From contig PLAI01000141.1 in NCBI GenBank assembly GCA_003134075.1, forward strand, positions 30,352-88,713: a stretch of DNA of 58,362 nucleotides. The letters are read 5' to 3'. Below the pieces are notes generated by a model, which saw only the letters and a program-made list of their open reading frames with translations, ran no database searches and was not told the origin of the DNA. The position numbers and the translations under genes are program-made. The stretch comes from Methylocystaceae bacterium. GTDB lineage: Bacteria; Pseudomonadota; Alphaproteobacteria; Rhizobiales; Beijerinckiaceae. Positions 1-58,362 of this stretch are shown piece by piece (within the stretch, counting starts at the first letter, position 1; the number at the start of each line of letters is the position of its first letter).

Positions 1-247
1 TCGCGCGGGCGCGGGAAACTGGTGAAGCCATTTGCTCTCGTCCTTGCTTCGCGCCGGCCGGACATATCGGGGTCTCGGCGCGGGAGTGAAGCTAAGATGA
101 GCGATTATGCTTAATGGCCGCTTAACATGCTTTCCATGAAGTTTACAACGCGACGAAAACCGCGCCACGCGTTCCAAAACGGCACGAAAACCCCGAGCGC
201 GGCCGCGCCGGCGAGGCCGACGCGAGACGCTTGGGATTTGCTTTGCG

Positions 248-784
248 TCAATGCATGAGCGTCGCGAAAATATAGTCGATCACGATCGCGATGGTCGCGG
301 CGAAGGCGAAGGCGGGTATGGTCCTCAAGCCCGCGTGCCGGAAGATGAAGGCGAAGGAGAACACCAGCCACAGGACGATCGGAAACAGCAGGAAGTTCAC
401 CAGCCTTTGGGTCGGCAAGGGCGGCGGCAGCGCGACCGCGAAAACGAAGTGCAGAATGATCGAGACGAGAGCGATGAAGGCGCCGACCCCGGCGAGAGCG
501 GTGATCGTCTGGATGGTCTTCTCGCGTTGCTTGTAGAGCTGGAGCACGCCCGCCGTCCCGGCGCCCACCACGGCGGCGCTGGAAACGCCGAAAAGCAGAG
601 CCGGCATGGGCTCGTGATCGAGCAAATGGACGGCCGCCTGCCCAAGGGCGTAAGCTGCAAGACAGCCGCCCATCAGCTTCGTGCTGATCGGCAACAGGCC
701 CTGTCCGGATTCAAGCGCGACGATGTCGTAAAAAACCTTGATTGTCGAAGCCTCCCAGGAGGCTTTTAGGCGGTCGAAGGCCAT
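248..784 (-). CDS. Hypothetical integral membrane protein (~178 aa)
   Basis: ORF 248..835 with several hydrophobic segments; ATG at 784 (MAFDRLK) preferred because the upstream extension is low-complexity and Arg-rich. Confidence 0.55.
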   Translation of the reverse strand: MAFDRLKASWEASTIKVFYDIVALESGQGLLPISTKLMGGCLAAYALGQAAVHLLDHEPMPALLFGVSSAAVVGAGTAGVLQLYKQREKTIQTITALAGVGAFIALVSIILHFVFAVALPPPLPTQRLVNFLLFPIVLWLVFSFAFIFRHAGLRTIPAFAFAATIAIVIDYIFATLMH

Positions 785-985
785 GGTGCTCGCTCGATTG
801 TTTGCGCGCGCTTTGCTTCCTCGACGCGCGGGCACGCCGACGAAGCGAAGCGCTGGTTACAGAAAGGCCATTTCCTCGCGCTCGCGAGGAACCCGCCGCG
901 ACATGGCCGATTGGCGCCTCCATATCACGCTTTTTCGCCGCGCGGAAAGCGGGCTGATAAAAGCGCCGCGCCACGCCGGCCCCGG

Positions 986-2416
986 TTATGGCAAACGCGC
1001 GCTCCACTCCTCGCGGGCGATCACTTCGACAATGCGCCGGGCCGCTTGGGCCCAAGTCGTGCGCGAGACCCGCGCGGGGTCGGCCCCGATCTTCCCGGCG
1101 AGGAAATCCCTTACGCAATCCGCCAGCGCGCGCGGGTCGTTGACGCGAAAATAAATCGCGCCGGCGCCGCCGACTTCGCGGAAAACCGGAATATCGCTGC
1201 ACAGAACCGCGCGGCCGCGCCACGCCGCCTCCACGATGGGCAGGCCAAACCCTTCCGCGAAGGAGGGGACGACGAGCGCGCGGGAATGCTCATAAAGAAA
1301 GGCCAGTTCGTCGTCCCCGACATCGTCGAACCAGAACAGCCGGCGCCCGAGTTCCGTATGATTCGCGATCTCCGCGACAACAGCCTCGTCGAGCCAGCCG
1401 CGCCTTCCGACGAAAAGCACCCTCGCGTCGACGCCCTCGCGCCAAAGACCGTCGAACGCCCGCAGCGCCACGCGCTGGCCTTTTCGTGGCTCGATGGTCG
1501 AAACGCACAGGAACAGCGGCGACAGGCCGACCGCGGCGTCGCGGATTTTCGCGCGCGGCTCTCGCGTCCCGGTGGGCGCAATATCGCAGCCGCAATGAAA
1601 CCAGCCGATCTTGAGGCCGCTCCGGTGGGGCAGCGCGCGGCTCTCGACAAAGGCGGCGAGTTCTTCCGCGACCGTGCGCGATATCGCGAGAAAGCCGTCG
1701 CTCTCGATCAGCGCCTTGCGCAGCCACGCGTCGTACAGCGGCACGGTGACGTCGTGGCAGGCGTGTGGATGCAACTCCGGGATTAGATCGAAGACGCAGG
1801 AAATGATTTCGCCGCCCTGTTCGCGGATGCGGGCGAACAAAGGCGCGAGTTCGTCGAAGGCGTTCCAGCTGTCGGACAGCATCAAGAAGCGGTCGCCTGG
1901 ACGGGGCTGGATTTGTTCGTCGGGTCCGCGCGAAGGCGCGCCGGTGAGCGTCGCGGCGTATTCATGCGCGCTGTAGAGGCGGCCGTCCACGCCGCGCACC
2001 GCCAGCGTCGGAATCTCATAGCTCTCACCGCCGTAAAGCGCTTGAACGACCTTTTTGACGACGCGCTGAATGCCGGTGCCGGCGTCGCGCTTGATCACGC
2101 CGGTCACGTCGACCAGCAGGCGCGCCGGCGGGACGCTCGCCTTGGATGGGGCCGCAGCGGTCGACGAAACGGCGGCCGCGACAGGCGGGGGCGGCGCCGG
2201 CGGGACAAAGCGCCGCCAGGCGGCGGTCACGGCGTCGACCAGCCGCGCCTCGATCCGCCGCAACGGCTTGAACACATGCCACGCGGCCGAATAGATGTTC
2301 TTGTCGCGCTCGCGGACCAGTTGCGACAATTCCGCGCGCAAGTAATCGAGCTGATATTCGAGCAGCCTGATCCGCTCGTCCTTCGTTTCGTCCCGCTCCG
2401 GCGCTTTCTCGGTCAT
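986..2416 (-). CDS. Glycosyltransferase family 4 (GT-B) with N-terminal coiled coil
   Basis: C-terminal part of the 821-aa ORF; start MTEKAP overlaps the rmd stop (ATGA); motifs VSTIEPRKG and EGFGLPIVEA. Confidence 0.85.
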   Translation of the reverse strand: MTEKAPERDETKDERIRLLEYQLDYLRAELSQLVRERDKNIYSAAWHVFKPLRRIEARLVDAVTAAWRRFVPPAPPPPVAAAVSSTAAAPSKASVPPARLLVDVTGVIKRDAGTGIQRVVKKVVQALYGGESYEIPTLAVRGVDGRLYSAHEYAATLTGAPSRGPDEQIQPRPGDRFLMLSDSWNAFDELAPLFARIREQGGEIISCVFDLIPELHPHACHDVTVPLYDAWLRKALIESDGFLAISRTVAEELAAFVESRALPHRSGLKIGWFHCGCDIAPTGTREPRAKIRDAAVGLSPLFLCVSTIEPRKGQRVALRAFDGLWREGVDARVLFVGRRGWLDEAVVAEIANHTELGRRLFWFDDVGDDELAFLYEHSRALVVPSFAEGFGLPIVEAAWRGRAVLCSDIPVFREVGGAGAIYFRVNDPRALADCVRDFLAGKIGADPARVSRTTWAQAARRIVEVIAREEWSARLP

Positions 2417-3396
2417 CGGCGGGCGCTCTCGAGCCCGCGCCAATAATCGAGCAGCGATTGCAGCATGTCGTCGATCGTATGCCTCTGGCGCCAACCGGTG
2501 GTTTCGCGCAGCTTCGTCGCGTCGCAGGCGATGGTGGGGATGTCGACCGCCGAGGGGCGCAGCAGCGCGGGGTCGACTTGCGTTTCGAACGGTCTTGCCG
2601 CGCGCGCGCGCAAGCGATCCAGCAGGTCGCCGATAGTGTGCGGCTGGCCGGAGGCGATGTTGAAGACGCTCACGCGATCCGGCAGTTCGGGCGCCTTCGC
2701 GATCAGGGCCCGATAGGCCGCGACGACATCGCGCACATCGAGGAAATCGCGGGCTTTCGAAAGGTCGCCGACCCGCAGTTCCGGTTCCTTGCGCCCGGCT
2801 TCGATCGCGGCGATCTGCGCGGCGAAGGAGGACAGCACAAAGCTCTTTTCGCTCTGGCGCGGCCCGGAATGATTGACGGGACGCGCGATCACGAGGCGCG
2901 ATCGCGGCCCCAGCACATCCGCCAGCGCTCCCTCGGCCGCGATTTTCGATCGCCCATAGGCGTCGAGCGGTCGCGGCGGCGCGTCTTCGGCGGCCATGCC
3001 GTCGTTGAGGCTTGCGCCATAGACCGAAACGCTGGAGGCGAACAGCGCCAAAGTCTCGGGGGCGTGACGGGCGAGCGCGCTCGCCAGATTGAAGCTGCCG
3101 AAAAAATTCGCGCGCCAGGTTTGTTCGGCGGCGTCCAGCGCCCTGCCGATCGACGCCTGTCCGGCGAGATGCACCACGAGATCGGGGCGCAGCGACGCGA
3201 CGATTTCGTCGATCGCCTCGGCGTCGAGCAGGTCGCCGGCGACCGGCGTCCAGCCCGCATCCACGGGAGCGGGCGAGTCGTTCAGCGTAAGCAGCGCGCG
3301 CCGCGCTCGCGGATAATCCGCCGCCAACAGCGGAGCGAGATAGGAGCCGACGAAGCCCGCGCCACCCGTCAATAAGATACGCTCGAAAACCGCCAT
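2413..3396 (-). CDS. rmd: Extended SDR epimerase/reductase, probable GDP-6-deoxy-D-lyxo-4-hexulose reductase (GDP-D-rhamnose synthesis)
   Basis: TGGAGFVG NAD motif, YGRSK catalytic motif, RDFLDVRDV; directly downstream of gmd. Confidence 0.75.
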   Translation of the reverse strand: MAVFERILLTGGAGFVGSYLAPLLAADYPRARRALLTLNDSPAPVDAGWTPVAGDLLDAEAIDEIVASLRPDLVVHLAGQASIGRALDAAEQTWRANFFGSFNLASALARHAPETLALFASSVSVYGASLNDGMAAEDAPPRPLDAYGRSKIAAEGALADVLGPRSRLVIARPVNHSGPRQSEKSFVLSSFAAQIAAIEAGRKEPELRVGDLSKARDFLDVRDVVAAYRALIAKAPELPDRVSVFNIASGQPHTIGDLLDRLRARAARPFETQVDPALLRPSAVDIPTIACDATKLRETTGWRQRHTIDDMLQSLLDYWRGLESARR

Positions 3397-3475
3397 TCAG
3401 ACTCCCGCGGCGAGGTTTCGCCAGCCCTATCCCATCGCAACGGTCTATCAATTTTCGCGAAGACTTGCTCTAGCG

Positions 3476-4474
<999 letters not shown>

Positions 4475-4768
4475 TTATGTCGGCCAACACGCTTCAACCG
4501 GCGTTCCGATGCGAAAGCTTAGCGTAGGTCTGGAGGCGATAGGCCGCGCCCCGGCTGATGTCGGTCAAGAGCCGGATTTCGACCTGGAACCGATCGCGCG
4601 TCCCCTTGGAGCGCAATGATCTTTGGCGGGCGAACCTTTTGCTTTATCGGGACATACAAAAACGCCGGTTTCCTGGCAAGTGAGACCCGGGTCTTTAGGC
4701 CCGCGGCGCGAAAATGCGCCAGAGCGCCAAAGCGGCGATCCGGCGGGAATATATGACGCGGGGCCGGT

Positions 4769-5107
4769 TCAGGGCGCGTTGGGCGGCACGACGCCGCCGG
4801 GGGTCGCCTTGTCGATCGCCGTCGGGAGGTGCTGGGCCAGATATTCGGCCGCCTTGTCGACGGGAATGCCGGTCGAGGCGGCGAGTTCCTTGAGCTTTTC
4901 GGAGCCGAGCGCCTTCTTGATGTCCTCGGCGCTGATCGGTAGATTGCCGCCGTCGCCAATCCAGGATTTGACCTGCGCGCCGTAGCCGGTCTTCTCGAGT
5001 TCGGCGATGACGCCGTCGATGCCGCCGTGCTTCTCGACGTAGCCCTTCACCAGTGACAAAGCCTCGGCGCCGATCACGCCTCCCAAAATACCATCAAGCA
5101 ATCCCAT
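4769..5107 (-). CDS. YidB/DUF937-family protein
   Basis: MGLLDGILGG start with AAGGAG RBS; VKSWIGDGGNLPIS and LAQHLPTAIDKATPGG motifs. Confidence 0.8.
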   Translation of the reverse strand: MGLLDGILGGVIGAEALSLVKGYVEKHGGIDGVIAELEKTGYGAQVKSWIGDGGNLPISAEDIKKALGSEKLKELAASTGIPVDKAAEYLAQHLPTAIDKATPGGVVPPNAP

Positions 5108-5227
5108 GTCATTCTCCTTATGTAACAAGCAGCGCGTCTCGGCGCGGCCGCGGTCAGTTAAGCAGCTTGCCGCGAAGGATCAATGGCGCCGCCCTCGCGT
5201 CCGCGACGAATAAACTCGCGGCGACCG

Positions 5228-6208
5228 CTACTGGTTGCAGCCATGCTGTTCGATCAACGGGTTGCCGGACTTCGCGCACCAGCGCAAAATATCGCTCCAG
5301 ATTTCTTCGGCTGTTTCGGCGTACCAGAGAAGCTCGCGGTCCTCGGGGTCGATGACGCCCTCGGAAACGAGAAAATCAATATCGAAAGCCCGTCGCCAAT
5401 AGCGCTCGCCGACCAGAATGATCGGCATCGGCGCGATCTTGCGCGTTTGCGCAAGCGTCAATGTCTCGAACAGCTCGTCCATGGTTCCAAAGCCGCCGGG
5501 GAAGGCGACCAATGCGCGGGCGCGCAGCAAGAAGTGCATTTTGCGCAAGGCGAAGTAATGGAAACGCAGACACAGGTCGGGGGTCACATATGGGTTCGGG
5601 AATTGTTCATGCGGCAAGGTGATGTTCAGGCCGACGCTCATGGCGCCCGCGTCGAGCGCGCCGCGATTGGCGGCCTCCATGATGCCGGGTCCGCCGCCGG
5701 TGATGATCGCCAGCCGGCCGCCGTTCGCCATGGGCGGGGCGGCGCCGACCAGCGCGCCGAACTCCCGCGCGATGTCATAATATACTGATTTATCCGAAAT
5801 TCGTTGGCTGATTGCCGCTTCTTGGGCCAGCGCCGCGTCATCGGGCCGCGCGGCCAGGGCGCATTGCGCCGCCAGCAGCCGCGCCGCCGCCGCCGAGGGT
5901 TCGACGAGGCGCGTGGAGCCGAACACCACGATCGTGTCGGTGACGCCATGACTCCGCAACTGTAGCTCGGCCTTGAGATAATCCAGTTCGAGTCGCGGGC
6001 CGCGGGCGTCTCCGCTGGCGAGGAAATCGATATCCGCGCCGGCTTCGCGATAGGCCGGGCTGTCGAGCAGCGCGCGGACCCGGGCGACGGCCGACGGGTC
6101 CTCGGCCTCCGGTTTGGGCCGGCACCCCGGCAGTGGCTCCCGCCGCTGGACAGGGTGCGGCGGCGAAGGAATGCGTCTTTCCCCGCCATGCTCCTTTTTC
6201 TCTTCCAT
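5228..6208 (-). CDS. LOG-family (TIGR00730-like Rossmann fold) nucleotide phosphoribohydrolase
   Basis: [32 protein letters not shown] motifs; GGAGG RBS before ATG 6208. Confidence 0.8.
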
Positions 6209-6327
6209 GGTCTTTGCTCCCTCCGCCCGACGCCTTCCTTTATTTCCATTGCGGGCCGGCGTATATGGGCCGCGATGGCCCGGCGGGCGGGCGGCAAGGA
6301 CGAGATAGGGACGACGGGGCGGTTTCA

Positions 6328-7074
6328 ATGGCGGGACATAGTCAGTTCAAGAACATTATGCACAAGAAGGGCAAGCAGGACGCGATCCGCTCCAAGCTCT
6401 TCGGGAAATTCGCCCGTGAAATCACCGTCGCGGCCAAAATGGGCTTGCCCGATCCCAATATGAACGCGCGTCTGCGCGCCGCCGTGCTGGCCGCCCGCGC
6501 CGAAAACATGCCCAAGGACAATATCGAGCGCGCGATCAAGAAAGCCTCGGGCGCCGACGCCGAGAACTACGACGAGGTGCGTTACGAAGGCTACGCGCCG
6601 GGCGGCGTCGCGATCATCATCGAGGCCCTGACCGACAATCGCAACCGCACGGCGGGCGAGGTGCGCTCCTATTTCACCAAGGCCGGCGGCGCCCTCGCGG
6701 AAACCGGGGCGGTGTCCTTCATGTTCGATCGGGTTGGGCTCGTGGAGTTCGATCGCAAGGTCGCCTCCGAAGACGCTGTCATGGAGGCGGCGCTGGAGGC
6801 TGGCGCGGACGACGTATCCTCCAACGAGGACTCGCACGAGGTCATCACATCGCTCGAAGGTCTGCGCGACGTGGCCAAGGCGTTGGAGGCGAAATTCGGC
6901 GACTCGAAGAAAGCCGCGCTGATCTGGCGTCCGCAAAACATGATCGCGGTCGACGACGAGGCCGGCGAGAAAATCCTGAAGTTGATCGGATCGCTCGAGG
7001 ACAATGACGACGTGCAGAACGTCTATGTCAACGCCGAGTTTTCGGACGCGCTGGTCGCGAAAATGTCAGGCTAG
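6328..7074 (+). CDS. yebC: YebC/PmpR-family protein
   Basis: [18 protein letters not shown] start, [34 protein letters not shown]. Confidence 0.95.
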
Positions 7075-7113
7075 TTCGATTGGCGCGAGCGCGTTTTCAT
7101 GCCCGCGTAATGT

Positions 7114-7197
7114 TCACAAGGCGCCGAGGACCACGGCGCCCGCGAATACGAAAGCCGCCGCCACCGCGCAGAGATCGAGCGTCAAACTGTTGATCAT
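7114..7197 (-). CDS. Putative 27-aa hydrophobic small protein (MINSLTLDLCAVAAAFVFAGAVVLGAL)
   Basis: Below the ORF-track cutoff; ATG at 7197 preceded by GGGGAG RBS, TGA at 7114-7116; one TM-like helix. Confidence 0.45.
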   Translation of the reverse strand: MINSLTLDLCAVAAAFVFAGAVVLGAL

Positions 7198-7351
7198 TCT
7201 CAACTCCCCTTGTTTTCATGCGCGTCGCCGCTTCGCGACAGGGTAGTTAAAGCAATACTAATGCCGCGCGTCGCGAGTCCGCCCCGTTTTGAAACGCCGG
7301 CGAATTTGCCAGCGGCGGAGCGAGTTGTTTCTTGAAAGGCGAGGCCATCGC

Positions 7352-8284
7352 ATGAATGTCGCGGACCGCGTGGACGATTTTATCCCTCGGCTCGAAAGCG
7401 CCGCAGGGGCGACCGAGACCGCGCTCGACGCGCTGCTGGCGCCGGCGGGGCTCGAAGGCGAGATATCGCGGCCCGCCCGCCTGCTGGAGGCCATGCGCTA
7501 TGCGACGCTGGGCGGCGGCAAGAGGCTGCGGCCCTTTCTGGTCATCGAAGCGGCCCGGCTTTTCGGCGTGACGGGCGACGGCCCGCTTCGAACGGCTTGC
7601 GCGCTGGAGATGATCCATTGCTACTCGCTCGTCCACGACGATCTGCCGGCGATGGACGACGACGATCTGCGGCGAGGACGGCCGACCGCGCATAAGGCTT
7701 TTGACGAAGCCACCGCCATTCTGGCCGGCGACGGACTGCTGACTTACGCCTTCGACGTGCTCGCCGATCCCGCGACGCATGCCGATCCGGCGGTTCGCGC
7801 GGCCCTGGTGCTGGCGCTGGCCCGCGCCGCCGGACTTGGCGGGATGGTTGGCGGGCAAGCGCTGGATCTCGCCGCCGAAACCGCCGGCCGACCCCTGACG
7901 CAGGACGAAATCCTCACCCTTCAGGCGATGAAGACCGGCGCGCTGCTGCGCTTCGCCGTCGACGCCGGCGCCATTTTGGGGAAAGCCGACGCCGCGAAGG
8001 CGCGGGCGCTGTCGCGCTATGGCTCCGCGCTCGGCGCGGCATTTCAGGTCGCCGACGATATACTCGACGCGGCCGGCGACACGGCGGCGCTCGGCAAACG
8101 CGCCGGCAAGGACGCCGAACGCGGCAAGGCGACGCTGGTCGGACTGCTGGGGCTGGACGCCGCCCGCGCCCGCCGCGATTCGCTGGTCGAAGAGGCGATT
8201 GCCGCGCTCGACGAGACGGGATTAGGGGCGGCGACCGGGACGCTGAAGGAGGCGGCGCGCTTCGTCGCCTGGCGCAACAACTGA
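7352..8284 (+). CDS. ispA: Polyprenyl (farnesyl) diphosphate synthase
   Basis: GGKRLRP, HDDLPAMDDDDLRRG (FARM), FQVADDILD (SARM), GKD. Confidence 0.9.
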   Translation: MNVADRVDDFIPRLESAAGATETALDALLAPAGLEGEISRPARLLEAMRYATLGGGKRLRPFLVIEAARLFGVTGDGPLRTACALEMIHCYSLVHDDLPAMDDDDLRRGRPTAHKAFDEATAILAGDGLLTYAFDVLADPATHADPAVRAALVLALARAAGLGGMVGGQALDLAAETAGRPLTQDEILTLQAMKTGALLRFAVDAGAILGKADAAKARALSRYGSALGAAFQVADDILDAAGDTAALGKRAGKDAERGKATLVGLLGLDAARARRDSLVEEAIAALDETGLGAATGTLKEAARFVAWRNN

Positions 8285-8295
8285 TCGGACAGGCC

Positions 8296-9012
8296 ATGAC
8301 GGACCAGCCGCTCCACGACCGGCGCGAAAGAAAATCGGCGCTGCTGAAGCCGTTTCGCGTCATCAGGGCGCGGCCGCGCCTGCTCGTTTGCGCGCTGCTT
8401 GGCCTCGCGATTGGCCTCGCCTTGCCGGAGCATATGCGCGCCGCGACGCGCGCGCTTATCGCCTGGAATGTCGCGGTCCTTTCATATCTTTTCGCCGCGG
8501 CGCATCTCGTCGCCCAGTCGGATCACGAGAGCGTGCGCCGCCACGCGCGGTTTCAGGACGAGGGGCGCCTCGTCATCCTGCTGCTGGCGATCGGCACGGC
8601 CTGCGCCTCGATCGGCGCGATCGTTTTGGAGCTTGGCCCGGTCAAGAACATGGAGGGTTGGTCGAAGGCATTGCATCTCGGGCTGACGGTTTTGACCGTG
8701 GTCGACAGCTGGATGTTTATGCACCTGACCTTCGCCTTTCATTACGCGCATGAATATTACGACGAATGCGAGGCCTGTCCCGACAAGAAGCCGGAGGAAC
8801 GCGGCGGCCTGATCTTTCCCGGCGGCGAGCAGCCGAGCTATGTCGATTTCCTCTATTACGCCTATGTGATCGGGTTGGCGTCGCAGACCGCCGATGTCTC
8901 CACCACCTCGCGCGGCATGCGTATCCTCACGGCGGTGCAAGGCACGCTGTCGTTTTTCTATAATCTGGCGATCATGGGGCTGACCGTGAACATAACGAGC
9001 GGGTTTATTTAG
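8296..9012 (+). CDS. DUF1345-family membrane protein
   Basis: FAFHYAHEYY, GLIFPGGEQPSYVDFLYYAYVIG, QTADV, SFFYN motifs. Confidence 0.8.
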   Translation: MTDQPLHDRRERKSALLKPFRVIRARPRLLVCALLGLAIGLALPEHMRAATRALIAWNVAVLSYLFAAAHLVAQSDHESVRRHARFQDEGRLVILLLAIGTACASIGAIVLELGPVKNMEGWSKALHLGLTVLTVVDSWMFMHLTFAFHYAHEYYDECEACPDKKPEERGGLIFPGGEQPSYVDFLYYAYVIGLASQTADVSTTSRGMRILTAVQGTLSFFYNLAIMGLTVNITSGFI

Positions 9013-9034
9013 TCAGGCCGATTCGAAAGGCCGT

Positions 9035-10483
9035 CTAGCCCCCGATCACCGTCGTGAACACCTGCCCGCCGCGTCCCACGGTGATCTTCCAGTAATAGGA
9101 CTTGGCGCTCGTGATCTGCTCGAGATCGCGCGTCGTGGCGACTTTCCTGTCGTTAATGGCGATAATCACGTCGCCTTTTTGCAGATTGAGCCGCTGCGCC
9201 ATTGAGCCGTCCTCGATCTCGGTCGCTACCACGCCGGTCGAAACGCCCTGGATGGAAAGTTCCTCGGCCACCGCCGGCGAGATGTTCTCGAAGGTCGCGC
9301 CGGCAAAGGGGTTCTGGCCCTTGAGTTTAACGGGATCGCGCTCCGGGATTTCCGGCGCGGCGACGAGCTTCATCGGCGCGACGATCTTCTTTCCGCCGCG
9401 CAAGACGCCAAGGCTCGCCACGCCGCCGAGCGGCTTTGTCGCGAGCCGGTAGCCGACCGCCTCGGGATCGTCCGCGATCTGGCCGTCGACCGAAACGATC
9501 ACGTCGCCCCGCTTGAGGCCGGCTTCCGCCGCCGGTCCCTTAGGGTCGAGATCGGCAAGCAACGCGCCGGTGGGACGCTCCAGCCCGAGACTCTCGGCGA
9601 TTTCCTGCGACAGTGTTTGCAGCGTCGCGCCGAGCCAGGGACGGCGAACCTGCTTGCCGCCGCTCTTGGCCGCCGCGACGACGATCTTGACCATATTGAC
9701 GGGAATCGCGAAGCCAATGCCGATCGATCCGCCGGATTTCGAGAAAATCGCTGAATTGACGCCGATCATGCGCCCGTTCATATCGACCAGCGGTCCGCCG
9801 GAATTTCCCGGATTAATGGCGGCGTCGGTTTGAATGAAAAAGCCGTAATCGGAAATGCCGACCTGCGTGCGGGCCAGCGCCGAAACGATTCCTTGCGTCA
9901 CCGTCTGCCCGACCGCGAAGGGATTGCCGATGGCGAGAACGAGATCGCCGACTTCGAGCGCATCCGAATCGCCCAGCTCCATTACTGGAAAATTGCCGCC
10001 CTCGGTCAGTTTCAGCACGGCGAGATCGGTGCGCGGATCGCGCAGCAGGACTTTGGCGGGAATCTCCCGCTTGTCGGCCAGCGACACCTTAACGTCGGTC
10101 ATGCCCTCGATGACATGATGATTGGTCACGACCAGGCCCGAGGCGTCGACGATGACGCCCGACCCCAGCGATTGCGCGATGTTGCGACCGGGCCGTCCGC
10201 CGCCCTCGCCAAAGAAGCGGCGAAAGATCGGATCGTCGAAAAACGGATTGGCGGGCGCGTGGTCGACGCGCGACGCGAAGACGTTGACGACGGCGGGCTG
10301 CGCCTTCTTCACCACCGGCGCGAAGGAGAGGAGGGCATCCGCGCGCGATTGCGGTATGACCCGTTCCTGTGGCGCGGGCGTCGTCTGCGCCAAGGCCATT
10401 TTTGTCGCGGCGCGCGGCAAGAAGATCGCGCCGATCAAGCAGATCGACGCGCCGACGATCACAAAACGCGGGAAGGGTCGCAT
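9035..10483 (-). CDS. degQ: DegP/DegQ (HtrA, Do family) periplasmic serine protease with two PDZ domains
   Basis: SLGSGVI, VTNHHV, TDLAVL, QTDAAINPGNSGGPL; signal peptide after ATG 10483. Confidence 0.88.
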   Translation of the reverse strand: MRPFPRFVIVGASICLIGAIFLPRAATKMALAQTTPAPQERVIPQSRADALLSFAPVVKKAQPAVVNVFASRVDHAPANPFFDDPIFRRFFGEGGGRPGRNIAQSLGSGVIVDASGLVVTNHHVIEGMTDVKVSLADKREIPAKVLLRDPRTDLAVLKLTEGGNFPVMELGDSDALEVGDLVLAIGNPFAVGQTVTQGIVSALARTQVGISDYGFFIQTDAAINPGNSGGPLVDMNGRMIGVNSAIFSKSGGSIGIGFAIPVNMVKIVVAAAKSGGKQVRRPWLGATLQTLSQEIAESLGLERPTGALLADLDPKGPAAEAGLKRGDVIVSVDGQIADDPEAVGYRLATKPLGGVASLGVLRGGKKIVAPMKLVAAPEIPERDPVKLKGQNPFAGATFENISPAVAEELSIQGVSTGVVATEIEDGSMAQRLNLQKGDVIIAINDRKVATTRDLEQITSAKSYYWKITVGRGGQVFTTVIGG

Positions 10484-10595
10484 CCGAGCTCCATGGCGAG
10501 GGCGTCGGATCGGTCCGGCCGCAGCGCGGCTCTGGCGTCCAGGCGCCGCGGGGTTTGGCCGGCGGGCGCCCGGGCGCGCGCCGCCGGCGACGGGA

Positions 10596-10985
10596 TTACT
10601 TGCTCGCGGGCGCGGCCTTGGGCTTGGTGTCGACGCGCTCGGCGATGCGCGCCGATTTGCCGCGGCGATCACGCAGATAATAGAGCTTGGCGCGGCGGAC
10701 CCTGCCGCGGCGGACCAGCTTGATCGAATCGATCAACGGCGCGTGGAGCGGGAACACGCGTTCCACGCCTTCGCCGTAGGAAATCTTGCGGACGGTGAAG
10801 CTTTCGTTGAGCCCACCGCCGTTGCGCGCGATAACGACGCCTTCATAGGCCTGAACGCGCGAGCGCTCGCCTTCCTTCACCTTCACATTGACGATAACCG
10901 TGTCGCCGGGGCGAAACTCCGGGATGACCTTGCCCTCAATGAGCTTGGCCGCCTGTTCGGCGTTGATTTCTTCGATGATATTCAC
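10596..10985 (-). CDS. rplS: 50S ribosomal protein L19
   Basis: [36 protein letters not shown]; GTG start with AGGAG RBS. Confidence 0.97.
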
Positions 10986-11202
10986 GTTAAACTCCTGCCG
11001 TTTCGTCTTGGTCCGCCATTTTTGGCGGATGACGAGCGTTTCGGGACGCTGTTTTAGTTGAGCCGGTCCCCTACACGAAGCGAAGCAAAATGTCGATAGG
11101 GCCACGCCATTACGAAAATTCGTCAGCGCGGCTGTTGCAAAGCAAATTCGTTTGCGTCATATAACGGCCCGCGCCCGGTTCGGTGGACCGGCGGAAACGG
11201 AT

Positions 11203-11277
11203 GCGGGTGTAGCTCAGGGGTAGAGCACAACCTTGCCAAGGTTGGGGTCGAGGGTTCGAATCCCTTCGCCCGCTCCA
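11203..11277 (+). tRNA. tRNA-Gly (anticodon GCC), CCA encoded
   Basis: GCGGGTG acceptor stem, AACCT-T-GCC-A-AGGTT anticodon arm, GGTTCGAATCC T-arm, ends CGCTCCA. Confidence 0.97.
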
Positions 11278-11496
11278 GATTTCCAGTAATGCGCGCGTTT
11301 CGCGCCCGGCGAAGCCTCTCGGGCGAATTGAGAGCGCTCGATCACGATGGCGGTCGTTGAAGCCGCTCGTGGCCAAGGCGGTTACGTCGAGCCTAATGCG
11401 ATGTTTGTCTGGATCACCGACAGGCGCGCGGCGCGGATCTTGGGGGATGCGGTGACGGCCCCGTAATCATCGCGGCCGCCGCGGGAAAGAGCCGAT

Positions 11497-11799
11497 ATGA
11501 ACGCCAACGCCAGCGGCCCCCGCTATTTCCTGTCCTACAGCGGGGTGAGCTTGCCGCTCAGGCTCGTTTCGCCGCTCGCCGCGAGCGAACTCCAAAATCG
11601 CAACACCTATTTTCGAGCCGTCTACGACGAAGCGGACAGACTCGTCTCCTGCGAAAAACTCGTCTATGGCGAAGTCGAGCTGACTCATCTTTATGAATAT
11701 CGGGCTGATGGCGTTCTTTCGCGCGCGCGCATCAGCATGGGCGACGACGAGCCGACCGAACTTCTGTTCGACGAGAGCGGCGCGCCCTTGCGCGCGTGA
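11497..11799 (+). CDS. Small conserved hypothetical protein (resembles DUF6156, recalled as nif-linked)
   Basis: YFLSYSGVSLPLRLVSPL ... YRADGVLSRARI; good codon usage; convergent with the AAA ATPase. Confidence 0.6.
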   Translation: MNANASGPRYFLSYSGVSLPLRLVSPLAASELQNRNTYFRAVYDEADRLVSCEKLVYGEVELTHLYEYRADGVLSRARISMGDDEPTELLFDESGAPLRA

Positions 11800-11802
11800 G
11801 CG

Positions 11803-13515
11803 CTACGCGGGCTCCAAAGCCTTCGCGCCGACGACGTCGAGCCCGCGGAAGATGGCGCAACGCCGGAACACCTCGATATCAGGCGAAACCTGCTTTTGAT
11901 GGCAAAATTTCGCCACGAGTTTCGCGAGTCCCTTGATGTCGCGCCCGGTCGCCGCCGGGAAGGTCGCGACGAGTTCGTCGATGAGCGCCTTGTCGAGCGA
12001 CAGATCGAACTGCCCCGCCATGACGCCCCAAATGCGCCGGCGCGCGTCGTCGTCGGGCGGATAATATTTGATCAACGCGATGCAGCGCGAAACGATGGCT
12101 TCGTCGATGTCGTCGACGCGATTGGTCGTGAGAAACAGCAGCCCGTTAAAATATTCGAGCACGCGCAAGAACACGCCGACGACGGCGTTCATGGCGATGT
12201 TATCGTCGCGGCGCTTGATATAGACGTCCGCCTCGTCGATCAGCATGACCGCGCCCCAGCGCTGCGCGCGCGTCAGTATCTCCTTTAACGCCGTCTCCAT
12301 CGTCGAAACGTTGAGCCCGAGTTGGCCCGAATGAACGCGGTAGAGCGGGCGCTGAATGATTTCCGAATAGACTTCCGCCGTCAGCGTCTTGCCGACGCCG
12401 GGCGGCCCCGCGCAGAGCACCGTCGTGCCGCCAGATTTTCCCGCGACGATATCGTCCATCAACATATCCATTTCGGCGGTCAATATGTCGATGAGGTCGG
12501 TTTGCTCGGGCGGCAGCACCAGCTTTTGCTTGAGTTCGGGCTGGTAGCGATAGGGCGCCATTTCGTCGACATGCACCCACAAATGGTGATGCAAGTCGAG
12601 ATGGAACATCAGAATATACGGATGCACCGGAACGCGCGTGAACATCCCTGCCGGGATTTGCTCTTGCAACTTCAGTATCTCGTCCTCGGCGGCGTAGTGG
12701 TTGCTCTTCGCCGCCTTGCGTACGAAGTGTCCGAGCACGTCGCCGGGCGCTTCGAGCGTTAGACTGCGCGCTGACAAGACGCCTTCGTCATTCACGAGTC
12801 GCGCGTCGCCGCCGCTCGTCGACAAAACGATGATGTCCTTGCGCGACCAGTCCATGTCGCGATGCGAGGCGTTGGGGTCTTCGGCGTGGAAACCCGTTCC
12901 CCTGCCGGTGAACTGCGAGCCATAGCGGCCGCGCCATTCGAAATAGGTTTCGGCCGCGGCGTCGAACGCCTCGATCAACGCCGGGGTTTCGCGCAAGAAG
13001 CCCTTGGCGGCGAGGATTTCGCTGATCGTGCGGCCGGCGACGTCGGCGGCGTTGATACGGACGGAGGTGGATTGCAGCACGCCTTTCGCGTTGGCCTTGA
13101 GTTCGACCAGAATCTTGCCGGATTCGTCGTTGGAGGTGGGAACATAGTCGAAGCGCGTGACGAGATAAGGGAGGGGCTTGCTGGCGACGCTCGCCGTGAA
13201 AAGCCAGCCGCGAATGGCGTTCGTCGTCAAATGCCGCACGAGCGCCGGAAGCGCCATTTCGAGATCGCCGGCCTCGAATCTCACGCCGTCGTTCAGCAGC
13301 GCGGCGCGAATAGTGGCGAGTTGCGCGGCCTTGGCGCGCATGTCCGGCCCCGATCCCCGGTAGCGCTCCTCCAGGAAGTCGAGTTCCTCGCTGGAGAGAT
13401 GCGACAGGTCGACCTCGACGCGCTCGTTGAACCGCAACTGTTCCGCGAGACCGGAATGCGCCGGGAAACGCTCCATCAAGGCTTCGACATGCGCCCGTTC
13501 GATCTGAATGTTCAT
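11803..13515 (-). CDS. AAA+ ATPase with uncharacterised N-terminal region
   Basis: Walker A GPPGVGKT, Walker B MLIDEAD, sensor LTTNR, SRC Arg finger, GRDIK. Confidence 0.85.
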   Translation of the reverse strand: MNIQIERAHVEALMERFPAHSGLAEQLRFNERVEVDLSHLSSEELDFLEERYRGSGPDMRAKAAQLATIRAALLNDGVRFEAGDLEMALPALVRHLTTNAIRGWLFTASVASKPLPYLVTRFDYVPTSNDESGKILVELKANAKGVLQSTSVRINAADVAGRTISEILAAKGFLRETPALIEAFDAAAETYFEWRGRYGSQFTGRGTGFHAEDPNASHRDMDWSRKDIIVLSTSGGDARLVNDEGVLSARSLTLEAPGDVLGHFVRKAAKSNHYAAEDEILKLQEQIPAGMFTRVPVHPYILMFHLDLHHHLWVHVDEMAPYRYQPELKQKLVLPPEQTDLIDILTAEMDMLMDDIVAGKSGGTTVLCAGPPGVGKTLTAEVYSEIIQRPLYRVHSGQLGLNVSTMETALKEILTRAQRWGAVMLIDEADVYIKRRDDNIAMNAVVGVFLRVLEYFNGLLFLTTNRVDDIDEAIVSRCIALIKYYPPDDDARRRIWGVMAGQFDLSLDKALIDELVATFPAATGRDIKGLAKLVAKFCHQKQVSPDIEVFRRCAIFRGLDVVGAKALEPA

Positions 13516-15128
13516 CGCCGTGTCCGTCTCTCTTCTGGATAGGGAGGCAAGGTGAGAATGCGCGCGTCTTCGACCGGCGCGCCGACCGTGAAGTGGTAGA
13601 CATCCTGGAACGCGGTTTGATCCTCCGCGAGGCCTAGCAGAGCATGAACCTCATCGTCGAAGAAGCAGCCGATGCCAGTTCCCGCGAAGCCGCTCGCGCT
13701 GGCGCCGAGATAGAGCGCCTGTCCGATGAGGCCGGCCTCCCAATGCAGGCGCCGATATGCGAAGGCGCCCTCCGCATCGAGCGTCCGGTCGAATTCGGCG
13801 ATCATCGCGACGCTGAAGCAGCCCTTACCGGAAATCGCCTGCAGACAGGCGAGACGCGTCGCCTCGCGTTGGGCGTCGCCGGCTCGCAAGCGAAACAACG
13901 GCAGCTCGCTCGGCTCGACAGGCGCCCATTCGAAATCTCGGGAACAGGCCGCGCGCAATCGCCCGGCGAGACGAGCGTCTCGGGCCAGCAGATAAAGTCC
14001 TGACTCGAGGCCCTCGACGCGGTGGACGAACAAGACGAGCGTCAGCGCCGCCGGCCATGGGAAGGCCGCGAGCAGTGGCTCCGCGCCCGGCATCGTCGCC
14101 GCGAGCATCGAGAAAAACGCGGCGCGGGGCAGCGTTGATTTTCCGTCGAAGCGTTGCGCGCTGCGTCGCCCGCGCACGACCTCGGCGATGGAGGGACCGC
14201 TTGCGCCGGCGGGCTGACACGCCTTCCGCGGCGGGGCGGCTACGCCCGCGCCGCGTGGCTTGCGGCAAAGTTGAAACGCGAGATCGACGAGCGGCCAGCC
14301 GTCGTGATCCTCGCTCAACTGGTTCGCCGCTCCATGCCAGATGCACGCCGCGTCGATAATGCCACGGGGGTCGAAAGGCGCGGGGAGCGAACGATCGACC
14401 TCGATCCAGGCCAATAGTTCGGGGTGCTCGCGCTCGCGCCGATGCGCGGCGTCTTCCCGCGCGAGGCCAAGCAGCGCGGATATTTCGTCGTCGGACGGCT
14501 CGCAAAGGACATGAGCGCGCCAGCCGAGCGCCGCCGCGGCTTGAGCCGCCGCGCCGATCGCATGGCCGGCGTCGAGCTGACAATAACGAAAGGCGCGCTC
14601 GCCATATTTCCAGGCCTCCCGCCACGCTATGGAGCCGAGCGCGAGCAGAAAACCGCCCGGCGGAAGCAGATCCGCGTCGGCGAAACTGGCGCGCGACTCC
14701 AGCGCGTGATCGAGCGGCGCGTAATGATAGAGCGCCGTCGTGTCGGCACCCACATCGCCTGCTCTCAAAATCACCCAGGCTTCCGTAGGATGCAGATTGC
14801 CGCTCGAGGGATTGTTGCGCAGCGCCCAGGTCGATCCCTCGACGCTCTTCCAGGCGCTGAGGCCGAACGCGAGTTCGAGAAACAATCCCAAGGCGTTGCG
14901 ATCGAGCTTCGCCGCGCGCGGCGCGGGACCTGGAAACGAAGGCGTGTCGCCGCCATCGTGCAGCGGAAGCGTGATCCGCGGACTGCCCACGAAGGAGCGA
15001 TAGGGCGACGGTTGCGAAGTCCAGTCGAGAAAGGCCGGACCGAGCGCATAGCGGTTCGGCGCATGTTTGGTGCGCCGGTGATAGCCTCTTATGTCGCTTG
15101 GGAGCCTATCGGCCTGGTGGATTGTCAT
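13512..15128 (-). CDS. SagB/ThcOx-type nitroreductase-fold flavoprotein (two domains)
   Basis: YHRRTKH, LRNNPSSGNLHPTEAW, REAWKYGERAFRYCQLDAGH, GRRSAQRF, GIGCFFDDEVH. Confidence 0.8.
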   Translation of the reverse strand: MTIHQADRLPSDIRGYHRRTKHAPNRYALGPAFLDWTSQPSPYRSFVGSPRITLPLHDGGDTPSFPGPAPRAAKLDRNALGLFLELAFGLSAWKSVEGSTWALRNNPSSGNLHPTEAWVILRAGDVGADTTALYHYAPLDHALESRASFADADLLPPGGFLLALGSIAWREAWKYGERAFRYCQLDAGHAIGAAAQAAAALGWRAHVLCEPSDDEISALLGLAREDAAHRREREHPELLAWIEVDRSLPAPFDPRGIIDAACIWHGAANQLSEDHDGWPLVDLAFQLCRKPRGAGVAAPPRKACQPAGASGPSIAEVVRGRRSAQRFDGKSTLPRAAFFSMLAATMPGAEPLLAAFPWPAALTLVLFVHRVEGLESGLYLLARDARLAGRLRAACSRDFEWAPVEPSELPLFRLRAGDAQREATRLACLQAISGKGCFSVAMIAEFDRTLDAEGAFAYRRLHWEAGLIGQALYLGASASGFAGTGIGCFFDDEVHALLGLAEDQTAFQDVYHFTVGAPVEDARILTLPPYPEERRTRR

Positions 15129-15140
15129 ATATGCCCCGCC

Positions 15141-15755
15141 TCAACGATATCCCTCTTCCGCCAGCACCTGCCGCACGGCGGGCCGCGTCCGCATTAGCGC
15201 GTAATGGGCGCGGCAATTGACCGGCAAATCCATCCCGATTTTGTCGGCCCAGAACTCAACATAGAACAGCGCGGCGTCGGCGATCGAAAAGGCGCCGGCG
15301 ACATAAGACTTTCCGTCGAGCCGGTCATTAACGAGCGCGAACGCCTCGGCCGCGATCCTGCGCCCGTCAGCCTTTATCGCCTCAACGGTTTGATGCTTTG
15401 AAACATATCGCTCGGGCGTGAACACGCGGCGAAAGCCCTCGCCGTGGATGTGACGCGCGCAGAAGTTCAACGTCTCCATGGCGTCATCAGCCGCGCTTTC
15501 GTCCGAAGGCAATAATTTTCGGCGAGGGTAGGCGTTGGCCAGCCATGTCGCGATGGAGACGAAGTCGGTCAGCGCGACGCCGTCGTCGCGAAGCAATGTC
15601 GGAATTGTCCCATTGGGATTGATGGCGAGATATTCGGGCGTCAAATGCTCTCCCTTCGGGAGATTGACGATATAGGCCTCGAAAACCAGGCCTATTTCCT
15701 CGAGCAGAATGTGAATGCCGGTCGAACAGGATCCTGGCACCATATAGAATTTCAT
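15141..15755 (-). CDS. Glutathione S-transferase family protein (beta-class-like)
   Basis: PGSCS N-terminus, INPNGTIPTL, FSIADAALF. Confidence 0.88.
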   Translation of the reverse strand: MKFYMVPGSCSTGIHILLEEIGLVFEAYIVNLPKGEHLTPEYLAINPNGTIPTLLRDDGVALTDFVSIATWLANAYPRRKLLPSDESAADDAMETLNFCARHIHGEGFRRVFTPERYVSKHQTVEAIKADGRRIAAEAFALVNDRLDGKSYVAGAFSIADAALFYVEFWADKIGMDLPVNCRAHYALMRTRPAVRQVLAEEGYR

Positions 15756-15803
15756 TAGGGCCCACGCTTTGATCCGCGGTTGCGATGATATTCAACTCGA
15801 TAA

Positions 15804-15819
15804 CGCAATTCGGGCGCCA
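15804..15819 (-). promoter_or_regulatory. sigma54 -24/-12 promoter for the GST-SagB-AAA operon
   Basis: Minus strand TGGCGCCCGAATTGCG: GG-N10-GC with TGGC and TTGC. Confidence 0.65.
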
Positions 15820-16127
15820 TTCATTCGACCGGAATCCGCCAGTCGCGCCAGCCGCGGCGGCGCCGTGAACGCGGAACCGCTCCGGCGGGTTGGACGCGAA
15901 AAGCCGCGCGCGGGGTATCCGAATAGGACTGATACGGATAAGCCCACGGTTTGCGTCGAGACAGAAAAGCAAAACGAAATTCACCGCGAAGCTGAGAAGA
16001 GCGCTAGGTTTAGTTTAGCCTCATATAAAATGGGCATCGACGCCTCCAAGCAAACAAGTTTGTTCGCATCGCTTCAATCATGTCGCAAATCCGCGTTTAT
16101 TGTCAGCTGGATATACTTTGTGACCCG

Positions 16128-16140
16128 CAAATAGTTGATT
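16128..16140 (-). promoter_or_regulatory. IHF binding site
   Basis: Minus strand AATCAA-CTAT-TTG is an exact match to WATCAANNNNTTR, just upstream of the sigma54 site at 16157. Confidence 0.65.
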
Positions 16141-16156
16141 TTTTTCGGCGCCACCT

Positions 16157-16172
16157 TGGCCCGCATGTTGCG
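16157..16172 (+). promoter_or_regulatory. sigma54 -24/-12 promoter for the FeSII-rubrerythrin operon
   Basis: TGGCCCGCATGTTGCG: GG-N10-GC. Confidence 0.75.
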
Positions 16173-16235
16173 TTTCGCCGCCGGAAGCAATCTAGCGCCG
16201 TCGACGGCGACGGTCGAAAAATCGGGAGGATAGCC

Positions 16236-17144
16236 TTGGCCAACGTGACTTTCTCATCACCCGTGCTTGCGCGCGACATTACGGTCTATGCCATCGCCGG
16301 CGATCGAGGCACGATCTTGGCTGTCGCCAAGGCTCATAAAATTCCCATTCCCTTCGATTGTCAGGATGGCGAATGCGGCTCCTGCCTCGTCGAGGTCAAG
16401 CATCTCAGCCCCCACGTCAAATACGGGATCGCCTTGACCGAGAAGGAAAAGGAAGTTCTGCGGCAATTGGGCAAAATCACCAAGACCGAGATCGAAAACG
16501 CCGAAGTCAACGACATGCCGCCGCGCTATCGCTTGGCCTGTCAATGTTTCGTGCGCAACGAGGACATCATCGTCACCTTCGAAGGCGACCAGACTCTTCC
16601 GGCGCAAGGCCCGCATATCACCCATGCCGCGAACCGCTTCAAAGGCGGTATAGAGATCGCCACGGTTAACGAATTCCTGGGGTACGCCGTGAAGGTCGAA
16701 GAGGACGCCGCCATACATTTCGATGAACTCGCGACGACCATGGAGAGTTGCGGAAATGAGGAAGTGGCCAAACTATTTCGTCAACTCGCTGGCTTTTCGC
16801 GGCTTCATCTCGCCGAGGCGAAGAACCGGGCCGGCTCGCTTGACCTCACCAAGGTCATTCCGCCCGACTACGTATGGCCGAGTCACGCGACGCCGGAGCG
16901 CACCGAGCTTTGGGCCGCCGATCCATCACTGTCGCGGCTTGACGGCTTGAAGGCGGCTCTGCAAGGTGAGCGTCGGGGCTACGAGTTTTATCGCGCCGTG
17001 GTCGCGAAGACCAAGTCGCCGGAAATAGAGGCGATGGCCAAGGAGTTCGTCAAGGAGGAGGCCGAGCACGTCAAAATTCTCGAGGCCTGGATCACGCGCG
17101 AGGAATGGGCGGCGAAGAACGCGAAATCGCGCGAGAACGCCTGA
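16236..17144 (+). CDS. FeSII (Shethna protein II)-like [2Fe-2S] ferredoxin fused to a rubrerythrin/ferritin-like domain
   Basis: TTG start after GGGAGG; IPFDCQDGECGSC ... LTEKEKEVLRQLGKI ... PPRYRLACQ, then a four-helix bundle with EEAEH. Confidence 0.8.
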   Translation: MANVTFSSPVLARDITVYAIAGDRGTILAVAKAHKIPIPFDCQDGECGSCLVEVKHLSPHVKYGIALTEKEKEVLRQLGKITKTEIENAEVNDMPPRYRLACQCFVRNEDIIVTFEGDQTLPAQGPHITHAANRFKGGIEIATVNEFLGYAVKVEEDAAIHFDELATTMESCGNEEVAKLFRQLAGFSRLHLAEAKNRAGSLDLTKVIPPDYVWPSHATPERTELWAADPSLSRLDGLKAALQGERRGYEFYRAVVAKTKSPEIEAMAKEFVKEEAEHVKILEAWITREEWAAKNAKSRENA

Positions 17145-17236
17145 GCGGCGTCCAACGAAGGTCGTGAAGGGGGCGTGGCGAGGCCGGCCCCCTGCTTTTC
17201 CTTCACGAAGCGCGATCAATTCAGGAGGAGCTGAAA

Positions 17237-17713
17237 ATGCAATCCGTCGAAGAATTTCTTGCTTACGCCATCAATGTCGAAACGGAGGCCGCGAGCCGCT
17301 TTGGTCAACTCGCCGACGCGATGGAAGCCTGCGGCAATCGTGAGGTCGGCAAACTGTTTCGTCGGCTCTCGGATTACTCCAGACTGCATCTCGCCGATGC
17401 GCGCGCGCGGTCCGGCTTTCGCGAAATTCCAAAGATGAAGTCCGAGGATTTCGTTTGGCCCGGGTTGGAAAGCCCGGAGACAGCCGCGATCTGGGCCGCC
17501 GATCCGTTCATTGGCCGGGAGCAGGCTCTGGAGATCGCGCTCGACGCCGAAACGGCGGGCTACGAATATTACAAGAACGTGCTCGAAACGACGTCCGATC
17601 CGGAAATCAAAGCGCTGGCGAAGGAGTTTGTCGAGGAGGAGAGCGGCCATGTCGCCGAACTCCGGAAATGGATCGCCGCGCATAAGGCGGGTCAAATCAC
17701 GCCAGCCGATTAG
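17237..17713 (+). CDS. Rubrerythrin/ferritin-like protein without a rubredoxin domain; paralogue of the upstream C-terminal domain
   Basis: AGGAGG RBS; EEFLAYAINVE, CGNREVGKLF, YSRLH, EEESGH. Confidence 0.85.
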   Translation: MQSVEEFLAYAINVETEAASRFGQLADAMEACGNREVGKLFRRLSDYSRLHLADARARSGFREIPKMKSEDFVWPGLESPETAAIWAADPFIGREQALEIALDAETAGYEYYKNVLETTSDPEIKALAKEFVEEESGHVAELRKWIAAHKAGQITPAD

Positions 17714-17864
17714 CCGCCGCTTTGATCTTTAGCTAGATCGCGTCCATGCCGCGTGGCGATTATTGAAACGCCGCCGGGGGCGTGGCGCCTTCCGATTGTC
17801 TCCCTACGCGCCGCCATTCGGCGCCGCGCGGCCCATGAAAGAATGGTCGCCGCGCGGCGTTGTT

Positions 17865-18164
17865 TCAGCCGAACTTGAACAGGACGCCATAACCGCCGCG
17901 CGGGTAGTTCCAAACAATGTCGCCGGACGGTTCGCACAAGATCCGGCAGGTGCCGCATTCCAGACAGCCGTCTGGCGTGATCTCGACTTGTCCCGCGCTA
18001 TTCTCGGCATAGCAGCCGGCGGGACAAAGCGTCGTCATCGCCAAGAGATTTTTCGAGGGCGTGCTGTGCGGCTCGATAACGATGTGCGGCTTGCCGGCAT
18101 CCACGAGATATCGGTTCTGGAACAGTTTCTCTTCGACACGCGCTGGCTGTATGGACATGACCAT
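17865..18164 (-). CDS. fixX: Ferredoxin-like protein FixX
   Basis: [29 protein letters not shown]; follows fixC. Confidence 0.93.
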
Positions 18165-18213
18165 TCTCCTGTCGCCATGGGATTGAATGCCCGGGGCGAG
18201 CCGGGCCGCTTTG

Positions 18214-19521
18214 TCAGCGCCAAGCGCGCGCCAAACGCACCGCGTCGCCGAACAGACCCGTCCAGTTGCGTTCCTTCACGAACGCGCGGATCGACGCCTT
18301 TTCCTTGTCGATTTTGGGCGTGCCGTCGACGCGCAGGAAATTTTCCATCGCGTTGGACATCAGCTTGGGATAGGCGAGGAAGTAGTTCTTGGCCTGCGTA
18401 TGCAGCAGCGCGGGCATATCCTTGTATTTTTTCAGATCCTTCATGACGAAGCTTTCGTCGAGCAGCTTTTTGTAAAGCGCGAGATTTTGCTTCGTCATCG
18501 GCTCCCGGCGCGTCTTCAACTGGAAGATCGCCTCGCCCGCGAAGCGCCCCGAGGTCATCGCGAGATTGGAGCCTTCGCGGTGGATCGCGTTGTTCAGCTG
18601 CGCGGCGTCGCCGACGACGACCCAGCCGTCGCCAAAGAGTTCGGGAATGGTTTTGTAGCCGCCCTCGGGAATGAGATGCGCGGCGTATTCCTTCACCTCC
18701 GAGCCCTCCAGCAGGGGCGCCACCGACGGGTGTTTCTTGAACGCTTCCAGCAAGCCATAGGGCGTTTCGGTGGTTCCCGCGAAGTCCGAAACCAGGCAGC
18801 CCATGCCGACCGAAATGCTCTCCTTGTTGGTGTATATGAAGCCCATGCCGGTCATCCCCTTGGAGATGGTCCCGGCGGCTTCGATAACCACGCCCTCGTC
18901 GCCGTGCAGATTGAATCTGGCGTCGATCGTTTCGCGCGGTAGAAAATGCATTTCCTTGACCGCGAGAGCCACGTGGTCCGCTTTCGGCGTTTCGCGAAGA
19001 CCTGCCCGGGAGCCGAGCAGACCGTTGACGCCTTCCGCGATGACGACGACATCGGCGAAGATCGTTCCGCCGCGGCGGTCGGTCGCAACGCCGATCACCT
19101 TGCCATAGGCGTCGCTCACAAGCTGCGTGACCGTGGTCTCCGCGATGACGATGGTTCCCTTCGCCTGCGCTTCCTTGTTGAACCAGCGATCGAACTGCGA
19201 GCGGATGATCGTGTATCGGTTCGGACTTTCCTCGTTGAAGTCGTCGGAGCGATATTGCAGCCCGGTGTGCGAACGGTCGGTCATCATCCAGAAGCGCTGC
19301 TCGACGAGATGGCGCTCCAACGGCGCCTCTTCGCGAAAATTCGGGATGATCTTCTCGAGCATGTCGGCATAGAGGATCCCGCCCTGCACATTCTTCGAGC
19401 CCGGATATTCTCCGCGTTCGAGCTGCAGCACCTTTAGGCCGCGCGACGCCATCGTGTAAGCGGCGGCGTTGCCAGCCATGCCGGCCCCGATAACGATCGC
19501 GTCGAATTTCTCTTCGATCAT
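18214..19521 (-). CDS. fixC: ETF-quinone oxidoreductase FixC
   Basis: [42 protein letters not shown]. Confidence 0.95.
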
Positions 19522-19555
19522 GGGACTGCTCCTTCCTTGCGATCCGGATGAACGG

Positions 19556-20656
19556 TCAGCCCGCAAGCCGATCGCGGTTGTGCGGCGACAGGCGTTTGCG
19601 GAAAGCCTCCGTCAACGCCGGCAGTAATCTGATGGCGTCGGTGACGACGCCAAGGTGCGCGAAGTCGAATATCGGCGCGTTCTTGTCGGTGTTAATCGCC
19701 AAGATCATATCGGCGCCTTCGACCCCGACGCGGTGTTGAATGGCGCCGGATATCCCGGCCGCGATATAAAGCTTGGGACGAATGGTCTTGCCGGTCTGGC
19801 CGATTTGACGGTCGGAACCGATCCAGCCTTTCTGCACCAGCGGCCGCGATCCGCCGAACTCCGCCCCAAGAACGCTCGCGAGATTGCGCACCAGTTGGAA
19901 ATTCTCGGCGCTCTGCAAACCGAGCCCGCCCGCCACGACGACATCGGCGAAGGCGAGGTTGGATTTCGTGGAGTCGCGGTCCGGAATGAATTTGAGAATC
20001 TTGGTGATGATCTCATCTTCGTTCAGGTCCGCCTTGAACGGAATAACCTGTCCGACGCGCGCGGCGTCTCGCGGCGGCATCGGCATTTGCCGCGGTCGCA
20101 CGGTGGCCATTTGCGGCCGATAGTTCAGCGTGTAGATCGTGCAGAGCAGCGAGCCGCCAAAAGTCGGGCGCGTCGCGGCGAGCGAACCGTCGGCGTCGAC
20201 CGCCAACTCCGTGCAATCGGCGGTGAGGCCGGTCAGCAGCGTTGTCGCGACCGAGCCCGCGAGATCGCGCCCGAGCGTCGTGGCGCCGAGCAACAAAATC
20301 TCCGGCTTATGGGCGTTGACGAGTTGCGTCAGAGCCTTCGAATAGGACTCGTTGCGGTAGTCGGCGAGAATGGGATCCTCGACGAGATAGGCGACGTCCG
20401 CGCCATGGCGGAAGGCTTCCGCGACAGCGGCGCGCGTCGCCTCTCCCGGAGCGCCAAACACCGCGCCGCAAAGCTGCACGCCAAGTTTGTCGGCAAGCTT
20501 GCGCCCCGCGCCGAGCAACTCCCAAGAGACGGGATGAACTTCACCGCGCTCCTGTTCGATGAACACCCACACATGTTTGTAGCCGCGAAAATGTTCCGGC
20601 AGCTCTTTCTTGGCGGCGGCGCGGCTCGCGGGCTGGGGTGCTGGAGCTTCGGACAT
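19556..20656 (-). CDS. fixB: Electron transfer flavoprotein alpha subunit FixB
   Basis: [38 protein letters not shown]. Confidence 0.95.
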
Positions 20657-20670
20657 CTCGCTCTCCTCGT

Positions 20671-21522
20671 TTAAAATCCGCTCGCCAGTTTCGTCATGTC
20701 TTCTTCGAGCGAAGCGGACCGTGCAAAGATGGCGCCGATCATCGCCTCCGCGGTGTCGCCGGCGGTTTTCCCCGGTTCGATCAACTTGGCGCGGTCCGTG
20801 CGCGGCGTCGGCGCGAAGACTTTCTTGACGATGGTCGGCGAGCCCTTGAGGCCGCACTTTGTCAAGTCGGCGATTTCGGCGTCCTTCGCGCTCCAGGTGA
20901 CGATCTGCGCGCGCGCGGCCCGCAAAGAATCGTCTATCGTGCCGCGCCGGACCTCGTTGGAGCCTTCCAGCATTGTGATGAGGCAGGGGAGCTTGGTCTT
21001 CAACACTTGCACGCCGCCTTCGGCGCGGCGCTCCAGAATAATCTCGCGCTTTTCGGGATCGCAGCTTTCGATCTTCGAGACGTAGGTCAGCTGAAGAATG
21101 TTGAGTCTCTTGGCGACGCCCGGCCCCACCTGCGCGGTGTCGCCGTCGATGGTCTGTTTGCCGGCGAATACAATGTCTTGATCGCCATAGACCTTCTCGA
21201 TCTTGCGGATCGCTTGCGATAGCGCGTAGGTCGTCGCGAGAGTGTCCGAGCCGGCGAAAGAGCGATCGGTCAACAATATCGCGCGGTCGGCGCCGATGGC
21301 CAGGGCTTTGCGCAGCGCTTCCGACGCCATTGGCGGCCCCATCGTCAAAACTGTCACTTCTCCGCCAAACTTGTCGCGAATCTTCAACGCCTCTTCCAGC
21401 GAGAAGAGGTCATACGGGTTGATGATGGTCGGCACGCCCTGGCGCATAATCGTGTTGGTCACCGGATGGACCCGGATTTGCGCGCTGTCGGGCACCTGCT
21501 TGATGCACACTAAAATTTTCAC
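20671..21522 (-). CDS. fixA: Electron transfer flavoprotein beta subunit FixA
   Basis: [38 protein letters not shown]. Confidence 0.95.
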
Positions 21523-21545
21523 GGCGGCTCTCCCTCTTCCCCGGG

Positions 21546-21890
21546 TTAGCTGTTGTCGGCGGTCGTTGTCGTGAGAACGCTCAACGGCACGAACGGAATT
21601 TTGGGCTCTTCCTTCGGCTTCACCGCGTCCTTGAGCACTTTGAAGACGCGTTGTTCGATGGGCGAGGACGCGACAAAATCCGTGTAGGCCTTAGCCAAAT
21701 GGGTCTTGCATGCGTCCTTCGCTTGCTCGTCCGAGGCGTCTCCCAGATCCGCGCTACGAAGATATTCGCCCATGCGCCGCAAGATATGGAGCCGCGCGAC
21801 GCGGATAACGGCGGGATCGTAGTCCACGCCGAGCACGTCGAAGAATTCCTCGGCGGAAGACAGTTTTCGCAAATCGTCAAGGATGGTCAT
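21546..21890 (-). CDS. nifW: Nitrogenase-stabilising protein NifW
   Basis: [29 protein letters not shown]. Confidence 0.92.
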
Positions 21891-22663
21891 CGTTCTGCGC
21901 TCCCATTCGTCTCGCGTACGAGCTTTGCTTCCGAGGCCGCGTTGCTCACCTTGAGCTGCAAGTGCGAAAAACGGGCTTCGAGGAAATCGATCCGGTCGAT
22001 GAGAGCGGCCATGGCGTCGCCGACGGGATCAGGAATCAGATGGTGCTCGAGGTCAATGCGGCCGTCCGCGCAGCCGCGGCGCCGTTCCTCGCGAACAATT
22101 CGTCCGGGGATTCCGACGACCGTCATTTCCGGCGGAACATCCTCGATGACGACGGAGTTGGCGCCAATCCGGGCGCGGGCTCCCACGGTGATTGGCCCCA
22201 GGATTTTGGCGCCGGCGCCGATCAAGACGCCGTCCTCCAACGTCGGATGCCTTTTGCCTGCGGCCCAGGACGTGCCGCCAAGAGTCACGCCGTGATACAT
22301 GGTGACGTCGTCGCCGACGATCGCCGTTTCTCCGATTACGACGCCCGCGCCATGGTCGATGAAGACGCGCTCGCCAATGGTCGCGCCGGGATGAATGTCG
22401 ATATTCGTCACAAGGCGCGCGAACCAGGAAACGAAGCGTCCGACAAACTTAAAGCCCGCGCGCCATAGCCGATGCGCGAATCGATGGAAGATCAGCGCAT
22501 GCACGCCGGGGTAAAGCAGCAAAACCTCGAGCATCCCGCGCGCCGCCGGGTCGCGTTGCGACACACAAGCGATATCGCCCCAGACGGTAGACAGCAGCTT
22601 CGCCCGCTTCTCATTGGCGCCAATGATCGGAGCCGACGACGCGTGCAGGGATATCTCGCTCAC
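21887..22663 (-). CDS. cysE: Serine O-acetyltransferase (nif-associated CysE/NifP)
   Basis: [32 protein letters not shown] hexapeptide repeats. Confidence 0.93.
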
Positions 22664-23835
22664 GTGGCGCTCTCCAATTTGTCGGAAGATGAGAGATGCT
22701 TGCTCTCCTCGCGGGCGCGTTCGATGATGCGGCTGAATTCGAGCCGGCTAAGCGGGCCCTTTTTCACGCGCGTCCGGTTCTTGATGTGGTCGAGAGCGCG
22801 AACCGCCGCCGCGCGGTCCAATTCGACGCCAAACTCCGCGCTTTTACCCGTGACCGCAGCGAGGCCCGAATGCTTGGCTATGACGATCTTGTTGCGTCGT
22901 CCAAGAAAGGCCGGATCGATGCCTTGGTAGGTTCGAGCGTCCTTGAGCAGCGCCGCGACATGAATCCCGGATTCATGGGTAAAAATATCGGCGCCCACGA
23001 TGGCCTTCGCGCGGCCGATGTTGCGCCGCGCCGCGCGAGCGACGACCCGCGCCAGTGTCTGCAATTTCCTGGGGTCGACGTTGGTGCGACCGCGCGCGAC
23101 ATGACCAAGCGCCACGACGACTTCCTCAAGCGCGGCGTTGCCGGCGCGTTCGCCCAGTCCAAGCACCGTCACCGAAGCGTGCAGGGCGCCCGCGCGGATC
23201 GCCGCCAGCGTATTGGCGGTCGCCAGTCCCACGTCGTCGTGCCCGTGAAACTCTATTGGCAAGTCCGTTTCTTCCCGCACGCGCTTGATCGACTCATAGG
23301 CGCCGAACGGATCGAGAAGGCCCAGAGTGTCGGCGAAGCGAAAGCGCGTGGCGCCCTCTTGCGCGGCCGCGCGTGAAATCTTTCCGATGTCTCGAGGATC
23401 GGCGCGCGAGGAGTCCTCGCCGCCAAGAGCAACGGAAAGACCGCGAGAGATCGCATAGCCGACGACGCGTCGCACCCGTTCCGCCGCGCCATCGACGTCG
23501 ACGCCGAGCTTCACGCCAATCTGCAAGCGCGACATCGGAGAGGATATATTGACGTGGCTAACACCCGCGCGAAGGCTCGCATCCACATCGGCCTCGTTTG
23601 CCCGGCACCAGGCGCTGACCCGGCAGGGCAGCCCGTCCGAAGCGATTTCGCCGATGGCGTCGATTTCGTCCGGTCCCATCGCCGGCGTGCCAGCCTCGAT
23701 CTCATCCACCCCCGCCGCGGCGAGCGCTCGCGCTATCGCGAGCTTCTCACCTTTGGTGAAGGCTACGCCAGGCGCTTGTTCTCCATCGCGCAAGGTCGTG
23801 TCATTGATGAAGATGCGGGATTGATCCTCGCTCAC
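22660..23835 (-). CDS. nifV: Homocitrate synthase
   Basis: [42 protein letters not shown]; start (GTG) uncertain by a few codons. Confidence 0.93.
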
Positions 23836-23843
23836 GGCGCGCC

Positions 23844-25046
23844 TCAAGCGTAGACGGGTTTGAATTCTTTTCCGCTTTTGTCGGCATTCGACCAGAACGG
23901 AGACAGCTCCCGCAGCTTTTCGAGAATGCCAGGCATGACCTCGATGACCCTGTCGATATCCTCCGGGACATTGTCCCGTGACAACGAAAAGCGGATCGAG
24001 CCGTGCGCGGCCGTGAAGGGAATATTCATCGCGCGCAACACGTGAGACGGCTCGAGGGAGCCCGAGGTGCAGGCCGATCCGGACGAAGCGGCGATTCCCG
24101 CGCGCGTGAGGTGCAGCAATATCCCTTCGCCTTCGACATATTCGAAAGCGATATTGCAGGTGTTGGGCAGGCGGTCGTTCAGATCGCCGTTGACGAAGCA
24201 GTTGGGAATGCGCTGAAGCAGCGCGCCTTCCAACCGATCGCGCAATCCCTTCACGTGAGTCTGTTCGTCGGACATATGGAGAGCGGCGAGCTCCGCGGCC
24301 TTACCCAGGGCCACGACGCCCGGCGTATTTTCGGTGCCGGCGCGCCGTCCCCGCTCCTGGTGACCGCCGCGCAGCAGCGGCTTGAAGCGCGCGCCGCGTT
24401 TGACATAAAGCGCGCCAATCCCCTTGGGCGCATGCAGCTTGTGGCCCGACAGGGACAGCATGTCGATCGCGCTGTCCTTCAGCGAGATCGGAACCTTGCC
24501 AACCGCCTGGACCGCGTCCGTGTGAAACAGCGCGCCATGTTCCTTGGCGAGATCGGCGAGTCCTTCGATCGGGAAAATCGTGCCTGTTTCGTTGTTGGCC
24601 CACATCAGTGAGACAACCGCCACCTTGTCCGACAGCGCGGCGCGGTAGGCTTCAATGTCTATGCGGCCAAGCGCATCCACGCCGATATAATGAACCTTGG
24701 CGCGCCCGATTTTTTCGAGATGCTGACATAAAGCGAGCACGGCGGGGTGCTCGACCTTGCTCGTGATAATCTCGTTTCGATCCGGCAAAGCCTCCAGCGC
24801 CGAAAGGATCGCCGTGTTGTCGGCTTCCGTGCCGCCAGAAGTGTAGATGATCTCGTGATCATGCGCGGCGCCGAGCAGGGACTGCAACTGCGCGCGCGCT
24901 GTTTTCACCGCGGCGCCGACGCTGGCGCCAAACGCATGGATCGACGACGGATTTCCGAATTGCTCGGAAAAGAACGGCAGCATTGCTTCGACGACCAGAG
25001 GATCGACTCGCGTCGTTGCGTTATTATCGAGATAGACAGCGTTCAT
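23844..25046 (-). CDS. nifS: Cysteine desulfurase NifS
   Basis: [41 protein letters not shown]. Confidence 0.96.
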
Positions 25047-25069
25047 GCCACTCTCCTCCAAGCAAGTTT

Positions 25070-26044
25070 TCAGTGAGCGTTGCGACCGACCGGAACGACG
25101 CGGACGGTCGTGCCCAGCTTGGCGATCAGGCGCTCCTGGATCCCCGATATGGTCACGCTCGACATTTGACAGCCGACGCAGGCGCCCGAGAGGTTGACCA
25201 GAACATTGGAGCCGTCGACATCGACCAATTCGCAGTCGCCGCCATCCTTGCGAAGATAGGGGCGCAGCTCCTCGATGACCTCTTCGATCAGCCGGATCCT
25301 CTGCAAGTTCGTAAGGCCAGCGGATGGCGGCGGAATCGGAGACGACGGCTTGAGCGGGGAGATTTCAATCGGCGCCTGCTGAGCCTTGGCGGCCTTGGCC
25401 TTTTCCTTCAGCTTCTTTGGATCGGCCGCGCCGACGCGGTAGGCCTCGTGTTCGGCCAGTATGCCCTCGGCGACCAATTCCGCATTGGTTCGGGCGAGAA
25501 TTTCCTCGAGCTTGTCGAAGCAGGTCAGGCAGCCGCCGCCCGCCTTGGTGTAATCGGTCACTTGCTCGACGCTCGTGAGCTTGTTCATCTTGATGGCGCG
25601 TTCGATCAGGCCTTCGTCGACGCCAAAGCACTTGCAGACAAGCGCGCCCTCTTCATGGTCGTCCTTCCAGACTTCCCCGCGGAAATTGGCGACGGCGGAC
25701 TGCAGCGCTTCGTAGCCCATCACGGAGCAGTGCATTTTCTCCGGCGGCAAGCCGCCCAGAAAATCCGCTATATCCTGATTGGTGATCTTCAAGGCTTCGT
25801 CGAGTGTCTTGCCGATCACCAGTTCGGTCAGGGCCGAAGACGACGCGATCGCCGAACCGCAGCCGAATGTCTGGAATTTCGCTTCCAGAATGATCTGCGT
25901 TGTCGGATCGACGTTGAGCATCAGCTTGAGCGCGTCGCCGCAGGCGATCGCGCCGACCTCCCCGACCGCATTGGCCTCGCTCAACACGCCGGCGTTCTTC
26001 GGATTGAAGAAGTAATCCTTCACTTTATCGGTATAGTCCCACAT
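25070..26044 (-). CDS. nifU: Fe-S scaffold NifU (IscU + BFD-like + NFU domains)
   Basis: [26 protein letters not shown]...CLTC, GACVGC. Confidence 0.96.
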
Positions 26045-26066
26045 CGCCGCGACTCCTGAAAAAGGC

Positions 26067-26387
26067 TCAACCGAAGGATTTGCCGCAAGAGCAGCTGGAT
26101 TTGGCTTGGGGATTATCGAAAGTGAAACCCGAGCCTTCGAGGCCGATCACGAAATCAACCTTGGCGCCGTCGAGATAAGCGAGGCTGCCCTCCTCGACAT
26201 AGACCTTCACGCCCTCGCGTTCGAACAGGACGTCGCTTGGGTTCGCCTCGCTGACGAGGCCCATCATATACTTGAAGCCCGCGCAGCCGCCGGCCTCGAC
26301 CATTATGCGCAGGCCCTCGACGTCCGGTCCCGCGCCGGCGATCGCCGTACGCACCGCGCTTAAGGCGCTGTCGGTAAGCTGTATCAT
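26067..26387 (-). CDS. iscA: HesB/IscA-family Fe-S carrier (IscA-nif)
   Basis: [27 protein letters not shown]. Confidence 0.9.
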
Positions 26388-26426
26388 GAGCTGCTCCCGC
26401 GATATGAGTGATCTCACCCTTCGTGT

Positions 26427-26442
26427 AGCAACCCCCGTGCCA
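26427..26442 (-). promoter_or_regulatory. sigma54 promoter of the iscA-nifUSV-cysE-nifW-fixABCX operon
   Basis: Minus strand TGGCACGGGGGTTGCT, canonical. Confidence 0.9.
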
Positions 26443-26486
26443 CTAAGAACATGGCTTGATTACAATGCATTAAGCAATGGTGACCC

Positions 26487-26519
26487 TGTGTGCAAGGCAA
26501 CAATGTACAGAGTCGTACA
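26487..26519. promoter_or_regulatory. Two tandem NifA upstream activator sequences
   Basis: TGT-GTGCAAGGCA-ACA (26487-26502) and TGT-ACAGAGTCGT-ACA (26504-26519). Confidence 0.75.
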
Positions 26520-26587
26520 AAAGGTTCCGAATGGTCCGCCGACGATCGTGCGAGGGTGGTCGAGCGGGGGCTTGTCGGAAAGGAGTT

Positions 26588-27241
26588 TTAATCTTTTGCG
26601 CGGAACGAATCGGGGGGCGCAAGGCGACTGGCGCCTGTCTCCTCGCCAAAGCAGCCGGTATAATCGGAACATTCGGCGCAGCTTGGCGCCGCGCAGAGAG
26701 AAAAGCCTTCCATTTCGCACAGGCAACGATAAAAAAACTTCTTCCATTTCATATTTTGCGTATTGCGAGCGGCGAGCGCTGGAAAGCGTTCCCGCATCAA
26801 ACGATTCAGATCGCCGCGCGTGGAGAGTCCGAGATCTTGCCAGAGATGGTTCGGCGACATGCAGCGACGCGCCAGCATGGAGACGAGCCAGCCGGTTTCG
26901 AGCGAATCGTCGACGCGATAGCGATCGAACAAAGCGCGAAGCTGCTCTTCCTCTTCGTCGAACTCAATTACCGAGGGTTGCGCCTCCAGCGCGACGGCGA
27001 TCGACGAAGGGTAGGTAGTTACAAGAGCATCGAGGTCGGCGGAGCGCAAACCCAGGGTTTCGCCGATAGTGGCGCCTGAGGCGATCGCTTCCTGCGCTGC
27101 TAGGGTGACCAGACAGGCGAAGACATGGACGGAGAACGGGTCGCGGGGCGCGGTCGGCGCGGCTTCCCAATTCCCGCTCGCCAACGCGCCGGCGACGAGC
27201 GTATCTTTGTCAGTTCCGCGATTTTCCCCAGCCCAATCCAT
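26588..27241 (-). CDS. nifQ: Molybdenum donor NifQ
   Basis: NHLWQDLGL, NTQNMKWKKFFYRCLC, CAAPSCAEC..C. Confidence 0.93.
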   Translation of the reverse strand: MDWAGENRGTDKDTLVAGALASGNWEAAPTAPRDPFSVHVFACLVTLAAQEAIASGATIGETLGLRSADLDALVTTYPSSIAVALEAQPSVIEFDEEEEQLRALFDRYRVDDSLETGWLVSMLARRCMSPNHLWQDLGLSTRGDLNRLMRERFPALAARNTQNMKWKKFFYRCLCEMEGFSLCAAPSCAECSDYTGCFGEETGASRLAPPDSFRAKD

Positions 27242-27247
27242 TGCGCG

Positions 27248-27568
27248 TCACGCCGCGAGTTCGCCCGCCGGAACATGCGTCTGACAATTCTTTGGACACA
27301 CGCGTGAACAGGCGTTGCAGCCGATGCAAGATCCGGGATGTTCGACCTTCATGATCTTGCGGTTGAGTTCGCCATCGAAGTCGTCCTCGTCGTCATCGGT
27401 GACGATTCCCAAAATTTCCCCCGTGTCATCGACGCCATAGAGGGCCATCACATTTTGCGGACACACCTTGAAACAGCGGCCGCAGCCGATGCAGGTCTCG
27501 CCGTTGATGTCGGTGAGATAGAGTGGCGTGTAGTCTGAACCATCCCTCGTTTTGAAAGCGCTCATCAC
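27248..27568 (-). CDS. fdxB: Ferredoxin III, nif-specific 2x[4Fe-4S]
   Basis: CIGCGRCFKVCP and CIGCNACSRVCPKNC. Confidence 0.88.
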   Translation of the reverse strand: MMSAFKTRDGSDYTPLYLTDINGETCIGCGRCFKVCPQNVMALYGVDDTGEILGIVTDDDEDDFDGELNRKIMKVEHPGSCIGCNACSRVCPKNCQTHVPAGELAA

Positions 27569-27765
27569 GCGACCTCCAATTCCTTGAGCTTCTTGCGCGC
27601 GGCTTCCAGAGCGGCGTAGGCGTCATGGGTTTCCTGCGCGAGCGGCAGGATCATGTGCCAGTTGATCGGCAGCTCCTCGGAGAGATCATGAAGATTCATC
27701 TTCATGTTCATCGCCTTCGCGGACAACTTCTTGATTTCGGCCTTTACTTCGTCGATGGAGCTCAT
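27565..27765 (-). CDS. CCE_0567/Rop-like nif-associated small protein
   Basis: KMNLHDLSEELPINW motif; typical position after DUF269. Confidence 0.82.
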   Translation of the reverse strand: MSSIDEVKAEIKKLSAKAMNMKMNLHDLSEELPINWHMILPLAQETHDAYAALEAARKKLKELEVA

Positions 27766-27776
27766 GGTCGCGTCTT

Positions 27777-28244
27777 TCAGTAGTTTGCGACTTCAGGGAA
27801 TTTTCGAATCATCTCGATTCCCGCGTCGACGTATTTCGTGCCCTCGGCGGCAAGTTTCTCCAGAGTTTCGAAGCCGAAGCGATGAACGTCCCGCAACTGC
27901 TTGTTGACGACGATGAGACGCCCGCCGATGAGAATCTGCCGACCGAAACCTTCGTGGCTCATTTTCATCATGGGCTGCACCATGACGCCTGTCGCGCCCT
28001 CAATGGCCAGCGCGACGGCGTTGAAGAACAGCTCGAGCCGCCACAATATCTCGGGGTCGGGGTCTCCGATGATCGGCAGAAGCTTGCGCGCTTCCTTATC
28101 GATGATGTAGGGAGCGATAAGATCGAGATCTTTCTTTTTCTCCCAGGTTCCATGCGTGTCTTGCGCGCGCCATTGCTTGATCAGCTCCTTGATGAAGGGA
28201 CTTTCCTCCGCGCGGGTCTCGCTGATCGTCGCTGCCTCAACCAT
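27777..28244 (-). CDS. NifX-associated protein (DUF269)
   Basis: [35 protein letters not shown]. Confidence 0.9.
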
Positions 28245-28647
28245 TTGCCGTTTCCTCTTCGAATTCGAATGTGCGCTCTTGATTTTTAGAGAGAATCTTG
28301 CGCAGCCACGGCGGCGGAACGCCGTTCAGCACGACCTTGAGCTTCTCCAGCAGATCGACGATCTTCTCGGGCTGCTGAACCTTCATCGGAAAGATATTGC
28401 TCGCGACGACACGCGCCGCTCCCGAACCGCCAATCGCCGCGACATATAAAATCGAACAGTCCTTGATCGCCTCGAGCTTTGGAAGGAGCTTGTCTTCGTT
28501 GCCGTCTTCCTGAAGGTCTCCAGAGAATTGGACCGCTTCGACAAAGTCGTAGCCTTCGGCCGTGAGCTCATATATCGCGATGTTTTTGGCCCAGCCGAAA
28601 TGCGCGTCGCATCTCTCAAGATCCTGTGTGGCGAATGCAACTTTCAT
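28237..28647 (-). CDS. nifX: FeMo-co precursor carrier NifX
   Basis: [34 protein letters not shown]. Confidence 0.93.
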
Positions 28648-28663
28648 GCTGCCTCCTTCGTCG

Positions 28664-30064
28664 TCAGACGATTGTTTCGATCTGGACGAGCTGATTACTC
28701 TGAGCCGCGGCGCCGGCATGGGCATGGTCTTGGAAGTCCTGGCGCCAAGTTTCCGCGTCGGGCTCGTGAGTCCGAGCGATGAAGATATTGCCGATCGCGA
28801 ATATCAGGTTTCGCGTCCCGCGATATCCCACAGAAACCTCCTGGGCGGCGCCCAGACGATCGAAGGTCGGCAAGCCCAGTCGAAACAGCGGCACGCCCAA
28901 CCGCTCCGAGGCCTGTCGTCCATGGGAATGCGTGATGATGAGGTCTGAGCCCTCGGCGCGCTGCTCCAAATCCTCGAGATCCCCGATCAAGACCTCCTCG
29001 GCGGGAAATTTTGCGAGCAGCGGCGATTTGGTCGTCGTTACGGCGCCAATGATTTCCGCGCCCATTTCCGCGAGAAAAGAACCCACGCTCCACAGGAGGT
29101 CCGGCTCCGCGCCAATGGCGATGCGCTTGCCGCCGAAATGAAAATGTCCATCGAGCATCGAATCGACGAGTTGTCCGCGCAGTCGGCGAATCTTGAGAGG
29201 AACCGGCCGCCCGCTGATCTTTGACAGAAAGGCGACAAAGTCGTCATTAACGCCAAGGCCAGTCAAGCGGTCGAACAGAGCGAAAGGAACGCCTGCCCGC
29301 GCCTCCAACGCTACGGCCGCGTCGCGCATCTGTTCGCCGATCGCCAGGGTCCATCCGGCCGTTCCCATCCGAGCGATGTCGGCTTTTGTCACGCCGCCGA
29401 GCGTCGTCGGCGTGAAGTCCTCGGGAATGTGGCCGTCGAGAGAGCCGGAGAGATCTGGAAGAAAGGTGGGCTCCAGGCCGAAGCATTCGATAATGTCGCG
29501 CAACTCGTCGATGTCGCCGGGCGTGAGATGGCAGCCCGCCAGGACATTTACGCGCGCGGGCGCGCGCTGAGGCGACTCTTCGTATCGGGGAACAAACTCC
29601 TCGATGATCTTCGTAACGGTCTTGCCGAAGCCGTCCTGGAATGCGTCCTTGAAGTCCGGCGTCGACACATAAACAATCCCAAGATCCGCAAGCTCGGGGC
29701 GGCGCTGACGCATGGACTTGAGGTAGCCATCCACATCGTCGCCCTTGGTCTCGGTGACGCCGGTCGAGCAAATTCCAATGACCTCGGGATTTGCGCGTTT
29801 GACGATATTGAGAATGGATTGTTCGATATTGTCCAGGCCGCCGAGAATCGTCGCCACTTCATTCATGGCAGTGGTCTGTAGTGGGATCGCTTCGCGAAAA
29901 TGCCGCACGAACAACACTAGACCGAACGAGGTGCAACCTTGAGAACCATGCAGCACCGGCATGCAGTTCGAAACGCCCATGAAGGCCAGCGCGCCGCCGA
30001 TGGGCTGACTCATTTTGAGCGGATTGACCGCGCAGGATTTTTTGGAGTGCTTTACGAGCGCCAT
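28664..30064 (-). CDS. nifN: FeMo-co scaffold subunit NifN
   Basis: NPLKMSQPIGG, HGSQGCTSF, HFREAIPLQTTAM. Confidence 0.96.
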   Translation of the reverse strand: MALVKHSKKSCAVNPLKMSQPIGGALAFMGVSNCMPVLHGSQGCTSFGLVLFVRHFREAIPLQTTAMNEVATILGGLDNIEQSILNIVKRANPEVIGICSTGVTETKGDDVDGYLKSMRQRRPELADLGIVYVSTPDFKDAFQDGFGKTVTKIIEEFVPRYEESPQRAPARVNVLAGCHLTPGDIDELRDIIECFGLEPTFLPDLSGSLDGHIPEDFTPTTLGGVTKADIARMGTAGWTLAIGEQMRDAAVALEARAGVPFALFDRLTGLGVNDDFVAFLSKISGRPVPLKIRRLRGQLVDSMLDGHFHFGGKRIAIGAEPDLLWSVGSFLAEMGAEIIGAVTTTKSPLLAKFPAEEVLIGDLEDLEQRAEGSDLIITHSHGRQASERLGVPLFRLGLPTFDRLGAAQEVSVGYRGTRNLIFAIGNIFIARTHEPDAETWRQDFQDHAHAGAAAQSNQLVQIETIV

Positions 30065-30072
30065 TGTTTGCC

Positions 30073-31743
30073 TCACGCCGCTTTCGAAGCAGGAATGGCG
30101 CCAGCGCTGCTCATCGCATCCAGAATTTCGGCGATTTTTCCTTGGCAGCCGCCGCAACCCGTTCCAGCGTGGGTCGCGCCGCCAATGGCCTCGACGCTTC
30201 CAAGCCCGTCCGCGCGAAGCGCGTCTTCAATCGCGCCGACATTCACGTTGTGGCACGAGCAAACTTTTTTCGCGCGCCGGGCTTCCTCGGCGCGCTCGGG
30301 GTCGGCGACCAGAGCCGCCGCCTCCGCTTCAAGAGCCTTCGTGGCGCGCTCTTCCCAACTCGTCTCTTCCCAGGGCGCCGGCAGACGAACTTGAGCCCAA
30401 ACAGGATTGTAGAGCGCCTTGTCGATTTCCTCGACCAACTCCACCATGCCCTCGTATCCGGCATACGCGTGATGGCGCTCCTGATTGATGTCGAGCCAGG
30501 GCATCTTGGCCTTGAGCGCGATGAACTGCGAACGTCCACCCGACAGCATGATATCGGCGCGCGCTTCCTTGAGCATTTTATACATTTCGCGCGGCGTCAT
30601 ATCGTCGATCATATGGGCGTCTTGTCCCATCAGCTCCTTGATCTTTTCCTTGTCTTCCTTTGTCGACTTCTTGACGCTGGTCCCCGCGATTTCGAGGCCG
30701 GCCTCTTGAAGCGCGGCCACGACGGACCACGACTTGACGCCGCCGGTGATGAGTAGCACGCGCTTGCCGGTGAGGCGCTCCTTAAAAGGAGCGATACGCG
30801 CCCAGGCGCGCGCTTCCTCGCGGGCGATGACCGCCTCCGTGCGCTCCATCAGCTCGGCCGGCGCGCCGCGCTCGATCAGCAGCCGCGCGATTTCGCGCAG
30901 ACTGTCGCTCATGTCGCCGATGCCGTAGAACGATCCTTCGAAGAACGGGATGCCGTAGCGCTCCTCCATCTTGCGGGCGACATTGATCATCGCCTTGGAG
31001 CAAACCATCATCGCGGCTTTGGCACGGTGCGAAGACGCCACTTCGTGATATTTGGCGTCGCCCGATATGCAGGACAGAATGCGGATTCCGAGTTCATCGA
31101 GCAGGGGCTTCACCTGCCACAATTCGCCGGCGAGGTTATATTCCCCGATAATGTTAATGTCGTAAGGCGTCGTATATTGGGGCTCGACCGTGCCAATCAC
31201 ATGGTCAAGGATCGCCTCTCCCGCGAGCTTGTTGCCGAGATTCTTGGGGCCGACGAAACCTGGCGAAATCACCGGGATGATCGGCTTGCCGAATTTGGCG
31301 CTCGCGGCCTTGCATACGGCGCCGATGTCGTCACCGGTCATCGCGGGAACGCAAGTCTGATAAACAAAGACCGCCGGCGGATCGTATTTATCGAGAATTT
31401 CCTTGATCGATTTATAGAGACGCTTTTCGCCGCCGAAAATGACGTCGTTTTCGTTCATATCGGTCGTGAAGCCGGTGCGATAAAGGCGGGAGCTGGAGGA
31501 TTTGGCGCCGCGATTGTCCCAGCTATTTCCTTCGCAGGCGATCGGACCATGCACGAGATGCGCGACATCGGTGATCGGCTGCAAGGCGATCTTCGCTCCG
31601 TCGAACGCGCAACCTCCGGCGGCGGCGCCCGGCGCGAGCTGCTTGGTGCAACCCTTCTTGCGTTCCTTCTCGGATTTGCCCTGATTCTTATCGCAACCCG
31701 GCTCGTTGAATACGTCCTGGATCTTATTCGCCAGACTGGTCAT
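30073..31743 (-). CDS. nifE: FeMo-co scaffold subunit NifE with a C-terminal BFD-like [2Fe-2S] extension
   Basis: GGCAFDGA, HGPIAC, GEYNLAGE, GGVKSWS, INQERHH; tail CSC-x32-CGGC. Confidence 0.96.
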   Translation of the reverse strand: MTSLANKIQDVFNEPGCDKNQGKSEKERKKGCTKQLAPGAAAGGCAFDGAKIALQPITDVAHLVHGPIACEGNSWDNRGAKSSSSRLYRTGFTTDMNENDVIFGGEKRLYKSIKEILDKYDPPAVFVYQTCVPAMTGDDIGAVCKAASAKFGKPIIPVISPGFVGPKNLGNKLAGEAILDHVIGTVEPQYTTPYDINIIGEYNLAGELWQVKPLLDELGIRILSCISGDAKYHEVASSHRAKAAMMVCSKAMINVARKMEERYGIPFFEGSFYGIGDMSDSLREIARLLIERGAPAELMERTEAVIAREEARAWARIAPFKERLTGKRVLLITGGVKSWSVVAALQEAGLEIAGTSVKKSTKEDKEKIKELMGQDAHMIDDMTPREMYKMLKEARADIMLSGGRSQFIALKAKMPWLDINQERHHAYAGYEGMVELVEEIDKALYNPVWAQVRLPAPWEETSWEERATKALEAEAAALVADPERAEEARRAKKVCSCHNVNVGAIEDALRADGLGSVEAIGGATHAGTGCGGCQGKIAEILDAMSSAGAIPASKAA

Positions 31744-31844
31744 TGTAGCCTCCTGCTAGGCCACCGCTTCCCACAAAGGCGCATAATCGCGCCCGCGCAG
31801 CGGTCGACCGGGACGACGTGGCTAATATCAGGGCTCTTCGGGAG

Positions 31845-31869
31845 ATCTCCGGGGACGGCCCCCGGAGAT
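31845..31869 (-). terminator. Stem-loop between nifK and nifE (attenuator or mRNA-stabilising element)
   Basis: ATCTCCGGGG / CCCCGGAGAT 10-bp perfect stem with a 5-nt loop. Confidence 0.55.
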
Positions 31870-31882
31870 TTTAATCTCGTTG

Positions 31883-33442
31883 TTAGCGAATGATGTCGAA
31901 GCTGTAATCGGACTTCGCCACGACGTTGGTGTTGCGGTCGATCTCGTCGAAGATTTTGTCGAGAATCCAAACCAGCACGTTCATGCCGCCCTGATAGCCC
32001 CACACCGGATAGCGGTGATAATGATGGCGATCGAAGATCGGGAAGCCTATGCGGATGAGCGGCGTGCCCGTGTCGCGCTCCAGATATTTGCCGTAAGTGT
32101 TGCCGATCAGGAAATCGACCGGATCGGTGAACAGCAGGGAGCGCATGTGCCACAGATCTTTGCCCGCGTACACATGGCAGTTCTTGCCGAACGGCGAACT
32201 TGCGAGCAGCTTTTCGGTCTTTTCCTGCCAGGCCTTGCCGCCATTGGTGGAGAGAATGGTCGTCGGTTCCGCGCCAAGCTCCAACAGGAAGGAGGTCAAT
32301 CCGAGGCAAAGATCGGGATCGCCATAGATCGCGAATTTTTTGCCGTGGATATGAGCGGCCGAGTCGGCCATGGCGTCGACGAGCCGGCCGCGTTCCTTGG
32401 TCAGCTCCGCAGACACCGGCTTGCCGGAAATGCGCGAGATCGCCATCAGGAATTCGTCGGTGCCCTTCACGCCAATCGGATGGTTGAGCGCGACCGTTTC
32501 TTGGCCGTGCGCGGCGATCACGGGAAGCGTCTTCTCGGTGCAATACTGCTGCATCGAGATCGTCGCCTTGGCGTGGATGGCGTTGGCGGCCTCCTCGAGC
32601 GTGGTGCCGCCGTCATACATGCGGAACTCGCCGTCGGTCGGCGTGTCCCAGACATCGCTGTTGTCGCCGAGGATCGTATATTCGACGCCCATCGAGTTGA
32701 AGATGCGTTTCACTTCGCGCAGATTGCCGACGGTGTAGCCGTCGAAGCCGCCGAGGAAGTTGATCTTCTCGTTCGGCACGCGTTCGAGCTTCGGCGCCGT
32801 GCCGGCCTTGCCATCCCAGAAATGCTCGATCACGCCCTTCATGACATTGTCGTAGCCGGTGATGTGGCTGCCGACGAAGGCGGGCGTGTGGGCGAAGGGA
32901 ACGTCGAATTCCTGGGGAACCGAGCCCTTTTCCTTGGAGGTCTTGATGAAGGCGTTAAGATCGTCGCCGATGACTTCCGCCATGCAGGTCGTGGAAACCG
33001 CGATCATCTTCGGCTTATACATATTATAGGTGTTGGCGAGGCCGTCGATCATATTGTTAAGGCCGCCAAACACCGCCGCGTCTTCGGTCATCGAGGAGGA
33101 GACGCAGGAGGTCGGCTCCTTGAAGTGACGGGAGAAGTGCGAGCGATAATAGGCGACGCAGCCCTGGCTGCCATGCACGAAGGGAATCGTGCTCTCAAAT
33201 CCAACCGCCGCGAAAACCGCGCCGAGCGGTTGGCAAGCCTTCGCCGGATTGACGGTCAGAGCTTCGCGAGCGAAATTCTTTTCGCGATATTCCTCGGTCT
33301 TGGTCCATTCGCGCACCCGCTCAAGTTCGGCGTCGGCGATCGGATTTTCGAAATTCTTCTTCTTGTTCTCGAACATCTCCTTGTATTCCGGCTGGCGGAA
33401 CAGGTTGAAATGGTCGAGGACGTTGTCTGCGTTCTGTGGCAT
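31883..33442 (-). CDS. nifK: Nitrogenase MoFe protein beta chain
   Basis: [41 protein letters not shown]. Confidence 0.98.
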
Positions 33443-33471
33443 GTCGATTCCCCATGTCGGTCCGCGAGCCG

Positions 33472-33493
33472 CCCCGCTCCTGTTGGAGCGGGG
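33472..33493 (-). other. Intercistronic stem-loop between nifD and nifK
   Basis: CCCCGCTCC-tgtt-GGAGCGGGG 9-bp stem. Confidence 0.5.
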
Positions 33494-33508
33494 GTCTTGC
33501 TTATCTAA

Positions 33509-34975
33509 TCAAGCGGCCCAAGGGGCCTTGGTCATTTTCCAGACCGGCGAGTTGATCGCCATGTCCATGTCGCGCGCGAAGATCGCGAAGCCGTCGTAGC
33601 CGTGATAGGGGCCCGAATAATCCCAGCTGTGCATCTGACGGAAAGGAACGCCCATTTTCTGGAAGACGTATTTTTCCTTGATGCCCGAGCCAACGAGATC
33701 GGGCTGGACCTTTTCGACGAACTTCTCGAATTCGTAGCCGGTCACGTCGTCATAGATCAGCGTGCCGTCCTTCACATAGTGAGTCGTGCGCTGATAATCG
33801 TCGTTGTGGCCAAACTCGTAGCCGGTCCCGACGATTTCCATGCCGAGGTCTTCATAGGCGCCGATGACATGGCGCGGACGCAGGCCGCCGACATACAGCA
33901 TGACCGTCTTGCCCTCGAGACGCGGGCGATATTTCGCGATCACCGCGTCGCAGAGCGCTTGATATTTCGCGATGACCTTCTCGGCGTTTTCCTTGATCGT
34001 CTCGTCGAAGTGACTGGCGATCTTGCGCAGCGACTCGGCGATCTTGGAGGGTCCAAAGAAGTTGTACTCGACCCACGGCGTGCCGTATTTTTCTTCCATG
34101 TGCCGCGAGATGTAGTTCATCGAGCGATAGCAGTGAAGAACATTGAGCTTGGCGCGAGGCGTGGCTTCGAGTTCCGCGATCGTGCCGTCGCCCGACCACT
34201 GCGCGACGACGCGCAGGCCCATCTCTTCCAGTAGAATGCGCGAAGACCAGGCGTCGCCGCCGATGTTGTAGTCGCCGATGATCGCGACGTCGTAAGGCGT
34301 TGACTCGAAGCGGGCCGGTTTGCCCTCCATCTTGTCGAACACCCAATCGCGGATCGCGTCATTGGCGATATGATGGCCGAGCGATTGCGACACGCCGCGG
34401 AAGCCTTCGCAGCGCACGGGCACGATCGTCTTGCCCGCATATTCCTTCGTTTTGGCCTTGGACACAGCTTCGATGTCGTCGCCGATGAGGCCGATCGGAC
34501 ATTCGGACTGCACCGAGATGCCCTTGTTCAGAGGGAACAGCACTTCAATTTCGTCGATGATCTTGGCGAGCTTCTTGTCGCCGCCGAACACGATATCCTT
34601 CTCCTGGAAGTCGGAGGTGAACTGCATCGTGCCGAAGGTGTCGACGCCAGTCGTGCCGATGTAATAATTGCGGCGCGAGGCCCAGGAATACTGGCCGCAG
34701 CCCACCGGGCCGTGGCTGATATGGATCATGTCCTTGATCGGACCCCAAACCACGCCCTTCGAGCCCGCATAGGCGCAGCCGCGAATGGTCATGACGCCGG
34801 GAATGGACTTGATGTTGGACTTGACGCCGCAGTCCGGCTTGCCTTCTTCGTACAGGCCAAGATGCTTGGCGCGGCGCTTTGCGGTCTTCTCGGGATAAGT
34901 TTTAAGGACCTCTTGAACGAGTTCCTTGTTTCTCGCCTTGATCTCGGCGACGGTTTCTGCAACTGCCACGCTCAT
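33509..34975 (-). CDS. nifD: Nitrogenase MoFe protein alpha chain
   Basis: [37 protein letters not shown] (Cys275 equivalent), GGLRPRH, QMHSWDY (His442 equivalent). Confidence 0.98.
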
Positions 34976-35008
34976 GTCGATGGCCCTCTAAAACCTTGTT
35001 GTGGACGC

Positions 35009-35034
35009 CGCCCGGTCGCCGAAGCAACCGGGCG
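35009..35034 (-). other. Intercistronic stem-loop between nifH and nifD
   Basis: CGCCCGGT ... ACCGGGCG 8-bp stem. Confidence 0.45.
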
Positions 35035-35050
35035 GAGGGTTGACTTAAAT

Positions 35051-35968
<918 letters not shown>

Positions 35969-36096
35969 TTAATTCGATCGGCGCGCGCGACCCGCAGGCC
36001 GAAGTCGTTTGCCCATTTCGACTAAGCCCGGCGTCGCGGTCGCGGTTCTCTTCGTGAGGAGAGTTTCCGCGGCCTGCCGCCTTGCGAGCCCATTAT

Positions 36097-36113
36097 CGCA
36101 AGGCGCGTGCCAG
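36097..36113 (-). promoter_or_regulatory. sigma54 promoter of nifHDKENX
   Basis: Minus strand CTGGCACGCGCCTTGCG, canonical. Confidence 0.92.
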
Positions 36114-36128
36114 CCGTGGCGCGCGTCT

Positions 36129-36141
36129 CAACTAATTGATA
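36129..36141 (-). promoter_or_regulatory. IHF binding site
   Basis: Minus strand TATCAA-TTAG-TTG, exact consensus, in an AT-rich tract between the UAS and the promoter. Confidence 0.75.
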
Positions 36142-36163
36142 TATAATGATATAAATTGATTGT

Positions 36164-36186
36164 TGTCGGCTGTTTCAAAGCCGACA
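36164..36186. promoter_or_regulatory. NifA UAS shared by the divergent promoters
   Basis: TGT-TTCAAAGCCG-ACA (36171-36186) within the inverted repeat TGTCGGC...GCCGACA. Confidence 0.75.
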
Positions 36187-36228
36187 TCGATGCGTGGAAT
36201 CGAACGAACCACGGCAGCGTTCGACGCC

Positions 36229-36244
36229 GGGCATGGGGTTTGCT
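36229..36244 (+). promoter_or_regulatory. Putative sigma54 promoter for the divergent receiver-domain gene
   Basis: GGGCATGGGGTTTGCT: GG-N10-GC. Confidence 0.55.
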
Positions 36245-36277
36245 TCTTTTGCGCGCACAATTTCTAGCGAGGGCGAC

Positions 36278-36673
36278 ATGCAGATTGGCGTCGAGACATC
36301 CACGGCCGTCGACAACAAGCGTATCTTTGTTGTCGACGAAAATGAGATCATGCGCGCGGCGGTTCAGTTCATGCTTCATGACGAAAACGAAACGCATGAA
36401 GCGCCGAGCCTCGAATGGGCTTACGACAAGGCGCGGGATTGGCCTCCGGACCTGATTATTCTGGCCGAGGCGCTGGTGCGCGAACGCGGGACCGGATTGT
36501 TGAAGGAAATCGCCGAGCGTCTTCCGGACACGAAGATTCTGGTCATTGTCGATTCCGCGACGGATGGTTTCGGGAAGCAATGTCTGGCGGACGGCGCCGA
36601 TGGCGTATTGATCAAGCCATTGACCATCGAATTCGTGCGTCGAAAAGTCGACGTGCTGCTCGGTCGCCGTTAA
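36278..36673 (+). CDS. Stand-alone atypical receiver (pseudo-response regulator)
   Basis: IFVVDE, PDLIILAE (Ala at the phospho-Asp position), GADGVLIKP. Confidence 0.82.
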   Translation: MQIGVETSTAVDNKRIFVVDENEIMRAAVQFMLHDENETHEAPSLEWAYDKARDWPPDLIILAEALVRERGTGLLKEIAERLPDTKILVIVDSATDGFGKQCLADGADGVLIKPLTIEFVRRKVDVLLGRR

Positions 36674-36709
36674 AATTTCTTTCGATGGCGCGGGCCGCCA
36701 TCGAACAGC

Positions 36710-36745
36710 AAAAAACCCCGGAGACGCATGCCGCGCATCCGGGGT
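36710..36745 (-). terminator. Rho-independent terminator at the convergent junction
   Basis: ACCCCGGA/TCCGGGGT stem followed by a T-run on the minus strand; a second perfect 10-bp hairpin at 36681-36705. Confidence 0.65.
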
Positions 36746-36768
36746 CCAAAGCTTCCGCTCACTCGCGA

Positions 36769-37101
36769 TCAGGGGGTCGGAACGATGATCAGGCGCTCCA
36801 CCGGATTTCCTTCGACGAAGTGAGATTGTATGATTTCGTCTATGTCTTCTTCCGTGCGCGGCACGTACCAAACGCCTTCGGGGTAGACCACCATGAGCGG
36901 TCCGGCGCGGCAAAAACCAAGGCACCCGGTCGCGGTCACAGAGACATCTGGATTTGGCGTCGCCGTGAGACGTCCTTGCAACCGTTCCCATAGGGGCTTC
37001 GCTCCCGCCCCCATGCAGCTTCCGCGCGGATGCCCGGCGGGCCGCTGCTGAAAGCAAGTGAACACATGATATTTGAACACTACGGGAATATCAGCCAGCA
37101 T
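36769..37101 (-). CDS. Thioredoxin-like [2Fe-2S] ferredoxin
   Basis: HVFTCFQQR..RGSC, TGCLGFC, GPLMVVYPEGVWY. Confidence 0.88.
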   Translation of the reverse strand: MLADIPVVFKYHVFTCFQQRPAGHPRGSCMGAGAKPLWERLQGRLTATPNPDVSVTATGCLGFCRAGPLMVVYPEGVWYVPRTEEDIDEIIQSHFVEGNPVERLIIVPTP

Positions 37102-37126
37102 GTCTTCTCCCTCTCAACGCAGCCGC

Positions 37127-38011
37127 TCAGACTAGCGCCGCTTCGACGTTGGCGCCGGTCAACTCGCCGACAAACTCGGCTAGAGATGCGTCGATCCGGA
37201 CGATATTTTGTTCAGCCAGGAACTTCGTTTCATTCTTGCTGAGCGGTCCCTCGATCACCGCCCAGTGGCGATCGGACGAGCGCTTCATGATCTGGCGCGC
37301 GAAGCCGCGTTCGACTTGAGTCGCGAAGCGACAGCCGAGAAACAGGAAGTTTCGGCCGCGGCGGACCATTTGCACAACTTCGGGGATCGGCGTTTGAATG
37401 TCGATTTCTGTCAGAATCTCGACATAGTCGGAGTCCGACACGATGTAATTCGACGCCGGCGTGATCGATCCGAGCGGCTGATACAGCAGAGTCTTCCACG
37501 CGAGAGTCTCTTGCGGCGCCTCCGCTGGCGCCTTCGCGCCGGTGCTGTCGCGTGTCGTTCTTTTGCCCGGAACGATTGCGCCGTCGGGACGAAAATAATG
37601 TACCCATTCGCCGAAATGCTCGGCTTGGCTGATTCCCTGGGCGAGGCCCCAATCGTCACGTCCGACAAGCGCCTTTTGCGGCAGATCATCGTACCATGCG
37701 TTGACCAGCAGCGGTAATTTGGGTCGCGCCGCGAGCCATTCGTGCAGCGCGCTTGGCCCGGTCGGCGCCGAGAAGGCGTTGTTCATCGCCGCGACGACAG
37801 TCTTTCGATGTTTGAAGTTTTCGATATATTGAGCCGCCGCTGTCAGATTATTGCGAATCTTGTGCGGCACGGTCGCCGTTTTTGTCAGGTAGGAGACAAG
37901 CGCCTCCGGAGACGCCGGCAATTCCGACGACCGCGCGAGCGACAGCACGCCAGGACCAAGATAGGGAATGACCTCGCCACGCTCGAACGCCGCGACTATT
38001 TCTTCGAACAT
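37127..38011 (-). CDS. SIR2-like domain protein, nif-associated, catalytically degenerate
   Basis: VIPYLGPG Rossmann start; NAWYDD for TTNYD; QPLGS for KLHGS; FLFLGCRF. Confidence 0.75.
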   Translation of the reverse strand: MFEEIVAAFERGEVIPYLGPGVLSLARSSELPASPEALVSYLTKTATVPHKIRNNLTAAAQYIENFKHRKTVVAAMNNAFSAPTGPSALHEWLAARPKLPLLVNAWYDDLPQKALVGRDDWGLAQGISQAEHFGEWVHYFRPDGAIVPGKRTTRDSTGAKAPAEAPQETLAWKTLLYQPLGSITPASNYIVSDSDYVEILTEIDIQTPIPEVVQMVRRGRNFLFLGCRFATQVERGFARQIMKRSSDRHWAVIEGPLSKNETKFLAEQNIVRIDASLAEFVGELTGANVEAALV

Positions 38012-38049
38012 CAGTCTCTCCTCGATCCATGGACGACGCCGCGCATGCA

Positions 38050-38265
38050 TTATTGCAGCGCCGCGGCCTTCAAAGCCTCGACTTCCGCCGCGGCGACACG
38101 ATAGACGCCGCGTCCGCCCGACAACGCCTGGAAGTCCATGGCGTGTTTGTCACTCAGCCTGTCGAACCATTGCTGTGCGGTCAGGCTGGCGGGGCGTTCT
38201 CCGATCTCGGTGACGCTGCCGTCCGGCGCGAAGCGGACATGTATGACAGTTGCGTTGCTCGCCAT
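38050..38265 (-). CDS. Small conserved hypothetical protein
   Basis: Operonic ORF with AGGAG RBS; VRFAPDG...W...L...GGRG. Confidence 0.7.
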   Translation of the reverse strand: MASNATVIHVRFAPDGSVTEIGERPASLTAQQWFDRLSDKHAMDFQALSGGRGVYRVAAAEVEALKAAALQ

Positions 38266-38301
38266 CGCTTGCTCCTTTCTATGTGCGGAATTTCCGCGAA
38301 A

Positions 38302-38607
38302 TTAGACGCCAGAACCGAACCCGAGCAGTTCGACCGTGACGTTGTCGTTGCCGAACAAGGTCTGACAGGCGAGACGCGACTTCGAGCCGACGCCGACGAT
38401 CGTATCGAGCTTCTCATTTTCGGCGCGTTGCATTTTCGAAACGCTCTTGCGGCCTTCCTGAACGAAGACGTGGCATTCCCCGCATTTGGCTTCGCCGCCA
38501 CATTTGCTGACGATCTTTTCGCCCGCCGCCAGAATCGCGTCGAGCAGGCGGCTGCCCGGCTCCGCGTCGATCGTTTTTCCAGACGGTAGAATGGTGAGAG
38601 TCGGCAT
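38302..38607 (-). CDS. Adrenodoxin/plant-type [2Fe-2S] ferredoxin
   Basis: KCGGEAKCGECHV ... SRLACQ; AGGAG RBS. Confidence 0.9.
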   Translation of the reverse strand: MPTLTILPSGKTIDAEPGSRLLDAILAAGEKIVSKCGGEAKCGECHVFVQEGRKSVSKMQRAENEKLDTIVGVGSKSRLACQTLFGNDNVTVELLGFGSGV

Positions 38608-38648
38608 GTTTTTTCTCCTGGTTGCCAAAGTGACCGCAAGTCCGTCAC

Positions 38649-38664
38649 TGCAAGTTTCGATCCA
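38649..38664 (-). promoter_or_regulatory. Putative internal sigma54 promoter for fdx-hyp-SIR2-fdx
   Basis: Minus strand TGGATCGAAACTTGCA: GG-N10-GC, perfect -12, one deviation at -24. Confidence 0.5.
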
Positions 38665-38739
38665 TGTGTGATCGTTTGCGCGTCTTTGGACAAGCAAAGC
38701 GCGGAATTGTTCACTCCGCTTGCTTGTCGCCCCGCGGCG

Positions 38740-39891
38740 CTAGAGGTAGATCGCGGCGCCGGCACCGAGATTAATCGACGCGTCCTTCATCGTTCCCACG
38801 ATGAACGCTATTTGATCTTCCGTCAGATGCGCGTGCAGGGGCAAAGCGACCGCGCGTTCGGCGACTTTCTCGGTCACGAAGAGATCGCGTCGCCGATAGC
38901 CGAGATCAAAATAGGCGCGCTGCAAATGCAGTGGCTGCGAATAAGCGCAAGCTCCGATTTTTTCCGTGTACAGGTCGTCGATAATGCTGTCGCGCGTCGA
39001 GCGGCTAAAGCGTGTGCCGAGATGCACGACGTAGAGAAACCAGCAGACCTGATCCACCTCGGGAGCGACATAGGGATCCTTGATGCCCTCGAACGATTGG
39101 ACATATTGATAATACCAGCGCTCCACCCGCTTGCGGCGCGCCAGCAACAATTCGATCCGACGCAGCTGCGCGAGGCCAAGCGCCGCAGCGATGTCGCTCA
39201 TGGAAGCCTGCAAAGGCGGATAGGCGCCGAGCACGACGGATGCGCGCTCCTCGAAGCGATGGCTGCGCAGCCGGCGAATGAGCGAGGCGAGTTCATCATC
39301 ATCGGTGACGATCATCCCCCCTTCGCCGCAAACAAGAGGGCCGGGCTGGGAAAAATCAAAAACAGAGCAGTCGCCAAACCCGCCGACAATCTTGCCCTTA
39401 TATACGGAGCCGATCGCCTCCGTGGAATCCTCGATCAGCATGACGCCGGCTTCCGAGGCCAATTCGCGCAGCGGCTCCCAAGGCGCCGGATGTCCATTCG
39501 TGTTGCCGGCGATGATGGCGCGGGTGCGTTCGGTGATTTTGGCTTTCGCCTTGACTGGATCGAGCGTGCCCGCCCAATAATCTATATCCGCGAAGACGGG
39601 CCGCGCGCCGCAAAGCGTGATGGCGTGCGCGGTTTCCCGGAAGGAATGAGCGGAGGCGATCACCTCGTCCCCCGCTCCAATGCCGCGCGCGCGCAAAGCC
39701 AACAGCAGGCCAATGGTTCCGCTCGCCACGGCGATGGCGTGTTTGCGAGACAAATAGCTCGCGAATTCCGTCTCGAACTGCTCGACCGCCGGACCCGCGG
39801 AAAGGCTCTGCGAATTCAGGATTTCGAGCACGGCTTCGAGATCGCTTTGCAGCAGATCTGGGTCGCTCAGCGGAAGAAATGTTGTTTTCAC
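38740..39891 (-). CDS. DegT/DnrJ/EryC1/StrS-family aminotransferase-like protein lacking the PLP lysine
   Basis: VASGTIGL, PVFADID, IEDSTEAIG, FDFSQPGPLVCGEGG; GTG start with AAGGAG RBS. Confidence 0.85.
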   Translation of the reverse strand: MKTTFLPLSDPDLLQSDLEAVLEILNSQSLSAGPAVEQFETEFASYLSRKHAIAVASGTIGLLLALRARGIGAGDEVIASAHSFRETAHAITLCGARPVFADIDYWAGTLDPVKAKAKITERTRAIIAGNTNGHPAPWEPLRELASEAGVMLIEDSTEAIGSVYKGKIVGGFGDCSVFDFSQPGPLVCGEGGMIVTDDDELASLIRRLRSHRFEERASVVLGAYPPLQASMSDIAAALGLAQLRRIELLLARRKRVERWYYQYVQSFEGIKDPYVAPEVDQVCWFLYVVHLGTRFSRSTRDSIIDDLYTEKIGACAYSQPLHLQRAYFDLGYRRRDLFVTEKVAERAVALPLHAHLTEDQIAFIVGTMKDASINLGAGAAIYL

Positions 39892-40160
39892 GCGCTTGCT
39901 CCTTTCGCCGCGATGATTAGCCCGGTGGCGACCGCCGGATCGGCGGTCACCCGGACACAATGGTCACGCCCGTCGAGCAGATAGAGATCGCAGTGCGCAT
40001 AGCTGCGGAACGGGATTTCATCGGCCATGTCCGAAGCGTCACAGCGGGTCGCCGTGACGCCGGGCTTTAGCCCGCGCAAACTCGCGACCGTCGCGGCGTC
40101 CGCGCGGCTCGTCGCGAGCAGTCGATCGATTTCCTGCAAATGTTCGATCGTAATCGCCAT
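39888..40160 (-). CDS. Small nif-associated hypothetical protein (DUF6129-like)
   Basis: C-terminal part of ORF 39888..40643; CDASDM, LYLLDGRDHC; stop overlaps the degT-like start. Confidence 0.7.
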   Translation of the reverse strand: MAITIEHLQEIDRLLATSRADAATVASLRGLKPGVTATRCDASDMADEIPFRSYAHCDLYLLDGRDHCVRVTADPAVATGLIIAAKGASA

Positions 40161-40162
40161 TG

Positions 40163-40381
40163 TCAGTCGCCACCGCCGCTCAGTCGACGCGCTTCCACGG
40201 TGATGGGCAGCGTGGTTCCCACGATCATTTCCGGCAGTTGCAACACCCAACCGTTGGCCAAGGTCACCGATCCTCCCCAAAGATCCGGATTTTCCTGCGC
40301 GACGATCGGCTCCTCCAGGTCTTTCTTGGGCACATAGGCGGAGAGCACGCCCTCGGAACTTCTGCGGATCATGACTTTCAA
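40163..40381 (-). CDS. nifT: NifT/FixU
   Basis: MKVMIRR..LSAYVPKKDLEE, WGG.VTLANGW, LPITVEA; TTG start inferred. Confidence 0.9.
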   Translation of the reverse strand: MKVMIRRSSEGVLSAYVPKKDLEEPIVAQENPDLWGGSVTLANGWVLQLPEMIVGTTLPITVEARRLSGGGD

Positions 40382-40432
40382 AGCACGCCTCTTTGGCTGG
40401 GCGCCGCCGGATGGCGACGCGGGAAACACTTG

Positions 40433-40672
40433 TCAGGCCGGCACGATTTCGTCCTCGAGACAACCGATGACGATCTTTTCGGAAAACTCGACGAGATAGA
40501 TGGTCGTCTCGCTTTCGACATGCGCGCCGACCTGCACCACCTCGCCGAGGTCGCCCGCCTTCACGAGCAAGCTCTCTGGTTCGGAATCCGGAAAACTTCC
40601 ATCGTTGAACAGCTCGACGGCCGCGCGAACACGGCGACCCCAATCAAACTTAGGCCGCGCGTCGTCGCTCAT
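40433..40672 (-). CDS. nifZ: NifZ-family protein (copy 2)
   Basis: PKFDWGRRVRA, NDGSFPD, GEVVQVG, GCLEDEI. Confidence 0.85.
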   Translation of the reverse strand: MSDDARPKFDWGRRVRAAVELFNDGSFPDSEPESLLVKAGDLGEVVQVGAHVESETTIYLVEFSEKIVIGCLEDEIVPA

Positions 40673-40965
40673 CCGAATTTTTCCTCCGATGTTTCGACCG
40701 GATCGAGTTCCTTGCTTTTCATGCCGACCCGGTTGCCGGTCGCGGGAAACTCGACGCCATAGATGTAGAACTGTTGCAGGAAGGTGCCGATGTTCACGAC
40801 AAAGCCTTCGTCGCCCTTCTTGCAAAGAATGTCGCCAATGTCCTTTCCCGCGTAAGTCCCGTCATTACGAACGGTTTTGCGGGCGCGAACCTTTTCGCCG
40901 AAAGTGTAAATCGGCGGGTCGTTGAGTTCGACGACGGCGCTGTCGCGACTGATATTCGTTCCCAT
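40669..40965 (-). CDS. nifZ: NifZ-family protein (copy 1)
   Basis: FGEKVRA, RNDGTYAG, GTFLQQFYIYGVEF, VGMKSKEL. Confidence 0.9.
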   Translation of the reverse strand: MGTNISRDSAVVELNDPPIYTFGEKVRARKTVRNDGTYAGKDIGDILCKKGDEGFVVNIGTFLQQFYIYGVEFPATGNRVGMKSKELDPVETSEEKFG

Positions 40966-40967
40966 GG

Positions 40968-41765
40968 TCAGTGCTCCCTTGAGATGACGTTCGAGATATC
41001 GATCGGCCCGGCCCCTCCGCCGTGGGGCCACAGACGTTCCCGCGCGATTTCCTTGACCATCGGGTCCTCGTCTTTCGCGAGCGGCGCTAAATAGGCTGGC
41101 GCCGCCCGGCGCGCGACTTCGTACCGAACGCGCCAGTCGGCGTCGTGGGTGAGGGCGGGAAGCGCGTCCGCCGGCAAGCGCTGCGCCGCCTCGGCGCGAA
41201 TGCTCGCCTCCGGGTCTTCGGTCAAAATGCGCAGCGCGGGCATTGGAATTCGACGCGCCACCGCGCGCCGCACCTCGACGTCGAGATCTCGCACCATCAG
41301 AATGAGAAGATCGACTGATATCCGCCGCGCCACGACTTGCCGGACCGCGTAGTCCGCATCGGAAATCATTGGCCGCAGGTCTGGCGGATCGAGACGTTGC
41401 GCGACCCGAATTCGCACTTCGCGATGCGGGTCGTCGCGCAATTTCAGAAGGTAGCTTTTCGGCAAGCGTCGCGCCGCGCTCCAGCGCACTGCTTCTTCCG
41501 GATCGGAAAGCATCGGCGGCAACAAGAAGACGTCGGCGGCCTTGGCCGCGCACGCGCGCACTTCGAAGTAGGGGTGGCGCAAATAGGATCCGGCGAGGTC
41601 GGGGTTCCAATCGAAGAACCGATCGATGCGACGAGCGTAGCGATCAAACACGCAGGCGCGCAATGGCTGACATTTCTCCGCCTCGCGAAGCGGAAGATGC
41701 GGGCAAGCGCTACAGTCCAAGGGGGCGCCGAGCCAGTCGATCGCCTCGTCGATTTCAGTCGACAT
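40968..41765 (-). CDS. LRV (leucine-rich repeat variant) protein with N-terminal 4-Cys Fe-S domain, copy 1
   Basis: C..C.........C.....C followed by ~24-aa repeats (D...VR..AA.RL). Confidence 0.85.
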   Translation of the reverse strand: MSTEIDEAIDWLGAPLDCSACPHLPLREAEKCQPLRACVFDRYARRIDRFFDWNPDLAGSYLRHPYFEVRACAAKAADVFLLPPMLSDPEEAVRWSAARRLPKSYLLKLRDDPHREVRIRVAQRLDPPDLRPMISDADYAVRQVVARRISVDLLILMVRDLDVEVRRAVARRIPMPALRILTEDPEASIRAEAAQRLPADALPALTHDADWRVRYEVARRAAPAYLAPLAKDEDPMVKEIARERLWPHGGGAGPIDISNVISREH

Positions 41766-42276
41766 CGTCGCGCTCCCGTTGTTCGAGAACCGCGAGAAGG
41801 ATCGCGGCGCCAACCTTGTCGGTGGGGTCGAGTTCGAGCAGCTTGCCGACCGCCGCGCGGCCTTCCTCGATGTCGCCAAGGCGCATATTGAGATAGGCGT
41901 AACCCTTCAGCACGAACATGAAGAAGCGCGCCATCGGAGCGTCGAAGGAGGCGAACGCGGCCTGTCCGGGACGAACGAGACGCCAGTCGAGCGGCAGCGA
42001 ATTGTCGATCGCCGCGCGGAGCAAGCAGGTCCGGGCGACGTCCAGCGCCTCGACCAGTCGGCCCTTGTAAAAGAAAAAGCGGTAGAGGCCGATCAGCACG
42101 GCGACGTGGTTTGGCGCGAGACGGCGGGCCTCGCGCAAATGCGCGAGCGCCGTCTCCGCTTGATCGTAGCTTAGCCCCGCCTGATGGAGCAGGCTTTCAG
42201 CTTCGGGCGGGAGACCGCCCCCGAACACGGAAGCGCCCAGGACGTCCGTCATTTCGTCGATGGCCGCAAGTGTCAT
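41755..42276 (-). CDS. TPR-like helical protein, copy 1
   Basis: Helical-hairpin pattern A..LAP, LELDP; operonic between iscA and the LRV gene. Confidence 0.7.
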   Translation of the reverse strand: MTLAAIDEMTDVLGASVFGGGLPPEAESLLHQAGLSYDQAETALAHLREARRLAPNHVAVLIGLYRFFFYKGRLVEALDVARTCLLRAAIDNSLPLDWRLVRPGQAAFASFDAPMARFFMFVLKGYAYLNMRLGDIEEGRAAVGKLLELDPTDKVGAAILLAVLEQRERDDVD

Positions 42277-42310
42277 GACGGCGTCTCCCGAAGGCGAAGT
42301 CGTCCGGTTT

Positions 42311-42652
42311 TCAGGCCGTGACCGACTCGGAAGCGGTGTCGGTAGTCGAGCAACCGCAATTCTTCTTTTTCGGATCGATGAAGACAAATCCGCTCGACGT
42401 GGCCGTTTCGGCGAAGTCGATCGTGACTCCGTCCAGCAACAGACGACTCTGCGCCGGAAGGAAAAGCTTCAGATCACCGTGTTCGAACAGTTTCTCGCCA
42501 TCGCCCGGCGCCGCCTGGACGCCGAACTCCGCCGACATGCCGGAGCAACCGCCTGGCGAAACCATCAGGCGAAAACCGTAACCAGGCTTGCCGTCGAACT
42601 TCAGCATGCGGCGAATGAATTTCTCCGCCGCGGGGGTGAAAGCGATATTCAT
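42311..42652 (-). CDS. HesB/IscA-family protein (second copy, IscN-like)
   Basis: PGGCSG, SGFVF, CGCS. Confidence 0.88.
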
Positions 42653-42882
42653 GCCGCGCCTCCCGTCGGCTGGTAGCGCGGAAGGGACGTGTCGATGATG
42701 CAGGTGTCATCGACCGGGCAGACCGCGACGCATTGCGCAACGTCGAAGTAGCCGATGCACTCCGTGCATTTTTTCGGGTTTATGACGAACGTGCCGTTCT
42801 TTTCCGAAATCGCCACATTGGGGCATTCGGCTTCGCACGCCGAGCAAGACGTGCACTGGGAAGCAACTATCTTATACGTCAT
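42649..42882 (-). CDS. fdxN: 2x[4Fe-4S] ferredoxin FdxN
   Basis: [12 protein letters not shown] and CTECIG...CVAVCP; immediately downstream of nifB. Confidence 0.9.
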
Positions 42883-42919
42883 TTTTTGCTCCTCTATGGA
42901 GAAGGGTTGAGCGGGACGT

Positions 42920-44473
42920 CTACGCCGAGATGTAGGCGCCCTGCCGGATGTCAGCGTCGCCGCGCGCGACGTGAGCGATCTCGCCGCGCTTCACGCGATC
43001 GAGATAGTCCTTGAAGTAGGCGATGGCCGATTGCTCGATGAACTCGAACGCGTATTGATCGATCGGTTCGATGCCGGCCGCGGTCAGTTCGTCTTTCGGG
43101 CAATGGCCGATTTTGGCGACGAATACCGCCGCGCAATCGTTGATCGCCTTGATCACGGTTTCGAGACTGTCTTCCTCGCCGTAACCGCCTTGGCAATAGA
43201 GATCGACGCGACGGTGGCCGACGAATTTCGCCCCCTTGGAGCTGAGTTCATAGACCTGGAACTCCTTGGCGTGGCCAAAGTGTTCGTTGATGCGGCCTTG
43301 GCCCTTGGTGGCGACGGCGACGAGGATCTTGATGTCGCTCGCCTCTTCGGCCGCGAGCGTCTCAAGTTCGGCGTTCTTCGCCGCGACCTTCGCGAGACGC
43401 TCTTGTTCGACCGCGTTCTGATAGGCTTGACGCGATTCGAGATCGTAGGAAACCTCCATTTCCATGATCTTTTCCGTGGTGAATTCCGCGGAGCGGTCTT
43501 CCCCGAGCAGGCCCACCGCGTCGGCGCGACATTGGCGGCAATGCCGCATCATGTTCATCTCGCCTTCGCAGCTGTCCTGCAACGCCTTCAGTTCTTGCGC
43601 CGTCGGTCCGCGCTGGCCGGTGAGACCAAACACCGTGCCATGTTCGGGCGCGGAAATCAGCGGCATGATGTTATGCAGGAAGGCGCCGCGAGATTTCACC
43701 GCGCGGTTGACCTCGACCAGATGCTTGTCGTTGATCCCGGGGATCATCACGGAATTCACCTTGCAGAGAATGCCGCGCTCGGTCAGCATTTCGAGGCCCT
43801 GCATTTGGCGCTCGGTCAAAATCCGCGCCGCCTCGATTCCGGTGACGCGCTTGTTCTTCCAGAAGATCCAGGGATAGATTTGCGCGCCCACTTCCGGATC
43901 GACCATGTTCACCGTGATGGTCACGTGATCGACGTTGTATTTGGCGATCGTGTCGACGTGATCGGGCAGCGCCAGACCGTTGGTCGACAGGCACAGCTTA
44001 ATGTCGGGCGCCGTCTGCGAGATTAGTTCGAACGTCTTGAATGTCTTGGCCGGATTGGCGAGCGGATCGCCGGGGCCGGCGACTCCAAGAACGGTCATCT
44101 GCGGAATGGTGGAAGCCACGGCGAGCACTTTTTTCGCCGCTTGTTCGGGTGTCAGCTTTTCGCTTACGACGCCGGGCCGGGATTCATTGGCGCAATCATA
44201 TTTGCGATTGCAGTAGTTGCATTGAATGTTGCAAGCGGGCGCGACCGCGACATGCATGCGGGCGTAGTGATGATGCGCTTCTTCGCTGTAACAGGGATGG
44301 TTCTTGACCTTCTCCCAAATCTCTGGCGCCATGTCGTCGGGCCCATCGCTGGTCCCGCAACTGGACTTGCCGGAACCGCCGCTTGTCCCGCAGCCTTTGT
44401 GGTCGGCGATTTTTTGCATGATGTCGTCCAGCGGCTCGGCCGCGGCGAATTCGAAGTTGGAAGAATCGTCCAT
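42920..44473 (-). CDS. nifB: Radical-SAM NifB with C-terminal NifX-like domain
   Basis: [39 protein letters not shown]. Confidence 0.98.
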
Positions 44474-44588
44474 GACAGCTCCTAACGAGTTGTTATTTCA
44501 CAAGACACCTCGCGGAGCGCATCGTGACGTCGACGGGCTTTGATATGGCCGCTTCGTCGCGCAGCGCGATCCGATTTCTGGAAAGGTT

Positions 44589-44604
44589 CGCAACAAGCGT
44601 GCCA
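44589..44604 (-). promoter_or_regulatory. sigma54 promoter of the nifB operon
   Basis: Minus strand TGGCACGCTTGTTGCG, canonical. Confidence 0.92.
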
Positions 44605-44663
44605 TCTCGTTCAATTTGATAAATTACAACATAAACAGAATGTTATTGGCTAACCCGGGTGGT

Positions 44664-44720
44664 TGTTGGCATGCCGACAACGAACATAGGGGCACGCTTT
44701 CGTTTGTCGCCAACTCGACA
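44664..44720. promoter_or_regulatory. Two NifA UAS
   Basis: TGT-TGGCATGCCG-ACA (44664-44679) and TGT-CGCCAACTCG-ACA (44705-44720). Confidence 0.85.
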
Positions 44721-44779
44721 TTTGGACCGCGCGGCGCGTCGCGGCATGTCGGCGGCGCGATATTTGCGTTAGGGGACTC

Positions 44780-45259
44780 ATGAAAGAGATTGGAATGGAA
44801 GCGCCGTCGATCGACTTTGGCGAGTTGCCGGCGCCGATCAATGAACTGCTGCAACGCGGAGTTCGGGCTTATCGAAGCGACCGTGAGCTTGCGGACACGC
44901 TGTTTCGGCGAGCTCTAGCGCTGGCGCCCCAGGAGCTGGCGACATATTACTGCCTCTATAAAATACACACCTACATGGGCAACCTCGACTTCGCCGCCGT
45001 CATCGCCAAGCAAGGCATGTGCGAGGCCGCGCGACAAGCCGGATGGAGCGCCGATCCCGCGCATTGGCCGCCTCAAAATGCGGCAGGCGAGGGTCCGGCG
45101 CGCTTCGCATTGTTCACATTAAAGGCGCTCAGCTTCATCGAGCTGAAGCGAGATAATAGGGAAATAGCGCTGAAACATCTGGCCTCGCTTGAGTTTCTCG
45201 ATCCTTCGGGCAGCGTGGGCTGGTCCGTGATTTCTCAACTGGCGCAAGGGTGCGCGTAA
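44780..45259 (+). CDS. TPR-like helical protein, copy 2 (directly upstream of nifA)
   Basis: Aligns by eye with 41755..42276: LL...A..LAP...LY...Y.G.L...ARF..F.LK...L..LDP...VG. Confidence 0.72.
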   Translation: MKEIGMEAPSIDFGELPAPINELLQRGVRAYRSDRELADTLFRRALALAPQELATYYCLYKIHTYMGNLDFAAVIAKQGMCEAARQAGWSADPAHWPPQNAAGEGPARFALFTLKALSFIELKRDNREIALKHLASLEFLDPSGSVGWSVISQLAQGCA

Positions 45260-45285
45260 AAACCGTGAACCGCGCGACAATGTCC

Positions 45286-45300
45286 GCGTCGGTTTGTCGC
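45286..45300. promoter_or_regulatory. RegR/RegA(PrrA)-like box upstream of nifA
   Basis: GCGTC-GGTTT-GTCGC fits GCGNC-N5-GNCGC; the motif is GC-rich, so a chance match is possible. Confidence 0.4.
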
Positions 45301-45319
45301 GGAGACATTGTCTCAAATG

Positions 45320-45335
45320 CGGCATGCGCTTTGCG
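45320..45335 (+). promoter_or_regulatory. Putative sigma54 promoter of nifA
   Basis: CGGCATGCGCTTTGCG: GG-N10-GC, ~50 nt before the ATG that has an AGGAG RBS. Confidence 0.6.
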
Positions 45336-45384
45336 TATATTATGACAATAAGGCCACTCCCACGCGTTCTTTCAGGAGAAGGCA

Positions 45385-47127
45385 ATGGGCTGTCACCCCG
45401 GACCCAGCATGACCATATCAGCAATGCCGTCGTCGAACTTGAGCGAATCCGCTTTGGTCGGCATCTACGAAGTATCGAAACTACTGGCATCCCCCAACCG
45501 CCTCGAACGCACCTTGGCGGGGGTGCTAGCGCTGCTATCGAGTTTTCTCGACATGAGGCATGGGCTGTTCGCCTTGCTGGATAAGCAGGGCGAACCGGAA
45601 ATCGTCGTGGGGTCCGGTTGGTCCGAGACCAACGCGAAAAAATATTTCGATCATTTGCCCGAGCGCGCGGTTGGCCAGATCTTCGCCACCAAAATGCCGC
45701 TGGTCATCGAAAACGTGCACACATCGCCTTTGTTCGAGGGGTCGGATCTCTCGGATTGGGGTCCAACGGACGGCCAGCCGTTTTCGCTGGTCGGCGTGCC
45801 GATCAAGGACGGCGACACCGTGGTCGGCACGCTGACGATCGATCGCGTATTCAGCGATCGCTCGGCGATCAGGTTCGATCACGATGTCCGCTTTCTGACC
45901 ATGATCGCCAATCTGGTCGGGCAAACATTACGGCTGCATAAGCTTATCTCGCGCGACCGCGACAGGCTGATGCAGGAGAACGCGCGCCTCGGCAAGGGCG
46001 ACCGGCCGACGATCGCCGAATCGAAGATTAACGGGATCAAGGGCATTGTCGGATCCAGCCCGTCCGTGAGCGCGGTGATCGACAAAATCCGCATCGTCGC
46101 CAAATCTCGATCGACCGTGCTGCTGCGTGGCGAATCGGGCACCGGGAAGGAATTGTTCGCGGCGGCGATTCACAATCTCTCGCCGCGCCATTCCAAGCCG
46201 TTCGTGAAGCTCAACTGCGCCGCGCTGCCTGAAAGCGTGTTGGAGTCCGAATTGTTCGGCCATGAGCGCGGCGCCTTCACGGGCGCGGCGAACTTGCGCA
46301 AGGGCCGGTTCGAACTGGCCGACGGCGGCACGTTGTTCCTTGACGAAATCGGCGAGATCACGCCTTCCTTCCAGGCCAAGCTGCTGCGCGTTTTGCAGGA
46401 AGGCGAATTCGAACGGGTCGGCGGTTCGCGCACGATGAAGGTGGATGTCCGCTTCGTTTGCGCCACCAATAAAAATCTCGAAGAAGCCGTGCAGAAGGGC
46501 GAGTTCCGCGCCGATCTCTACTATCGTATCAGCGTCGTTCCGATTTTTCTGCCGCCGCTGCGCGAGCGCAAGGGCGATCTCGGGCCTCTCGCCAACGAGT
46601 TCCTGCGCCGGTTCAACGCCGAACAGGGCACGCATCTCACGCTGTCTCCTTCCGCCATGGAGGTGCTCTCGGAATGCGGCTTTCCCGGCAACATCCGCGA
46701 ATTGGAGAATTGCGTGTTCCGCACCGCGACATTGGCGCGGGGAGAGGCGATTATCGACAAGGATTTCTCCTGCCGCAACGATGGCTGTCTCTCGGCCGTG
46801 TTGTGGAGCGGTTCGCATGAGGCGCCGTCGCCGTCGCCTCTGTTCAAGCAGCAGTTGCCGATCGTCCCCAGCCAAAAGGCGCCGGTCGCCGCCGAGCCGC
46901 GCCCGCCCGCGCCAAGCGCCGCGGAACCGGACGCGCCGATGAATTGTCCAGGGGCGGAAAACTGCACCGTTGTGGGCGTCGATCAGCGCGGCGATCGCGA
47001 GAAACTCATCCGCGCGATGGAGCAGGCGGGTTGGGTGAAGGCCAAGGCGGCGCGTCTGCTCGGCTTGACGCCGCGCCAGATTGGCTACGCGTTGCAAAAG
47101 CATGACGTGCCCGTGCGGAAATTCTAA
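45385..47127 (+). CDS. nifA: Nif-specific sigma54 activator NifA, O2-sensitive type
   Basis: GAF domain, GESGTGKE, ELFGHERGAFTGA, C-x11-C-x19-C-x4-C motif, C-terminal HTH AKAARLLGLTPRQIGY. Confidence 0.97.
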   Translation: MGCHPGPSMTISAMPSSNLSESALVGIYEVSKLLASPNRLERTLAGVLALLSSFLDMRHGLFALLDKQGEPEIVVGSGWSETNAKKYFDHLPERAVGQIFATKMPLVIENVHTSPLFEGSDLSDWGPTDGQPFSLVGVPIKDGDTVVGTLTIDRVFSDRSAIRFDHDVRFLTMIANLVGQTLRLHKLISRDRDRLMQENARLGKGDRPTIAESKINGIKGIVGSSPSVSAVIDKIRIVAKSRSTVLLRGESGTGKELFAAAIHNLSPRHSKPFVKLNCAALPESVLESELFGHERGAFTGAANLRKGRFELADGGTLFLDEIGEITPSFQAKLLRVLQEGEFERVGGSRTMKVDVRFVCATNKNLEEAVQKGEFRADLYYRISVVPIFLPPLRERKGDLGPLANEFLRRFNAEQGTHLTLSPSAMEVLSECGFPGNIRELENCVFRTATLARGEAIIDKDFSCRNDGCLSAVLWSGSHEAPSPSPLFKQQLPIVPSQKAPVAAEPRPPAPSAAEPDAPMNCPGAENCTVVGVDQRGDREKLIRAMEQAGWVKAKAARLLGLTPRQIGYALQKHDVPVRKF

Positions 47128-47132
47128 AGCCC

Positions 47133-47900
47133 ATGGTCGGCGATTTCGATCCGGACGCGCACCCGTTGGATTGGCAGGGTCAGCCGGTCCGCTGTCGCGA
47201 TTGCGCCCATTTCTCGCTCAACCGCGAGGGCCTTTGCCGCAAGGGCGCGGCGTGCGTGCGCGATCGGCGCGCGCGCCGCGTCGACGGCTTCTTCAAAAAG
47301 CATCCGCAGCTCGCGAACAACTATCTCGACCACTCCTATTTCGAGGTGCGCGCGATGGCGGCGAAATACGCCAGCCTGTTGCGCTTGCAAACCCTGTTGA
47401 TCGATCCGGAACCCGAGGTGCGCGCCATGGCTGCGGCGCGCCTCCCGACTTCGCGTCTCGGCGCGCTCGCCCGCGACCCAGAGCCGCGCGTGCGCATCGT
47501 TCTGGCCAATCGATTGGAAGGCGCCGCGTTGGTCGCGATGCTGGACGATCCCGACTATCTGGTGCGCGTGAATGTGGTGCGGCGCCTTGATCCCGATCTG
47601 CTGCCCTTGGCGGTTGGAGACGCGGACCCGGAGGTGCGCGGCTGGGTGGCGCGGCGGCTGCCGCCGGAACGGCTTGGTTTGTTGATGTTCGACCCGGAGC
47701 CATTGGTGCGCCTTGTCGTCGCCGAGCGCCTGCCGGAGGAACGGCTCGAGGCCATGCGCGAGGACGAGGATCTCCGCGTGCGCTTCACGGTGGCCGAACG
47801 CGCGCCAATGGCTTTGTTGCCGGCTCTGCTGAACGACAAGGACGAACTCGTGCGCGCGGCCGCCCAAGCCAGGCTTTCGTCATCGGAAAGCCGCGGCTGA
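47133..47900 (+). CDS. LRV Fe-S repeat protein, copy 2
   Basis: CRDC.........C.....C then DPEPEVR..AA.RL repeats; 5 nt after the nifA stop. Confidence 0.85.
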   Translation: MVGDFDPDAHPLDWQGQPVRCRDCAHFSLNREGLCRKGAACVRDRRARRVDGFFKKHPQLANNYLDHSYFEVRAMAAKYASLLRLQTLLIDPEPEVRAMAAARLPTSRLGALARDPEPRVRIVLANRLEGAALVAMLDDPDYLVRVNVVRRLDPDLLPLAVGDADPEVRGWVARRLPPERLGLLMFDPEPLVRLVVAERLPEERLEAMREDEDLRVRFTVAERAPMALLPALLNDKDELVRAAAQARLSSSESRG

Positions 47901-48136
47901 CGCTGGCTCGCGCCGCGCGAAGATCACAGTTTAAATCAAGTCGCCCCTGACAAGTATTCGGCGCGAATATAGCGCCGTTGCGCGGCAAGTCGCGTGCTAA
48001 ATAAAGGCGACGTAATCCACGCAAGACGTAATGCGGCGATAATAATATGACGTTAATTCGTCTTAGGCGCGATATATAGTTATAGTTGCATTATTATACG
48101 TTATTAATACATATAATGTCTATTTTTAGTATGTTC

Positions 48137-48152
48137 TGTTATATAGCGCACA
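48137..48152. promoter_or_regulatory. NifA UAS upstream of the YqeB-like pair
   Basis: TGT-TATATAGCGC-ACA; IHF near-match CAAGTTATTGTTT at 48194-48206. Confidence 0.65.
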
Positions 48153-48234
48153 ATTTGGTGTCGCGGTGTTGCCGCGCGGCGCGGTGGATTGCACAAGTTA
48201 TTGTTTTTAATTCGTGTATTTCTGCCATCCCGCT

Positions 48235-48250
48235 TGGCGCGCAGGTTGCA
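48235..48250 (+). promoter_or_regulatory. sigma54 promoter of the YqeB-like pair
   Basis: TGGCGCGCAGGTTGCA: GG-N10-GC. Confidence 0.8.
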
Positions 48251-48295
48251 TGGGTGTTTCGAGGGAGTGAGGCTTGGCAATCTAGGGGGCATTCA

Positions 48296-49156
48296 ATGCG
48301 GGAAGTCGTGGCGCCATCAAATCGATATATTCAACCCTATGCATTGATTCTCGGAACGAACGAGATCGCCTCCGCCGTGGCGGTGGAAATGCGCCGCGCG
48401 GGTTGGTCCGTCGTGCTTGCTCACGATCCCTTTCCCCCGGTCATTCGCCGCAAAATGGCGTTTCACGATGCCCTGTTCGGCGAATCGGTCGTGATCGAGG
48501 CGATAGAAGGCGTGCTGGCCGAGGATGTCCTCGATCTCTTGGACGCTTTGAACGCGAGCCAGCATGTAATTGTGACGCGGCTTCAACTACCCGATCTCAT
48601 CGCGCTCCGCACGCCGGAGGTCCTGATAGATGGACGAATGCAGATGTACCGCGTCACGCCAGACTTGCGCCACATAGCGCCGATGACGATCGGCTTGGGG
48701 CCGAACTTCGTGGTTGGCGAAAACTGCGACATAGCGATCGAAACGAAGCCGAGCCGATCGGGACGCCTCGTCAAGCGCGGCTCGTCCGAGAAAGCCGATC
48801 ATGATCCGCAGCGATTGGGCGGCCTGGGCAAGGAGCGGTTCGTCCATGCCTCTCGCGAAGGGCTTTGGCACACGGCGGTCGACATTGGCGTTCGTGTTTT
48901 CAAGGACTTTGTCGTCGGGCGTTTGGACGGATTGCCGGTCTGCGCGCCGGTCGACGGAGTGGTGCGCGGCGTCGCTCGCGACGGTTCGCGCATCGCGCCT
49001 GGCGTCAAGGTGCTCGAAATCGACCCGCGTGGCCGCGACGCGCAATGGACAGGAATAGACAATCGATCAACTCTAATCGCCAGGTCCGTGCTAAAGGCGG
49101 CTCAAGGCGGCGAATTGGAGCGGGCGGCGAAGTCGAACTCGTCGATTCTCGCGTAA
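48296..49156 (+). CDS. YqeB/EF2563-like protein (selenium-dependent Mo-hydroxylase accessory family), copy 1
   Basis: ILGTNEIASAVA, P..IRRKMAFHDA, IGLGPNF, APVDGVVRG, KVLEIDPR. Confidence 0.75.
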   Translation: MREVVAPSNRYIQPYALILGTNEIASAVAVEMRRAGWSVVLAHDPFPPVIRRKMAFHDALFGESVVIEAIEGVLAEDVLDLLDALNASQHVIVTRLQLPDLIALRTPEVLIDGRMQMYRVTPDLRHIAPMTIGLGPNFVVGENCDIAIETKPSRSGRLVKRGSSEKADHDPQRLGGLGKERFVHASREGLWHTAVDIGVRVFKDFVVGRLDGLPVCAPVDGVVRGVARDGSRIAPGVKVLEIDPRGRDAQWTGIDNRSTLIARSVLKAAQGGELERAAKSNSSILA

Positions 49157-49227
49157 ATCGCCGTTGCCCGCGATCCGTTTTCGCTATTCAATCCGAGTCT
49201 GGATCACCGCTAATCGAAGTTAAAGCC

Positions 49228-50052
49228 ATGAGCGAAGAAACCTGCATCCTGGTCTGTGGCGTCGGCGAGACCGCTTCGGCGGTGGCGCGCCGGCTTTTCG
49301 CCGAGGATCGCGCGGTCGCGATTCATCAGGCGACGCCGCCGCGAACGCTTCGGCGAAAGATGGCCTTCTCCGACGCATGGTTCGACGGCGCCGCGTCACT
49401 CGACGGAGTCGAGGCCAGGCGCGCCGATTTGAGCAGCGAGTTTCTGCTCGGCCTTCGAGCTCGCCAATTCATTCCGCTTCTCACGCAACGGTTCGCCGAT
49501 GTGGTCGAACGCTGGCCGTGGGACGTGATCGTCACGGCCCGCGGCGAGGACGGTTCCCCGGGGGACTATCTGGCTGATCTCGCCGATTTGACGATCGGCC
49601 TTGGCGCGGGTTTCGTTGCTGGCGAAGACTGCGACATCGCCATCGAAACACAAGGACCAGATCCTGGGGCGATCGTTCGCGCCGGCCGCGTCCCTTTGCG
49701 CCACCAGGGCAAATCCGACGGTGATCTCGCGGATCAGCACGAAGTGCGCGCGCCTTCGTCTGGCCTGTTCCAAACCACGAAAATCATCGGCGCCTTTGTC
49801 GAAGGCGGCGAGGCGCTGGGGACGGTCGGCGAAAGCGTCGTCCTCGCTCCGGTTTCCGGCCGGATCAGAGGTCTGGTTCGAAGAGGGCAGGCGGTCGCGG
49901 CCGCATCGGTAATCGCCGAGATCGCGACATCGAACGCGACGCGGGTCGCGGGCGTCTCCGATCGAGATCAACTGATTTCACGCGGCGTGGCTTTCGCGGT
50001 GGAGATGGAAGTCAGCGGGTGGGCTCCGGCGACTTTCGAGGACTGGCGTTGA
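49228..50052 (+). CDS. YqeB-like protein, copy 2 (more diverged)
   Basis: VCGVGETASAVARRL, LRRKMAFSDA, IGLGAGF, APVSGRIRG. Confidence 0.72.
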   Translation: MSEETCILVCGVGETASAVARRLFAEDRAVAIHQATPPRTLRRKMAFSDAWFDGAASLDGVEARRADLSSEFLLGLRARQFIPLLTQRFADVVERWPWDVIVTARGEDGSPGDYLADLADLTIGLGAGFVAGEDCDIAIETQGPDPGAIVRAGRVPLRHQGKSDGDLADQHEVRAPSSGLFQTTKIIGAFVEGGEALGTVGESVVLAPVSGRIRGLVRRGQAVAAASVIAEIATSNATRVAGVSDRDQLISRGVAFAVEMEVSGWAPATFEDWR

Positions 50053-50161
50053 CTGGCGGAGATCGCCGGCGAGAAAACTCCGCTCCCGGTCGAATGGGAA
50101 TAAGACGCCGCTCAACATTGTGAAACTCGCGCCTTCGCTTCGCGAGTCACGGGAGGAGAAA

Positions 50162-50590
50162 ATGCAATTCGATTTTCCCAAGGTTGAAGACGAAGCCAGC
50201 AAGGCGCGGATTGAAACCGCGATCAATGCCTTCGTGCGCGTCTTTTATGCAAAGGGCGGGGCCGATCCGCTGCTCGGCCCCGTTTTCGCGGATTCGATCG
50301 CCGATCTAGATCGCCACATCGAAATCGTGGCGAACTTCTGGTCGCGTTCGCTGCTGCAAACGGATCGCTACGAGGGCCATCCTTTTCCGGTCCATATCCA
50401 CTTGCCGATCGAGCCCGCGCATTTCAAACGTTGGCTGGAATTGTTCGTCGAGGCGGCGCGGGAAGTCTTGCCCGAAACCCAGGCGAACCAGGCGATCGCC
50501 AAGGCCAGCCACATGGCCCAGTGTTTCCAATCGGGCTTGTTTCCGTTCACGGGGGCGGATGGACAGCCGTCGCGAACGCCCGCGTCCTGA
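50162..50590 (+). CDS. Group III truncated (2/2) haemoglobin
   Basis: FVRVFYAK, DPLLGPVF, HIEIVANFW, GHPFPVH, HFKRWLELF; GGAGG RBS. Confidence 0.88.
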   Translation: MQFDFPKVEDEASKARIETAINAFVRVFYAKGGADPLLGPVFADSIADLDRHIEIVANFWSRSLLQTDRYEGHPFPVHIHLPIEPAHFKRWLELFVEAAREVLPETQANQAIAKASHMAQCFQSGLFPFTGADGQPSRTPAS

Positions 50591-50767
50591 GGGCGGCGCC
50601 AGCAACGAGGCATAGGTGTCGCAATCCGTCCGGAGCATTGTCCGTTCCACGACAATGATGTCGCGGCGGCGATCCATCGCGATGGCGGAGCCTTTCGCGA
50701 TGGAGAGGGAAGGGGCGAGGCTCGCCCATTCGGGCTCGACAGAGGTGAATCCCATGGTGGTGTTTTC

Positions 50768-51307
50768 ATGAGCATGAAATTCAAGTTCGCGGGAGCGGCG
50801 CTCGTCGCCGTGCTTGGACTCGGCGCCATGCTTGGAGCGGCCGCGCCCGCCGCCGGTCAAATGGATCACATGTCCATGATGTCGCATGCGCCGGACACAC
50901 GTAAGCTGCTGGATTTTCCGGCGCCCATGCGCGAGCATATGCTGTCCAATATGCGCGGCCACCTGCAAGCCTTGAATGAAATTCTTGCGGCCCTGTCGAT
51001 CGGCGATGTCGCCAAGGCGGGAAAGATCGCCGAGACAAGGCTGGGCGTCGAGTCGCCCGGCGCCGCGGCCTGCGTTCCAAACAGCGGGACGACCGACCAC
51101 TCGACGCACGACATGGCGGCGATGATGGCCAAATTCATGCCTGAAGACATGCGGGCGCTGGGGCTGACGATGCACGAGTCCGCGAGCGAATTCGCGCGCG
51201 AGGCGGCGAAGTCGCAGACCGGCGGCGATCTGAAGCCCGCCCTCGCGGCGCTCGCGCGGGTGACGCAAAGCTGCGCCGCTTGTCACGCCGAATATCGCCT
51301 GAAATGA
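50768..51307 (+). CDS. Exported c-type cytochrome, cytochrome c'-like, with Met/His-rich segments
   Basis: Signal peptide, helical body, C-terminal CAACH haem motif. Confidence 0.8.
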   Translation: MSMKFKFAGAALVAVLGLGAMLGAAAPAAGQMDHMSMMSHAPDTRKLLDFPAPMREHMLSNMRGHLQALNEILAALSIGDVAKAGKIAETRLGVESPGAAACVPNSGTTDHSTHDMAAMMAKFMPEDMRALGLTMHESASEFAREAAKSQTGGDLKPALAALARVTQSCAACHAEYRLK

Positions 51308-51311
51308 CGCT

Positions 51312-51327
51312 TGGCATGTCGATTGCT
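51312..51327 (+). promoter_or_regulatory. sigma54 promoter upstream of the group II globin
   Basis: TGGCATGTCGATTGCT, near-canonical. Confidence 0.7.
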
Positions 51328-51338
51328 CGTTCACGGAT

Positions 51339-51764
51339 ATGACGATGAACGCCGCCCAGTCCACTGAGTCCGTGTTCACCAGAATCGGCGGAGCGGCGGT
51401 CATCGATAACCTCGTCGAGGCGTTCTACGCGAATATGGACGCTTTCGCCGCCGCGAAGGGAATTCGCGCCATGCACGGACCGAACCTTGGTCCGGTGAAG
51501 GCGATATTGAAACTCTATCTCGCCGAATGGCTCGGGGGTCCGAAGGATTACTCAGCACGGCGCGGCCATCCGCGATTGCGGATGCGACACGCTAAATTCC
51601 CGATTGGCCCCGCCGAACGCGACGCCTGGATGCTTTGCATGGGCGCCGCGCTGGACGTTGCGATCGAGGATGCGGCCTTGTGCGAGAGCGTGAGACGAGA
51701 GCTGGCCAAACTGGCCGATTGGGTTCGTAACGATCCGGATAATCAACATGACAAGCATCACTGA
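51339..51764 (+). CDS. Group II truncated haemoglobin (trHbO-like)
   Basis: IGG...LVEAFY, WLGGPKDYS..RGHPRLRMRHAKFPIG..ERDAW. Confidence 0.9.
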   Translation: MTMNAAQSTESVFTRIGGAAVIDNLVEAFYANMDAFAAAKGIRAMHGPNLGPVKAILKLYLAEWLGGPKDYSARRGHPRLRMRHAKFPIGPAERDAWMLCMGAALDVAIEDAALCESVRRELAKLADWVRNDPDNQHDKHH

Positions 51765-52338
51765 GACCGCATTCGCGACATTGGAACAACAAGGGCGCCT
51801 GCTGAACGCGGTGCTGAAGGGGCCGACGGAGCGGCCGGGTCGCTTTGGGTTTCGCGGCGAGCTCGCGCTCAAATTCGCGCAACAATTCGCGGACGAAAAG
51901 CGTCCGCCGGAACTGACGACCGACCAGGTGATCGCGGTGGCCAACGCCGGCGAGCCGACGATCGCGTTTTTCGCGTCCTATCTTCTGTCGTTCGAATATC
52001 TGAACGCATTGACGGAAGTTTTGAAGGGCCTGCTCAGCCCATCGGGAAAATACTTCGTCTTCTGCAACAATATCGACCTGTTGAGCAAATATGAGGTCGA
52101 GATCGACGGGATCACATTTAATGTGCTGCCGATCGACGAGGCCACGGTCTACAACGAACTGCTCGAACTGCTTTATCTCGACAAGACGTCGTTGAAGAAA
52201 GCGTCGACGGCGGGCAAGACCGACGCCATCGCCGACGCGGCCCTCAAATTCGACGGCAAATTCGCGCCCATCAGCTTCGCGCAGGGCGTCGAACGCATGG
52301 GCCCCGTCCGCGACCGCTACGCGGATCGCCCGGTGTAA
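51748..52338 (+). CDS. Conserved hypothetical protein coupled to the globin gene
   Basis: 17-nt overlap with the globin gene, good codon usage, no recognised motif. Confidence 0.75.
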   Translation: MTSITETAFATLEQQGRLLNAVLKGPTERPGRFGFRGELALKFAQQFADEKRPPELTTDQVIAVANAGEPTIAFFASYLLSFEYLNALTEVLKGLLSPSGKYFVFCNNIDLLSKYEVEIDGITFNVLPIDEATVYNELLELLYLDKTSLKKASTAGKTDAIADAALKFDGKFAPISFAQGVERMGPVRDRYADRPV

Positions 52339-52412
52339 CGAGGCGCTCACCTACAGAGCGAAGGCGGCGCGGTCAAGAACTCGTTGTCTCGACCGCGCCG
52401 GACTCGGCTCTA

Positions 52413-52634
52413 TTACTTCGCGTCGCCGCCCTTTTCGGTGTCGGCGCCTTCGGTTTTCGCCTTGGCCTTCTTGGCCGCGTGTTTCTTGTGCTTCTTATGA
52501 GCCGGCTTCGCGGGCTTGGCGGCTGACTGATCCGCCTCGGCGGCGGGCGCATTGGCGTCGGGCGCCTGCGCGAGCGCGGGCGTCAAAAAGGCGAAGGCGG
52601 CCACGATCGATGTGACAACGAACTTTTTCAGCAT
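52413..52634 (-). CDS. Small secreted Lys/Ala/His-rich protein (Asr-like low complexity)
   Basis: MLKKFVV...ALA signal peptide; AKPAHKKHKKHAAKKAKAK. Confidence 0.65.
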   Translation of the reverse strand: MLKKFVVTSIVAAFAFLTPALAQAPDANAPAAEADQSAAKPAKPAHKKHKKHAAKKAKAKTEGADTEKGGDAK

Positions 52635-52968
52635 AAAGTTTTTCCTTGTTCGAGAGGGCTCCTCGCCAAACGCTGGCTTGGCAGCCCCGCTAGCTTTTGG
52701 CTTCCAAAGGCGGCGATTGTTCGACGCCTGCCGTCTAAACAAAGCGCTCTTTCGGCGCTCGCGCAAGTCCGCTTGATCAGCTCGAAACGAGCGTTCTTTA
52801 AATCAATCCCATCGACAACGGCGTCGATGCGGCGGACGGGGCTGGATTCGCAAATATTAGTCACGCCGGATTCTATCCGAATGCCGGCGCCAACGGAATC
52901 CCTTCATCAGAATTTTCACACGGTCCGCCTGATTCATGGACATTCCGTTCTCATGGTGGCCCGCCACT

Positions 52969-55194
52969 TCACCCCCCAAACAGCTTCTCAAAAAAGTTCT
53001 TTTCCTCGCCCCTCGGCGGCGCTCTTCTTTCCCCGCGTTTCGTTCCGCCCGTCGGAATATCCTCGGGCGGCAGCAGCGCCTCCAGCCCGTGCACGGGCCT
53101 CTCCGGGTTTTGTTCGCCGGCGCCGCCCTGAGACGCCGCGCGAGAACGAGGCGGCGCGGCTTGCGGTTCCACGCGCGGCGGCGGTGGCGCGGCAGGGCCG
53201 GCGCCAAACAGGTTCAGCACGGAATCGGCGAGCCGCGCCGGCTCCGGCTCCGCGGCGCGCCAGGCGCCCGAAGGCAATCCCGCGACCGGCACGCCCTGGT
53301 GCGCCGTCTTCATGAAGCGGCTCCAGATCTCGACCGGCAAATTGCCGCCGGACGCCTTTTGCGTCGGCGAATTGTCGTCGTTGCCGAGCCAAACGCCGGT
53401 GACGAGATGGCTGGTGTAGCCAACGAACCAGGCGTCGCGCCAATCCTGGCTGGTGCCGGTCTTGCCGGCCGCCTGCCAACCCGGCAATTCCGCCTTGCGC
53501 GCGGTGCCGGTGAGCAGCGTCTCCTCCATCATCGTGTTCATCATCGCCACATATTCCGGCTCGATGACGCGGCCGTTGGAGCCCGTCTTGCGGGCGTAAA
53601 GCTGCTTGCCGTCCGCCGTGCGGACGCGCGTGATAATATGCGGCTGCACGCCGATGCCGCCATTGGCGAAGGGCGCATAGGCCGCGACCATCTCAAGCGG
53701 CGTGACCTCCGACGTGCCCAGCGCCAGCGAGGCGTTGGGCTGCAATTCCGAGGTTATGCCGAGCCGGTGCGCCGTGCGCACGACCGCCTTGGGGCCGACC
53801 TCCATGCCGACGCGCACGGCGACCGTGTTGAGCGAGAGCGACAGCGCCTTGGTCAGCGTCACCGGGCCGAAATATTCGCGGCTGTAGTTTTCCGGCTGCC
53901 AGCCCTTGACGTTGATAGGCCCGTCCTCGCGGACGGTGTCCGGCGTCAGGCCATGCTCCAGCCCGGTCAGATAGACGAACGGCTTGAAGGACGAGCCGGG
54001 CTGGCGCTTCGCCGCGATGGCGCGGTTGAACTGGCTTTCGCCATAGTCGCGACCGCCGACCAGCGCGCGGATCGCGCCATTGGGATCGAGCGCCACGACG
54101 GCGCCCTGGGAAACCCCGAACTTGCTCCCCTTTTTGGCGAGTTCATCGGTCAGCGCGTGTTCGGCGGCGGATTGGAGATTGTGATCGAGCGTCGTCGTGA
54201 CGACGAGATCCTGGTCGATCGCACCGACCGTGTCGGCCAGCACGTCCATCACATAGTCCGCGGCGTAATTGATCGAGCCGGCGCCGCTGTCGCGATGGAC
54301 GCGGGCGGGATTGGCCAGGGCGACCTTGGCCATCGCCTCGGTGATGTGGCCCTCCTGCGCCATGGCGGTGATGACCTGCGCCGCGCGTTCGGTCGCGCCT
54401 TCGGGGTTGCGGTCCGGCGCGAGCTTGCTCGGCGCCTTCATCAGCCCGGCCAGCACGGCGGCCTCGGCCAGCGTCACGGCCTTGGCGCCGTGGCCGTAAT
54501 AGCGCTCTGCCGCGGCCTCGACGCCATAGGCGCCGGAGCCGAAATAGACGCGGTTCAGATAAAGCTCGAGGATCTGGCCCTTGGAATATTTATGTTCGAG
54601 CCAGAGCGCGAGAATCGCCTCCTGAATCTTGCGGGAAATCGTGCGTTCCTGCGTCAGGAACAGGTTCTTGGCGAGCTGCTGGGTCAGCGTCGAGCCGCCC
54701 TGCACGCCGCCGCGTCCAGTGACATTGCGCGTCAGCGCCCGCACGATGCCGAGCGGGTCGATTCCGAAATGGGAGTAAAAGCGGCGGTCCTCGATGGCGA
54801 CGAAAGCCTTGGGCAAATAGGGCGGCAGTTCCGAAAGACGGACCGCCGCGCCGCCGGTGTCGCCGCGATTGGCCAAGAGCTCCCCGTCGGCGGCGAGGAT
54901 GGCGATGTTGGGCGGACGCTTGGGGATGGCGAGTTGGTCGATCGGCGGCAACTGCGAGCCATAATAGACAAAAATCCCGCCGGCGCCGATGGCGCCCCAG
55001 AGGCCGAGCACGAGGGTCCAATAAATCAGCCCGCCGAACAGGAAGCCGGACCGGCGATGCGCGTTTTTGCGCGCCCGCGCGGGTTTTTCCGCGCCTTCAT
55101 GCGCGTTTTTGCGCGCGCCGCGTCGTTCGGCCCGAAGGTCGTCGCCCCGGTCGTCGTCGAAAGCCGGTTCGCGGCGTCTGTCGCTACGCGCCAT
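52969..55194 (-). CDS. Class A penicillin-binding protein (PBP1A family)
   Basis: EDRRFYSH, GGSTLTQQLAKN, RKIQE, RQPGSSFKP (SxxK), SLN, GKTGT. Confidence 0.93.
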   Translation of the reverse strand: MARSDRRREPAFDDDRGDDLRAERRGARKNAHEGAEKPARARKNAHRRSGFLFGGLIYWTLVLGLWGAIGAGGIFVYYGSQLPPIDQLAIPKRPPNIAILAADGELLANRGDTGGAAVRLSELPPYLPKAFVAIEDRRFYSHFGIDPLGIVRALTRNVTGRGGVQGGSTLTQQLAKNLFLTQERTISRKIQEAILALWLEHKYSKGQILELYLNRVYFGSGAYGVEAAAERYYGHGAKAVTLAEAAVLAGLMKAPSKLAPDRNPEGATERAAQVITAMAQEGHITEAMAKVALANPARVHRDSGAGSINYAADYVMDVLADTVGAIDQDLVVTTTLDHNLQSAAEHALTDELAKKGSKFGVSQGAVVALDPNGAIRALVGGRDYGESQFNRAIAAKRQPGSSFKPFVYLTGLEHGLTPDTVREDGPINVKGWQPENYSREYFGPVTLTKALSLSLNTVAVRVGMEVGPKAVVRTAHRLGITSELQPNASLALGTSEVTPLEMVAAYAPFANGGIGVQPHIITRVRTADGKQLYARKTGSNGRVIEPEYVAMMNTMMEETLLTGTARKAELPGWQAAGKTGTSQDWRDAWFVGYTSHLVTGVWLGNDDNSPTQKASGGNLPVEIWSRFMKTAHQGVPVAGLPSGAWRAAEPEPARLADSVLNLFGAGPAAPPPPRVEPQAAPPRSRAASQGGAGEQNPERPVHGLEALLPPEDIPTGGTKRGERRAPPRGEEKNFFEKLFGG

Positions 55195-55257
55195 CGGATC
55201 TCCTGCGGCGGTCCGCCGGGGCTGGGAAAATGATTGATAAAGCTTAACGCCGGCGTT

Positions 55258-55272
55258 TTAAGGGCGGGTTAA
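55258..55272. promoter_or_regulatory. CtrA-like box upstream of the PBP1A gene
   Basis: TTAA-GGGCGGG-TTAA (TTAA-N7-TTAA) in a GC-rich background, plus another TTAA at 55244. Confidence 0.6.
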
Positions 55273-55608
55273 GGGTCGTACGGCGGACGGGCCATTGGGC
55301 GGCCTCTGCAATGTGGCGAGCCCGCGAAACGGCCTCACGTGATTTGGCGCCCGAGCCCGCATCGTTTTCCTGTTTCCGAAGCGACCGCGCGCGGTCTGTA
55401 ACAAACTGATTAGTCAACCGCTATTGTAATTCGACGCTTGAAACTTTGCTCCCGGAGGGAGTCATGGCCGCGGCCTTGAGCGGATTGCCGTGGGCGAGCG
55501 CCTCGGCGGCAAAGACAAAGGCGGCGCGTGTGCAATTGAAAAACCCGGCCACGAGGGCCGGGTTAGCGTCGATCAATTCCATGGTCGGGGCGCGAACGCC
55601 GCAGCCGA

Positions 55609-56457
55609 TCAATATTTCGCGACGACCGGAGCGGACGGGGCGAAATTGAACAGATAGTTCACGCCAAGGCGCACGACGTTGATCTCCGGATGATGGTTGT
55701 TGCCCAACTCCCAGCCGGTGTAGGCGCCATAAATTCCGCTGCTGGCGAGATCGACATAGAGATACTCAAGCTTCGCCGACCAATGCGGCGCGAACTGCCA
55801 CTCGATGCCGCCGCCAGCGGTCCAGCCGGTGCTGGTGTTGCTCCGCTGGAAGGCGGTCACGCCGCCGTAAGCGAAACCGCCCGTGCCGTAGAGCAACAGG
55901 GTCGGGGTGAGGAGATAGCCGACGCGGCCGCGCACGGTGCCGAACCACGGCAGACCGAGATTGCCGCCATTGCCGGTCACGAGAGGCGTGAGGAGGCCGG
56001 TGTTCGAATTAACATAGGGGCTATCGTACAGGCCGGCGTAATTGCCCTGGTGGCCGCCGGTGATGCTGGTGCCCTGGAAGTCCGTCTCGGCGCCGATCAC
56101 GAAGGAGTTGAACTGATAGTTATACCCAATCTGACCGCCGCCGACGACGCCGCCGGTGTTACTGGCGGTGGTGCCGCCGCCGGGCAGGAAGAACAGGTTC
56201 GGAGTGGCGGTGCCACCCGGGGTGCTGCCGATCGGGTAGGTCGTGTCCGCGTAGGGCAGATAGCTGTCGTTGCCGCCGTTGGAGGACCAGCCGCCGCCGA
56301 TGTTCAGACCAGCGTAGAAGCCGGTCCAAGTGGCGACGGGCGCCGGCGCGAGGTAGACCGGCGGCGCTTCCTTGCGGTAGGGAAGATCGGCGGCCATGGC
56401 CGACCCGGTGGAAATCGCCAACCCAAAAGCGGCGACGGAAAGCAAAGATGTCTTCAT
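55609..56457 (-). CDS. Omp25/RopB-family outer membrane beta-barrel protein
   Basis: AMAADLP, WTGFYAG, GGQIGYNYQ, GTVRGRVGY, WSAKLEYLYVDL. Confidence 0.88.
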   Translation of the reverse strand: MKTSLLSVAAFGLAISTGSAMAADLPYRKEAPPVYLAPAPVATWTGFYAGLNIGGGWSSNGGNDSYLPYADTTYPIGSTPGGTATPNLFFLPGGGTTASNTGGVVGGGQIGYNYQFNSFVIGAETDFQGTSITGGHQGNYAGLYDSPYVNSNTGLLTPLVTGNGGNLGLPWFGTVRGRVGYLLTPTLLLYGTGGFAYGGVTAFQRSNTSTGWTAGGGIEWQFAPHWSAKLEYLYVDLASSGIYGAYTGWELGNNHHPEINVVRLGVNYLFNFAPSAPVVAKY

Positions 56458-56952
56458 GGCGCGTCCCTTCGCACAAAAACCGTTCAACTCAATGGACCAA
56501 CGTGTACGTATGCCTGGTCCCGACCTATGGATGAGATTGTAACGTCTTCTCTTCGTCTTAAGGCTCTCCTAAACCATGCCCTCGCCTCGCAATAAAGGCA
56601 ACGTGGCGTCACGCCGCAAGCTAAGTTAGTTCAGCGGTGTGATATTTTTGCCACAGCCGGTTTTCCCGGCAGAAAATCTTAAAATGATGAAATGAGCCTC
56701 AATATCATGTAGTTGGCCACAAGGCGGAAGCGACGGCGGAGTCAATTAAGTCCGGCCGCATGACAAGCGCGGAAACAAAACAATACCAATCCATAAATGA
56801 GGACAGACATAGATCCCGCCCGCCACTTATTAACAACTCTTGCCCTTCACGGCGTCTGCCCCTCTTGCGCTAATCGTCCAGCCGCGCCAAAGTCCCGCCC
56901 CCGGCGCCCGGTTCGGAGCCGCCGTCCACAGAGGCCAACGGAATTTCCCTCC

Positions 56953-58071
56953 ATGAAGGTCACGATCGAGAGAGCGGCGCTACTGCGGGCGCTTGGCCAT
57001 GTTCACCGGGTGGTGGAGCGGCGCACGACGATTCCGATCCTCGCCAATGTGCTCATCGAGGCGACGGCCGGCGAATTATTGCTTAAAGCCACCGATCTCG
57101 ATCTCGAAATCACCGAGCGCGCCGCCGCCGATGTGACGCAAGAGGGCGCGACCACCTTGCCTGCTCACACGCTTTACGACATCACGCGCAAATTGCCGGA
57201 AGGCGCGCAGGTTTCGCTCGAGGAGACCGGCGAGCAGGGCCAGTTGACGCTGCGCTCGGGGCGCTCGCGCTTCCAGCTGCAAACCCTGCCGCAGAGCGAT
57301 TTTCCCGAGGTGACCTCGGGCGAGTTCGGCCATAAATTCTCGCTGCCGCCGGCCGAGCTGAAGCGCCTCATCGACAAGACGCAATTCGCGATCTCCAGCG
57401 AGGAGACGCGCTATTACCTCAACGGCATTTTCATCCATGTCGCCGACATTGAGGGCCGTTCGCTGCTGCGCGCCGTCGCGACCGACGGGCATCGTCTCGC
57501 GCGGCTCGAACTGCCGGCGCCGGAAGGCTCGATCGGCATGCCCGGCGTCATTCTGCCGCGCAAGGCGGTCGGCGAAATCCAGCGCCTCATCGAGGACGCG
57601 CAGGGCGACGTCACGGTCGAGGTTTCGGCCAACAAAATGCGTTTCGCCTTCGGCGAGGCGTTGCTGACCACCAAACTCATCGACGGCACCTTCCCCGATT
57701 ACGGGCGCGTCATTCCCTCGGGAAACAACAAGCGGCTCACGGTCGAGCGCGACATGTTCGCCAAGGCGGTCGATCGCGTGTCGACGATCTCGTCCGAGCG
57801 CGGCCGCGCCGTCAAGCTCGCTGTGTCCGAGGGCAAGGTGGTGCTCTCCGTCACCAACCCGGATCAGGGCTCGGCGGTCGAGGAACTCGAAGCTGATTAT
57901 GACAGCGAGCCGATCGACATTGGTTTCAGCTCCAAATATCTGCTCGACATCGTGAACCAGCTCGACAGCGACACGGCGCTGTTTCTGCTGGCCGATCCCG
58001 GCTCGCCGACGCTTATCCAGGATCGCGACGGCGCAAGCGCGCTTTACGTGCTGATGCCGATGCGGGTGTAG
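56953..58071 (+). CDS. dnaN: DNA polymerase III beta sliding clamp
   Basis: TIPILANV, ATDLD, ETRYYLNG, ATDGHRL, LIDGTFPDY, VLMPMRV. Confidence 0.97.
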   Translation: MKVTIERAALLRALGHVHRVVERRTTIPILANVLIEATAGELLLKATDLDLEITERAAADVTQEGATTLPAHTLYDITRKLPEGAQVSLEETGEQGQLTLRSGRSRFQLQTLPQSDFPEVTSGEFGHKFSLPPAELKRLIDKTQFAISSEETRYYLNGIFIHVADIEGRSLLRAVATDGHRLARLELPAPEGSIGMPGVILPRKAVGEIQRLIEDAQGDVTVEVSANKMRFAFGEALLTTKLIDGTFPDYGRVIPSGNNKRLTVERDMFAKAVDRVSTISSERGRAVKLAVSEGKVVLSVTNPDQGSAVEELEADYDSEPIDIGFSSKYLLDIVNQLDSDTALFLLADPGSPTLIQDRDGASALYVLMPMRV

Positions 58072-58093
58072 CCCCGCCCTTGCGAATGGAGGC

Positions 58094-58362
58094 TTACTCC
58101 GTCCATCCGAGCGACCGTTTGACCGCCTTTTCCCAGGAGGCGACGAGGCGCACGCGCTCAAGGGCGGTCATTACCGGATTCCAACGGCGGCCTGGCCGCC
58201 AATGGGCGGCGATTTCCTCGGCGTCGCGCCAAAAACCCACGGCGAGCCCCGCCGCGTATGCGGCGCCGAGCGCGGTCGTCTCCAGACTGCGCGGGCGTAC
58301 GACGGGAACCCCGAGAATATCCGCCTGAAATTGCATCAGCAGTTCGTTCGCCGCCATGCCGC
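58094..58362 (-). CDS. glpK: Glycerol kinase, 3' end (truncated by the window edge)
   Basis: [37 protein letters not shown]. Confidence 0.88.

What the first reader, a model, noticed from the sequence alone, without database searches (positions are those of the whole stretch)
11803..15819. sigma54-driven GST / SagB-type nitroreductase / AAA+ ATPase operon back-to-back with the FeSII fusion
SEEN: three tightly coupled genes (12-nt gap and 4-nt overlap) behind TGGCGCCCGAATTGCG, divergent from the FeSII-rubrerythrin promoter. The shared spacer has only one-mismatch NifA sites (GGT-N10-ACA at 15948-15963, TGT-N10-TCA at 16061-16076). KNOWN: SagB/ThcOx-type enzymes are FMN oxidases normally paired with YcaO cyclodehydratases and precursor peptides, and neither is visible in this window. 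INFERENCE: a repair or detox module (thiol/S-nitrosothiol handling, flavin redox, ATP-driven remodelling). The ATPase could even disassemble FeSII-locked nitrogenase, which is speculative.
Basis: partly seen in the sequence, partly recalled or inferred. Interest (0 to 1): 0.65.

Follow-up and report, generated by a model that had tools for sequence, protein, structure and literature searches.

The report
Conserved nitrogen-fixation helper gene trio
Three tightly linked genes beside the nitrogenase cluster (a glutathione transferase, a double flavin enzyme and an ATP-driven protein remodeller related to virus and plasmid proteins) travel together in nitrogen-fixing proteobacteria, nearly all known aerobes or microaerobes, and one of them is switched on with nitrogenase in Azoarcus; none has been studied, so they are good candidates for unknown helpers of nitrogen fixation.

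Summary
GST (15141-15755), a tandem SagB-like nitroreductase (13512-15128) and a 570-aa AAA ATPase (11803-13515) lie on the minus strand with a 12-nt gap and an ATGA overlap, behind TGGCGCCCGAATTGCG.

The promoter motif alone is not above chance. However, it is the only conserved block in otherwise unalignable upstream regions of four related genomes.

- **Co-inheritance:** of 50 AAA-bearing genomes, 48 carry the GST clade, 46 the SagB-like gene and 43 nifD. In an order-level background of 301 genomes the counts are 3, 1 and 41.
- **Linkage to nif:** half of the long loci have nif or fix genes within 10 kb.
- **Published expression:** the Azoarcus BH72 ortholog (azo3791, 66% identical) is induced 7.6-fold under N2 fixation, depends on NifA, and has a canonical UAS plus sigma-54 site.
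- **AAA ancestry:** it is one slowly evolving clade inside a phage, plasmid and giant-virus AAA family (PHROG 29662, AR9 gp082). Its N-domain matches no solved structure.
- **SagB-like protein:** it has no YcaO or precursor partner, so it is not a RiPP enzyme here.
- **FeSII:** adjacency to the FeSII fusion is unique to this genome, and 15 of 53 AAA genomes lack FeSII, so the FeSII-unlocking idea is weak.

Function remains unknown. The likeliest role is upkeep of nitrogenase or Fe-S proteins.

The parts
15804..15819 (-). sigma-54 type -24/-12 promoter TGGCGCCCGAATTGCG, 64 nt upstream of the GST start codon
   Evidence: The block TGGCGCC[C/T]GAATTGC is invariant at -64 to -76 in the window and in L002, L003, L004 and L022. 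The rest of the intergenic region does not align.
15141..15755 (-). Beta-class-like glutathione S-transferase, 204 aa, with Cys10 in the motif PGSCSTGIH
   Evidence: Pfam GST_N_2, GST_N_3 and GST_C_2. GstA equivalog scores 111 bits, below its cut-off of 198. Orthologs (46-84% identity) occur in 48 of 50 AAA-bearing genomes against 3 of 301 in the background.
13512..15128 (-). Tandem SagB/ThcOx-like nitroreductase-fold flavoprotein, 538 aa. The N-half carries YHRRTKH and WKYGERAFRY; the C-half carries the RGRRSAQRF FMN-phosphate motif.
   Evidence: The closest solved structure is the 511-aa tandem 'putative nitroreductase' 3EO7. Orthologs occur in 46 of 50 AAA-bearing genomes against 1 of 301.
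11803..13515 (-). AAA ATPase, 570 aa. It has an N-domain of about 335 aa with no solved-structure match, plus one classic-clade AAA module: Walker A GPPGVGKT, Walker B LIDEAD, sensor-1 TTN, Arg477, and pore loop GQLG without an aromatic residue.
   Evidence: PHROG 29662 scores 358 bits. Phage AR9 gp082 is 37% identical over 91% of the length. The diazotroph clade is monophyletic. The Azoarcus azo3791 ortholog is shown.
11497..11799 (+). DUF6156 gene, 100 aa, convergent with the AAA gene (stop codons 3 nt apart). It is a likely fourth, looser member of the neighbourhood.
   Evidence: Pfam PF19653, E 6e-40. It recurs near the AAA gene in 8-9 of 80 loci, and in L045 it forms GST-DUF6156-AAA on one strand.
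15756..16235 (.). Spacer shared with the divergent FeSII-ferritin-like fusion gene. It holds a second sigma-54-like site, TGGCCCGCATGTTGCG, at 16157-16172(+), and only one-mismatch NifA-type sites.
   Evidence: The back-to-back arrangement is absent from all 80 related loci.

Best explanation
This is a sigma-54-dependent three-gene operon (GST, tandem SagB-like flavoprotein, AAA ATPase) at the left edge of the nif cluster.

**Shown**
- The three products are a co-inherited accessory set specific to nifD-carrying Alpha-, Beta- and Gammaproteobacteria.
- In this lineage the three genes have been joined into one transcription unit. In other lineages they are scattered through nif and Fe-S assembly neighbourhoods.

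**Inferred: how it works**
- The operon is transcribed together with nitrogenase.
- The ATPase forms a ring and uses ATP to remodel or extract a protein client. The client would be captured by the ATPase's unique, highly conserved N-domain.
- The flavoprotein is translationally coupled to the ATPase. Together with the Cys-type GST it would do flavin and thiol redox chemistry on the same client or its cofactor.
- The client is most likely a nitrogenase component or its Fe-S assembly machinery (NifU, NifS or IscA type). The role would be assembly or repair under oxygen exposure.

This is not a RiPP (thiazole/oxazole) pathway and not a phage-defence system.
For: **Operon structure and promoter**
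- The 12-nt gap and ATGA overlap are confirmed. The SagB-AAA overlap is kept in 23 loci.
- The promoter is the only conserved block upstream in five genomes.

**Co-inheritance**

| Gene | AAA-bearing genomes | Order-level background |
|---|---|---|
| GST clade | 48 of 50 | 3 of 301 |
| SagB-like | 46 of 50 | 1 of 301 |
| nifD | 43 of 50 | 41 of 301 |

- Within the order sample the AAA gene is found in 3 of 41 nifD-positive genomes and 0 of 260 nifD-negative genomes (my Fisher calculation gives p = 0.0024).

**Physical linkage to nif and Fe-S genes**
- 32 of 64 long loci have nif or fix genes within 10 kb.
- Pseudolabrys has nifENX...amine oxidase-Rieske-AAA-iscA-nifU-nifS-nifT-nifB.
- A Methylococcus plasmid has iscSUA-hscBA-fdx-nifV-nifW-grxD-bolA-AAA...GST.
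- In other Methylocystis genomes the GST follows fixABCX.
- In beta and gamma genomes the SagB-like gene lies 3-6 kb from nifD.

**Published expression**
- Azoarcus BH72 azo3791 is the ortholog, 66% identical over residues 1-559.
- The paper reports +7.6-fold under N2 fixation and +3.6-fold NifA dependence, with an RpoN site and the UAS TGTGCGGCTTGCGACA (PMC3916325). Both sites sit directly upstream of the gene.

**ATPase features**
- Walker A and B, sensor-1 and the Arg finger are intact and invariant.
- The fold belongs to the classic AAA clade.
- The clade has a long stem and very short internal branches, which indicates strong constraint.
Against:
- No canonical NifA UAS is present here or in the four closest relatives, so the activator is unknown.
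- The client and the chemistry are pure inference. The N-domain has no solved-structure match.
- The pore loop lacks the aromatic residue typical of threading unfoldases.
- Half of the loci show no nif gene within 10 kb.
- Only 3 of 41 nifD-positive genomes in the order sample have the AAA gene, so it is dispensable for nitrogen fixation as such.
- The 50 test genomes are phylogenetically non-independent; many are Methylocystis or Methylosinus.
Confidence: 0.55

Rival explanations
1. The AAA ATPase takes apart the oxygen-protected FeSII-nitrogenase complex, and the GST and flavoprotein repair it afterwards.
For: - The operon is divergent from an FeSII-ferritin-like fusion gene in this window.
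- FeSII-like genes occur in 38 of 53 AAA-bearing genomes.
- The carriers that are named are aerobic or microaerobic diazotrophs (their lifestyle is my own knowledge).
Against: - The adjacency is seen only in this window, not in any of 80 loci.
- 15 of 53 AAA genomes have no FeSII-like match, including large Bradyrhizobium genomes.
- The link to FeSII is much weaker than the link to the GST (48 of 50) or the SagB-like gene (46 of 50).
- No background rate for FeSII was measured.
Confidence: 0.06
2. A RiPP-type or other peptide or cofactor maturation pathway. The SagB-like enzyme would oxidise azolines in a peptide, and the ATPase and GST would serve as accessory proteins.
For: - TIGR03605 (SagB family) scores above its cut-off, 91.6 against 78.4 bits.
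- A WKY motif and the FMN motif RRSxR are present.
Against: - No YcaO or cyclodehydratase is in the window. The single YcaO of the genome is on another contig.
- The gaps between the three genes are 12 nt and a 4-nt overlap, so there is no room for a precursor gene.
- The closest solved structure is an uncharacterised tandem nitroreductase (3EO7), not a TOMM dehydrogenase.
- The gene's conserved partners are nif, GST and AAA genes.
Confidence: 0.03
3. A general xenobiotic, oxidative or nitrosative detoxification unit (GST plus nitroreductase) that merely sits near the nif genes.
For: - GSTs and nitroreductases are classic detoxification enzymes.
- Half of the loci have no nif gene within 10 kb.
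Against: - These particular GST and SagB-like clades are nearly absent from non-carriers, at 3 and 1 of 301 genomes.
- They co-occur with nifD in 43 of 50 genomes.
- The promoter is sigma-54 type.
- The partner ATPase is NifA-dependent in Azoarcus.
Confidence: 0.1
4. A mobile-element-derived selfish or anti-phage module (IetA- or IteA-like ATPase) that hitch-hikes in nif islands.
For: - Full-length relatives occur in jumbo phages, phage-like contigs and large plasmids, next to antirestriction and methylase genes.
- There are weak IetA and IteA hits.
- A tRNA-Gly gene sits at the island border.
Against: - The IteA score is 40.8 bits against a cut-off of 510, and the IetA hits cover the AAA module only.
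- The diazotroph clade is a single, slowly evolving lineage.
- That clade is present in one copy in most genomes.
- It is regulated by NifA in Azoarcus.
- No IetS-like protease partner is present.
Confidence: 0.05

Closest known systems
PHROG 29662 / Bacillus jumbo phage AR9 gp082 and PBS1 homolog ('ATP-dependent protease', function untested), plus relatives on large plasmids and in giant viruses
   Same: - The architecture is the same along the full length: an N-domain of about 330 aa plus one AAA module.
- AR9 gp082 is 37% identical over 91% of the length, with E about 1e-100.
- The N-domain fold matches only the N-terminal parts of giant-virus AAA ATPases.
   Different: - The diazotroph clade is a separate, monophyletic lineage on a long stem that evolves slowly.
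- It is chromosomal or nif-plasmid borne, linked to nif and Fe-S genes, and NifA-regulated in Azoarcus.
- No member of the family has a known function.
SagB/ThcOx/McbC FMN-dependent azoline dehydrogenases of thiazole/oxazole peptide pathways
   Same: - The nitroreductase fold is shared, and the TIGR03605 domain scores above its cut-off.
- An FMN-phosphate motif is present in the C-terminal half.
   Different: - There is no cyclodehydratase and no precursor peptide.
- The protein is a tandem-domain form like the uncharacterised 3EO7 protein.
- Its conserved partners are an AAA ATPase, a GST and nif genes.
Nif-linked or enzyme-specific AAA+ helpers, recalled from memory: ClpX2 of the Azotobacter vinelandii nif cluster (turnover of NifB and NifEN) and the Rubisco activases CbbX and Rca
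   Same: The idea is the same: an ATP-driven remodeller encoded and regulated with the enzyme it services.
   Different: - There is no sequence relationship beyond the AAA module. The best AAA hits are Cdc48/VAT D2, Rpt, Msp1 and FtsH.
- The N-domain is unrelated, and the client is unknown.
- This comparison rests on my own knowledge and was not tested here.
Beta-class bacterial GSTs (E. coli GstA type)
   Same: - Both GST domains are present.
- The best NCBIfam hit is GstA, aligned end to end.
- A cysteine sits at position 10 in a PGxCS motif.
   Different: - The score is below the GstA equivalog cut-off, 111 against 198 bits.
- The protein belongs to a distinct clade confined to AAA- and nif-carrying genomes.

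Membership tests
SagB/ThcOx-type azoline dehydrogenase (TOMM/RiPP) | SagB-type dehydrogenase domain (TIGR03605) above the curated cut-off | tested here: met
   91.6 bits against a cut-off of 78.4, on residues 78-224.
SagB/ThcOx-type azoline dehydrogenase (TOMM/RiPP) | Encoded with a YcaO or E1-like cyclodehydratase | tested here: not met
   No YcaO is in the window. The only YcaO of the genome is on contig C309. The conserved neighbours are the GST, the AAA gene and nif genes.
SagB/ThcOx-type azoline dehydrogenase (TOMM/RiPP) | Adjacent Cys/Ser/Thr-rich precursor peptide gene | tested here: not met
   The intergenic gaps are 12 nt and -4 nt. No short-ORF candidate sits between the promoter and the GST. 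ORFs under 20 aa were not searched exhaustively.
SagB/ThcOx-type azoline dehydrogenase (TOMM/RiPP) | FMN site and catalytic Lys-Tyr motif | tested here: inconclusive
   RGRRSAQRF (C-half) and WKYGERAFRY (N-half) can be read in the sequence.
sigma-54 (RpoN) promoter | GG at -24 and GC at -12 with TGGCAC-N5-TTGCW spacing, upstream of the first gene | tested here: met
   TGGCGC-CCGAA-TTGCG lies 64 nt before the ATG. It is conserved as a footprint in five genomes.
NifA-activated promoter | TGT-N10-ACA upstream activator sequence 80-200 nt upstream | tested here: not met
   There is no exact site in the spacer. The one-mismatch sites are not conserved. The Azoarcus ortholog does have a UAS.
NifA-activated promoter | Transcript induced under N2 fixation and lost in nifA or rpoN mutants | not testable with these tools
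This has been shown only for the Azoarcus ortholog azo3791, in PMC3916325.
Classic-clade AAA+ unfoldase | Walker A, Walker B, sensor-1 and arginine finger intact | tested here: met
   GPPGVGKT, LIDEAD, TTN and R477 are invariant in 14 to 48 sequences. The fold matches Rpt, Msp1, FtsH and p97.
Classic-clade AAA+ unfoldase | Aromatic-hydrophobic-Gly pore loop 1 | tested here: not met
   The position reads G-Q-L-G (397-400) in all members. Placement of the motif is by my reading of the alignment to the canonical K-Y/F/W-V-G.
PHROG 29662 mobile-element AAA family | Full-length homology including the N-domain | tested here: met
   358 bits to phrog_29662. AR9 gp082 is 37% identical over residues 41-561. 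The tree places the nif clade inside the family.
IetA/IteA anti-phage ATPase | Score above the model cut-off and a partner protease (IetS) | tested here: not met
   NF042959 scores 40.8 bits against a cut-off of 510. The PADLOC IetA hits cover the AAA module only. No protease partner is nearby.
Beta-class GST (GstA) | Equivalog-level match to GstA | tested here: not met
   111.4 bits against a cut-off of 198. The GST fold itself is confirmed by Pfam.

The most novel reading that the evidence does not exclude
The AAA ATPase is a dedicated nitrogenase (or Nif Fe-S scaffold) 'activase' or repair motor, captured from a mobile element. It would work with its coupled flavoprotein and the Cys-GST to strip and recycle oxygen-damaged nitrogenase components. 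That would make it a missing part of the toolkit that lets proteobacteria fix N2 in air, and a candidate part for engineering nitrogenase into aerobic hosts.
Probability: 0.2. Interest if true: 0.85.

Novelty: new variant of a known kind. Interest (0 to 1): 0.62.

Why it matters
Many accessory genes in nif clusters remain without a function, and how nitrogenase is protected from oxygen and repaired is still incompletely understood (both statements are my own knowledge).

- **Breadth and conservation:** the ATPase is found in more than 560 species genomes. It is 66-89% identical across three proteobacterial classes.
- **Partners:** it is co-inherited with two redox enzymes.
- **Regulation:** it is NifA-controlled in at least one model diazotroph.
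- **Literature:** I found no functional study of any of the three genes.
- **Testability:** genetically tractable carriers exist, so the question can be tested directly. If the module supports nitrogenase in air, it would be relevant to moving nitrogen fixation into crops or aerobic chassis.
- **Evolution:** the ATPase descends from a phage, plasmid and giant-virus family that itself has no known function. A phenotype in diazotrophs could therefore give the first functional handle on that family.

Tried and rejected
**Dead ends**
- *Motif statistics.* The sigma-54 motif count in the window is not significant, so I relied on conservation instead.
- *NifA UAS.* There is no exact site, and the near-sites are not conserved.
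- *N-domain fold against the PDB.* Nothing scored better than E = 0.2. The full-length model only recovers generic AAA hits.
- *Anti-phage libraries.* Only weak hits to the AAA module appeared.
- *Literature.* Searches on nif with SagB, nitroreductase, AAA or GST found no study of these genes. The exception was the Azoarcus microarray paper.
- *Bradyrhizobium DOA9.* A sigma-54-linked GST is reported there (PMC13207237), but I could not tie it to this clade.

**Explanations considered and rejected**
- A RiPP pathway.
- A defence system.
- FeSII unlocking as the general function.

The reasons are given under the rival explanations.

**Limits of the sampling**
- The genome-contig scan kept only the best 80 of at least 566 loci, so the remainder was not inspected.
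- The two order-sample carriers with 60% identical AAA genes (G032, G201) lack the GST and SagB-like clades at my thresholds. I did not follow them up.

Full report
**1. Observation**

All three genes lie on the minus strand.
- The GST occupies 15141-15755 (204 aa).
- A 538-aa protein with two nitroreductase-fold halves occupies 13512-15128.
- A 570-aa AAA ATPase occupies 11803-13515.

The GST stop is followed by 12 nt and then the next ATG. The second and third genes share ATGA. TGGCGCCCGAATTGCG lies at 15804-15819(-), 64 nt before the GST ATG.

The window is the left edge of a Methylocystis-type nif region. From left to right it reads:
- degP and rplS;
- tRNA-Gly, DUF6156, then AAA, SagB-like and GST;
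- the FeSII-ferritin-like fusion and a ferritin-like gene;
- fixXCBA, nifW, cysE, nifV, nifS, nifU and iscA;
- further on, nifN, nifE, nifK, nifD and nifH.

No exact TGT-N10-ACA lies in the spacer.

**2. Is the promoter real?**

Counting motifs says little: the window holds 27 sites with at most 2 mismatches against 21.4 expected. Conservation says more.

Four related genomes keep the GST-SagB-AAA order (L002, L003, L004, L022). Their upstream regions do not align with the window's, except for one block, TGGCGCC[C/T]GAATTGC, at -64 to -76. The single change falls in the spacer between the -24 and -12 elements.

No NifA-type site is conserved in those regions. A sigma-54 promoter is therefore well supported, but its activator is not identified.

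**3. Distribution of the ATPase**

A scan of one genome per species found at least 566 relatives. The best 80 are 68-89% identical and span three classes:
- Alphaproteobacteria: Methylocystis, Methylosinus, Methylocella, Methylocapsa, Xanthobacter, Azorhizobium, Bradyrhizobium oligotrophicum, Pseudolabrys, Hyphomicrobium and Rhizomicrobium;
- Betaproteobacteria: Ferrovum, Gallionella, Methyloversatilis, Rugosibacter and Ampullimonas;
- Gammaproteobacteria: Methylocaldum, Methylococcus, Methyloglobulus and Methylomagnum.

Of 64 loci at least 15 kb long, 32 carry recognisable nif or fix genes within 10 kb. Examples:
- In Pseudolabrys and Xanthobacter-type clusters the gene sits between nifENX and iscA-nifU-nifS-nifT-nifB.
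- On an 89.6-kb Methylococcus plasmid it follows iscSUA-hscBA-fdx-nifV-nifW-grxD-bolA, with the GST a few genes downstream.
- In a marine gammaproteobacterium it sits between nifEN and nifHDK.

I chose 50 carrier genomes, mostly because their loci showed no nif neighbour. Of these, 43 have nifD. The seven misses are drafts or MAGs, and one of them carries nifB next to the AAA gene.

In a 301-genome sample of the window's order, nifD is present in 41 genomes. The AAA gene is present in 3, all of them nifD-positive (my Fisher calculation gives p = 0.0024).

**4. The three genes travel together**

| Gene | 50 AAA-bearing genomes | 301-genome background |
|---|---|---|
| Tandem SagB-like gene | 46 (E <= 1e-30, 42-79% identity) | 1 (the window's own genome) |
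| GST clade | 48 (E <= 1e-45, 46-84% identity, usually one copy) | 3 (the other two at 40-43% identity) |

Gene order varies between lineages:
- SagB-AAA with the ATGA overlap occurs in 23 loci of Methylocystaceae and Beijerinckiaceae.
- GST directly after fixABCX occurs in other Methylocystis genomes.
- A GST-SagB pair 3.7 kb from the AAA gene occurs in L052 and L061.
- GST-DUF6156-AAA on one strand occurs in a Burkholderiales MAG.
- In Bradyrhizobium a 539-aa FAD amine-oxidase-like gene takes the translationally coupled place upstream of the AAA gene. GST, a 106-aa gene, a rhodanese-ankyrin gene and the SagB-like gene run convergently.
- In beta and gamma genomes the SagB-like gene lies 3-6 kb from nifD.

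Co-inheritance that survives repeated rearrangement is the strongest argument that the three act in one process.

One caveat applies. The 50 genomes are related to each other and were picked by AAA similarity, so the counts are not independent events.

**5. Published expression evidence**

A microarray study of Azoarcus sp. BH72 lists azo3791, 'conserved hypothetical ATPase', among eight genes that combine an RpoN site, a NifA UAS and NifA-dependent expression. It reports +7.6-fold under N2 fixation and +3.6-fold NifA dependence (PMC3916325).

I searched the 46-nt promoter string printed in that paper's supplement in 401 genomes of the same family as L078. It has one exact match. The gene directly downstream starts MKLQIER and is 66% identical to the window ATPase over residues 1-559. 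TGGCACCAATTCTGCT and TGTGCGGCTTGCGACA sit upstream exactly as reported.

The ortholog is therefore a member of the NifA regulon in at least one diazotroph. That genome also carries a SagB-like gene (48% identical), located elsewhere.

**6. What the proteins are**

*The ATPase*
- It has one AAA module of the classic clade, with intact and invariant catalytic motifs.
- The pore-loop position reads GQLG, without the aromatic residue usual in threading unfoldases. This is my reading of the alignment.
- Residues 1-335 fold confidently (pLDDT 85) into helices and small beta-barrel-like units. This N-domain matches nothing in the PDB (best E 0.2).
- Its only structural matches are the N-terminal parts of uncharacterised AAA ATPases of giant viruses (E 1e-5 to 8e-4).

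By sequence the whole protein belongs to a large family, with 1855 clusters at E <= 1e-30. That family includes:
- PHROG 29662;
- the early gene gp082 of Bacillus jumbo phage AR9 and its PBS1 homolog, 37% identical over 91% of the length;
- phage-like contigs;
- large plasmids, where the gene lies among antirestriction, methylase and phage genes.

In a tree of 146 members the diazotroph proteins form one clade (SH-aLRT 100). The clade sits on a stem of 0.71 changes per site. Its internal branches are 0.02-0.18, against a median tip length of 0.62 elsewhere. This pattern points to a single capture followed by strong constraint.

*The SagB-like protein*
- It passes the SagB-family domain model.
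- Its closest solved structure is the uncharacterised 511-aa tandem protein 3EO7.
- It has no cyclodehydratase or precursor partner.

*The GST*
- It is beta-class-like, with Cys10, and scores below the GstA equivalog cut-off.

**7. Mechanism**

Shown:
- a coupled operon with a conserved sigma-54 promoter;
- co-inheritance of the three genes;
- restriction to nifD-carrying genomes;
- frequent placement beside nif and Fe-S assembly genes;
- NifA control of one ortholog.

Inferred:
- An ATP-driven ring captures a client through its N-domain.
- A coupled flavoprotein (SagB-like in this lineage, amine-oxidase-like in Bradyrhizobium) and a Cys-GST do redox work on the same target.
- The recurrent neighbours are NifS, NifU, IscA, ISC, Grx4-BolA, rhodanese and Rieske proteins. 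They point to Fe-S or nitrogenase protein upkeep rather than to small-molecule detoxification.

I put about 0.85 on 'nif-linked, sigma-54-driven accessory module' and about 0.35 on the upkeep mechanism. The combined figure I report is 0.55.

The FeSII idea is weak for three reasons. The adjacency is unique to this genome. 15 of 53 carriers lack any FeSII-like gene. I could not measure a background rate.

**8. Novelty**

I found no functional description of any of the three genes. Earlier notes of this scan had independently flagged the same ATPase and an orphan SagB-like gene in nif clusters of other genomes. I treated them as leads, and re-derived the ATPase's distribution and phage/plasmid kinship here.

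The new element in this window is the fusion of all three co-inherited genes into one operon. The genome-level co-occurrence and the identification of azo3791 as the ortholog come on top of that.

**9. Limits**
- Only the best 80 loci were seen.
- Genome handles are anonymous, so oxygen lifestyle could not be scored.
- The comparisons with ClpX2, CbbX and the catalytic Lys-Tyr motif rest on my own knowledge.

Noticed in passing
window 11203-11277 (+): A tRNA-Gly(GCC) gene lies between rplS and the DUF6156 gene, exactly at the left border of the nif region. The nif cluster may be an island inserted at this tRNA.
   Followed up: no
window 11797-11805: The stop codons of the convergent DUF6156 and AAA genes are only 3 nt apart, so there is no room for terminators and the transcripts must overlap.
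   Followed up: no
window 12571-12624 (AAA residues 298-315): The His-rich strand-turn-strand motif HPYILMFHLDLHHHLWVH has H298, H309 and H315 nearly invariant across the whole phage, plasmid and diazotroph family.
   Followed up: partly
L023-L033 (Methylocystis spp.); L017 and L024 come from the same MAG: Some Methylocystis genomes carry a second AAA paralogue (77-78% identical). It is not coupled to the SagB-like gene and lies about 100 nt from a divergent NifS-like cysteine desulfurase gene (33% identical to NifS). The window's own genome has a single copy.
   Followed up: partly
L095 (Methylococcus sp. EFPC2 plasmid NZ_CP070492.1, 51957-81639): An 89.6-kb non-mobilizable plasmid carries nifL, a full ISC operon, nifV, nifW, ferredoxins, grxD, bolA, the AAA gene and the GST on one strand. 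Thioredoxin, Rieske and SelO genes lie opposite.
   Followed up: partly
L084 8385-10004 and L086 7193-8809: In Bradyrhizobium and Pseudolabrys a 538-539-aa FAD amine-oxidase-like protein takes the place of the SagB-like protein next to the AAA gene. In Bradyrhizobium sp. cir1 it shares a 4-nt overlap with the AAA gene. This looks like non-homologous replacement of the coupled flavoprotein.
   Followed up: partly
L083 (own genome, contig C309): The genome's only YcaO is a 765-aa protein whose YcaO domain spans residues 402-728. Its long N-terminal extension has no Pfam match.
   Followed up: no
G331:C1:349790-350722 and G336:C8:396592-397996: In Bradyrhizobium oligotrophicum S58 strain E20 only nifD model positions 160-466 are matched. 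In one gammaproteobacterial MAG nifD is matched as two adjacent pieces. These may be frameshifts or assembly errors.
   Followed up: no
PMC13207237, table of RpoN sites: Bradyrhizobium sp. DOA9 has a GST (BRADOA9_v1_41019) with a sigma-54 site, TGGCACGTCGCTTGC, at -69. I could not check whether it is an ortholog of the window GST.
   Followed up: no

What the first reader, a model, noticed from the sequence alone, without database searches (positions are those of the whole stretch)
16236..17713. FeSII/Shethna-II nitrogenase-protection domain fused to a rubrerythrin-like domain, followed by a paralogous partner
SEEN: the N-terminal ~118 aa (16236-~16590) contain VTFSSP, IPFDCQDGECGSC, KHL, LTEKEKEVLRQLGKI and MPPRYRLACQ. 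KNOWN (sequence recalled from memory): Azotobacter vinelandii FeSII has IYFSSP, IPFECQDGNCGSC, LTDKERNVLKSVGKL and LPPTYRLACQ, including the FeSII-specific insertion absent from ordinary ferredoxins. When oxidised, FeSII locks NifH to NifDK in an O2-tolerant complex. SEEN: here the domain is joined by a short linker to a ferritin-like four-helix bundle, the next gene is a stand-alone near-duplicate of that bundle, and both sit behind a sigma54 promoter plus an exact IHF site. INFERENCE: a conformational-protection switch physically wired to a di-iron O2/peroxide sensor or scavenger, possibly as a hetero-oligomer. I know of no characterisation of this architecture.
Basis: partly seen in the sequence, partly recalled or inferred. 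Interest (0 to 1): 0.92.

Follow-up and report, generated by a model that had tools for sequence, protein, structure and literature searches.

The report
Shethna-type ferredoxin fused to ferritin-like domain
This nitrogen-fixation gene joins a true relative of the Azotobacter "Shethna protein II", which shields nitrogenase from oxygen, to a ferritin-like metal-binding domain; the pairing is common in nitrogen-fixing bacteria but has never been studied, so it is probably a second, different kind of oxygen guard.

Summary
Window 16236-17144 (+, TTG start, 302 aa) encodes a protein whose residues 2-118 align without gaps to A. vinelandii FeSII (E 9e-35, about 49% identity). The next best ferredoxin in the PDB scores E about 0.05.

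Residues 141-302 are a ferritin/rubrerythrin-like four-helix bundle of the COG1633 / PDB 2OH3 type. The next gene (17237-17713) is a free paralog of that bundle. It is 50% identical, so it is an old duplicate and not a near-duplicate.

A -24/-12 sigma54 promoter lies upstream (16157-16171). The same promoter type occurs in 51-70 of 80 related loci. The IHF match is exact but not conserved, and the window has no exact NifA site.

The fusion is one tight family, with 407 matching stretches in a one-genome-per-species collection. It is mostly alphaproteobacterial. In a 401-genome sample, FeSII-type domains occurred only in nifH-positive genomes. Peat metatranscriptomes hold the gene.

Two differences from the textbook proteins matter. 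The free C-terminal carboxylate that Azotobacter FeSII places over the NifH cluster cannot exist here. The first ExxH metal motif of the bundle is SxxH.

The same genome also has a canonical stand-alone FeSII. I found no paper on the fusion. The function is probably oxygen protection of nitrogenase, but this is inferred and not shown.

The parts
16061..16076 (+). One-mismatch NifA-type upstream site (TGT-N10-TCA), about 80 nt (81 nt) upstream of the -24 element
   Evidence: Read from the sequence. No exact TGT-N10-ACA lies in this spacer. Exact sites at the equivalent position occur in 28 of 80 related loci.
16128..16140 (-). Exact match to the IHF consensus WATCAANNNNTTR, just upstream of the promoter
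   Evidence: 3 matches in the window against 0.57 expected; another lies in the nifH promoter region at 36129-36141. It is not conserved in relatives (4 of 81), so its function is uncertain.
16157..16171 (+). Sigma54-type -24/-12 promoter TGGCCCGCATGTTGC
   Evidence: The motif TGG[CT]N7TTGC occurs within -260..-20 of the start codon in 51 of 80 related loci (0.013 expected per locus). The relaxed form occurs in 70 of 80. In run X22, RNA contigs begin at 16250 and depth is zero over 15700-16221.
16224..16230 (+). Ribosome-binding site GGGAGGA for the fusion gene
   Evidence: Sequence; it ends 5 nt before TTG 16236.
16236..16589 (+). FeSII (Shethna protein II)-type [2Fe-2S] domain, residues 1-118. 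It contains Cys42/47/50/102 and the N-loop helices hN1 (69-77) and hN2 (83-91).
   Evidence: Gapless alignment to PDB 5FFI at E 8.7e-35. The AF2 model matches FeSII chain 9cu1_N with TM 0.90. In the tree it lies inside the FeSII family.
16590..16655 (+). Conserved linker, residues 119-140 (QTLPAQGPHITHAANRFKGGIE)
   Evidence: P122, P126, G137 and G138 are invariant in 40 fusions. The AF2 pLDDT here is only 51-55 and the whole-model pTM is 0.56, so the domain orientation is not fixed in the monomer model.
16656..17144 (+). Ferritin/rubrerythrin-like four-helix bundle (COG1633 / 2OH3 type), residues 141-302, plus the stop codon. Candidate metal ligands are E155, S188-x-x-H191 (with E194), E245 and E275-x-x-H278.
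   Evidence: Pfam PF02915. PDB 2OH3 at E 4e-21 and TM 0.73. Invariant residues. Ser in place of Glu across the closer subfamily.
17168..17193 (+). GC-rich intercistronic hairpin between the two genes
   Evidence: Folded. A strong hairpin with a different sequence occupies the same spacer in most related loci. The terminator scan did not call it a terminator.
17223..17229 (+). Ribosome-binding site AGGAGGA for the second gene
   Evidence: Sequence.
17237..17713 (+). Free paralog of the bundle ('RBR2', 158 aa), also with SxxH
   Evidence: 50% identity over 146 gapless residues to residues 141-286 of the fusion. 2OH3 at E 8.6e-25. It lies directly downstream of the fusion in 55 of 78 informative loci. 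Its orthologs are 73-96% identical.

Best explanation
What it is (shown). This is a two-gene module behind a sigma54-type promoter, and in a 401-genome sample its FeSII-type domain was found only in nitrogen fixers. Gene 1 encodes a real FeSII-family [2Fe-2S] domain joined by a conserved 22-residue linker to a nif-associated ferritin-like bundle. That bundle's metal site has lost one bridging glutamate. Gene 2 encodes a free paralog of the bundle.

How it most likely works (inferred). It is an oxygen guard for nitrogenase that differs from Azotobacter FeSII.
- When O2 enters, the [2Fe-2S] cluster is oxidised. The conserved D44-K70 / E71-R99 switch then frees the N-loop, and helix hN1 docks on NifH. 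The four NifH contact residues are all present in this genome.
- The FeSII tail cannot act as the free carboxylate plug over the NifH cluster. Instead the linker leaves from that spot and places the bundle, probably paired with the gene-2 protein, beside the interface.
- The metal site of the bundle exchanges electrons with the [2Fe-2S] cluster and reacts with O2 or H2O2. It acts either as the trigger that oxidises the switch or as a local scavenger.
For: Identity of the N-domain.
- E 8.7e-35 to FeSII, gapless, including the N-loop insertion.
- The AF2 N-domain matches nitrogenase-bound FeSII 9cu1_N at TM 0.90.
- The fused domains form one clade (SH-aLRT 95) nested among stand-alone FeSII proteins with ...PGGA tails.

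Switch and contact residues named in PMC11754109.
- C42/47/50/102, D44, K70, E71, D93 and R99 are kept in 117-119 of the 119 fusion sequences examined.
- R24 is invariant. R72K, K76R/K, E41D and E118D are conservative changes.
- The partner residues are present in the window: the NifH equivalents of E69, R101, N108 and E112, NifK 119-TEDAAVFG-126 and the NifD AIRDW aspartate.

Link to nitrogen fixation.
- The window carries nifHDK, nifA, nifUSVW and fixABCX.
- In a 401-genome class sample, true nifH was found in 9 genomes. The fusion (3 genomes) or a stand-alone FeSII (4 more) occurred in 7 of those 9 and in none of the 392 nifH-negative genomes.
- Close bundle homologs occurred in 9 of the 9 nifH-positive genomes and in 1 of the 392 nifH-negative ones.
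- In one genome, the separate FeSII and bundle genes both lie in the nif/fix cluster, with the bundle gene directly after fixX.

Regulation and expression.
- The sigma54 promoter is conserved in 51-70 of 80 loci. Exact NifA sites lie upstream of it in 28.
- Peat metatranscriptomes hold the gene at high depth, with nothing upstream of it.
Against: - No binding, redox or activity data exist for any member.
- The C-terminal carboxylate A122, which the solved complex places directly above the NifH cluster, cannot exist in a fusion. The linker would have to escape from a buried interface.
- N73 is Glu and K63 is Tyr in the fusion clade.
- The bundle lacks one of the six canonical di-iron ligands (S188). 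It may therefore bind one metal, or none, and may not react with O2.
- The genome keeps a canonical stand-alone FeSII, so classical conformational protection may be done by that protein.
- This window has no exact NifA site.
- In most related loci I saw no window-type nif or fix gene within 8 kb of the pair.
- AF2 gives no defined domain arrangement (pTM 0.56).
Confidence: 0.42

Rival explanations
1. Free-standing scavenger. The [2Fe-2S] domain is only the electron-entry module of an O2 or H2O2 reductase, as the rubredoxin domain is in rubrerythrin. It is fed by ferredoxin or FixABCX. The protein lowers reactive oxygen in nitrogen-fixing cells without touching nitrogenase.
For: An iron-sulfur domain joined to a ferritin-like bundle is the rubrerythrin design (established knowledge). 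The bundle passes Pfam Rubrerythrin. Close bundle homologs occur in all 9 nifH-positive sample genomes, including 2 that have no FeSII-type domain, so the bundle has a role of its own. Adjacency to fixABCX recurs. Loss of the C-terminal plug fits a protein that no longer docks on NifH.
Against: The most conserved surface of the N-domain is the NifH-binding helix hN1 and the redox-switch residues. A plain electron-transfer domain would not need these. R24, a NifD contact in Azotobacter, is invariant in the fusion clade but is mostly Thr in alphaproteobacterial stand-alone FeSII. The metal site is not the canonical peroxidase site.
Confidence: 0.25
2. Classical passive conformational protection. 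The FeSII domain does everything, and the bundle (with its free paralog) is only an oligomerisation or scaffold element. It would replace the FeSII homodimer and filament geometry.
For: All FeSII switch residues are kept. Four-helix bundles of this superfamily commonly form dimers (general knowledge). The paired paralog suggests a hetero-oligomer.
Against: Candidate metal ligands E155, H191, E245, E275 and H278 are invariant across fusions and are kept in most intact free bundle homologs. A mere scaffold would not need them. The C-terminal plug is missing.
Confidence: 0.12
3. Iron or cluster handling. The pair resembles bacterioferritin with its [2Fe-2S] partner Bfd. It would store or release iron, or help repair oxidised nitrogenase clusters.
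For: After 2OH3, the fold search hits are bacterioferritins and ferritins. The module lies next to nifU, nifS and nifW in this window.
Against: The ferritin hits have low TM (0.47-0.61) and 15-22% identity. No ferritin or encapsulin family cut-off is reached. Nothing points to a cage-forming protein.
Confidence: 0.08
4. Ordinary electron donor in the FixABCX-to-nitrogenase chain.
For: It neighbours fixABCX here and in several relatives.
Against: Azotobacter FeSII has a midpoint potential of -262 mV against -420 mV for NifH, so electrons flow from NifH to FeSII and not the reverse (PMC11754109). The window already encodes dedicated ferredoxins, according to notes from the earlier scan.
Confidence: 0.04

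Closest known systems
FeSII / Shethna protein II of Azotobacter vinelandii and A. beijerinckii (PDB 5FFI, 8RHO, 9CU0-2, 9IEY; PMC11754109)
   Same: The same fold and about 49% identity over all 117 aligned residues with no gap. The same four Cys ligands. The same N-loop insertion with helices hN1 and hN2. The same D44-K70 and E71-R99 switch pairs. Basic residues at positions 72 and 76 that bind NifH. Found only in nitrogen fixers.
   Different: It is fused through a conserved linker to a 160-residue bundle, so it has no free C-terminal ...PGGA carboxylate to sit over the NifH cluster. N73 is Glu and K63 is Tyr. It is driven by a sigma54 promoter and here lies in the nif cluster, whereas the Azotobacter gene is monocistronic and outside the nif clusters (PMC4465626). 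It coexists with a canonical stand-alone paralog in the same genome.
COG1633 protein of Magnetospirillum magnetotacticum, PDB 2OH3 (structural genomics, function unknown)
   Same: It is the closest solved relative of both bundles (E 4e-21 and 9e-25; 34-36% identity in the fold alignments; TM 0.73). It has the same SxxH in place of the first ExxH (FSTLH) and the same long conserved loop between helices B and C.
   Different: 2OH3 is a stand-alone protein. Nothing about its metal content or partners could be retrieved here.
Rubrerythrin (for example Desulfovibrio vulgaris, PDB 1RYT)
   Same: A ferritin-like four-helix bundle joined to an iron-sulfur electron-transfer domain. It hits the same Pfam family, PF02915.
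   Different: The iron-sulfur domain here is an N-terminal [2Fe-2S] FeSII type, not a C-terminal Cys4 rubredoxin type. One bridging Glu is Ser. Identity is only 16% and TM is 0.46-0.48.
Bacterioferritin with its [2Fe-2S] partner Bfd
   Same: A [2Fe-2S] protein working with a ferritin-fold partner.
   Different: Bfd has a different fold (the BFD-like domain, as in the NifU of this window). Bacterioferritin forms haem-containing 24-mers. There is no sign of either here.

Membership tests
FeSII / Shethna protein II | Sequence homology over the whole protein, clearly above generic Fer2 ferredoxins | tested here: met
   E 8.7e-35 against about 0.05 for the next ferredoxin. The tree places it inside the family.
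FeSII / Shethna protein II | Four Cys ligands of the [2Fe-2S] cluster (C42, C47, C50, C102) | tested here: met
   Present in the window protein and in 119 of 119 fusions.
FeSII / Shethna protein II | N-loop insertion with helices hN1 (69-78) and hN2 (84-91), absent from other adrenodoxin-type ferredoxins | tested here: met
   Gapless alignment through residues 59-96. AF2 predicts helices at 69-77 and 83-91. TM 0.90 to the nitrogenase-bound chain 9cu1_N.
FeSII / Shethna protein II | Redox-switch salt bridges D44-K70 and E71-R99 | tested here: met
   All four residues are kept in 117-119 of 119 fusions; their roles are taken from PMC11754109.
FeSII / Shethna protein II | NifH-contact residues R72, N73, K76, E41 and E118 | tested here: inconclusive
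   K72, R/K76, D41 and D118 are conservative replacements, but N73 is an invariant Glu. The NifH partner residues are present.
FeSII / Shethna protein II | Free C-terminal carboxylate (A122, ...PGGA tail) placed over the NifH [4Fe-4S] cluster | tested here: not met
   The chain continues into the linker and bundle. Stand-alone relatives, including this genome's own paralog, keep ...PGGA.
FeSII / Shethna protein II | NifD contacts R24 and K63 | tested here: inconclusive
   R24 is invariant. Position 63 is Tyr, with Lys at 62.
FeSII / Shethna protein II | O2-dependent ternary complex with NifH and NifDK; homodimer | not testable with these tools
   Only single-chain structure prediction is available, and there are no biochemical data.
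Rubrerythrin / ferritin-like di-iron bundle (Pfam PF02915) | Match to the family model above its curated cut-off | tested here: met
   44.6 and 41.7 bits against a cut-off of 22.8.
Rubrerythrin / ferritin-like di-iron bundle (Pfam PF02915) | Two E...ExxH half-sites (six ligands) | tested here: not met
   The first ExxH is S188-R-L-H191 in the fusion and SRLH in the paralog. It is FSTLH in 2OH3. Ser holds in homologs of about 33% identity or more; Glu appears only in more distant ones.
Rubrerythrin / ferritin-like di-iron bundle (Pfam PF02915) | Rubredoxin-like Cys4 domain of true rubrerythrins | tested here: not met
   No such domain is present. NCBIfam nigerythrin scores 16 bits against a cut-off of 340.
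NifA / sigma54 regulon | -24/-12 promoter (GG-N10-GC) upstream of the gene | tested here: met
   TGGCCCGCATGTTGC at 16157-16171. Conserved in 51-70 of 80 relatives against 0.013-0.036 expected per locus.
NifA / sigma54 regulon | NifA upstream activator site TGT-N10-ACA | tested here: inconclusive
   This window has only a one-mismatch site. Exact, correctly placed sites occur in 28 of 80 relatives.
NifA / sigma54 regulon | Expression dependent on NifA under nitrogen-fixing conditions | not testable with these tools
   Only presence in peat metatranscriptomes could be shown.

The most novel reading that the evidence does not exclude
The fusion is an active guard. It docks on NifH as FeSII does. 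Its [2Fe-2S] cluster, which lies 12.5 A from the NifH [4Fe-4S] cluster in the Azotobacter complex, draws electrons from NifH and passes them to the remodelled metal site of the bundle, which is paired with the gene-2 protein. That site reduces O2 or H2O2 right at the most oxygen-sensitive spot of nitrogenase. Protection would then be catalytic, not only steric.
Probability: 0.15. Interest if true: 0.85.

Novelty: new variant of a known kind. Interest (0 to 1): 0.63.

Why it matters
Conformational protection of nitrogenase by FeSII has been treated as an Azotobacter speciality, and its structural basis was solved only in 2025. Three points make this family worth attention.

- **FeSII-type domains are widespread.** They occur in alphaproteobacterial nitrogen fixers such as methanotrophs, Rhodopseudomonas and photosynthetic Bradyrhizobium. 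They also occur in some Acidobacteriota and Vulcanimicrobiota genomes, most often as this fusion.
- **Oxygen tolerance becomes testable in easy organisms.** The family gives genetically tractable bacteria in which to ask how non-Azotobacter diazotrophs tolerate oxygen.
- **It offers a second design for engineering.** Efforts to express nitrogenase in oxygen-rich plant organelles could draw on a different protective module.

The remodelled metal site (SxxH) is itself an unstudied variant of the ferritin-like di-iron motif.

Tried and rejected
**Ideas tested and dropped**
- The longer frame from ATG 16080 (354 aa). Homologs start at MANVTF, the promoter lies inside the extension, and RNA contigs start at 16250.
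- The idea that loss of R92 co-varies with loss of the free C-terminus. R92 holds the partner's C-terminal carboxylate in Azotobacter. However, N92 is also the rule in alphaproteobacterial stand-alone FeSII proteins that keep ...PGGA.
- The idea that the module always sits in a nif cluster. In most of the 80 loci, including R. palustris BisB18, a Bradyrhizobium and Methylocystis rosea, I saw no window-type nif or fix gene within 8 kb.
- The IHF site as a family feature. It occurs in only 4 of 81 upstream regions.
- The intercistronic hairpin as an intrinsic terminator. The scan does not call it one, and most relatives lack a U-run.

**Attempts that yielded little**
- The first AF2 model, built from 40 close homologs, was poor for the N-domain (pLDDT below 50). 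I replaced it with a 149-row alignment.
- Stand-alone FeSII and bundle genes of other diazotrophs showed no consistent sigma54 promoter.
- Literature: ten searches and several papers gave no description of the fusion. The Narehood et al. Nature 2025 paper and Oda et al. 2005 are not held. I recalled that the R. palustris locus tags are RPA1927 and RPA1928, but this could not be verified.

- Read laying closed, before nifH expression could be compared.
- The genome search closed, before nifH and extra FeSII copies could be checked in the named fusion-bearing genomes.
Full report
**1. What is in the sequence**

The plus strand of window 16236-17144 carries a 302-codon frame. It starts at TTG, 5 nt after a GGGAGGA ribosome-binding site. 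A second frame of 158 codons follows at 17237-17713, behind an AGGAGGA site.

The longer frame from ATG 16080 is not the gene, for three reasons:
- Relatives are 298-302 aa and begin MANVTF.
- The sigma54 promoter lies inside the extension.
- Metatranscriptome contigs begin at 16250.

The surrounding genes are a nitrogen-fixation cluster.
- On the minus strand, fixX, fixC, fixB and fixA converge on the pair.
- Beyond them lie nifW, a hexapeptide transferase, a homocitrate-synthase-type gene, and nifS- and nifU-type genes.
- Further on are nifH and nifD, with nifA on the plus strand.
- Upstream and divergent are a GST, a SagB-type dehydrogenase and an AAA+ ATPase.

**2. The N-terminal domain is a true FeSII**

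*Sequence.* Against all PDB sequences, residues 2-118 align to residues 2-118 of A. vinelandii FeSII with no gap at E 8.7e-35. The next ferredoxin scores E about 0.05. The alignment runs through the N-loop, the insertion that sets FeSII apart from other adrenodoxin-type ferredoxins (PMC11754109).

*Predicted fold.* A first AF2 model from 40 close homologs was poor for this domain. A second model from 149 rows gave pLDDT of 74-89 for the domain and helices at 69-77 and 83-91. Its best structural match is the FeSII chain of the nitrogenase-bound filament, 9cu1_N, at TM 0.90 and 47% identity. Other FeSII entries follow, and R. capsulatus FdC comes only at E 6e-4.

*Tree.* I built a maximum-likelihood tree of 104 FeSII-type domains (quick search; short alignment, many unresolved forks).
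- The fused domains form one clade (SH-aLRT 95).
- That clade is nested among stand-alone proteins that end ...PGGA.
- Azotobacter FeSII sits, on a long branch, in the part of the tree that holds those stand-alone proteins.
- A group of 133-aa stand-alone proteins, for example from Rhodoblastus, sits inside the fusion clade and keeps the first 15 or so linker residues (GDETxPxK). These look like secondary losses of the bundle.

**3. Residue-level comparison with the solved mechanism**

Franke et al. (PMC11754109) name the working residues of FeSII. The alignment is gapless, so the numbering carries over directly. The table compares them with 119 fusion sequences.

| Role in Azotobacter FeSII | Residue(s) | State in the fusion family |
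|---|---|---|
| Cluster ligands | C42, C47, C50, C102 | kept in all 119 |
| Switch and N-loop pairs | D44, K70, E71, R99, D93 | kept in 117-119 of 119 |
| Contact over the NifDK pseudo-axis | R24 | invariant (mostly Thr in alphaproteobacterial stand-alone FeSII) |
| Contacts, conservative changes | E41, R72, K76, E118 | D, K, R/K, D |
| Contacts, non-conservative changes | N73, K63, K53, R92 | E (invariant), mostly Y, E/Q, N |

The partner residues are present in this genome:
- NifH has the equivalents of E69, R101, N108 and E112. I placed the Azotobacter numbering by anchoring on the CAGRG motif.
- NifK reads 119-TEDAAVFG-126.
- NifD has the AIRDW aspartate.

One defining feature fails. In Azotobacter the C-terminal residue A122 puts its free carboxylate directly above the NifH [4Fe-4S] cluster. 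In the fusion the chain continues as D118-QTLPAQGPHITHAANRFKGG into the bundle.

I checked whether the loss of R92 tracks this. R92 holds the partner's carboxylate in the reduced state. It does not track: N92 is also the rule in stand-alone alphaproteobacterial FeSII proteins that keep ...PGGA.

**4. The C-terminal domain and the second gene**

*Family.* Both pass Pfam Rubrerythrin (44.6 and 41.7 bits; cut-off 22.8). Neither reaches any curated NCBIfam cut-off. Their closest solved relative is 2OH3, an uncharacterised COG1633 protein of Magnetospirillum (E 4e-21 and 9e-25; TM 0.73). Ferritins, bacterioferritins and rubrerythrin follow far behind.

*Paralogy.* The two are 50% identical over 146 gapless residues. 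Each is separately conserved: fusions at 71-96% and gene-2 orthologs at 73-96%. The duplication is therefore old and both copies are under selection.

*Metal site.* Invariant candidate ligands are E155, H191, E245, E275 and H278. The position of the first bridging Glu is Ser.
- It reads S188-R-L-H191 in the fusion, SRLH in the paralog and FSTLH in 2OH3.
- Across library representatives, Ser holds in homologs of about 33% identity or more.
- Canonical Glu appears only in more distant homologs of 25-32% identity.
- An acidic residue three positions after H191 (E194) is invariant in the fusions.

The site is thus a remodelled, asymmetric version of the di-iron motif. Whether it binds two irons is unknown.

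*Linker.* The 22-residue linker is conserved in sequence, but its pLDDT is only 51-55 and the model pTM is 0.56. The model therefore shows two well-folded domains with no fixed mutual orientation. A conserved but unstructured linker suggests that it folds against a partner.

**5. Regulation and expression**

*Promoter.* TGGCCCGCATGTTGC (16157-16171) fits the -24/-12 consensus. Among 80 related loci, TGG[CT]N7TTGC occurs within -260..-20 of the start in 51 (0.013 expected per locus). The relaxed form occurs in 70 (0.036 expected). Twenty-eight also have an exact TGT-N10-ACA 30-200 nt further upstream, for example in Rhodopseudomonas, Bradyrhizobium and Sphingobium.

*This window.* It has only a one-mismatch NifA site at 16061-16076. 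The IHF match at 16128-16140 is exact but not conserved.

*Spacer.* A GC-rich hairpin sits between the two genes (17168-17193). Most relatives have a strong hairpin of a different sequence in the same spacer. It is not a canonical terminator. It could set the ratio of the two products.

*Expression.* The genome is a peat or permafrost metagenome bin. Several peat metatranscriptome runs hold the gene.
- In run X22, overlapping contigs cover 16250 to beyond 18300 at word depths of 128-490.
- The region 15700-16221 has depth zero in that run.
- One contig crosses the spacer into gene 2 and on into fixX.
- Contigs carry no strand, so co-transcription is likely but not proven.

**6. Distribution**

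*Abundance.* The 5.8-billion-protein search returned 1077 hits of compatible length, and the best 120 are all Fer2 plus Rubrerythrin proteins of about 300 aa. At 50% clustering the full-length fusion collapses to essentially one cluster. In the one-genome-per-species collection, 407 stretches encode a relative.

*Taxa.* The best 80 are all full-length fusions:
- Methylocystis, Methylocapsa, Rhodopseudomonas, Bradyrhizobium, Rhodoblastus, Rhodoplanes and Rhodomicrobium;
- Acetobacterales, Rhodospirillales, Sphingomonadales and Rhizomicrobium;
- four Terriglobia (Acidobacteriota) and two Vulcanimicrobiota bins.

*Neighbourhood.* Gene 2 follows directly in 55 of 78 informative loci. Other neighbours vary. 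fixABCX is adjacent in several loci, and in the Vulcanimicrobiota it lies on the same strand just upstream of the pair. In most loci I saw no window-type nif or fix gene within 8 kb.

*Co-occurrence with nifH.* I sampled 401 genomes evenly across the class.
- True nifH occurs in 9.
- The fusion occurs in 3 of these, and a stand-alone FeSII-type gene in 4 more.
- None of the 392 nifH-negative genomes has an FeSII-type domain.
- Close bundle homologs (E 1e-23 or better) occur in 9 of the 9 nifH-positive genomes and in 1 of the 392 nifH-negative ones.

*Split form.* In one sampled genome the two parts are separate genes inside the nif/fix cluster. The bundle gene comes 16 nt after fixX, and the FeSII gene lies between the nifB region and nifH. 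This is the split form of the fusion, and it argues that the two parts work together.

*Second copy.* This genome also has a canonical stand-alone FeSII of 121 aa that ends FTGEPGGA. It is 60% identical to the fused domain. It lies on another contig next to a cytochrome c gene and away from nif. That arrangement resembles Azotobacter, where the FeSII gene is monocistronic and outside the nif clusters (PMC4465626). The two other fusion-bearing sample genomes show no stand-alone copy.

The genome search closed, so nifH could not be checked in the named fusion carriers.

**7. How it most likely works**

*Shown.*
- It belongs to the FeSII family, and the cluster ligands and switch residues are kept.
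- It is fused to a nif-associated bundle with a remodelled site.
- The promoter type is conserved.
- In the 401-genome sample its parts are tied to nifH-positive genomes, and it is expressed in situ.

*Inferred.* I take it to be an oxygen guard for nitrogenase.
- Helix hN1 and the switch residues are the best-conserved surface of the N-domain. A plain electron-transfer domain would not need them, so I expect redox-gated docking on NifH to be retained.
- The free carboxylate plug is gone and the linker leaves from exactly that point. The bound geometry must therefore differ, and the bundle would sit beside the NifH cluster.
- A [2Fe-2S] domain fused to a ferritin-like metal site normally means electron transfer between them. 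The bundle would then serve as the O2-reactive trigger of the switch or as a local O2/H2O2 scavenger. The gene-2 protein is its likely partner.

*Confidence.* I give this picture about 0.42. The main rival, at 0.25, is a free scavenger that never touches nitrogenase. The other rivals are a purely passive protector with a scaffold bundle (0.12), iron or cluster handling (0.08) and an ordinary electron donor (0.04).

**8. Comparison and novelty**

It is a member of the FeSII family by homology, but it fails one defining feature, the free C-terminal carboxylate. It should not be filed as an orthodox FeSII. It hits the Pfam Rubrerythrin family but fails the six-ligand motif and lacks the rubredoxin domain, so it is not a rubrerythrin.

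Ten full-text searches and the papers read gave no description of the architecture. Databases call it "rubrerythrin/ferredoxin", "ferritin family protein" or "2Fe-2S cluster-binding protein". One comparative-genomics paper lists an unspecified "fer2" among candidate NifA targets in Rhizobiales and Rhodospirillales (PMC4999443). That may or may not be this gene.

Earlier notes of this scan describe the same family in three other genomes and reach similar readings. They are not independent evidence. I re-tested their main claims here.

I rate it a new variant of a known kind.

Noticed in passing
own genome, contig C130:44549-44899 (locus L002 1486-1890, minus strand): A canonical stand-alone FeSII paralog of 121 aa that ends FTGEPGGA. 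It is 60% identical to the fused domain. It lies next to a c-type cytochrome gene and a polyketide-cyclase-like gene, away from the nif cluster.
   Followed up: partly
window 17168-17193, and the same spacer in loci L006-L082: A strong GC-rich hairpin sits between the fusion gene and its paralog in most genera. The sequences differ but the stems are kept, and usually no U-run follows. It may be an intercistronic mRNA-stability or attenuation element that sets the ratio of the two proteins.
   Followed up: partly
window 11803-15755 (minus strand); L052 and L053 downstream of the pair: The AAA+ ATPase, GST and SagB-type dehydrogenase that lie divergent from the fusion here also lie next to the fusion pair in two Sphingomonadales loci (AAA+ in both; GST and SagB in L053). 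There the order is fusion, paralog, a FixX-like ferredoxin, AAA+. This may be a recurrent association.
   Followed up: no
proteins P0320, P0330, P0335 and others (Rhodoblastus and relatives): Stand-alone FeSII-type proteins of 133 aa nest inside the fusion clade and keep the first 15 or so linker residues (GDETxPxK...). They look like fusions that lost the bundle.
   Followed up: partly
L055, L060, L061, L065, L075, L080: Full-length fusions at 72-75% identity occur in Terriglobia (Acidobacteriota) and Vulcanimicrobiota bins. In the two Vulcanimicrobiota loci (L055, L080) the order is nifS-nifV-nifW-fixABCX-fusion-paralog on one strand. This suggests transfer together with nif genes.
   Followed up: no
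L006-L020 (Methylocystis), 31-39 nt upstream of the start codon: A perfect palindrome of NifA-site form (for example TGTCTGAGATCAGACA) lies downstream of the putative -24/-12 element, which is at about -145. A NifA site is not expected in that position. It could be an operator or a leader hairpin.
   Followed up: no
L023 and L024 (Methylocapsa palsarum NE2): This isolate has two fusion genes on different contigs (86-88% identity to the window protein). One has a free bundle paralog 5 kb upstream instead of directly downstream.
   Followed up: no
L089 (sample genome G219), 9486-9926: In a diazotroph without the fusion, the free bundle gene starts 16 nt after fixX on the same strand. It appears to be the fifth gene of the fixABCX operon.
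   Followed up: partly
window 36129-36141 (minus strand): A second exact IHF consensus match lies between the nifH -24/-12 promoter (36098-36112) and its NifA site (36171-36186). This is the classic arrangement.
   Followed up: no

What the first reader, a model, noticed from the sequence alone, without database searches (positions are those of the whole stretch)
36194..36673. Pseudo-receiver protein divergent from nifH, sharing its NifA site
SEEN: a stand-alone receiver fold in which the phospho-acceptor position (PDLIIL-D) is Ala (codon 36464-36466), with the Lys (KP) retained. A plus-strand GG-N10-GC site (36229-36244) mirrors the nifH promoter across one palindromic UAS. No kinase is present in the window. 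KNOWN: receivers lacking this Asp cannot be canonically phosphorylated and act as adaptors or allosteric partners. INFERENCE: a phosphorylation-independent regulator co-induced with nitrogenase, such as a NifA modulator or switch-off factor (no nifL or draTG in this window).
Basis: partly seen in the sequence, partly recalled or inferred. Interest (0 to 1): 0.65.

Follow-up and report, generated by a model that had tools for sequence, protein, structure and literature searches.

The report
Nitrogenase-linked receiver protein without phosphorylation site
Next to the nitrogenase gene nifH lies a small signalling-type "receiver" protein that cannot be phosphorylated. It belongs to a strongly conserved, unstudied family that sits beside nitrogenase genes in many nitrogen-fixing bacteria and appears to be switched on by the same activator, so it is a good untested candidate for a new nitrogenase accessory or control factor.

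Summary
The gene starts at ATG 36278, not GTG 36194, and encodes a 131-aa stand-alone receiver domain (Pfam 47 bits; AlphaFold pLDDT 91). The phospho-acceptor position is Ala63 (codon 36464-36466); Lys113-Pro114 are kept. Across 81 family members this position is Gly, Ala or Ser, never Asp or Glu, and the rest of the phosphorylation pocket is degenerate. Conservation lies instead in an invariant, disordered N-terminal peptide (MQIGVE), helix 1, a QFMLHDExETH motif and helix 5. Abundant synonymous variation and dN/dS of 0.09-0.27 show selection on the protein.

In about 70 of 80 loci from Alpha-, Beta- and Gammaproteobacteria the gene is divergent from nifH. Nearly all carry a GG-N10-GC sigma-54 promoter 30-41 nt before the ATG and NifA sites upstream. 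Here one NifA site (36171-36186) serves both promoters.

Same-strand downstream genes vary: draT-draG, an ArsC-like gene, a truncated globin, SufE or nifA. This genome has no DraT, DraG or NifL hit, and the contig has no kinase.

No paper describing the family was found. Function is inferred: a phosphorylation-independent binding module co-induced with nitrogenase. Which partner it binds is open.

The parts
36278..36673 (+). Coding sequence of the 131-aa stand-alone pseudo-receiver, stop codon included. The true start is ATG 36278.
   Evidence: PF00072 at 47.3 bits. All homologues start MQIGVE. AF2 pLDDT 91.2. dN/dS 0.09-0.27.
36278..36295 (+). N-terminal peptide MQIGVE, almost invariant and predicted disordered. 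It is a candidate short binding motif.
   Evidence: Mean top-residue frequency 0.98. Synonymous codons vary freely: CAG/CAA, ATC/ATT/ATA, and four codons each for Gly and Val. pLDDT is below 50 for residues 6-10.
36365..36400 (+). Family signature QFMLHDENETHE (residues 30-41): end of helix 1, the helix 1-strand 2 loop, and edge strand 2.
   Evidence: Q30 F31 M32 L33 H34 D35 E36 E38 H40 are invariant in 80 sequences, with synonymous variation.
36464..36466 (+). Codon of Ala63 at the phospho-acceptor position (CheY D57 / RR468 D53).
   Evidence: Alignment to RR468. In 81 members the position is G in 63, A in 10 and S in 8; it is never D or E.
36614..36619 (+). Codons of Lys113-Pro114 (CheY K109-P110 equivalent), retained.
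   Evidence: K in 77/81 and P in 81/81.
36230..36244 (+). Sigma-54 type -24/-12 promoter of the pseudo-receiver gene (GGCAT-N5-TTGCT), ending 33 nt before the ATG.
   Evidence: 4 matches against 0.44 expected. An equivalent site ends 30-41 nt before the ATG in most of the 80 loci. It is conserved in the alignment of six Methylocystaceae loci.
36171..36186 (.). NifA upstream activator sequence TGT-N10-ACA, shared by the two divergent promoters. It lies about 76 bp upstream of the expected start of the pseudo-receiver transcript and about 94 bp upstream of that of nifH.
   Evidence: 10 matches in the window against 3.0 expected. Fully conserved in six related loci. One or two such sites lie 105-240 nt upstream of the ATG in most loci.
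36191..36206 (.). Second conserved block, TGC-N10-ACG, 20 bp after the UAS. It is possibly a degenerate second NifA site.
   Evidence: It is invariant or nearly so in six loci. Function is inferred only.
36129..36141 (-). IHF-consensus match (TATCAATTAGTTG) in an 80% A+T block between the UAS and the nifH promoter.
36097..36112 (-). nifH sigma-54 promoter TGGCAC-N5-TTGCG.
   Evidence: Read from the sequence. Conserved.
35051..35944 (-). nifH (nitrogenase Fe protein), divergent neighbour, followed by nifD and nifK.
   Evidence: ORF list. 86-97% identical to the NifH of the related loci.
45385..47127 (+). nifA: GAF, sigma-54 AAA+ and HTH domains with the C-X11-C-X19-C-X4-C motif. It is the presumed activator of both promoters.
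   Evidence: Pfam. Sequence.

Best explanation
The gene encodes a member of a conserved, uncharacterised family of stand-alone pseudo-receivers that belongs to the NifA/sigma-54 nitrogen-fixation regulon.

Shown here:
- It has a receiver fold with a dead phosphorylation pocket.
- It is under strong purifying selection.
- It sits at a fixed position divergent from the nitrogenase structural operon.
- It has its own conserved -24/-12 promoter and NifA sites.

Inferred:
- NifA bound at the shared UAS fires nifHDK and this gene together, so the protein accumulates in step with nitrogenase.
- The protein does not receive a phosphoryl group. It acts as a constitutive protein-binding module.
- Binding uses the surfaces that the family conserves: the disordered N-terminal MQIGVE peptide, helix 1, the HDExETH loop and edge strand, the K-P-L loop and helix 5.
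- The target is a very conserved nitrogenase-related partner present in every host.

The most likely level of action is post-translational handling of nitrogenase: control, protection or maturation of the Fe protein NifH. The variable genes co-transcribed with family members are of that kind (DraT/DraG, a thioredoxin-fold ArsC-like protein, truncated globin, SufE). Modulation of NifA is the main alternative.
For: Fold and dead site:
- establish the fold and the alignment to RR468.
- acceptor is G 63, A 10, S 8 of 81. The D12 equivalent is lost in 29 of 81. The D13 and T87 equivalents are variable. K-P is kept.

Selection on the protein:
- synonymous variation at invariant residues.
- dN/dS 0.09-0.27.
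- 1138 homologues at E <= 1e-3.
- 42 representatives at 50% identity with E <= 1e-30, nearly all under 260 aa with a single matched stretch.

Genomic niche:
- divergent from nifH in about 70 of 80 loci across three proteobacterial classes.
- in 301 genomes of the order, all 6 carriers have nifH adjacent, against 41 of 301 with nifH overall.
- a distant subfamily, also with G at the acceptor, sits divergent from nifDKEN.

Regulon:
- (promoter, UAS, footprints).
- NifA lies in the window.

Operon partners:
- draT-draG, with the stop codon overlapping the draT start in L044.
- ArsC-like gene.
- Bac_globin.
- SufE.

Conserved surface.
Against: - No expression, interaction or phenotype data exist.
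- The only constant neighbour is the nitrogenase promoter itself. The variable operon partners may merely exploit a NifA-dependent promoter.
- In Methylocystis the gene precedes orf-nifA, which favours a NifA-level role.
- The gene is dispensable in at least one close relative: G041 has an ArsC-like gene in its place.
- This genome has no DraT or DraG hit, so any role cannot depend on them.
- The window protein is itself atypical within the family. It has Asn22 where 77 of 81 members have Asp, and it lacks the C-terminal IPLxVL tail present in 13 of the 20 homologues aligned.
Confidence: 0.55

Rival explanations
1. It is a feedback modulator of NifA. The protein, made under NifA control, binds NifA (GAF or AAA+ domain) or its PII partner and tunes activator output. 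It would be a small, phosphorylation-independent counterpart of an anti-activator or co-activator.
For: In four Methylocystis loci the order is pseudo-receiver, small orf, nifA on one strand. None of 20 carrier genomes has NifL, and the same search does detect NifL in 16 of 250 Gammaproteobacteria. The NifA here is the NifL-independent, Cys-motif type. Helix 1 and the strand 5-helix 5 loop, the usual docking face of receivers, are conserved.
Against: One NifL-positive genome carries the gene, again beside nifH. In most loci nifA is not adjacent. Operon partners are mostly not transcription factors.
Confidence: 0.2
2. It is a ligand, metal or redox sensor. The receiver scaffold binds a small molecule or metal through the invariant His/Asp/Glu cluster (H34 D35 E36 E38 H40) and reports iron, redox or oxygen status to the nitrogenase system. 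The precedent is the quinone-binding pseudo-receivers of KaiA and CikA (recalled from memory).
For: Two His and three carboxylates are invariant on a loop and an exposed edge strand. Neighbours are often redox, oxygen or iron-sulfur proteins: Rrf2, glutaredoxin, ArsC-like, truncated globin, SufE and ferredoxins.
Against: The distant nif-linked subfamily does not keep H34, D35 or E36. No ligand site can be computed with these tools. Conservation of a disordered N-terminal peptide argues for a protein partner.
Confidence: 0.15
3. It is a conventional response regulator, phosphorylated by an orphan kinase elsewhere in the genome at another acidic residue.
For: D20, E21 and K113 are present in the window protein. 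The genome holds 43 HATPase_c domains.
Against: The acceptor is Gly in 78% of the family and never acidic. The acidic pair and the Thr/Ser position are degenerate. No kinase lies on the contig, and none was among the neighbours identified in the related loci.
Confidence: 0.04
4. It is a decaying gene, or an ORF kept only because a bidirectional NifA promoter happens to read into it.
For: It is absent from one close relative and present in only 6 of 41 nifH-bearing genomes of the order.
Against: dN/dS is 0.09-0.27. Invariant residues carry free synonymous change. The model is confident. The gene is conserved at 50-60% identity across three classes.
Confidence: 0.03

Closest known systems
Single-domain response regulators (CheY, Spo0F, T. 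maritima RR468)
   Same: The same (beta-alpha)5 fold: Foldseek TM about 0.8 and HMMER E = 1e-7. Lys-Pro is retained at the end of strand 5. Helix 1 is conserved.
   Different: There is no acceptor Asp, the acidic pocket is degenerate, and no kinase is nearby. A 14-residue N-terminal extension carries an invariant peptide. Conservation sits in residues 1-42 and helix 5, and the alpha3-beta4-alpha4 region is variable.
Pseudo-receivers and atypical receivers (KaiA and CikA pseudo-receiver domains, plant PRRs, FrzS, ChxR, HP1043); recalled from memory, not tested here
   Same: A receiver scaffold that works without aspartyl phosphorylation, as a binding or ligand-sensing module.
   Different: Those are domains of larger proteins or DNA-binding regulators in clock, motility or general transcription systems. 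This one is a free-standing protein confined to nitrogenase loci and driven by NifA and sigma-54. No sequence relationship beyond the fold was found.
Nitrogenase control proteins: NifL, DraT/DraG, PII-type NifI1/NifI2
   Same: nif-linked, non-catalytic or regulatory, and co-located with nifH. Family members are co-transcribed with draT-draG in betaproteobacterial loci.
   Different: There is no PAS or GHKL domain (NifL), no ADP-ribosyl transferase or hydrolase domain, and no PII fold. This genome has no NifL above cut-off and no DraT or DraG hit.
A. ferrooxidans AFE1523, annotated as 'putative sigma-54 response regulator', first gene of a cluster with draT-draG divergent from nifH (PMC2621215)
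   Same: The same gene order as the betaproteobacterial loci found here: nifH divergent from receiver-draT-draG.
   Different: Its sequence was not retrieved, so membership in this family is a lead and not a result. The paper gives no functional data.

Membership tests
Response regulator receiver domain (Pfam PF00072) | Profile match above the gathering score, and the (beta-alpha)5 fold | tested here: met
   47.3 bits against 30.2. AF2 strand and helix order E15-19 H23-33 E38-42 H45-52 E59-63 H64-81 E86-91 H98-104 E109-112 H117-127. Foldseek.
Functional (phosphorylatable) response regulator | Asp at the end of strand 3 (CheY D57) | tested here: not met
   Ala63 here. Across 81 relatives the position is G, A or S.
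Functional (phosphorylatable) response regulator | Acidic pair after strand 1 (D12/D13) and Thr/Ser at the end of strand 4 | tested here: inconclusive
   The window has D20-E21 and S93. In the family D20 is lost in 29 of 81, and positions 21 and 93 are variable.
Functional (phosphorylatable) response regulator | Conserved Lys at the end of strand 5 | tested here: met
   K113 in 77/81 and P114 in 81/81.
Functional (phosphorylatable) response regulator | Cognate histidine kinase encoded nearby | tested here: not met
   No HATPase_c on contig C364. No kinase among the neighbours identified in the related loci.
NifA/sigma-54 regulon member | -24 GG and -12 GC elements with 10-nt spacing, upstream of the gene | tested here: met
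   36230-36244. The position is conserved in most of the 80 loci and stands out as a footprint.
NifA/sigma-54 regulon member | TGT-N10-ACA upstream activator sequence | tested here: met
   36171-36186. One or two sites in most loci.
NifA/sigma-54 regulon member | NifA-dependent transcription under nitrogen-fixing conditions | not testable with these tools
No transcriptome paper naming the gene was found.
Pseudo-receiver (phosphorylation-independent receiver) | Receiver fold with a non-acidic residue at the acceptor, kept under purifying selection | tested here: met
NifL-type anti-activator | PAS domains plus a GHKL domain (TIGR02938) | tested here: not met
   Only PF00072 matches the protein. 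The genome's best TIGR02938 hit scores 92.9 bits against a cut-off of 242.
DraT/DraG switch-off system | DRAT (PF07357) and ADP-ribosylglycohydrolase genes in the genome | tested here: not met
   tblastn with the Pfam-verified DraT and DraG of L044 finds nothing in the 90.6%-complete genome.

The most novel reading that the evidence does not exclude
The family is an unrecognised core component of the nif system of oxygen-exposed Proteobacteria. It is made in step with nitrogenase and docks directly on the Fe protein NifH (or on NifH-modifying enzymes where these exist) through its invariant N-terminal peptide and HDExETH surface. It thereby mediates a reversible switch-off or protection of nitrogenase that needs neither phosphorylation nor ADP-ribosylation.
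Probability: 0.15. Interest if true: 0.8.

Novelty: new variant of a known kind. Interest (0 to 1): 0.6.

Why it matters
Regulation and protection of nitrogenase in aerobic, non-model diazotrophs is poorly understood. These include methanotrophs, sulfur oxidisers and sphingomonads, many of which lack NifL and some of which, like this genome, also lack DraT and DraG.

This gene has a fixed place opposite nifH and its own NifA-type promoter. It keeps more than 50% identity across three proteobacterial classes and shows a clear signature of selection on a non-canonical surface. These features define a concrete, testable candidate for a missing control or accessory factor.

It is also a clean natural example of a receiver domain that has given up phosphorylation entirely and moved its conserved surface elsewhere. 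Finally, it is relevant to attempts to transfer minimal nif clusters, where unannotated 'response regulator' genes are usually discarded.

Tried and rejected
- GTG 36194 as the start. Rejected: the homologues begin at the ATG, and the sigma-54 promoter lies inside the extension.
- A specific curated family. NCBIfam gives only weak generic response-regulator hits far below their cut-offs.
- Domain fusions as functional hints. The exhaustive profile search found no convincing domain fusion among members starting at model position 1. Most are under 260 aa with one matched stretch. Four longer records were read: two are upstream start extensions, one (P0149) has a low-complexity out-of-frame tail, and one (P0143) joins the receiver to a tail that by eye resembles a SOUL haem-binding protein.
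- RNA element in the intergenic region. There is no Rfam match, and the nifH leader fold is not better than shuffles (z = -0.94).
- Strict mutual exclusion with NifL. Rejected: 0 of 20 carriers have NifL, but 1 of 16 NifL-bearing genomes carries the gene.
- DraT via PF07357 on the own genome. The control did not ring, so that result is uninformative. It was replaced by tblastn with verified DraT and DraG.
- Expression in public runs.
- Literature. Seven full-text searches and nine papers read found no description of the family.
- The order-level genome search scored only 13 candidates per genome, so its 6 of 301 is a floor.

Full report
**1. What is in the sequence**

nifH (35944..35051), nifD and nifK lie on the minus strand.

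All 20 and then 79 aligned homologues begin MQIGVE at the ATG that corresponds to 36278. A GAGGG ribosome-binding site precedes this ATG, and the predicted sigma-54 promoter lies inside the GTG extension. The protein is therefore 131 aa (36278-36673 with the stop).

It matches only Pfam Response_reg (47.3 bits, cut-off 30.2). NCBIfam gives weak generic response-regulator hits far below their cut-offs.

An AlphaFold2 model built on an 80-sequence alignment has mean pLDDT 91.2 and the canonical five strand-helix units. Only residues 1-10 are of low confidence. Foldseek returns ordinary receiver domains at TM about 0.8.

**2. The phosphorylation site is dead, here and in the whole family**

HMMER aligns query PDLIILA with PDLIVLD of T. 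maritima RR468, whose D53 is the acceptor. The top PDB hit is in fact the D53A mutant.

In 81 family members:
- The acceptor position is Gly (63), Ala (10) or Ser (8), and never Asp or Glu.
- The CheY D12 equivalent is Asp in only 52.
- The D13 and T87 equivalents are variable.
- Lys113 (77/81) and Pro114 (81/81) persist.

This is therefore a true pseudo-receiver and not a one-off mutant.

**3. Where conservation went**

Invariant or nearly invariant residues are M1 Q2 I3 G4 V5 E6, F17, D22, R26, Q30-F-M-L-H-D-E36, E38, T39, H40, A48, K51, P57-D58, G106, K113-P114-L115, E118, R121, D125 and L128-G-R130.

By segment, the top-residue frequency is:

| Segment | Frequency |
|---|---|
| N-terminal hexapeptide | 0.98 |
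| Helix 1 | 0.88 |
| Helix 1-strand 2 loop | 0.95 |
| Strand 2 | 0.83 |
| K-P-L-T loop | 0.90 |
| Alpha3, beta4-alpha4 loop, alpha4 | 0.41-0.51 |

At the invariant residues synonymous codons vary freely, for example four codons each for Gly4 and Val5 and CAC/CAT for His34 and His40. Pairwise dN/dS is 0.09-0.27, with dS near saturation. Selection therefore acts on the protein and not on an RNA or DNA element.

From the standard receiver topology (inference), the N-terminus, the alpha1-beta2 loop, P57-D58 and G106 all lie at the pole opposite the defunct active site. Strand 2 is the edge strand of the sheet.

An invariant but disordered N-terminal peptide is what one expects of a short docking motif.

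**4. Genomic niche**

A degenerate-pattern scan of one genome per species returned 146 relatives, and 80 loci were kept. They come from:
- Methylocystaceae/Beijerinckiaceae, Hyphomicrobium, Rhodomicrobium and Novosphingobium (Alpha);
- Thiobacillus, Sulfuriferula and other Hydrogenophilales/Burkholderiales (Beta);
- Steroidobacteraceae and Porticoccaceae (Gamma);
- a few MAGs labelled Terriglobia or Fibrobacteria.

In about 70 of the 80 loci, nifH lies upstream on the opposite strand, 290-1950 bp away. Four Methylocystis loci instead have the order pseudo-receiver, small orf, nifA on one strand.

In a sample of 301 genomes of the window's order, 41 have nifH and 6 have the family. All 6 have nifH, and it is adjacent. 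The 6 is a floor, because only 13 candidates per genome were scored.

The exhaustive profile search found 42 representatives at 50% identity with E <= 1e-30, nearly all under 260 aa with a single matched stretch. Of the longer ones read, two are upstream start extensions and one has an out-of-frame tail. One joins the receiver to an unrelated tail, probably as an assembly chimera.

More distant relatives also have Gly at the acceptor. They sit divergent from nifDKEN, upstream of SufE and beside nifZ-sufSDCB.

The constant feature of the superfamily is thus a position opposite a nitrogenase structural operon.

**5. Regulatory region**

The window has, in order:
- the nifH -24/-12 element TGGCAC-N5-TTGCG (36112..36097, minus strand);
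- an IHF-consensus match in an 80% A+T block (36141..36129);
- one TGT-N10-ACA site (36171-36186);
- a conserved TGC-N10-ACG block 20 bp further on (36191-36206);
- GGCAT-N5-TTGCT (36230-36244, 4 matches in the window against 0.44 expected);
- GAGGG, then ATG 36278.

In most of the 80 loci a GG-N10-GC site matching 7-10 of 11 consensus positions ends 30-41 nt before the ATG, with one or two TGT-N10-ACA sites 105-240 nt upstream. This holds even where an Rrf2 gene separates the pseudo-receiver gene from nifH.

In an alignment of six Methylocystaceae loci, both promoters, the UAS and the second block are the conserved islands in otherwise divergent DNA.

NifA is encoded at 45385-47127 (GAF, AAA+, HTH, with C-X11-C-X19-C-X4-C).

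Co-induction with nifH by NifA and sigma-54 is therefore strongly supported by sequence.

**6. Neighbours and what they suggest**

On the same strand, directly downstream, family members are followed by:
- draT-draG (13 loci; in L044 the stop codon overlaps the draT start) or draG alone (11 loci), usually then an ArsC-like gene (Pfam-verified);
- the ArsC-like gene directly (about 12 loci);
- a Bac_globin truncated haemoglobin (about 10 loci);
- SufE in the distant subfamily;
- orf-nifA in Methylocystis.

In the window and most Alphaproteobacteria the gene is monocistronic. It is convergent with the tail of the nifB operon: thioredoxin-like ferredoxin, SIR2-like, Fer2, DegT-like.

This genome (90.6% complete) has no DraT or DraG hit and no NifL above cut-off. 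The contig has no kinase.

None of 20 carrier genomes has NifL. The same search finds NifL in 16 of 250 Gammaproteobacteria, and one of those 16 does carry the family beside nifH. The two are therefore not mutually exclusive.

One congener of a carrier lacks the gene and has the ArsC-like gene in its place, so the gene can be lost.

**7. Interpretation**

Shown: this is a conserved, selected, phosphorylation-incompetent receiver-fold protein tied to the nitrogenase promoter, with its own NifA-type promoter.

Inferred: it is a constitutive binding module produced in step with nitrogenase. Its partner must exist in every carrier and be highly conserved (NifH, NifDK, NifA, PII).

Most co-transcribed genes act on proteins, redox state or clusters rather than on transcription. 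I therefore favour a post-translational role on nitrogenase (about 0.35 of the total). A NifA-level feedback role is next (about 0.2), then a ligand or metal-sensing role (about 0.15).

Conventional phosphorylation and pseudogene status are effectively excluded.

**8. Known or new**

Databases call these proteins 'response regulator' or 'OmpR family'. Seven full-text searches and nine papers found no study of them.

[quoted passage not shown] Whether that gene belongs to this family was not verified.

Pseudo-receivers as a concept are known. A free-standing family specific to the nif regulon, with a relocated conserved surface, appears to be undescribed.

Noticed in passing
window 36191-36210: The block TGCGTGGAATCGAACGA directly after the NifA UAS is invariant or nearly so in six Methylocystaceae loci. 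It reads TGC-N10-ACG, a possible degenerate second NifA site two helical turns from the first.
   Followed up: partly
window 35945-36086 (minus strand: nifH leader): The nifH 5' leader of about 140 nt contains long blocks conserved in six loci (for example CGATCGGCGCGCGCGAC, AGGCCGAAGTCG, GAGCCCGGCG). An inverted repeat GCCTTGCGA...TCGCAAGGC overlaps the -12 element. The predicted fold is not better than shuffles (z = -0.94), and there is no Rfam match.
   Followed up: partly
L044 5293-5748 and about 17 other betaproteobacterial loci (L022, L029, L032, L037-L041, L043, L045, L047-L049, L051, L056, L060, L065): An Rrf2-family (iron-sulfur type) regulator gene lies between nifH and the pseudo-receiver gene, on the nifH strand.
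   Followed up: partly
L028 1734-2183; also L020, L023, L030, L036, L042, L052: A truncated haemoglobin (Bac_globin, 111 bits) lies on the same strand within 0-500 bp after the pseudo-receiver gene.
   Followed up: partly
L085-L089: A distant pseudo-receiver subfamily lies divergent from nifDKEN, with no nifH adjacent. It is followed by SufE and faces a nif-linked nifZ-sufS-sufD-sufC-sufB set.
   Followed up: partly
window 44780-45259: A 159-aa ORF with no Pfam match lies directly upstream of nifA, behind two TGT-N10-ACA sites (44664-44679, 44705-44720) shared with nifB. By eye, a similar ORF lies between the pseudo-receiver gene and nifA in Methylocystis locus L005.
   Followed up: partly
window 26427-26441 (-), 26487-26519; 51313-51327 (+); 7251-7265 (-): Further GGCAY-N5-TTGCW sites. 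The first has two adjacent TGT-N10-ACA sites, so other NifA-type promoters are likely in the window.
   Followed up: no
window 37127-38050 (-): A SIR2_2-domain gene lies convergent and downstream of the pseudo-receiver gene. Homologues lie within 6 kb in about 45 of the 80 loci. The Zymomonas mobilis nif cluster has a similar gene, ZMO1821 (PMC8594446).
   Followed up: partly
G041:C1:7828600-7831000 (L094): A genome of the same genus as a carrier, with NifH 89% identical to the window's, has no pseudo-receiver gene. An ArsC-like gene sits divergent from nifH in its place.
   Followed up: yes
own genome, contig C49 12345-13147: Two tandem ArsC-like genes, 43-50% identical to the one that follows draG in Thiobacillus, lie away from the window.
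   Followed up: no
C-terminus of the family (alignment A1, columns 133-148): Most members carry a conserved tail (about 10 residues ending I/L-P-L-x-V-L). The window protein and its four closest relatives end at LLGRR and lack it.
   Followed up: no
window 36680-36745: Two hairpins lie between the convergent pseudo-receiver and ferredoxin genes. The second (36715-36743) is followed on the minus strand by TTTTTT and looks like the ferredoxin gene's terminator. No clear T-run terminator exists for the plus-strand gene.
   Followed up: no

What the first reader, a model, noticed from the sequence alone, without database searches (positions are those of the whole stretch)
36278..39891. Three independent pseudo-enzymes clustered within 3.6 kb of the nif cluster
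SEEN: the receiver (D to A), SIR2 (N to W, H to L) and DegT-like (K to G) proteins all have intact reading frames, RBSs or operonic coupling, and sigma54 context, but each lost its key catalytic residue. They are interleaved with two ferredoxins and small unknown proteins. INFERENCE: intact ORFs with targeted active-site loss suggest a co-evolved non-catalytic signalling or assembly complex rather than pseudogenisation.
Basis: inference. Interest (0 to 1): 0.7.

Follow-up and report, generated by a model that had tools for sequence, protein, structure and literature searches.

The report
Three catalytically degenerate nif-accessory proteins
Next to the nitrogenase genes of this Methylocystis genome sit three intact, strongly conserved genes whose products have enzyme or signalling folds but lack the usual key residues. 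They are probably repurposed helper proteins of nitrogen fixation, not one proven complex, and one of them is widely mislabelled as a deacetylase.

Summary
The stand-alone receiver (36278-36673, +) has Ala63 at the phospho-acceptor position. The SIR2_2 protein (37127-38011, -) has Trp106 and Leu180 where ThsA-type sirtuins have the catalytic Asn and His. The DegT-fold protein (38740-39891, -) has Gly184 at the Schiff-base Lys and Asp179 at the PLP-phosphate Ser.

These are family-wide states, not local lesions. Counts were Trp in 101/101 SIR2-like orthologues, no Lys in 70 DegT-like, and no Asp in 28 receivers. Pairwise dN/dS was 0.04-0.19, so pseudogenisation is excluded.

All three are nif-linked and sit in sigma54/NifA context. 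The SIR2-like and DegT-like genes lie in the nifB operon. The receiver is divergent from nifH and shares its NifA site.

Their distribution is nested rather than joint. In 401 Pseudomonadota genomes I found nifH in 48, SIR2-like in 25, DegT-like in 6 and the receiver in 4. The SIR2-like gene occurs alone in rhizobia, Rhodopseudomonas and Acidobacteriota, so an obligate three-part complex is not supported.

The SIR2-like gene is already known as Msi351, ZMO1821 and Rcc03262. The papers I found call it or treat it as a deacetylase, or name only its family. The Msi351 mutant is Fix+.

Function remains inferred: non-canonical binding or scaffold roles, with neo-catalysis not excluded.

The parts
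36098..36112 (-). nifH sigma54 -24/-12 promoter (TGGCACGCGCCTTGC)
36171..36186 (.). NifA-type UAS TGT-N10-ACA lying between the divergent nifH and receiver promoters
   Evidence: A TGT-N10-ACA is found upstream of the receiver in 21 of 28 orthologous loci.
36229..36244 (+). sigma54-like GG-N10-GC element (GGGCATGGGGTTTGCT), 49 nt ahead of the receiver ATG
   Evidence: An equivalent element lies at -48 to -58 in 16 of 28 orthologous loci.
36278..36673 (+). Stand-alone Asp-less receiver, 131 aa. Ala63 (36464-36466) is at the phospho-acceptor position. It carries the family motif QFMLHDENETHE.
36769..37101 (-). Thioredoxin-like [2Fe-2S] ferredoxin (Clostridium/Azotobacter 2Fe-2S ferredoxin type); last gene of the minus-strand operon
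37127..38011 (-). SIR2_2-fold protein, 294 aa (an alternative ATG at 38050 overlaps the orf71 stop). Trp106 (37694-37696) replaces the catalytic Asn and Leu180 (37472-37474) replaces the catalytic His.
38050..38265 (-). orf71, a conserved small protein with no Pfam match (motif HVRF..G.V..I...P.....Q.WF)
38302..38607 (-). Fer2-type [2Fe-2S] ferredoxin, about 101 aa from the internal ATG
38740..39891 (-). DegT/DnrJ/EryC1-fold protein, 383 aa, GTG start. Gly184 (39340-39342) is at the Schiff-base Lys position and Asp179 (39355-39357) at the PLP-phosphate Ser position. The conserved C-terminal tail KDASIN.GAGAAIY is modelled at low confidence.
39888..40160 (-). orfX, a 90-aa conserved protein with no Pfam match. 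It is translationally coupled to DegT-like (GTGA overlap) and has a conserved HC motif.
   Evidence: same arrangement in Paraburkholderia and Methylococcus
40163..40372 (-). nifT/fixU. Its stop lies 2 nt ahead of the orfX ATG.
44590..44604 (-). nifB sigma54 promoter, with UAS copies at 44664-44679 and 44705-44720. It is the presumed start of the operon nifB-fdxN-hesB-TPR-LRV-nifZ-nifZ-nifT-orfX-DegT-Fdx-orf71-SIR2-Fdx.

Best explanation
The three genes are members of three old, separate subfamilies of nif-accessory proteins. Each subfamily keeps its parent fold (CheY-like receiver, SIR2 Rossmann domain, fold-type-I sugar aminotransferase). Each lost the parent's canonical catalytic or phospho-acceptor residues long ago. 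All are kept by purifying selection and expressed with nitrogenase from NifA/sigma54 promoters.

Shown: the residue states, their family-wide fixation, the selection, the nif linkage and the nested distribution.

Inferred mechanism:
1. The SIR2-like protein cannot act as an NAD-dependent deacylase or NADase by the known mechanism. It is the widespread core element, typically the gene after nifT. It most likely acts as a ligand- or protein-binding factor in nitrogenase maturation or stability.
2. The DegT-like protein, with its coupled partner orfX and the following [2Fe-2S] ferredoxin, is an optional add-on inserted between nifT and the SIR2-like gene. It cannot form an internal aldimine, and its PLP-phosphate Ser is an invariant Asp. 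It most likely binds a ligand or partner rather than transaminating. Its invariant but low-confidence C-terminal tail looks like a docking motif.
3. The receiver is induced together with nifH from a shared NifA site. It must work without phosphorylation, most likely as a small protein-protein regulator giving feedback on a kinase, NifA or sigma54.

The three work in the same process. They are not an obligate three-part complex.
For: - Domains and residue calls.
- Family-wide states: Trp in 101/101 SIR2-like. The His position is L/I/F/W/M/V in 91 and His in 10. The DegT Lys position is G37/S26/L4/A3 of 70, with FDFSQ near-invariant. The receiver Asp position is A10/G10/S8 of 28.
- dN/dS is 0.04-0.19.
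- Intact folds: SIR2-like pLDDT 89.4, with ThsA/DSR2 as best matches at TM about 0.6. DegT-like pLDDT 92, TM 0.90-0.94 to GDP-perosamine synthase, with the tail at pLDDT 38-65.
- nif linkage across Alpha-, Beta- and Gammaproteobacteria, Acidobacteriota and others.
- Nested phyletic pattern: nifH 48 > SIR2-like 25 (23 of them nifH+) > DegT-like 6 > receiver 4.
- Promoters.
- Translational coupling.
- NifA-dependent or N2-induced protein levels of orthologues: PMC6925177, PMC8600466, PMC8594446.
- K-to-A mutants of perosamine synthase, ArnB and WbpE are deposited with PLP or sugar ligand bound (entry titles). A Lys-less DegT fold can therefore still bind ligand.
Against: - No direct evidence for any binding partner or ligand.
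- Each family has many new invariant polar residues that could form new active sites. In SIR2-like these include K51, H68, R69, D193, D195, E198 and H249. In DegT-like they include D179, Q182, C188, K271 and K369.
- A Lys-less DegT next to a [2Fe-2S] ferredoxin recalls the PMP-dependent E1 dehydrase.
- The rhizobial and Methylocystis 'clade B' SIR2-like proteins keep the His.
- The M. loti msi351 mutant is Fix+ (PMC3538637), so the role is subtle, conditional or redundant.
- The closest relative's DegT-like gene carries a frameshift, which may be an assembly error.
Confidence: 0.6

Rival explanations
1. One reading: the receiver, SIR2-like and DegT-like proteins form one co-evolved, non-catalytic signalling or assembly complex.
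For: - The receiver and DegT-like genes were found only in genomes that also have the SIR2-like gene, in the 401-genome sample.
- Among 34 SIR2-like loci with nifH in range, the receiver co-occurs with DegT-like in 16 of 17, against 4 of 17 without the receiver (Fisher P 6e-5, not corrected for phylogeny).
- Pairwise distance matrices correlate at r 0.74-0.84.
- All three are under NifA/sigma54 control.
Against: - The SIR2-like gene occurs without either partner in most lineages: 11 of the 17 genomes with a strong SIR2-like match in the sample, plus the rhizobial nifZ-nifT-SIR2 operons, Rhodopseudomonas and Acidobacteriota.
- In P. atlantica DegT-like is kept while an IS5 sits where the SIR2-like gene should be.
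- Locus L040 has the receiver and SIR2-like but no DegT-like.
- The distance correlation is expected from co-inheritance of one gene cluster.
- No interaction data exist and none could be computed here.
Confidence: 0.15
2. They are still enzymes with relocated or different catalytic residues. For example, the DegT-like protein could be a PMP-dependent, E1/ColD-like enzyme fed by the adjacent [2Fe-2S] ferredoxin. The SIR2-like protein could use new invariant His, Asp or Lys residues.
For: - Conservation is very high, with new invariant polar motifs.
- DegT-like keeps the pyridine-N Asp (EDS) and mostly keeps the GT phosphate loop.
- A ferredoxin gene directly follows DegT-like in many loci.
- Known Lys-less members of the DegT family (ColD, E1) are active. 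This rests on established knowledge; PDB hits are.
Against: - The Lys position is variable (G/S/L/A), so nothing functional sits there. There is no His as in ColD/E1, whereas a His-type paralogue exists elsewhere in the same genome.
- The phosphate-binding Ser is an invariant Asp.
- Only one near-invariant Cys is present, so there is no E1-type cluster site.
- The family is closest to aminotransferases (E 3e-61) rather than dehydratases (E about 1e-28).
- The SIR2-like protein lacks both residues whose mutation inactivates ThsA/DSR2-type enzymes. This rests on established knowledge; H171A and other mutant entries appear.
Confidence: 0.22
3. The assumption made in several papers: the nif SIR2 protein is a lysine deacetylase that regulates nitrogenase or NifA post-translationally.
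For: - It is annotated 'SIR2 family NAD-dependent protein deacylase'.
- It is induced with nitrogenase in Z. mobilis, where Nif proteins are acetylated (PMC8600466).
Against: - There is no match to the sirtuin family PF02146; only SIR2_2 matches.
- The catalytic Asn is Trp in 101/101, and the His is absent in 91/101.
- The protein has a single Cys, so no Zn-ribbon (read from the sequence).
- Its nearest structures are the defence-type NADase SIR2 domains, not CobB.
Confidence: 0.04
4. The genes are pseudogenes or relics drifting under relaxed selection.
For: - One possible frameshift in the DegT-like gene of the nearest relative.
- IS-mediated loss of the SIR2-like gene in symbiotic Paraburkholderia.
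- The msi351 mutant is Fix+ (PMC3538637).
Against: - dN/dS is 0.04-0.19 in every pair tested.
- The reading frames are intact in about 100 loci across phyla.
- The models are confident.
Confidence: 0.02

Closest known systems
Msi351 (Mesorhizobium loti R7A), ZMO1821 (Zymomonas mobilis) and Rcc03262 (Rhodobacter capsulatus): nif-cluster 'SIR2 family / sirtuin-like' proteins
   Same: They occupy the same kind of nif-cluster position. Msi351 is the last gene of nifB-fdxN-nifZ-fixU-msi351, Rcc03262 is listed next to NifT, and ZMO1821 lies between nifA and nifHDK. Their levels are NifA-dependent or induced under N2. For the rhizobial type, the R. tropici orthologue shows Trp at the Asn position (PMC3538637, PMC6925177, PMC8600466).
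   Different: The window's protein is of the His-less subtype (Leu180), whereas the rhizobial type keeps His. Here four genes (orfX, DegT-like, ferredoxin, orf71) separate it from nifT. None of the papers I found mentions the missing catalytic residues.
ThsA, DSR2 and KomC defence SIR2 NADases (PDB 8BTO, 7UXT, 8WYB, 8ZSF)
   Same: They are the best structural and profile matches. They share the SIR2_2 Rossmann core, the glycine-rich loop and the .YD and .G(S/D) motif frames.
   Different: The catalytic Asn and His are replaced. There is no sensor or effector partner domain, no PADLOC model match and no defence-island context.
GDP-perosamine synthase and ArnB (DegT/DnrJ/EryC1/StrS sugar aminotransferases)
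   Same: The fold is almost superimposable: TM 0.90-0.94, rmsd 1.8 A, 36% identity. The pyridine-N Asp is conserved.
   Different: The Schiff-base Lys is Gly, the phosphate Ser is Asp, and there is an extra conserved C-terminal tail. The gene sits in a nif operon rather than a polysaccharide or antibiotic sugar cluster. Natural relatives score 486 bits or more against the nif-type profile, whereas ordinary DegT enzymes score 244 bits or less.
ColD and E1 (CDP-6-deoxy-L-threo-D-glycero-4-hexulose-3-dehydrase): Lys-less PMP-dependent members of the DegT family
   Same: They lack the Lys. E1 works with [2Fe-2S] electron transfer, and here a [2Fe-2S] ferredoxin gene follows DegT-like.
   Different: Those enzymes have His at the Lys position, and E1 binds its own cluster. 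Here the position is G/S/L/A and only one Cys is conserved. Similarity to ColD/E1 is much weaker than to aminotransferases.
Aspartate-less or phosphorylation-independent single-domain receivers, such as Caulobacter FixT, a single-domain receiver that feeds back on the FixL kinase
   Same: It is a stand-alone receiver fold in a microoxic or nitrogen-fixation regulon, and it is expected to act by protein-protein contact. FixT: PMC7078487, abstract only. The rest rests on my own knowledge.
   Different: It has no Fe-S Cys motif (one Cys only), a different conserved signature (MQIGVE..., QFMLHDENETHE), and a fixed position divergent from nifH. No partner is known.

Membership tests
Response-regulator receiver (PF00072, CheY-like) | Profile and fold match | tested here: met
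   E 4.5e-12, 46.6 bits against a cut-off of 30.2; aligns end to end with RR468 and CheY
Response-regulator receiver (PF00072, CheY-like) | Phospho-acceptor Asp at the end of beta3 | tested here: not met
   Ala63 in the window; A/G/S in 28 of 28 orthologues
Response-regulator receiver (PF00072, CheY-like) | Acidic pair after beta1, Thr/Ser of beta4 and Lys of beta5 | tested here: inconclusive
   The window has DE, Ser and Lys-Pro. Across orthologues the acidic pair varies (DD, DE, EH, AN...), the Ser position is not conserved, and the Lys is mostly kept, with Arg in two.
Sirtuin / CobB NAD-dependent deacylase (PF02146) | Match to the sirtuin profile | tested here: not met
   Only PF13289 SIR2_2 matches; no NCBIfam match
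Sirtuin / CobB NAD-dependent deacylase (PF02146) | Catalytic His (general base) and Asn | tested here: not met
   Leu180 and Trp106; family-wide
Sirtuin / CobB NAD-dependent deacylase (PF02146) | Cys4 zinc-binding module | tested here: not met
   The 294-aa sequence contains a single Cys (translation)
Defence SIR2_2 NADases (ThsA, DSR2, SIR2-HerA type) | SIR2_2 fold | tested here: met
   PF13289 E 7.5e-18; Foldseek E 6e-11, TM about 0.6
Defence SIR2_2 NADases (ThsA, DSR2, SIR2-HerA type) | Catalytic Asn and His | tested here: not met
Defence SIR2_2 NADases (ThsA, DSR2, SIR2-HerA type) | Defence-system model match or partner domain and context | tested here: not met
   No PADLOC match; a stand-alone protein in the nifB operon
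DegT/DnrJ/EryC1/StrS sugar aminotransferase | Profile and fold match | tested here: met
   E 7.7e-95; TM 0.90-0.94 to 3BN1/3DR4
DegT/DnrJ/EryC1/StrS sugar aminotransferase | Schiff-base Lys | tested here: not met
   Gly184; 0 Lys in 70 orthologues. Two paralogues in the same genome have Lys.
DegT/DnrJ/EryC1/StrS sugar aminotransferase | PLP-binding residues: pyridine-N Asp and phosphate Ser | tested here: inconclusive
   The Asp of EDS is invariant, but the Ser is an invariant Asp179. Cofactor binding itself cannot be tested here.
PMP-dependent dehydratases (ColD / E1) | His replacing the Lys; Cys ligands for [2Fe-2S] in E1 | tested here: not met
   G/S/L/A at the position; one near-invariant Cys
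nif-associated SIR2-like family (Msi351 / ZMO1821 / Rcc03262 type) | Located in a nif operon downstream of nifZ/nifT | tested here: met
nif-associated SIR2-like family (Msi351 / ZMO1821 / Rcc03262 type) | Family signature: Trp at the Asn position and SD.DYVEVLTEIDIQTPIP | tested here: met
   101/101 Trp; invariant columns
nif-associated SIR2-like family (Msi351 / ZMO1821 / Rcc03262 type) | NifA-dependent expression | not testable with these tools
   Promoter motifs only. Orthologue data are in PMC6925177 and PMC8600466.

The most novel reading that the evidence does not exclude
The cassette nifT-orfX-DegT-like-[2Fe-2S]-orf71-SIR2-like, together with the nifH-divergent Asp-less receiver, is an unrecognised checkpoint module for nitrogenase maturation or regulation. 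It would be built from three repurposed enzyme folds. The degenerate SIR2 and DegT pockets would sense small molecules (NAD(H) or ADP-ribose-like, and PLP/PMP or amino-sugar-like), and the receiver would relay the state to NifA, sigma54 or a kinase. On this reading the three proteins do act together in the lineages that have all of them.
Probability: 0.12. Interest if true: 0.8.

Novelty: new variant of a known kind. Interest (0 to 1): 0.55.

Why it matters
Lists of nif genes are used to engineer nitrogen fixation and to predict diazotrophy, and these conserved accessory genes are ignored or mis-annotated.

The SIR2-like gene is annotated as a deacylase. Three papers build a deacetylation or regulatory hypothesis on it. 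The residue data argue that this cannot work by the known mechanism.

The DegT-like and receiver families have, as far as I could find, never been discussed. They mark a distinct type of nif cluster found in methanotrophs, Rhodocyclales-type Betaproteobacteria, some free-living Paraburkholderia and large (6-9 Mb) Rhizobiales genomes.

Three different pseudoenzyme-like folds recruited into one metalloenzyme pathway would be a good system for studying how dead enzymes are reused.

The Fix+ phenotype of the M. loti mutant limits expectations. The role may be conditional, for example on O2, metal limitation or free-living growth.

Tried and rejected
- A single-sequence PDB search with the SIR2-like protein found nothing. 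I replaced it with a profile search and a fold search.
- The search for related loci with the 25-sequence alignment failed because no conserved stretch was available. It worked with 8 closer sequences.
- PADLOC gave no match for any of the three proteins, so I rejected a defence reading.
- Pfam at E up to 1 gave nothing for orfX or orf71.
- An apparent internal stop in the Methylocapsa DegT-like gene was an artefact of my start-codon choice.
- An outlier dN/dS of 1.96 for Fdx2 in the pair L030-L032 is most probably an ORF-extraction artefact. I did not follow it up and did not use it.
- Mirror-tree correlation is uninformative for physical interaction, because all the genes are co-inherited in one cluster.
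- Model coordinates are not exposed. I therefore could not test whether another Lys (K271, K369) or the C-terminal tail reaches the DegT pocket, or what lines the SIR2 pocket.
- Literature searches for DegT plus nif and for a receiver upstream of nifH found no relevant description.

Full report
**What is there.** Names attached to the closest homologues place the window in a Methylocystis genome. It holds a large nif region. nifHDK lie on the minus strand at 31883-35944.

Upstream of them, also on the minus strand, is a long operon that starts at a sigma54 promoter ahead of nifB (44590-44604, with two TGT-N10-ACA sites). The gene order is:
- nifB, fdxN, a HesB/IscA-like gene, a TPR-like gene and an LRV-FeS gene;
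- two nifZ copies, then nifT (40163-40372);
- a 90-aa ORF I call orfX (39888-40160);
- the DegT-like gene (38740-39891);
- a Fer2-type [2Fe-2S] ferredoxin (38302-38607) and orf71 (38050-38265);
- the SIR2-like gene (37127-38011);
- a thioredoxin-like [2Fe-2S] ferredoxin (36769-37101).

The nifT stop lies 2 nt before the orfX ATG. The orfX TGA overlaps the DegT-like GTG as GTGA.

The receiver (36278-36673) is on the plus strand, divergent from nifH. A GG-N10-GC element sits 49 nt ahead of its ATG. One TGT-N10-ACA lies between it and the nifH promoter.

- Pfam assigns Response_reg, SIR2_2 and DegT_DnrJ_EryC1.
- Against RR468 and CheY, the receiver has Ala63 where the phospho-acceptor Asp should be.
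- Against GDP-perosamine synthase, 'FDFSQPG' aligns with 'FSFFGNK'. The Schiff-base Lys is therefore Gly184. The Ser five residues upstream, which in this family contacts the PLP phosphate (established knowledge), is Asp179.
- For the SIR2-like protein a single-sequence PDB search failed.
- A profile that includes distant relatives aligns its 'NAWYDD' and 'QPLGS' with TTNYD and K(L/M)HGD of ThsA.
- An AlphaFold model (pLDDT 89.4, pTM 0.90) is most similar to the SIR2 domains of ThsA, DSR2 and KomC.
- The DegT-like model (pLDDT 92) superimposes on GDP-perosamine synthase at TM 0.90-0.94 and rmsd 1.8 A.
- As an internal control, the three other DegT paralogues of the same genome carry Lys, Lys and His at the position, and all keep the Ser.

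**These are family traits, not local lesions.** I collected the region from 19 further genomes of the genus and from 80 genomes found with the SIR2-like protein.
- The Asn position of the SIR2-like protein is Trp in 101 of 101.
- The His position is Leu, Ile, Phe, Trp, Met or Val in 91.
- It is His only in 10 Methylocystis 'clade B' copies. These resemble the rhizobial type, which also keeps His (R. tropici).
- A more distant subfamily keeps the Asn but again lacks the His ('DINRD ... KPLGT'). It occurs mostly in nifH-positive genomes.
- The DegT-like Lys position is Gly, Ser, Leu or Ala in 70 of 70, with FDFSQ nearly invariant.
- The receiver's Asp position is Ala, Gly or Ser in 28 of 28.
- Nei-Gojobori dN/dS for pairs with unsaturated dS is 0.04-0.19 for all three genes. 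That is only slightly above the flanking ferredoxins, which are mostly 0.02-0.12.
- Each family has its own new invariant signatures: 'IENFKHRK' and 'SDSDYVEVLTEIDIQTPIP' in SIR2-like, 'QFMLHDENETHE' in the receiver, and a C-terminal 'KDASIN.GAGAAIY' tail in DegT-like.
- That tail is modelled at low confidence in the monomer, as expected for a docking motif.

Pseudogenisation is therefore excluded.

**Are they one co-evolved unit?** I searched the same 401 Pseudomonadota genomes four times.

| Query | Genomes with a match | Notes |
|---|---|---|
| nifH | 48 | |
| SIR2-like | 25 | 23 of them nifH-positive |
| nif-type DegT-like | 6 | 486 bits or more; ordinary DegT enzymes 244 or less; all six SIR2-like-positive |
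| Receiver | 4 | all four DegT-like-positive |

- Among 73 SIR2-like loci with enough upstream sequence, 51 have DegT-like next to it.
- Among 34 loci with nifH in range, 17 have the receiver. Of those 17, 16 also have DegT-like, against 4 of the 17 without the receiver (not corrected for phylogeny).
- The pattern is therefore nested. The SIR2-like gene is the widespread core. In rhizobia, Rhodopseudomonas and Acidobacteriota it is the only one of the three present.
- DegT-like travels with orfX as an insert between nifT and the SIR2-like gene.
- The receiver is tied to nifH in the clusters that also carry DegT-like.
- Exceptions exist. In P. atlantica DegT-like is kept while an IS5 occupies the SIR2-like position. 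One locus has the receiver and SIR2-like without DegT-like.

This fits three accessory functions of one pathway with partial dependence. It does not fit an obligate three-part complex. Physical interaction could not be tested.

**What is already known.**
- The SIR2-like gene has been noticed as Msi351 of M. loti ('prokaryotic sirtuin-like family', last gene of nifB-fdxN-nifZ-fixU-msi351). The insertion mutant is Fix+ (PMC3538637).
- It is Rcc03262 of R. capsulatus, whose protein was not found in a nifA double mutant (PMC6925177).
- It is ZMO1821 of Z. mobilis, induced under N2 and taken as a probable deacetylase (PMC8600466, PMC8594446).
- It also appears as 'sir2' or a SIR2-2 protein in two 2026 papers.
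- None of these papers mentions the missing catalytic residues.
- An earlier report of this scan on another genome reached the same view of the SIR2-like protein.
- I found nothing on the DegT-like gene or the receiver.
- The window's genome, 90% complete, has no match to the classical sirtuin family PF02146.

**Mechanism.** What is shown: intact folds, loss of canonical residues, selection, nif linkage and sigma54/NifA context. The -24/-12 element and a UAS are conserved ahead of the receiver in 16 and 21 of 28 loci.

What is inferred:
- The SIR2-like protein cannot cleave NAD by the known route. It most likely binds a ligand or a protein in nitrogenase maturation or stability, close to NifT.
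- The DegT-like protein cannot form an internal aldimine and probably does not hold the PLP phosphate in the usual way. With orfX and the ferredoxin it forms a sub-module. K-to-A mutants of relatives are deposited with ligand bound, so a binding role is plausible.
- The receiver must act without phosphorylation, probably as a NifA-induced feedback element.

The main rival is neo-catalysis. The E1 dehydrase is a Lys-less family member that works with [2Fe-2S] centres. However, the variable residue at the Lys position, the absence of His and the single conserved Cys argue against an E1-like mechanism.

**Verdict.** Function remains open.

Noticed in passing
L013 (G014:C1), about 7876-7877 in locus coordinates: The DegT-like gene of the closest sequenced relative is split by a one-base frameshift near '...GTRFTRS|RDAIIDD...'. 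Its SIR2-like gene and receiver are intact. This could be a real inactivation or an assembly indel.
   Followed up: partly
window 39888-40160 (-) and 38050-38265 (-): Two small ORFs without any Pfam match are conserved across phyla. orfX was found in 76 of 100 loci, has a conserved 'HC' motif and is translationally coupled to DegT-like. orf71 was found in 46 of 100 loci and has the motif HVRF..G.V..I...P.....Q.WF...L.GGR..FR.
   Followed up: partly
L015 (G020:C1) and L016 (G008:C5); L030 and L032: Two Methylocystis genomes carry both SIR2-like subtypes. The His-less copy sits with the receiver and ferredoxin but without nifH or DegT-like; in G020 the receiver lies next to pheT. The His-keeping copy sits upstream of nifZ and DegT-like at a second locus.
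   Followed up: partly
L117-L119 (G041, G157, G117): A distant SIR2_2 subfamily keeps the Asn but lacks the His ('VVDINRDTQL ... LFKP(L/M)GTP'). It occurs in small (2-3 Mb) genomes, 6 of 8 of which are nifH-positive. In G041 it lies about 11 kb from nifHD-nifT.
   Followed up: partly
L115 (P. atlantica pBC201) and H29/H25 (P. sprentiae plasmid): In symbiotic Paraburkholderia plasmids the SIR2-like gene is replaced by an IS5 element or truncated to about 30%, while nifT-orfX-DegT-like stays annotated as intact. The free-living P. aromaticivorans keeps DegT-like, SIR2-like and a 2Fe-2S ferredoxin.
   Followed up: partly
window 37409-37424, 37883-37898, 40028-40043: Three further TGT-N10-ACA matches lie inside the SIR2-like gene and orfX. 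The window has 10 matches against about 3 expected by chance. Whether these are internal NifA sites is unknown.
   Followed up: no
whole genome G000: No match to the classical sirtuin family PF02146 in this 90%-complete assembly. One of the genome's other DegT paralogues (C247) has His at the Lys position, so it is a ColD/E1-type dehydratase candidate.
   Followed up: partly
window 40669-41610 and 40968-41879 (-): The long mechanical ORFs here overlap. The real genes appear to be an LRV-FeS protein and two short NifZ copies, with the NifZ domains at the C-terminal ends of ORFs 40669-41610 and 40433-40825.
   Followed up: no
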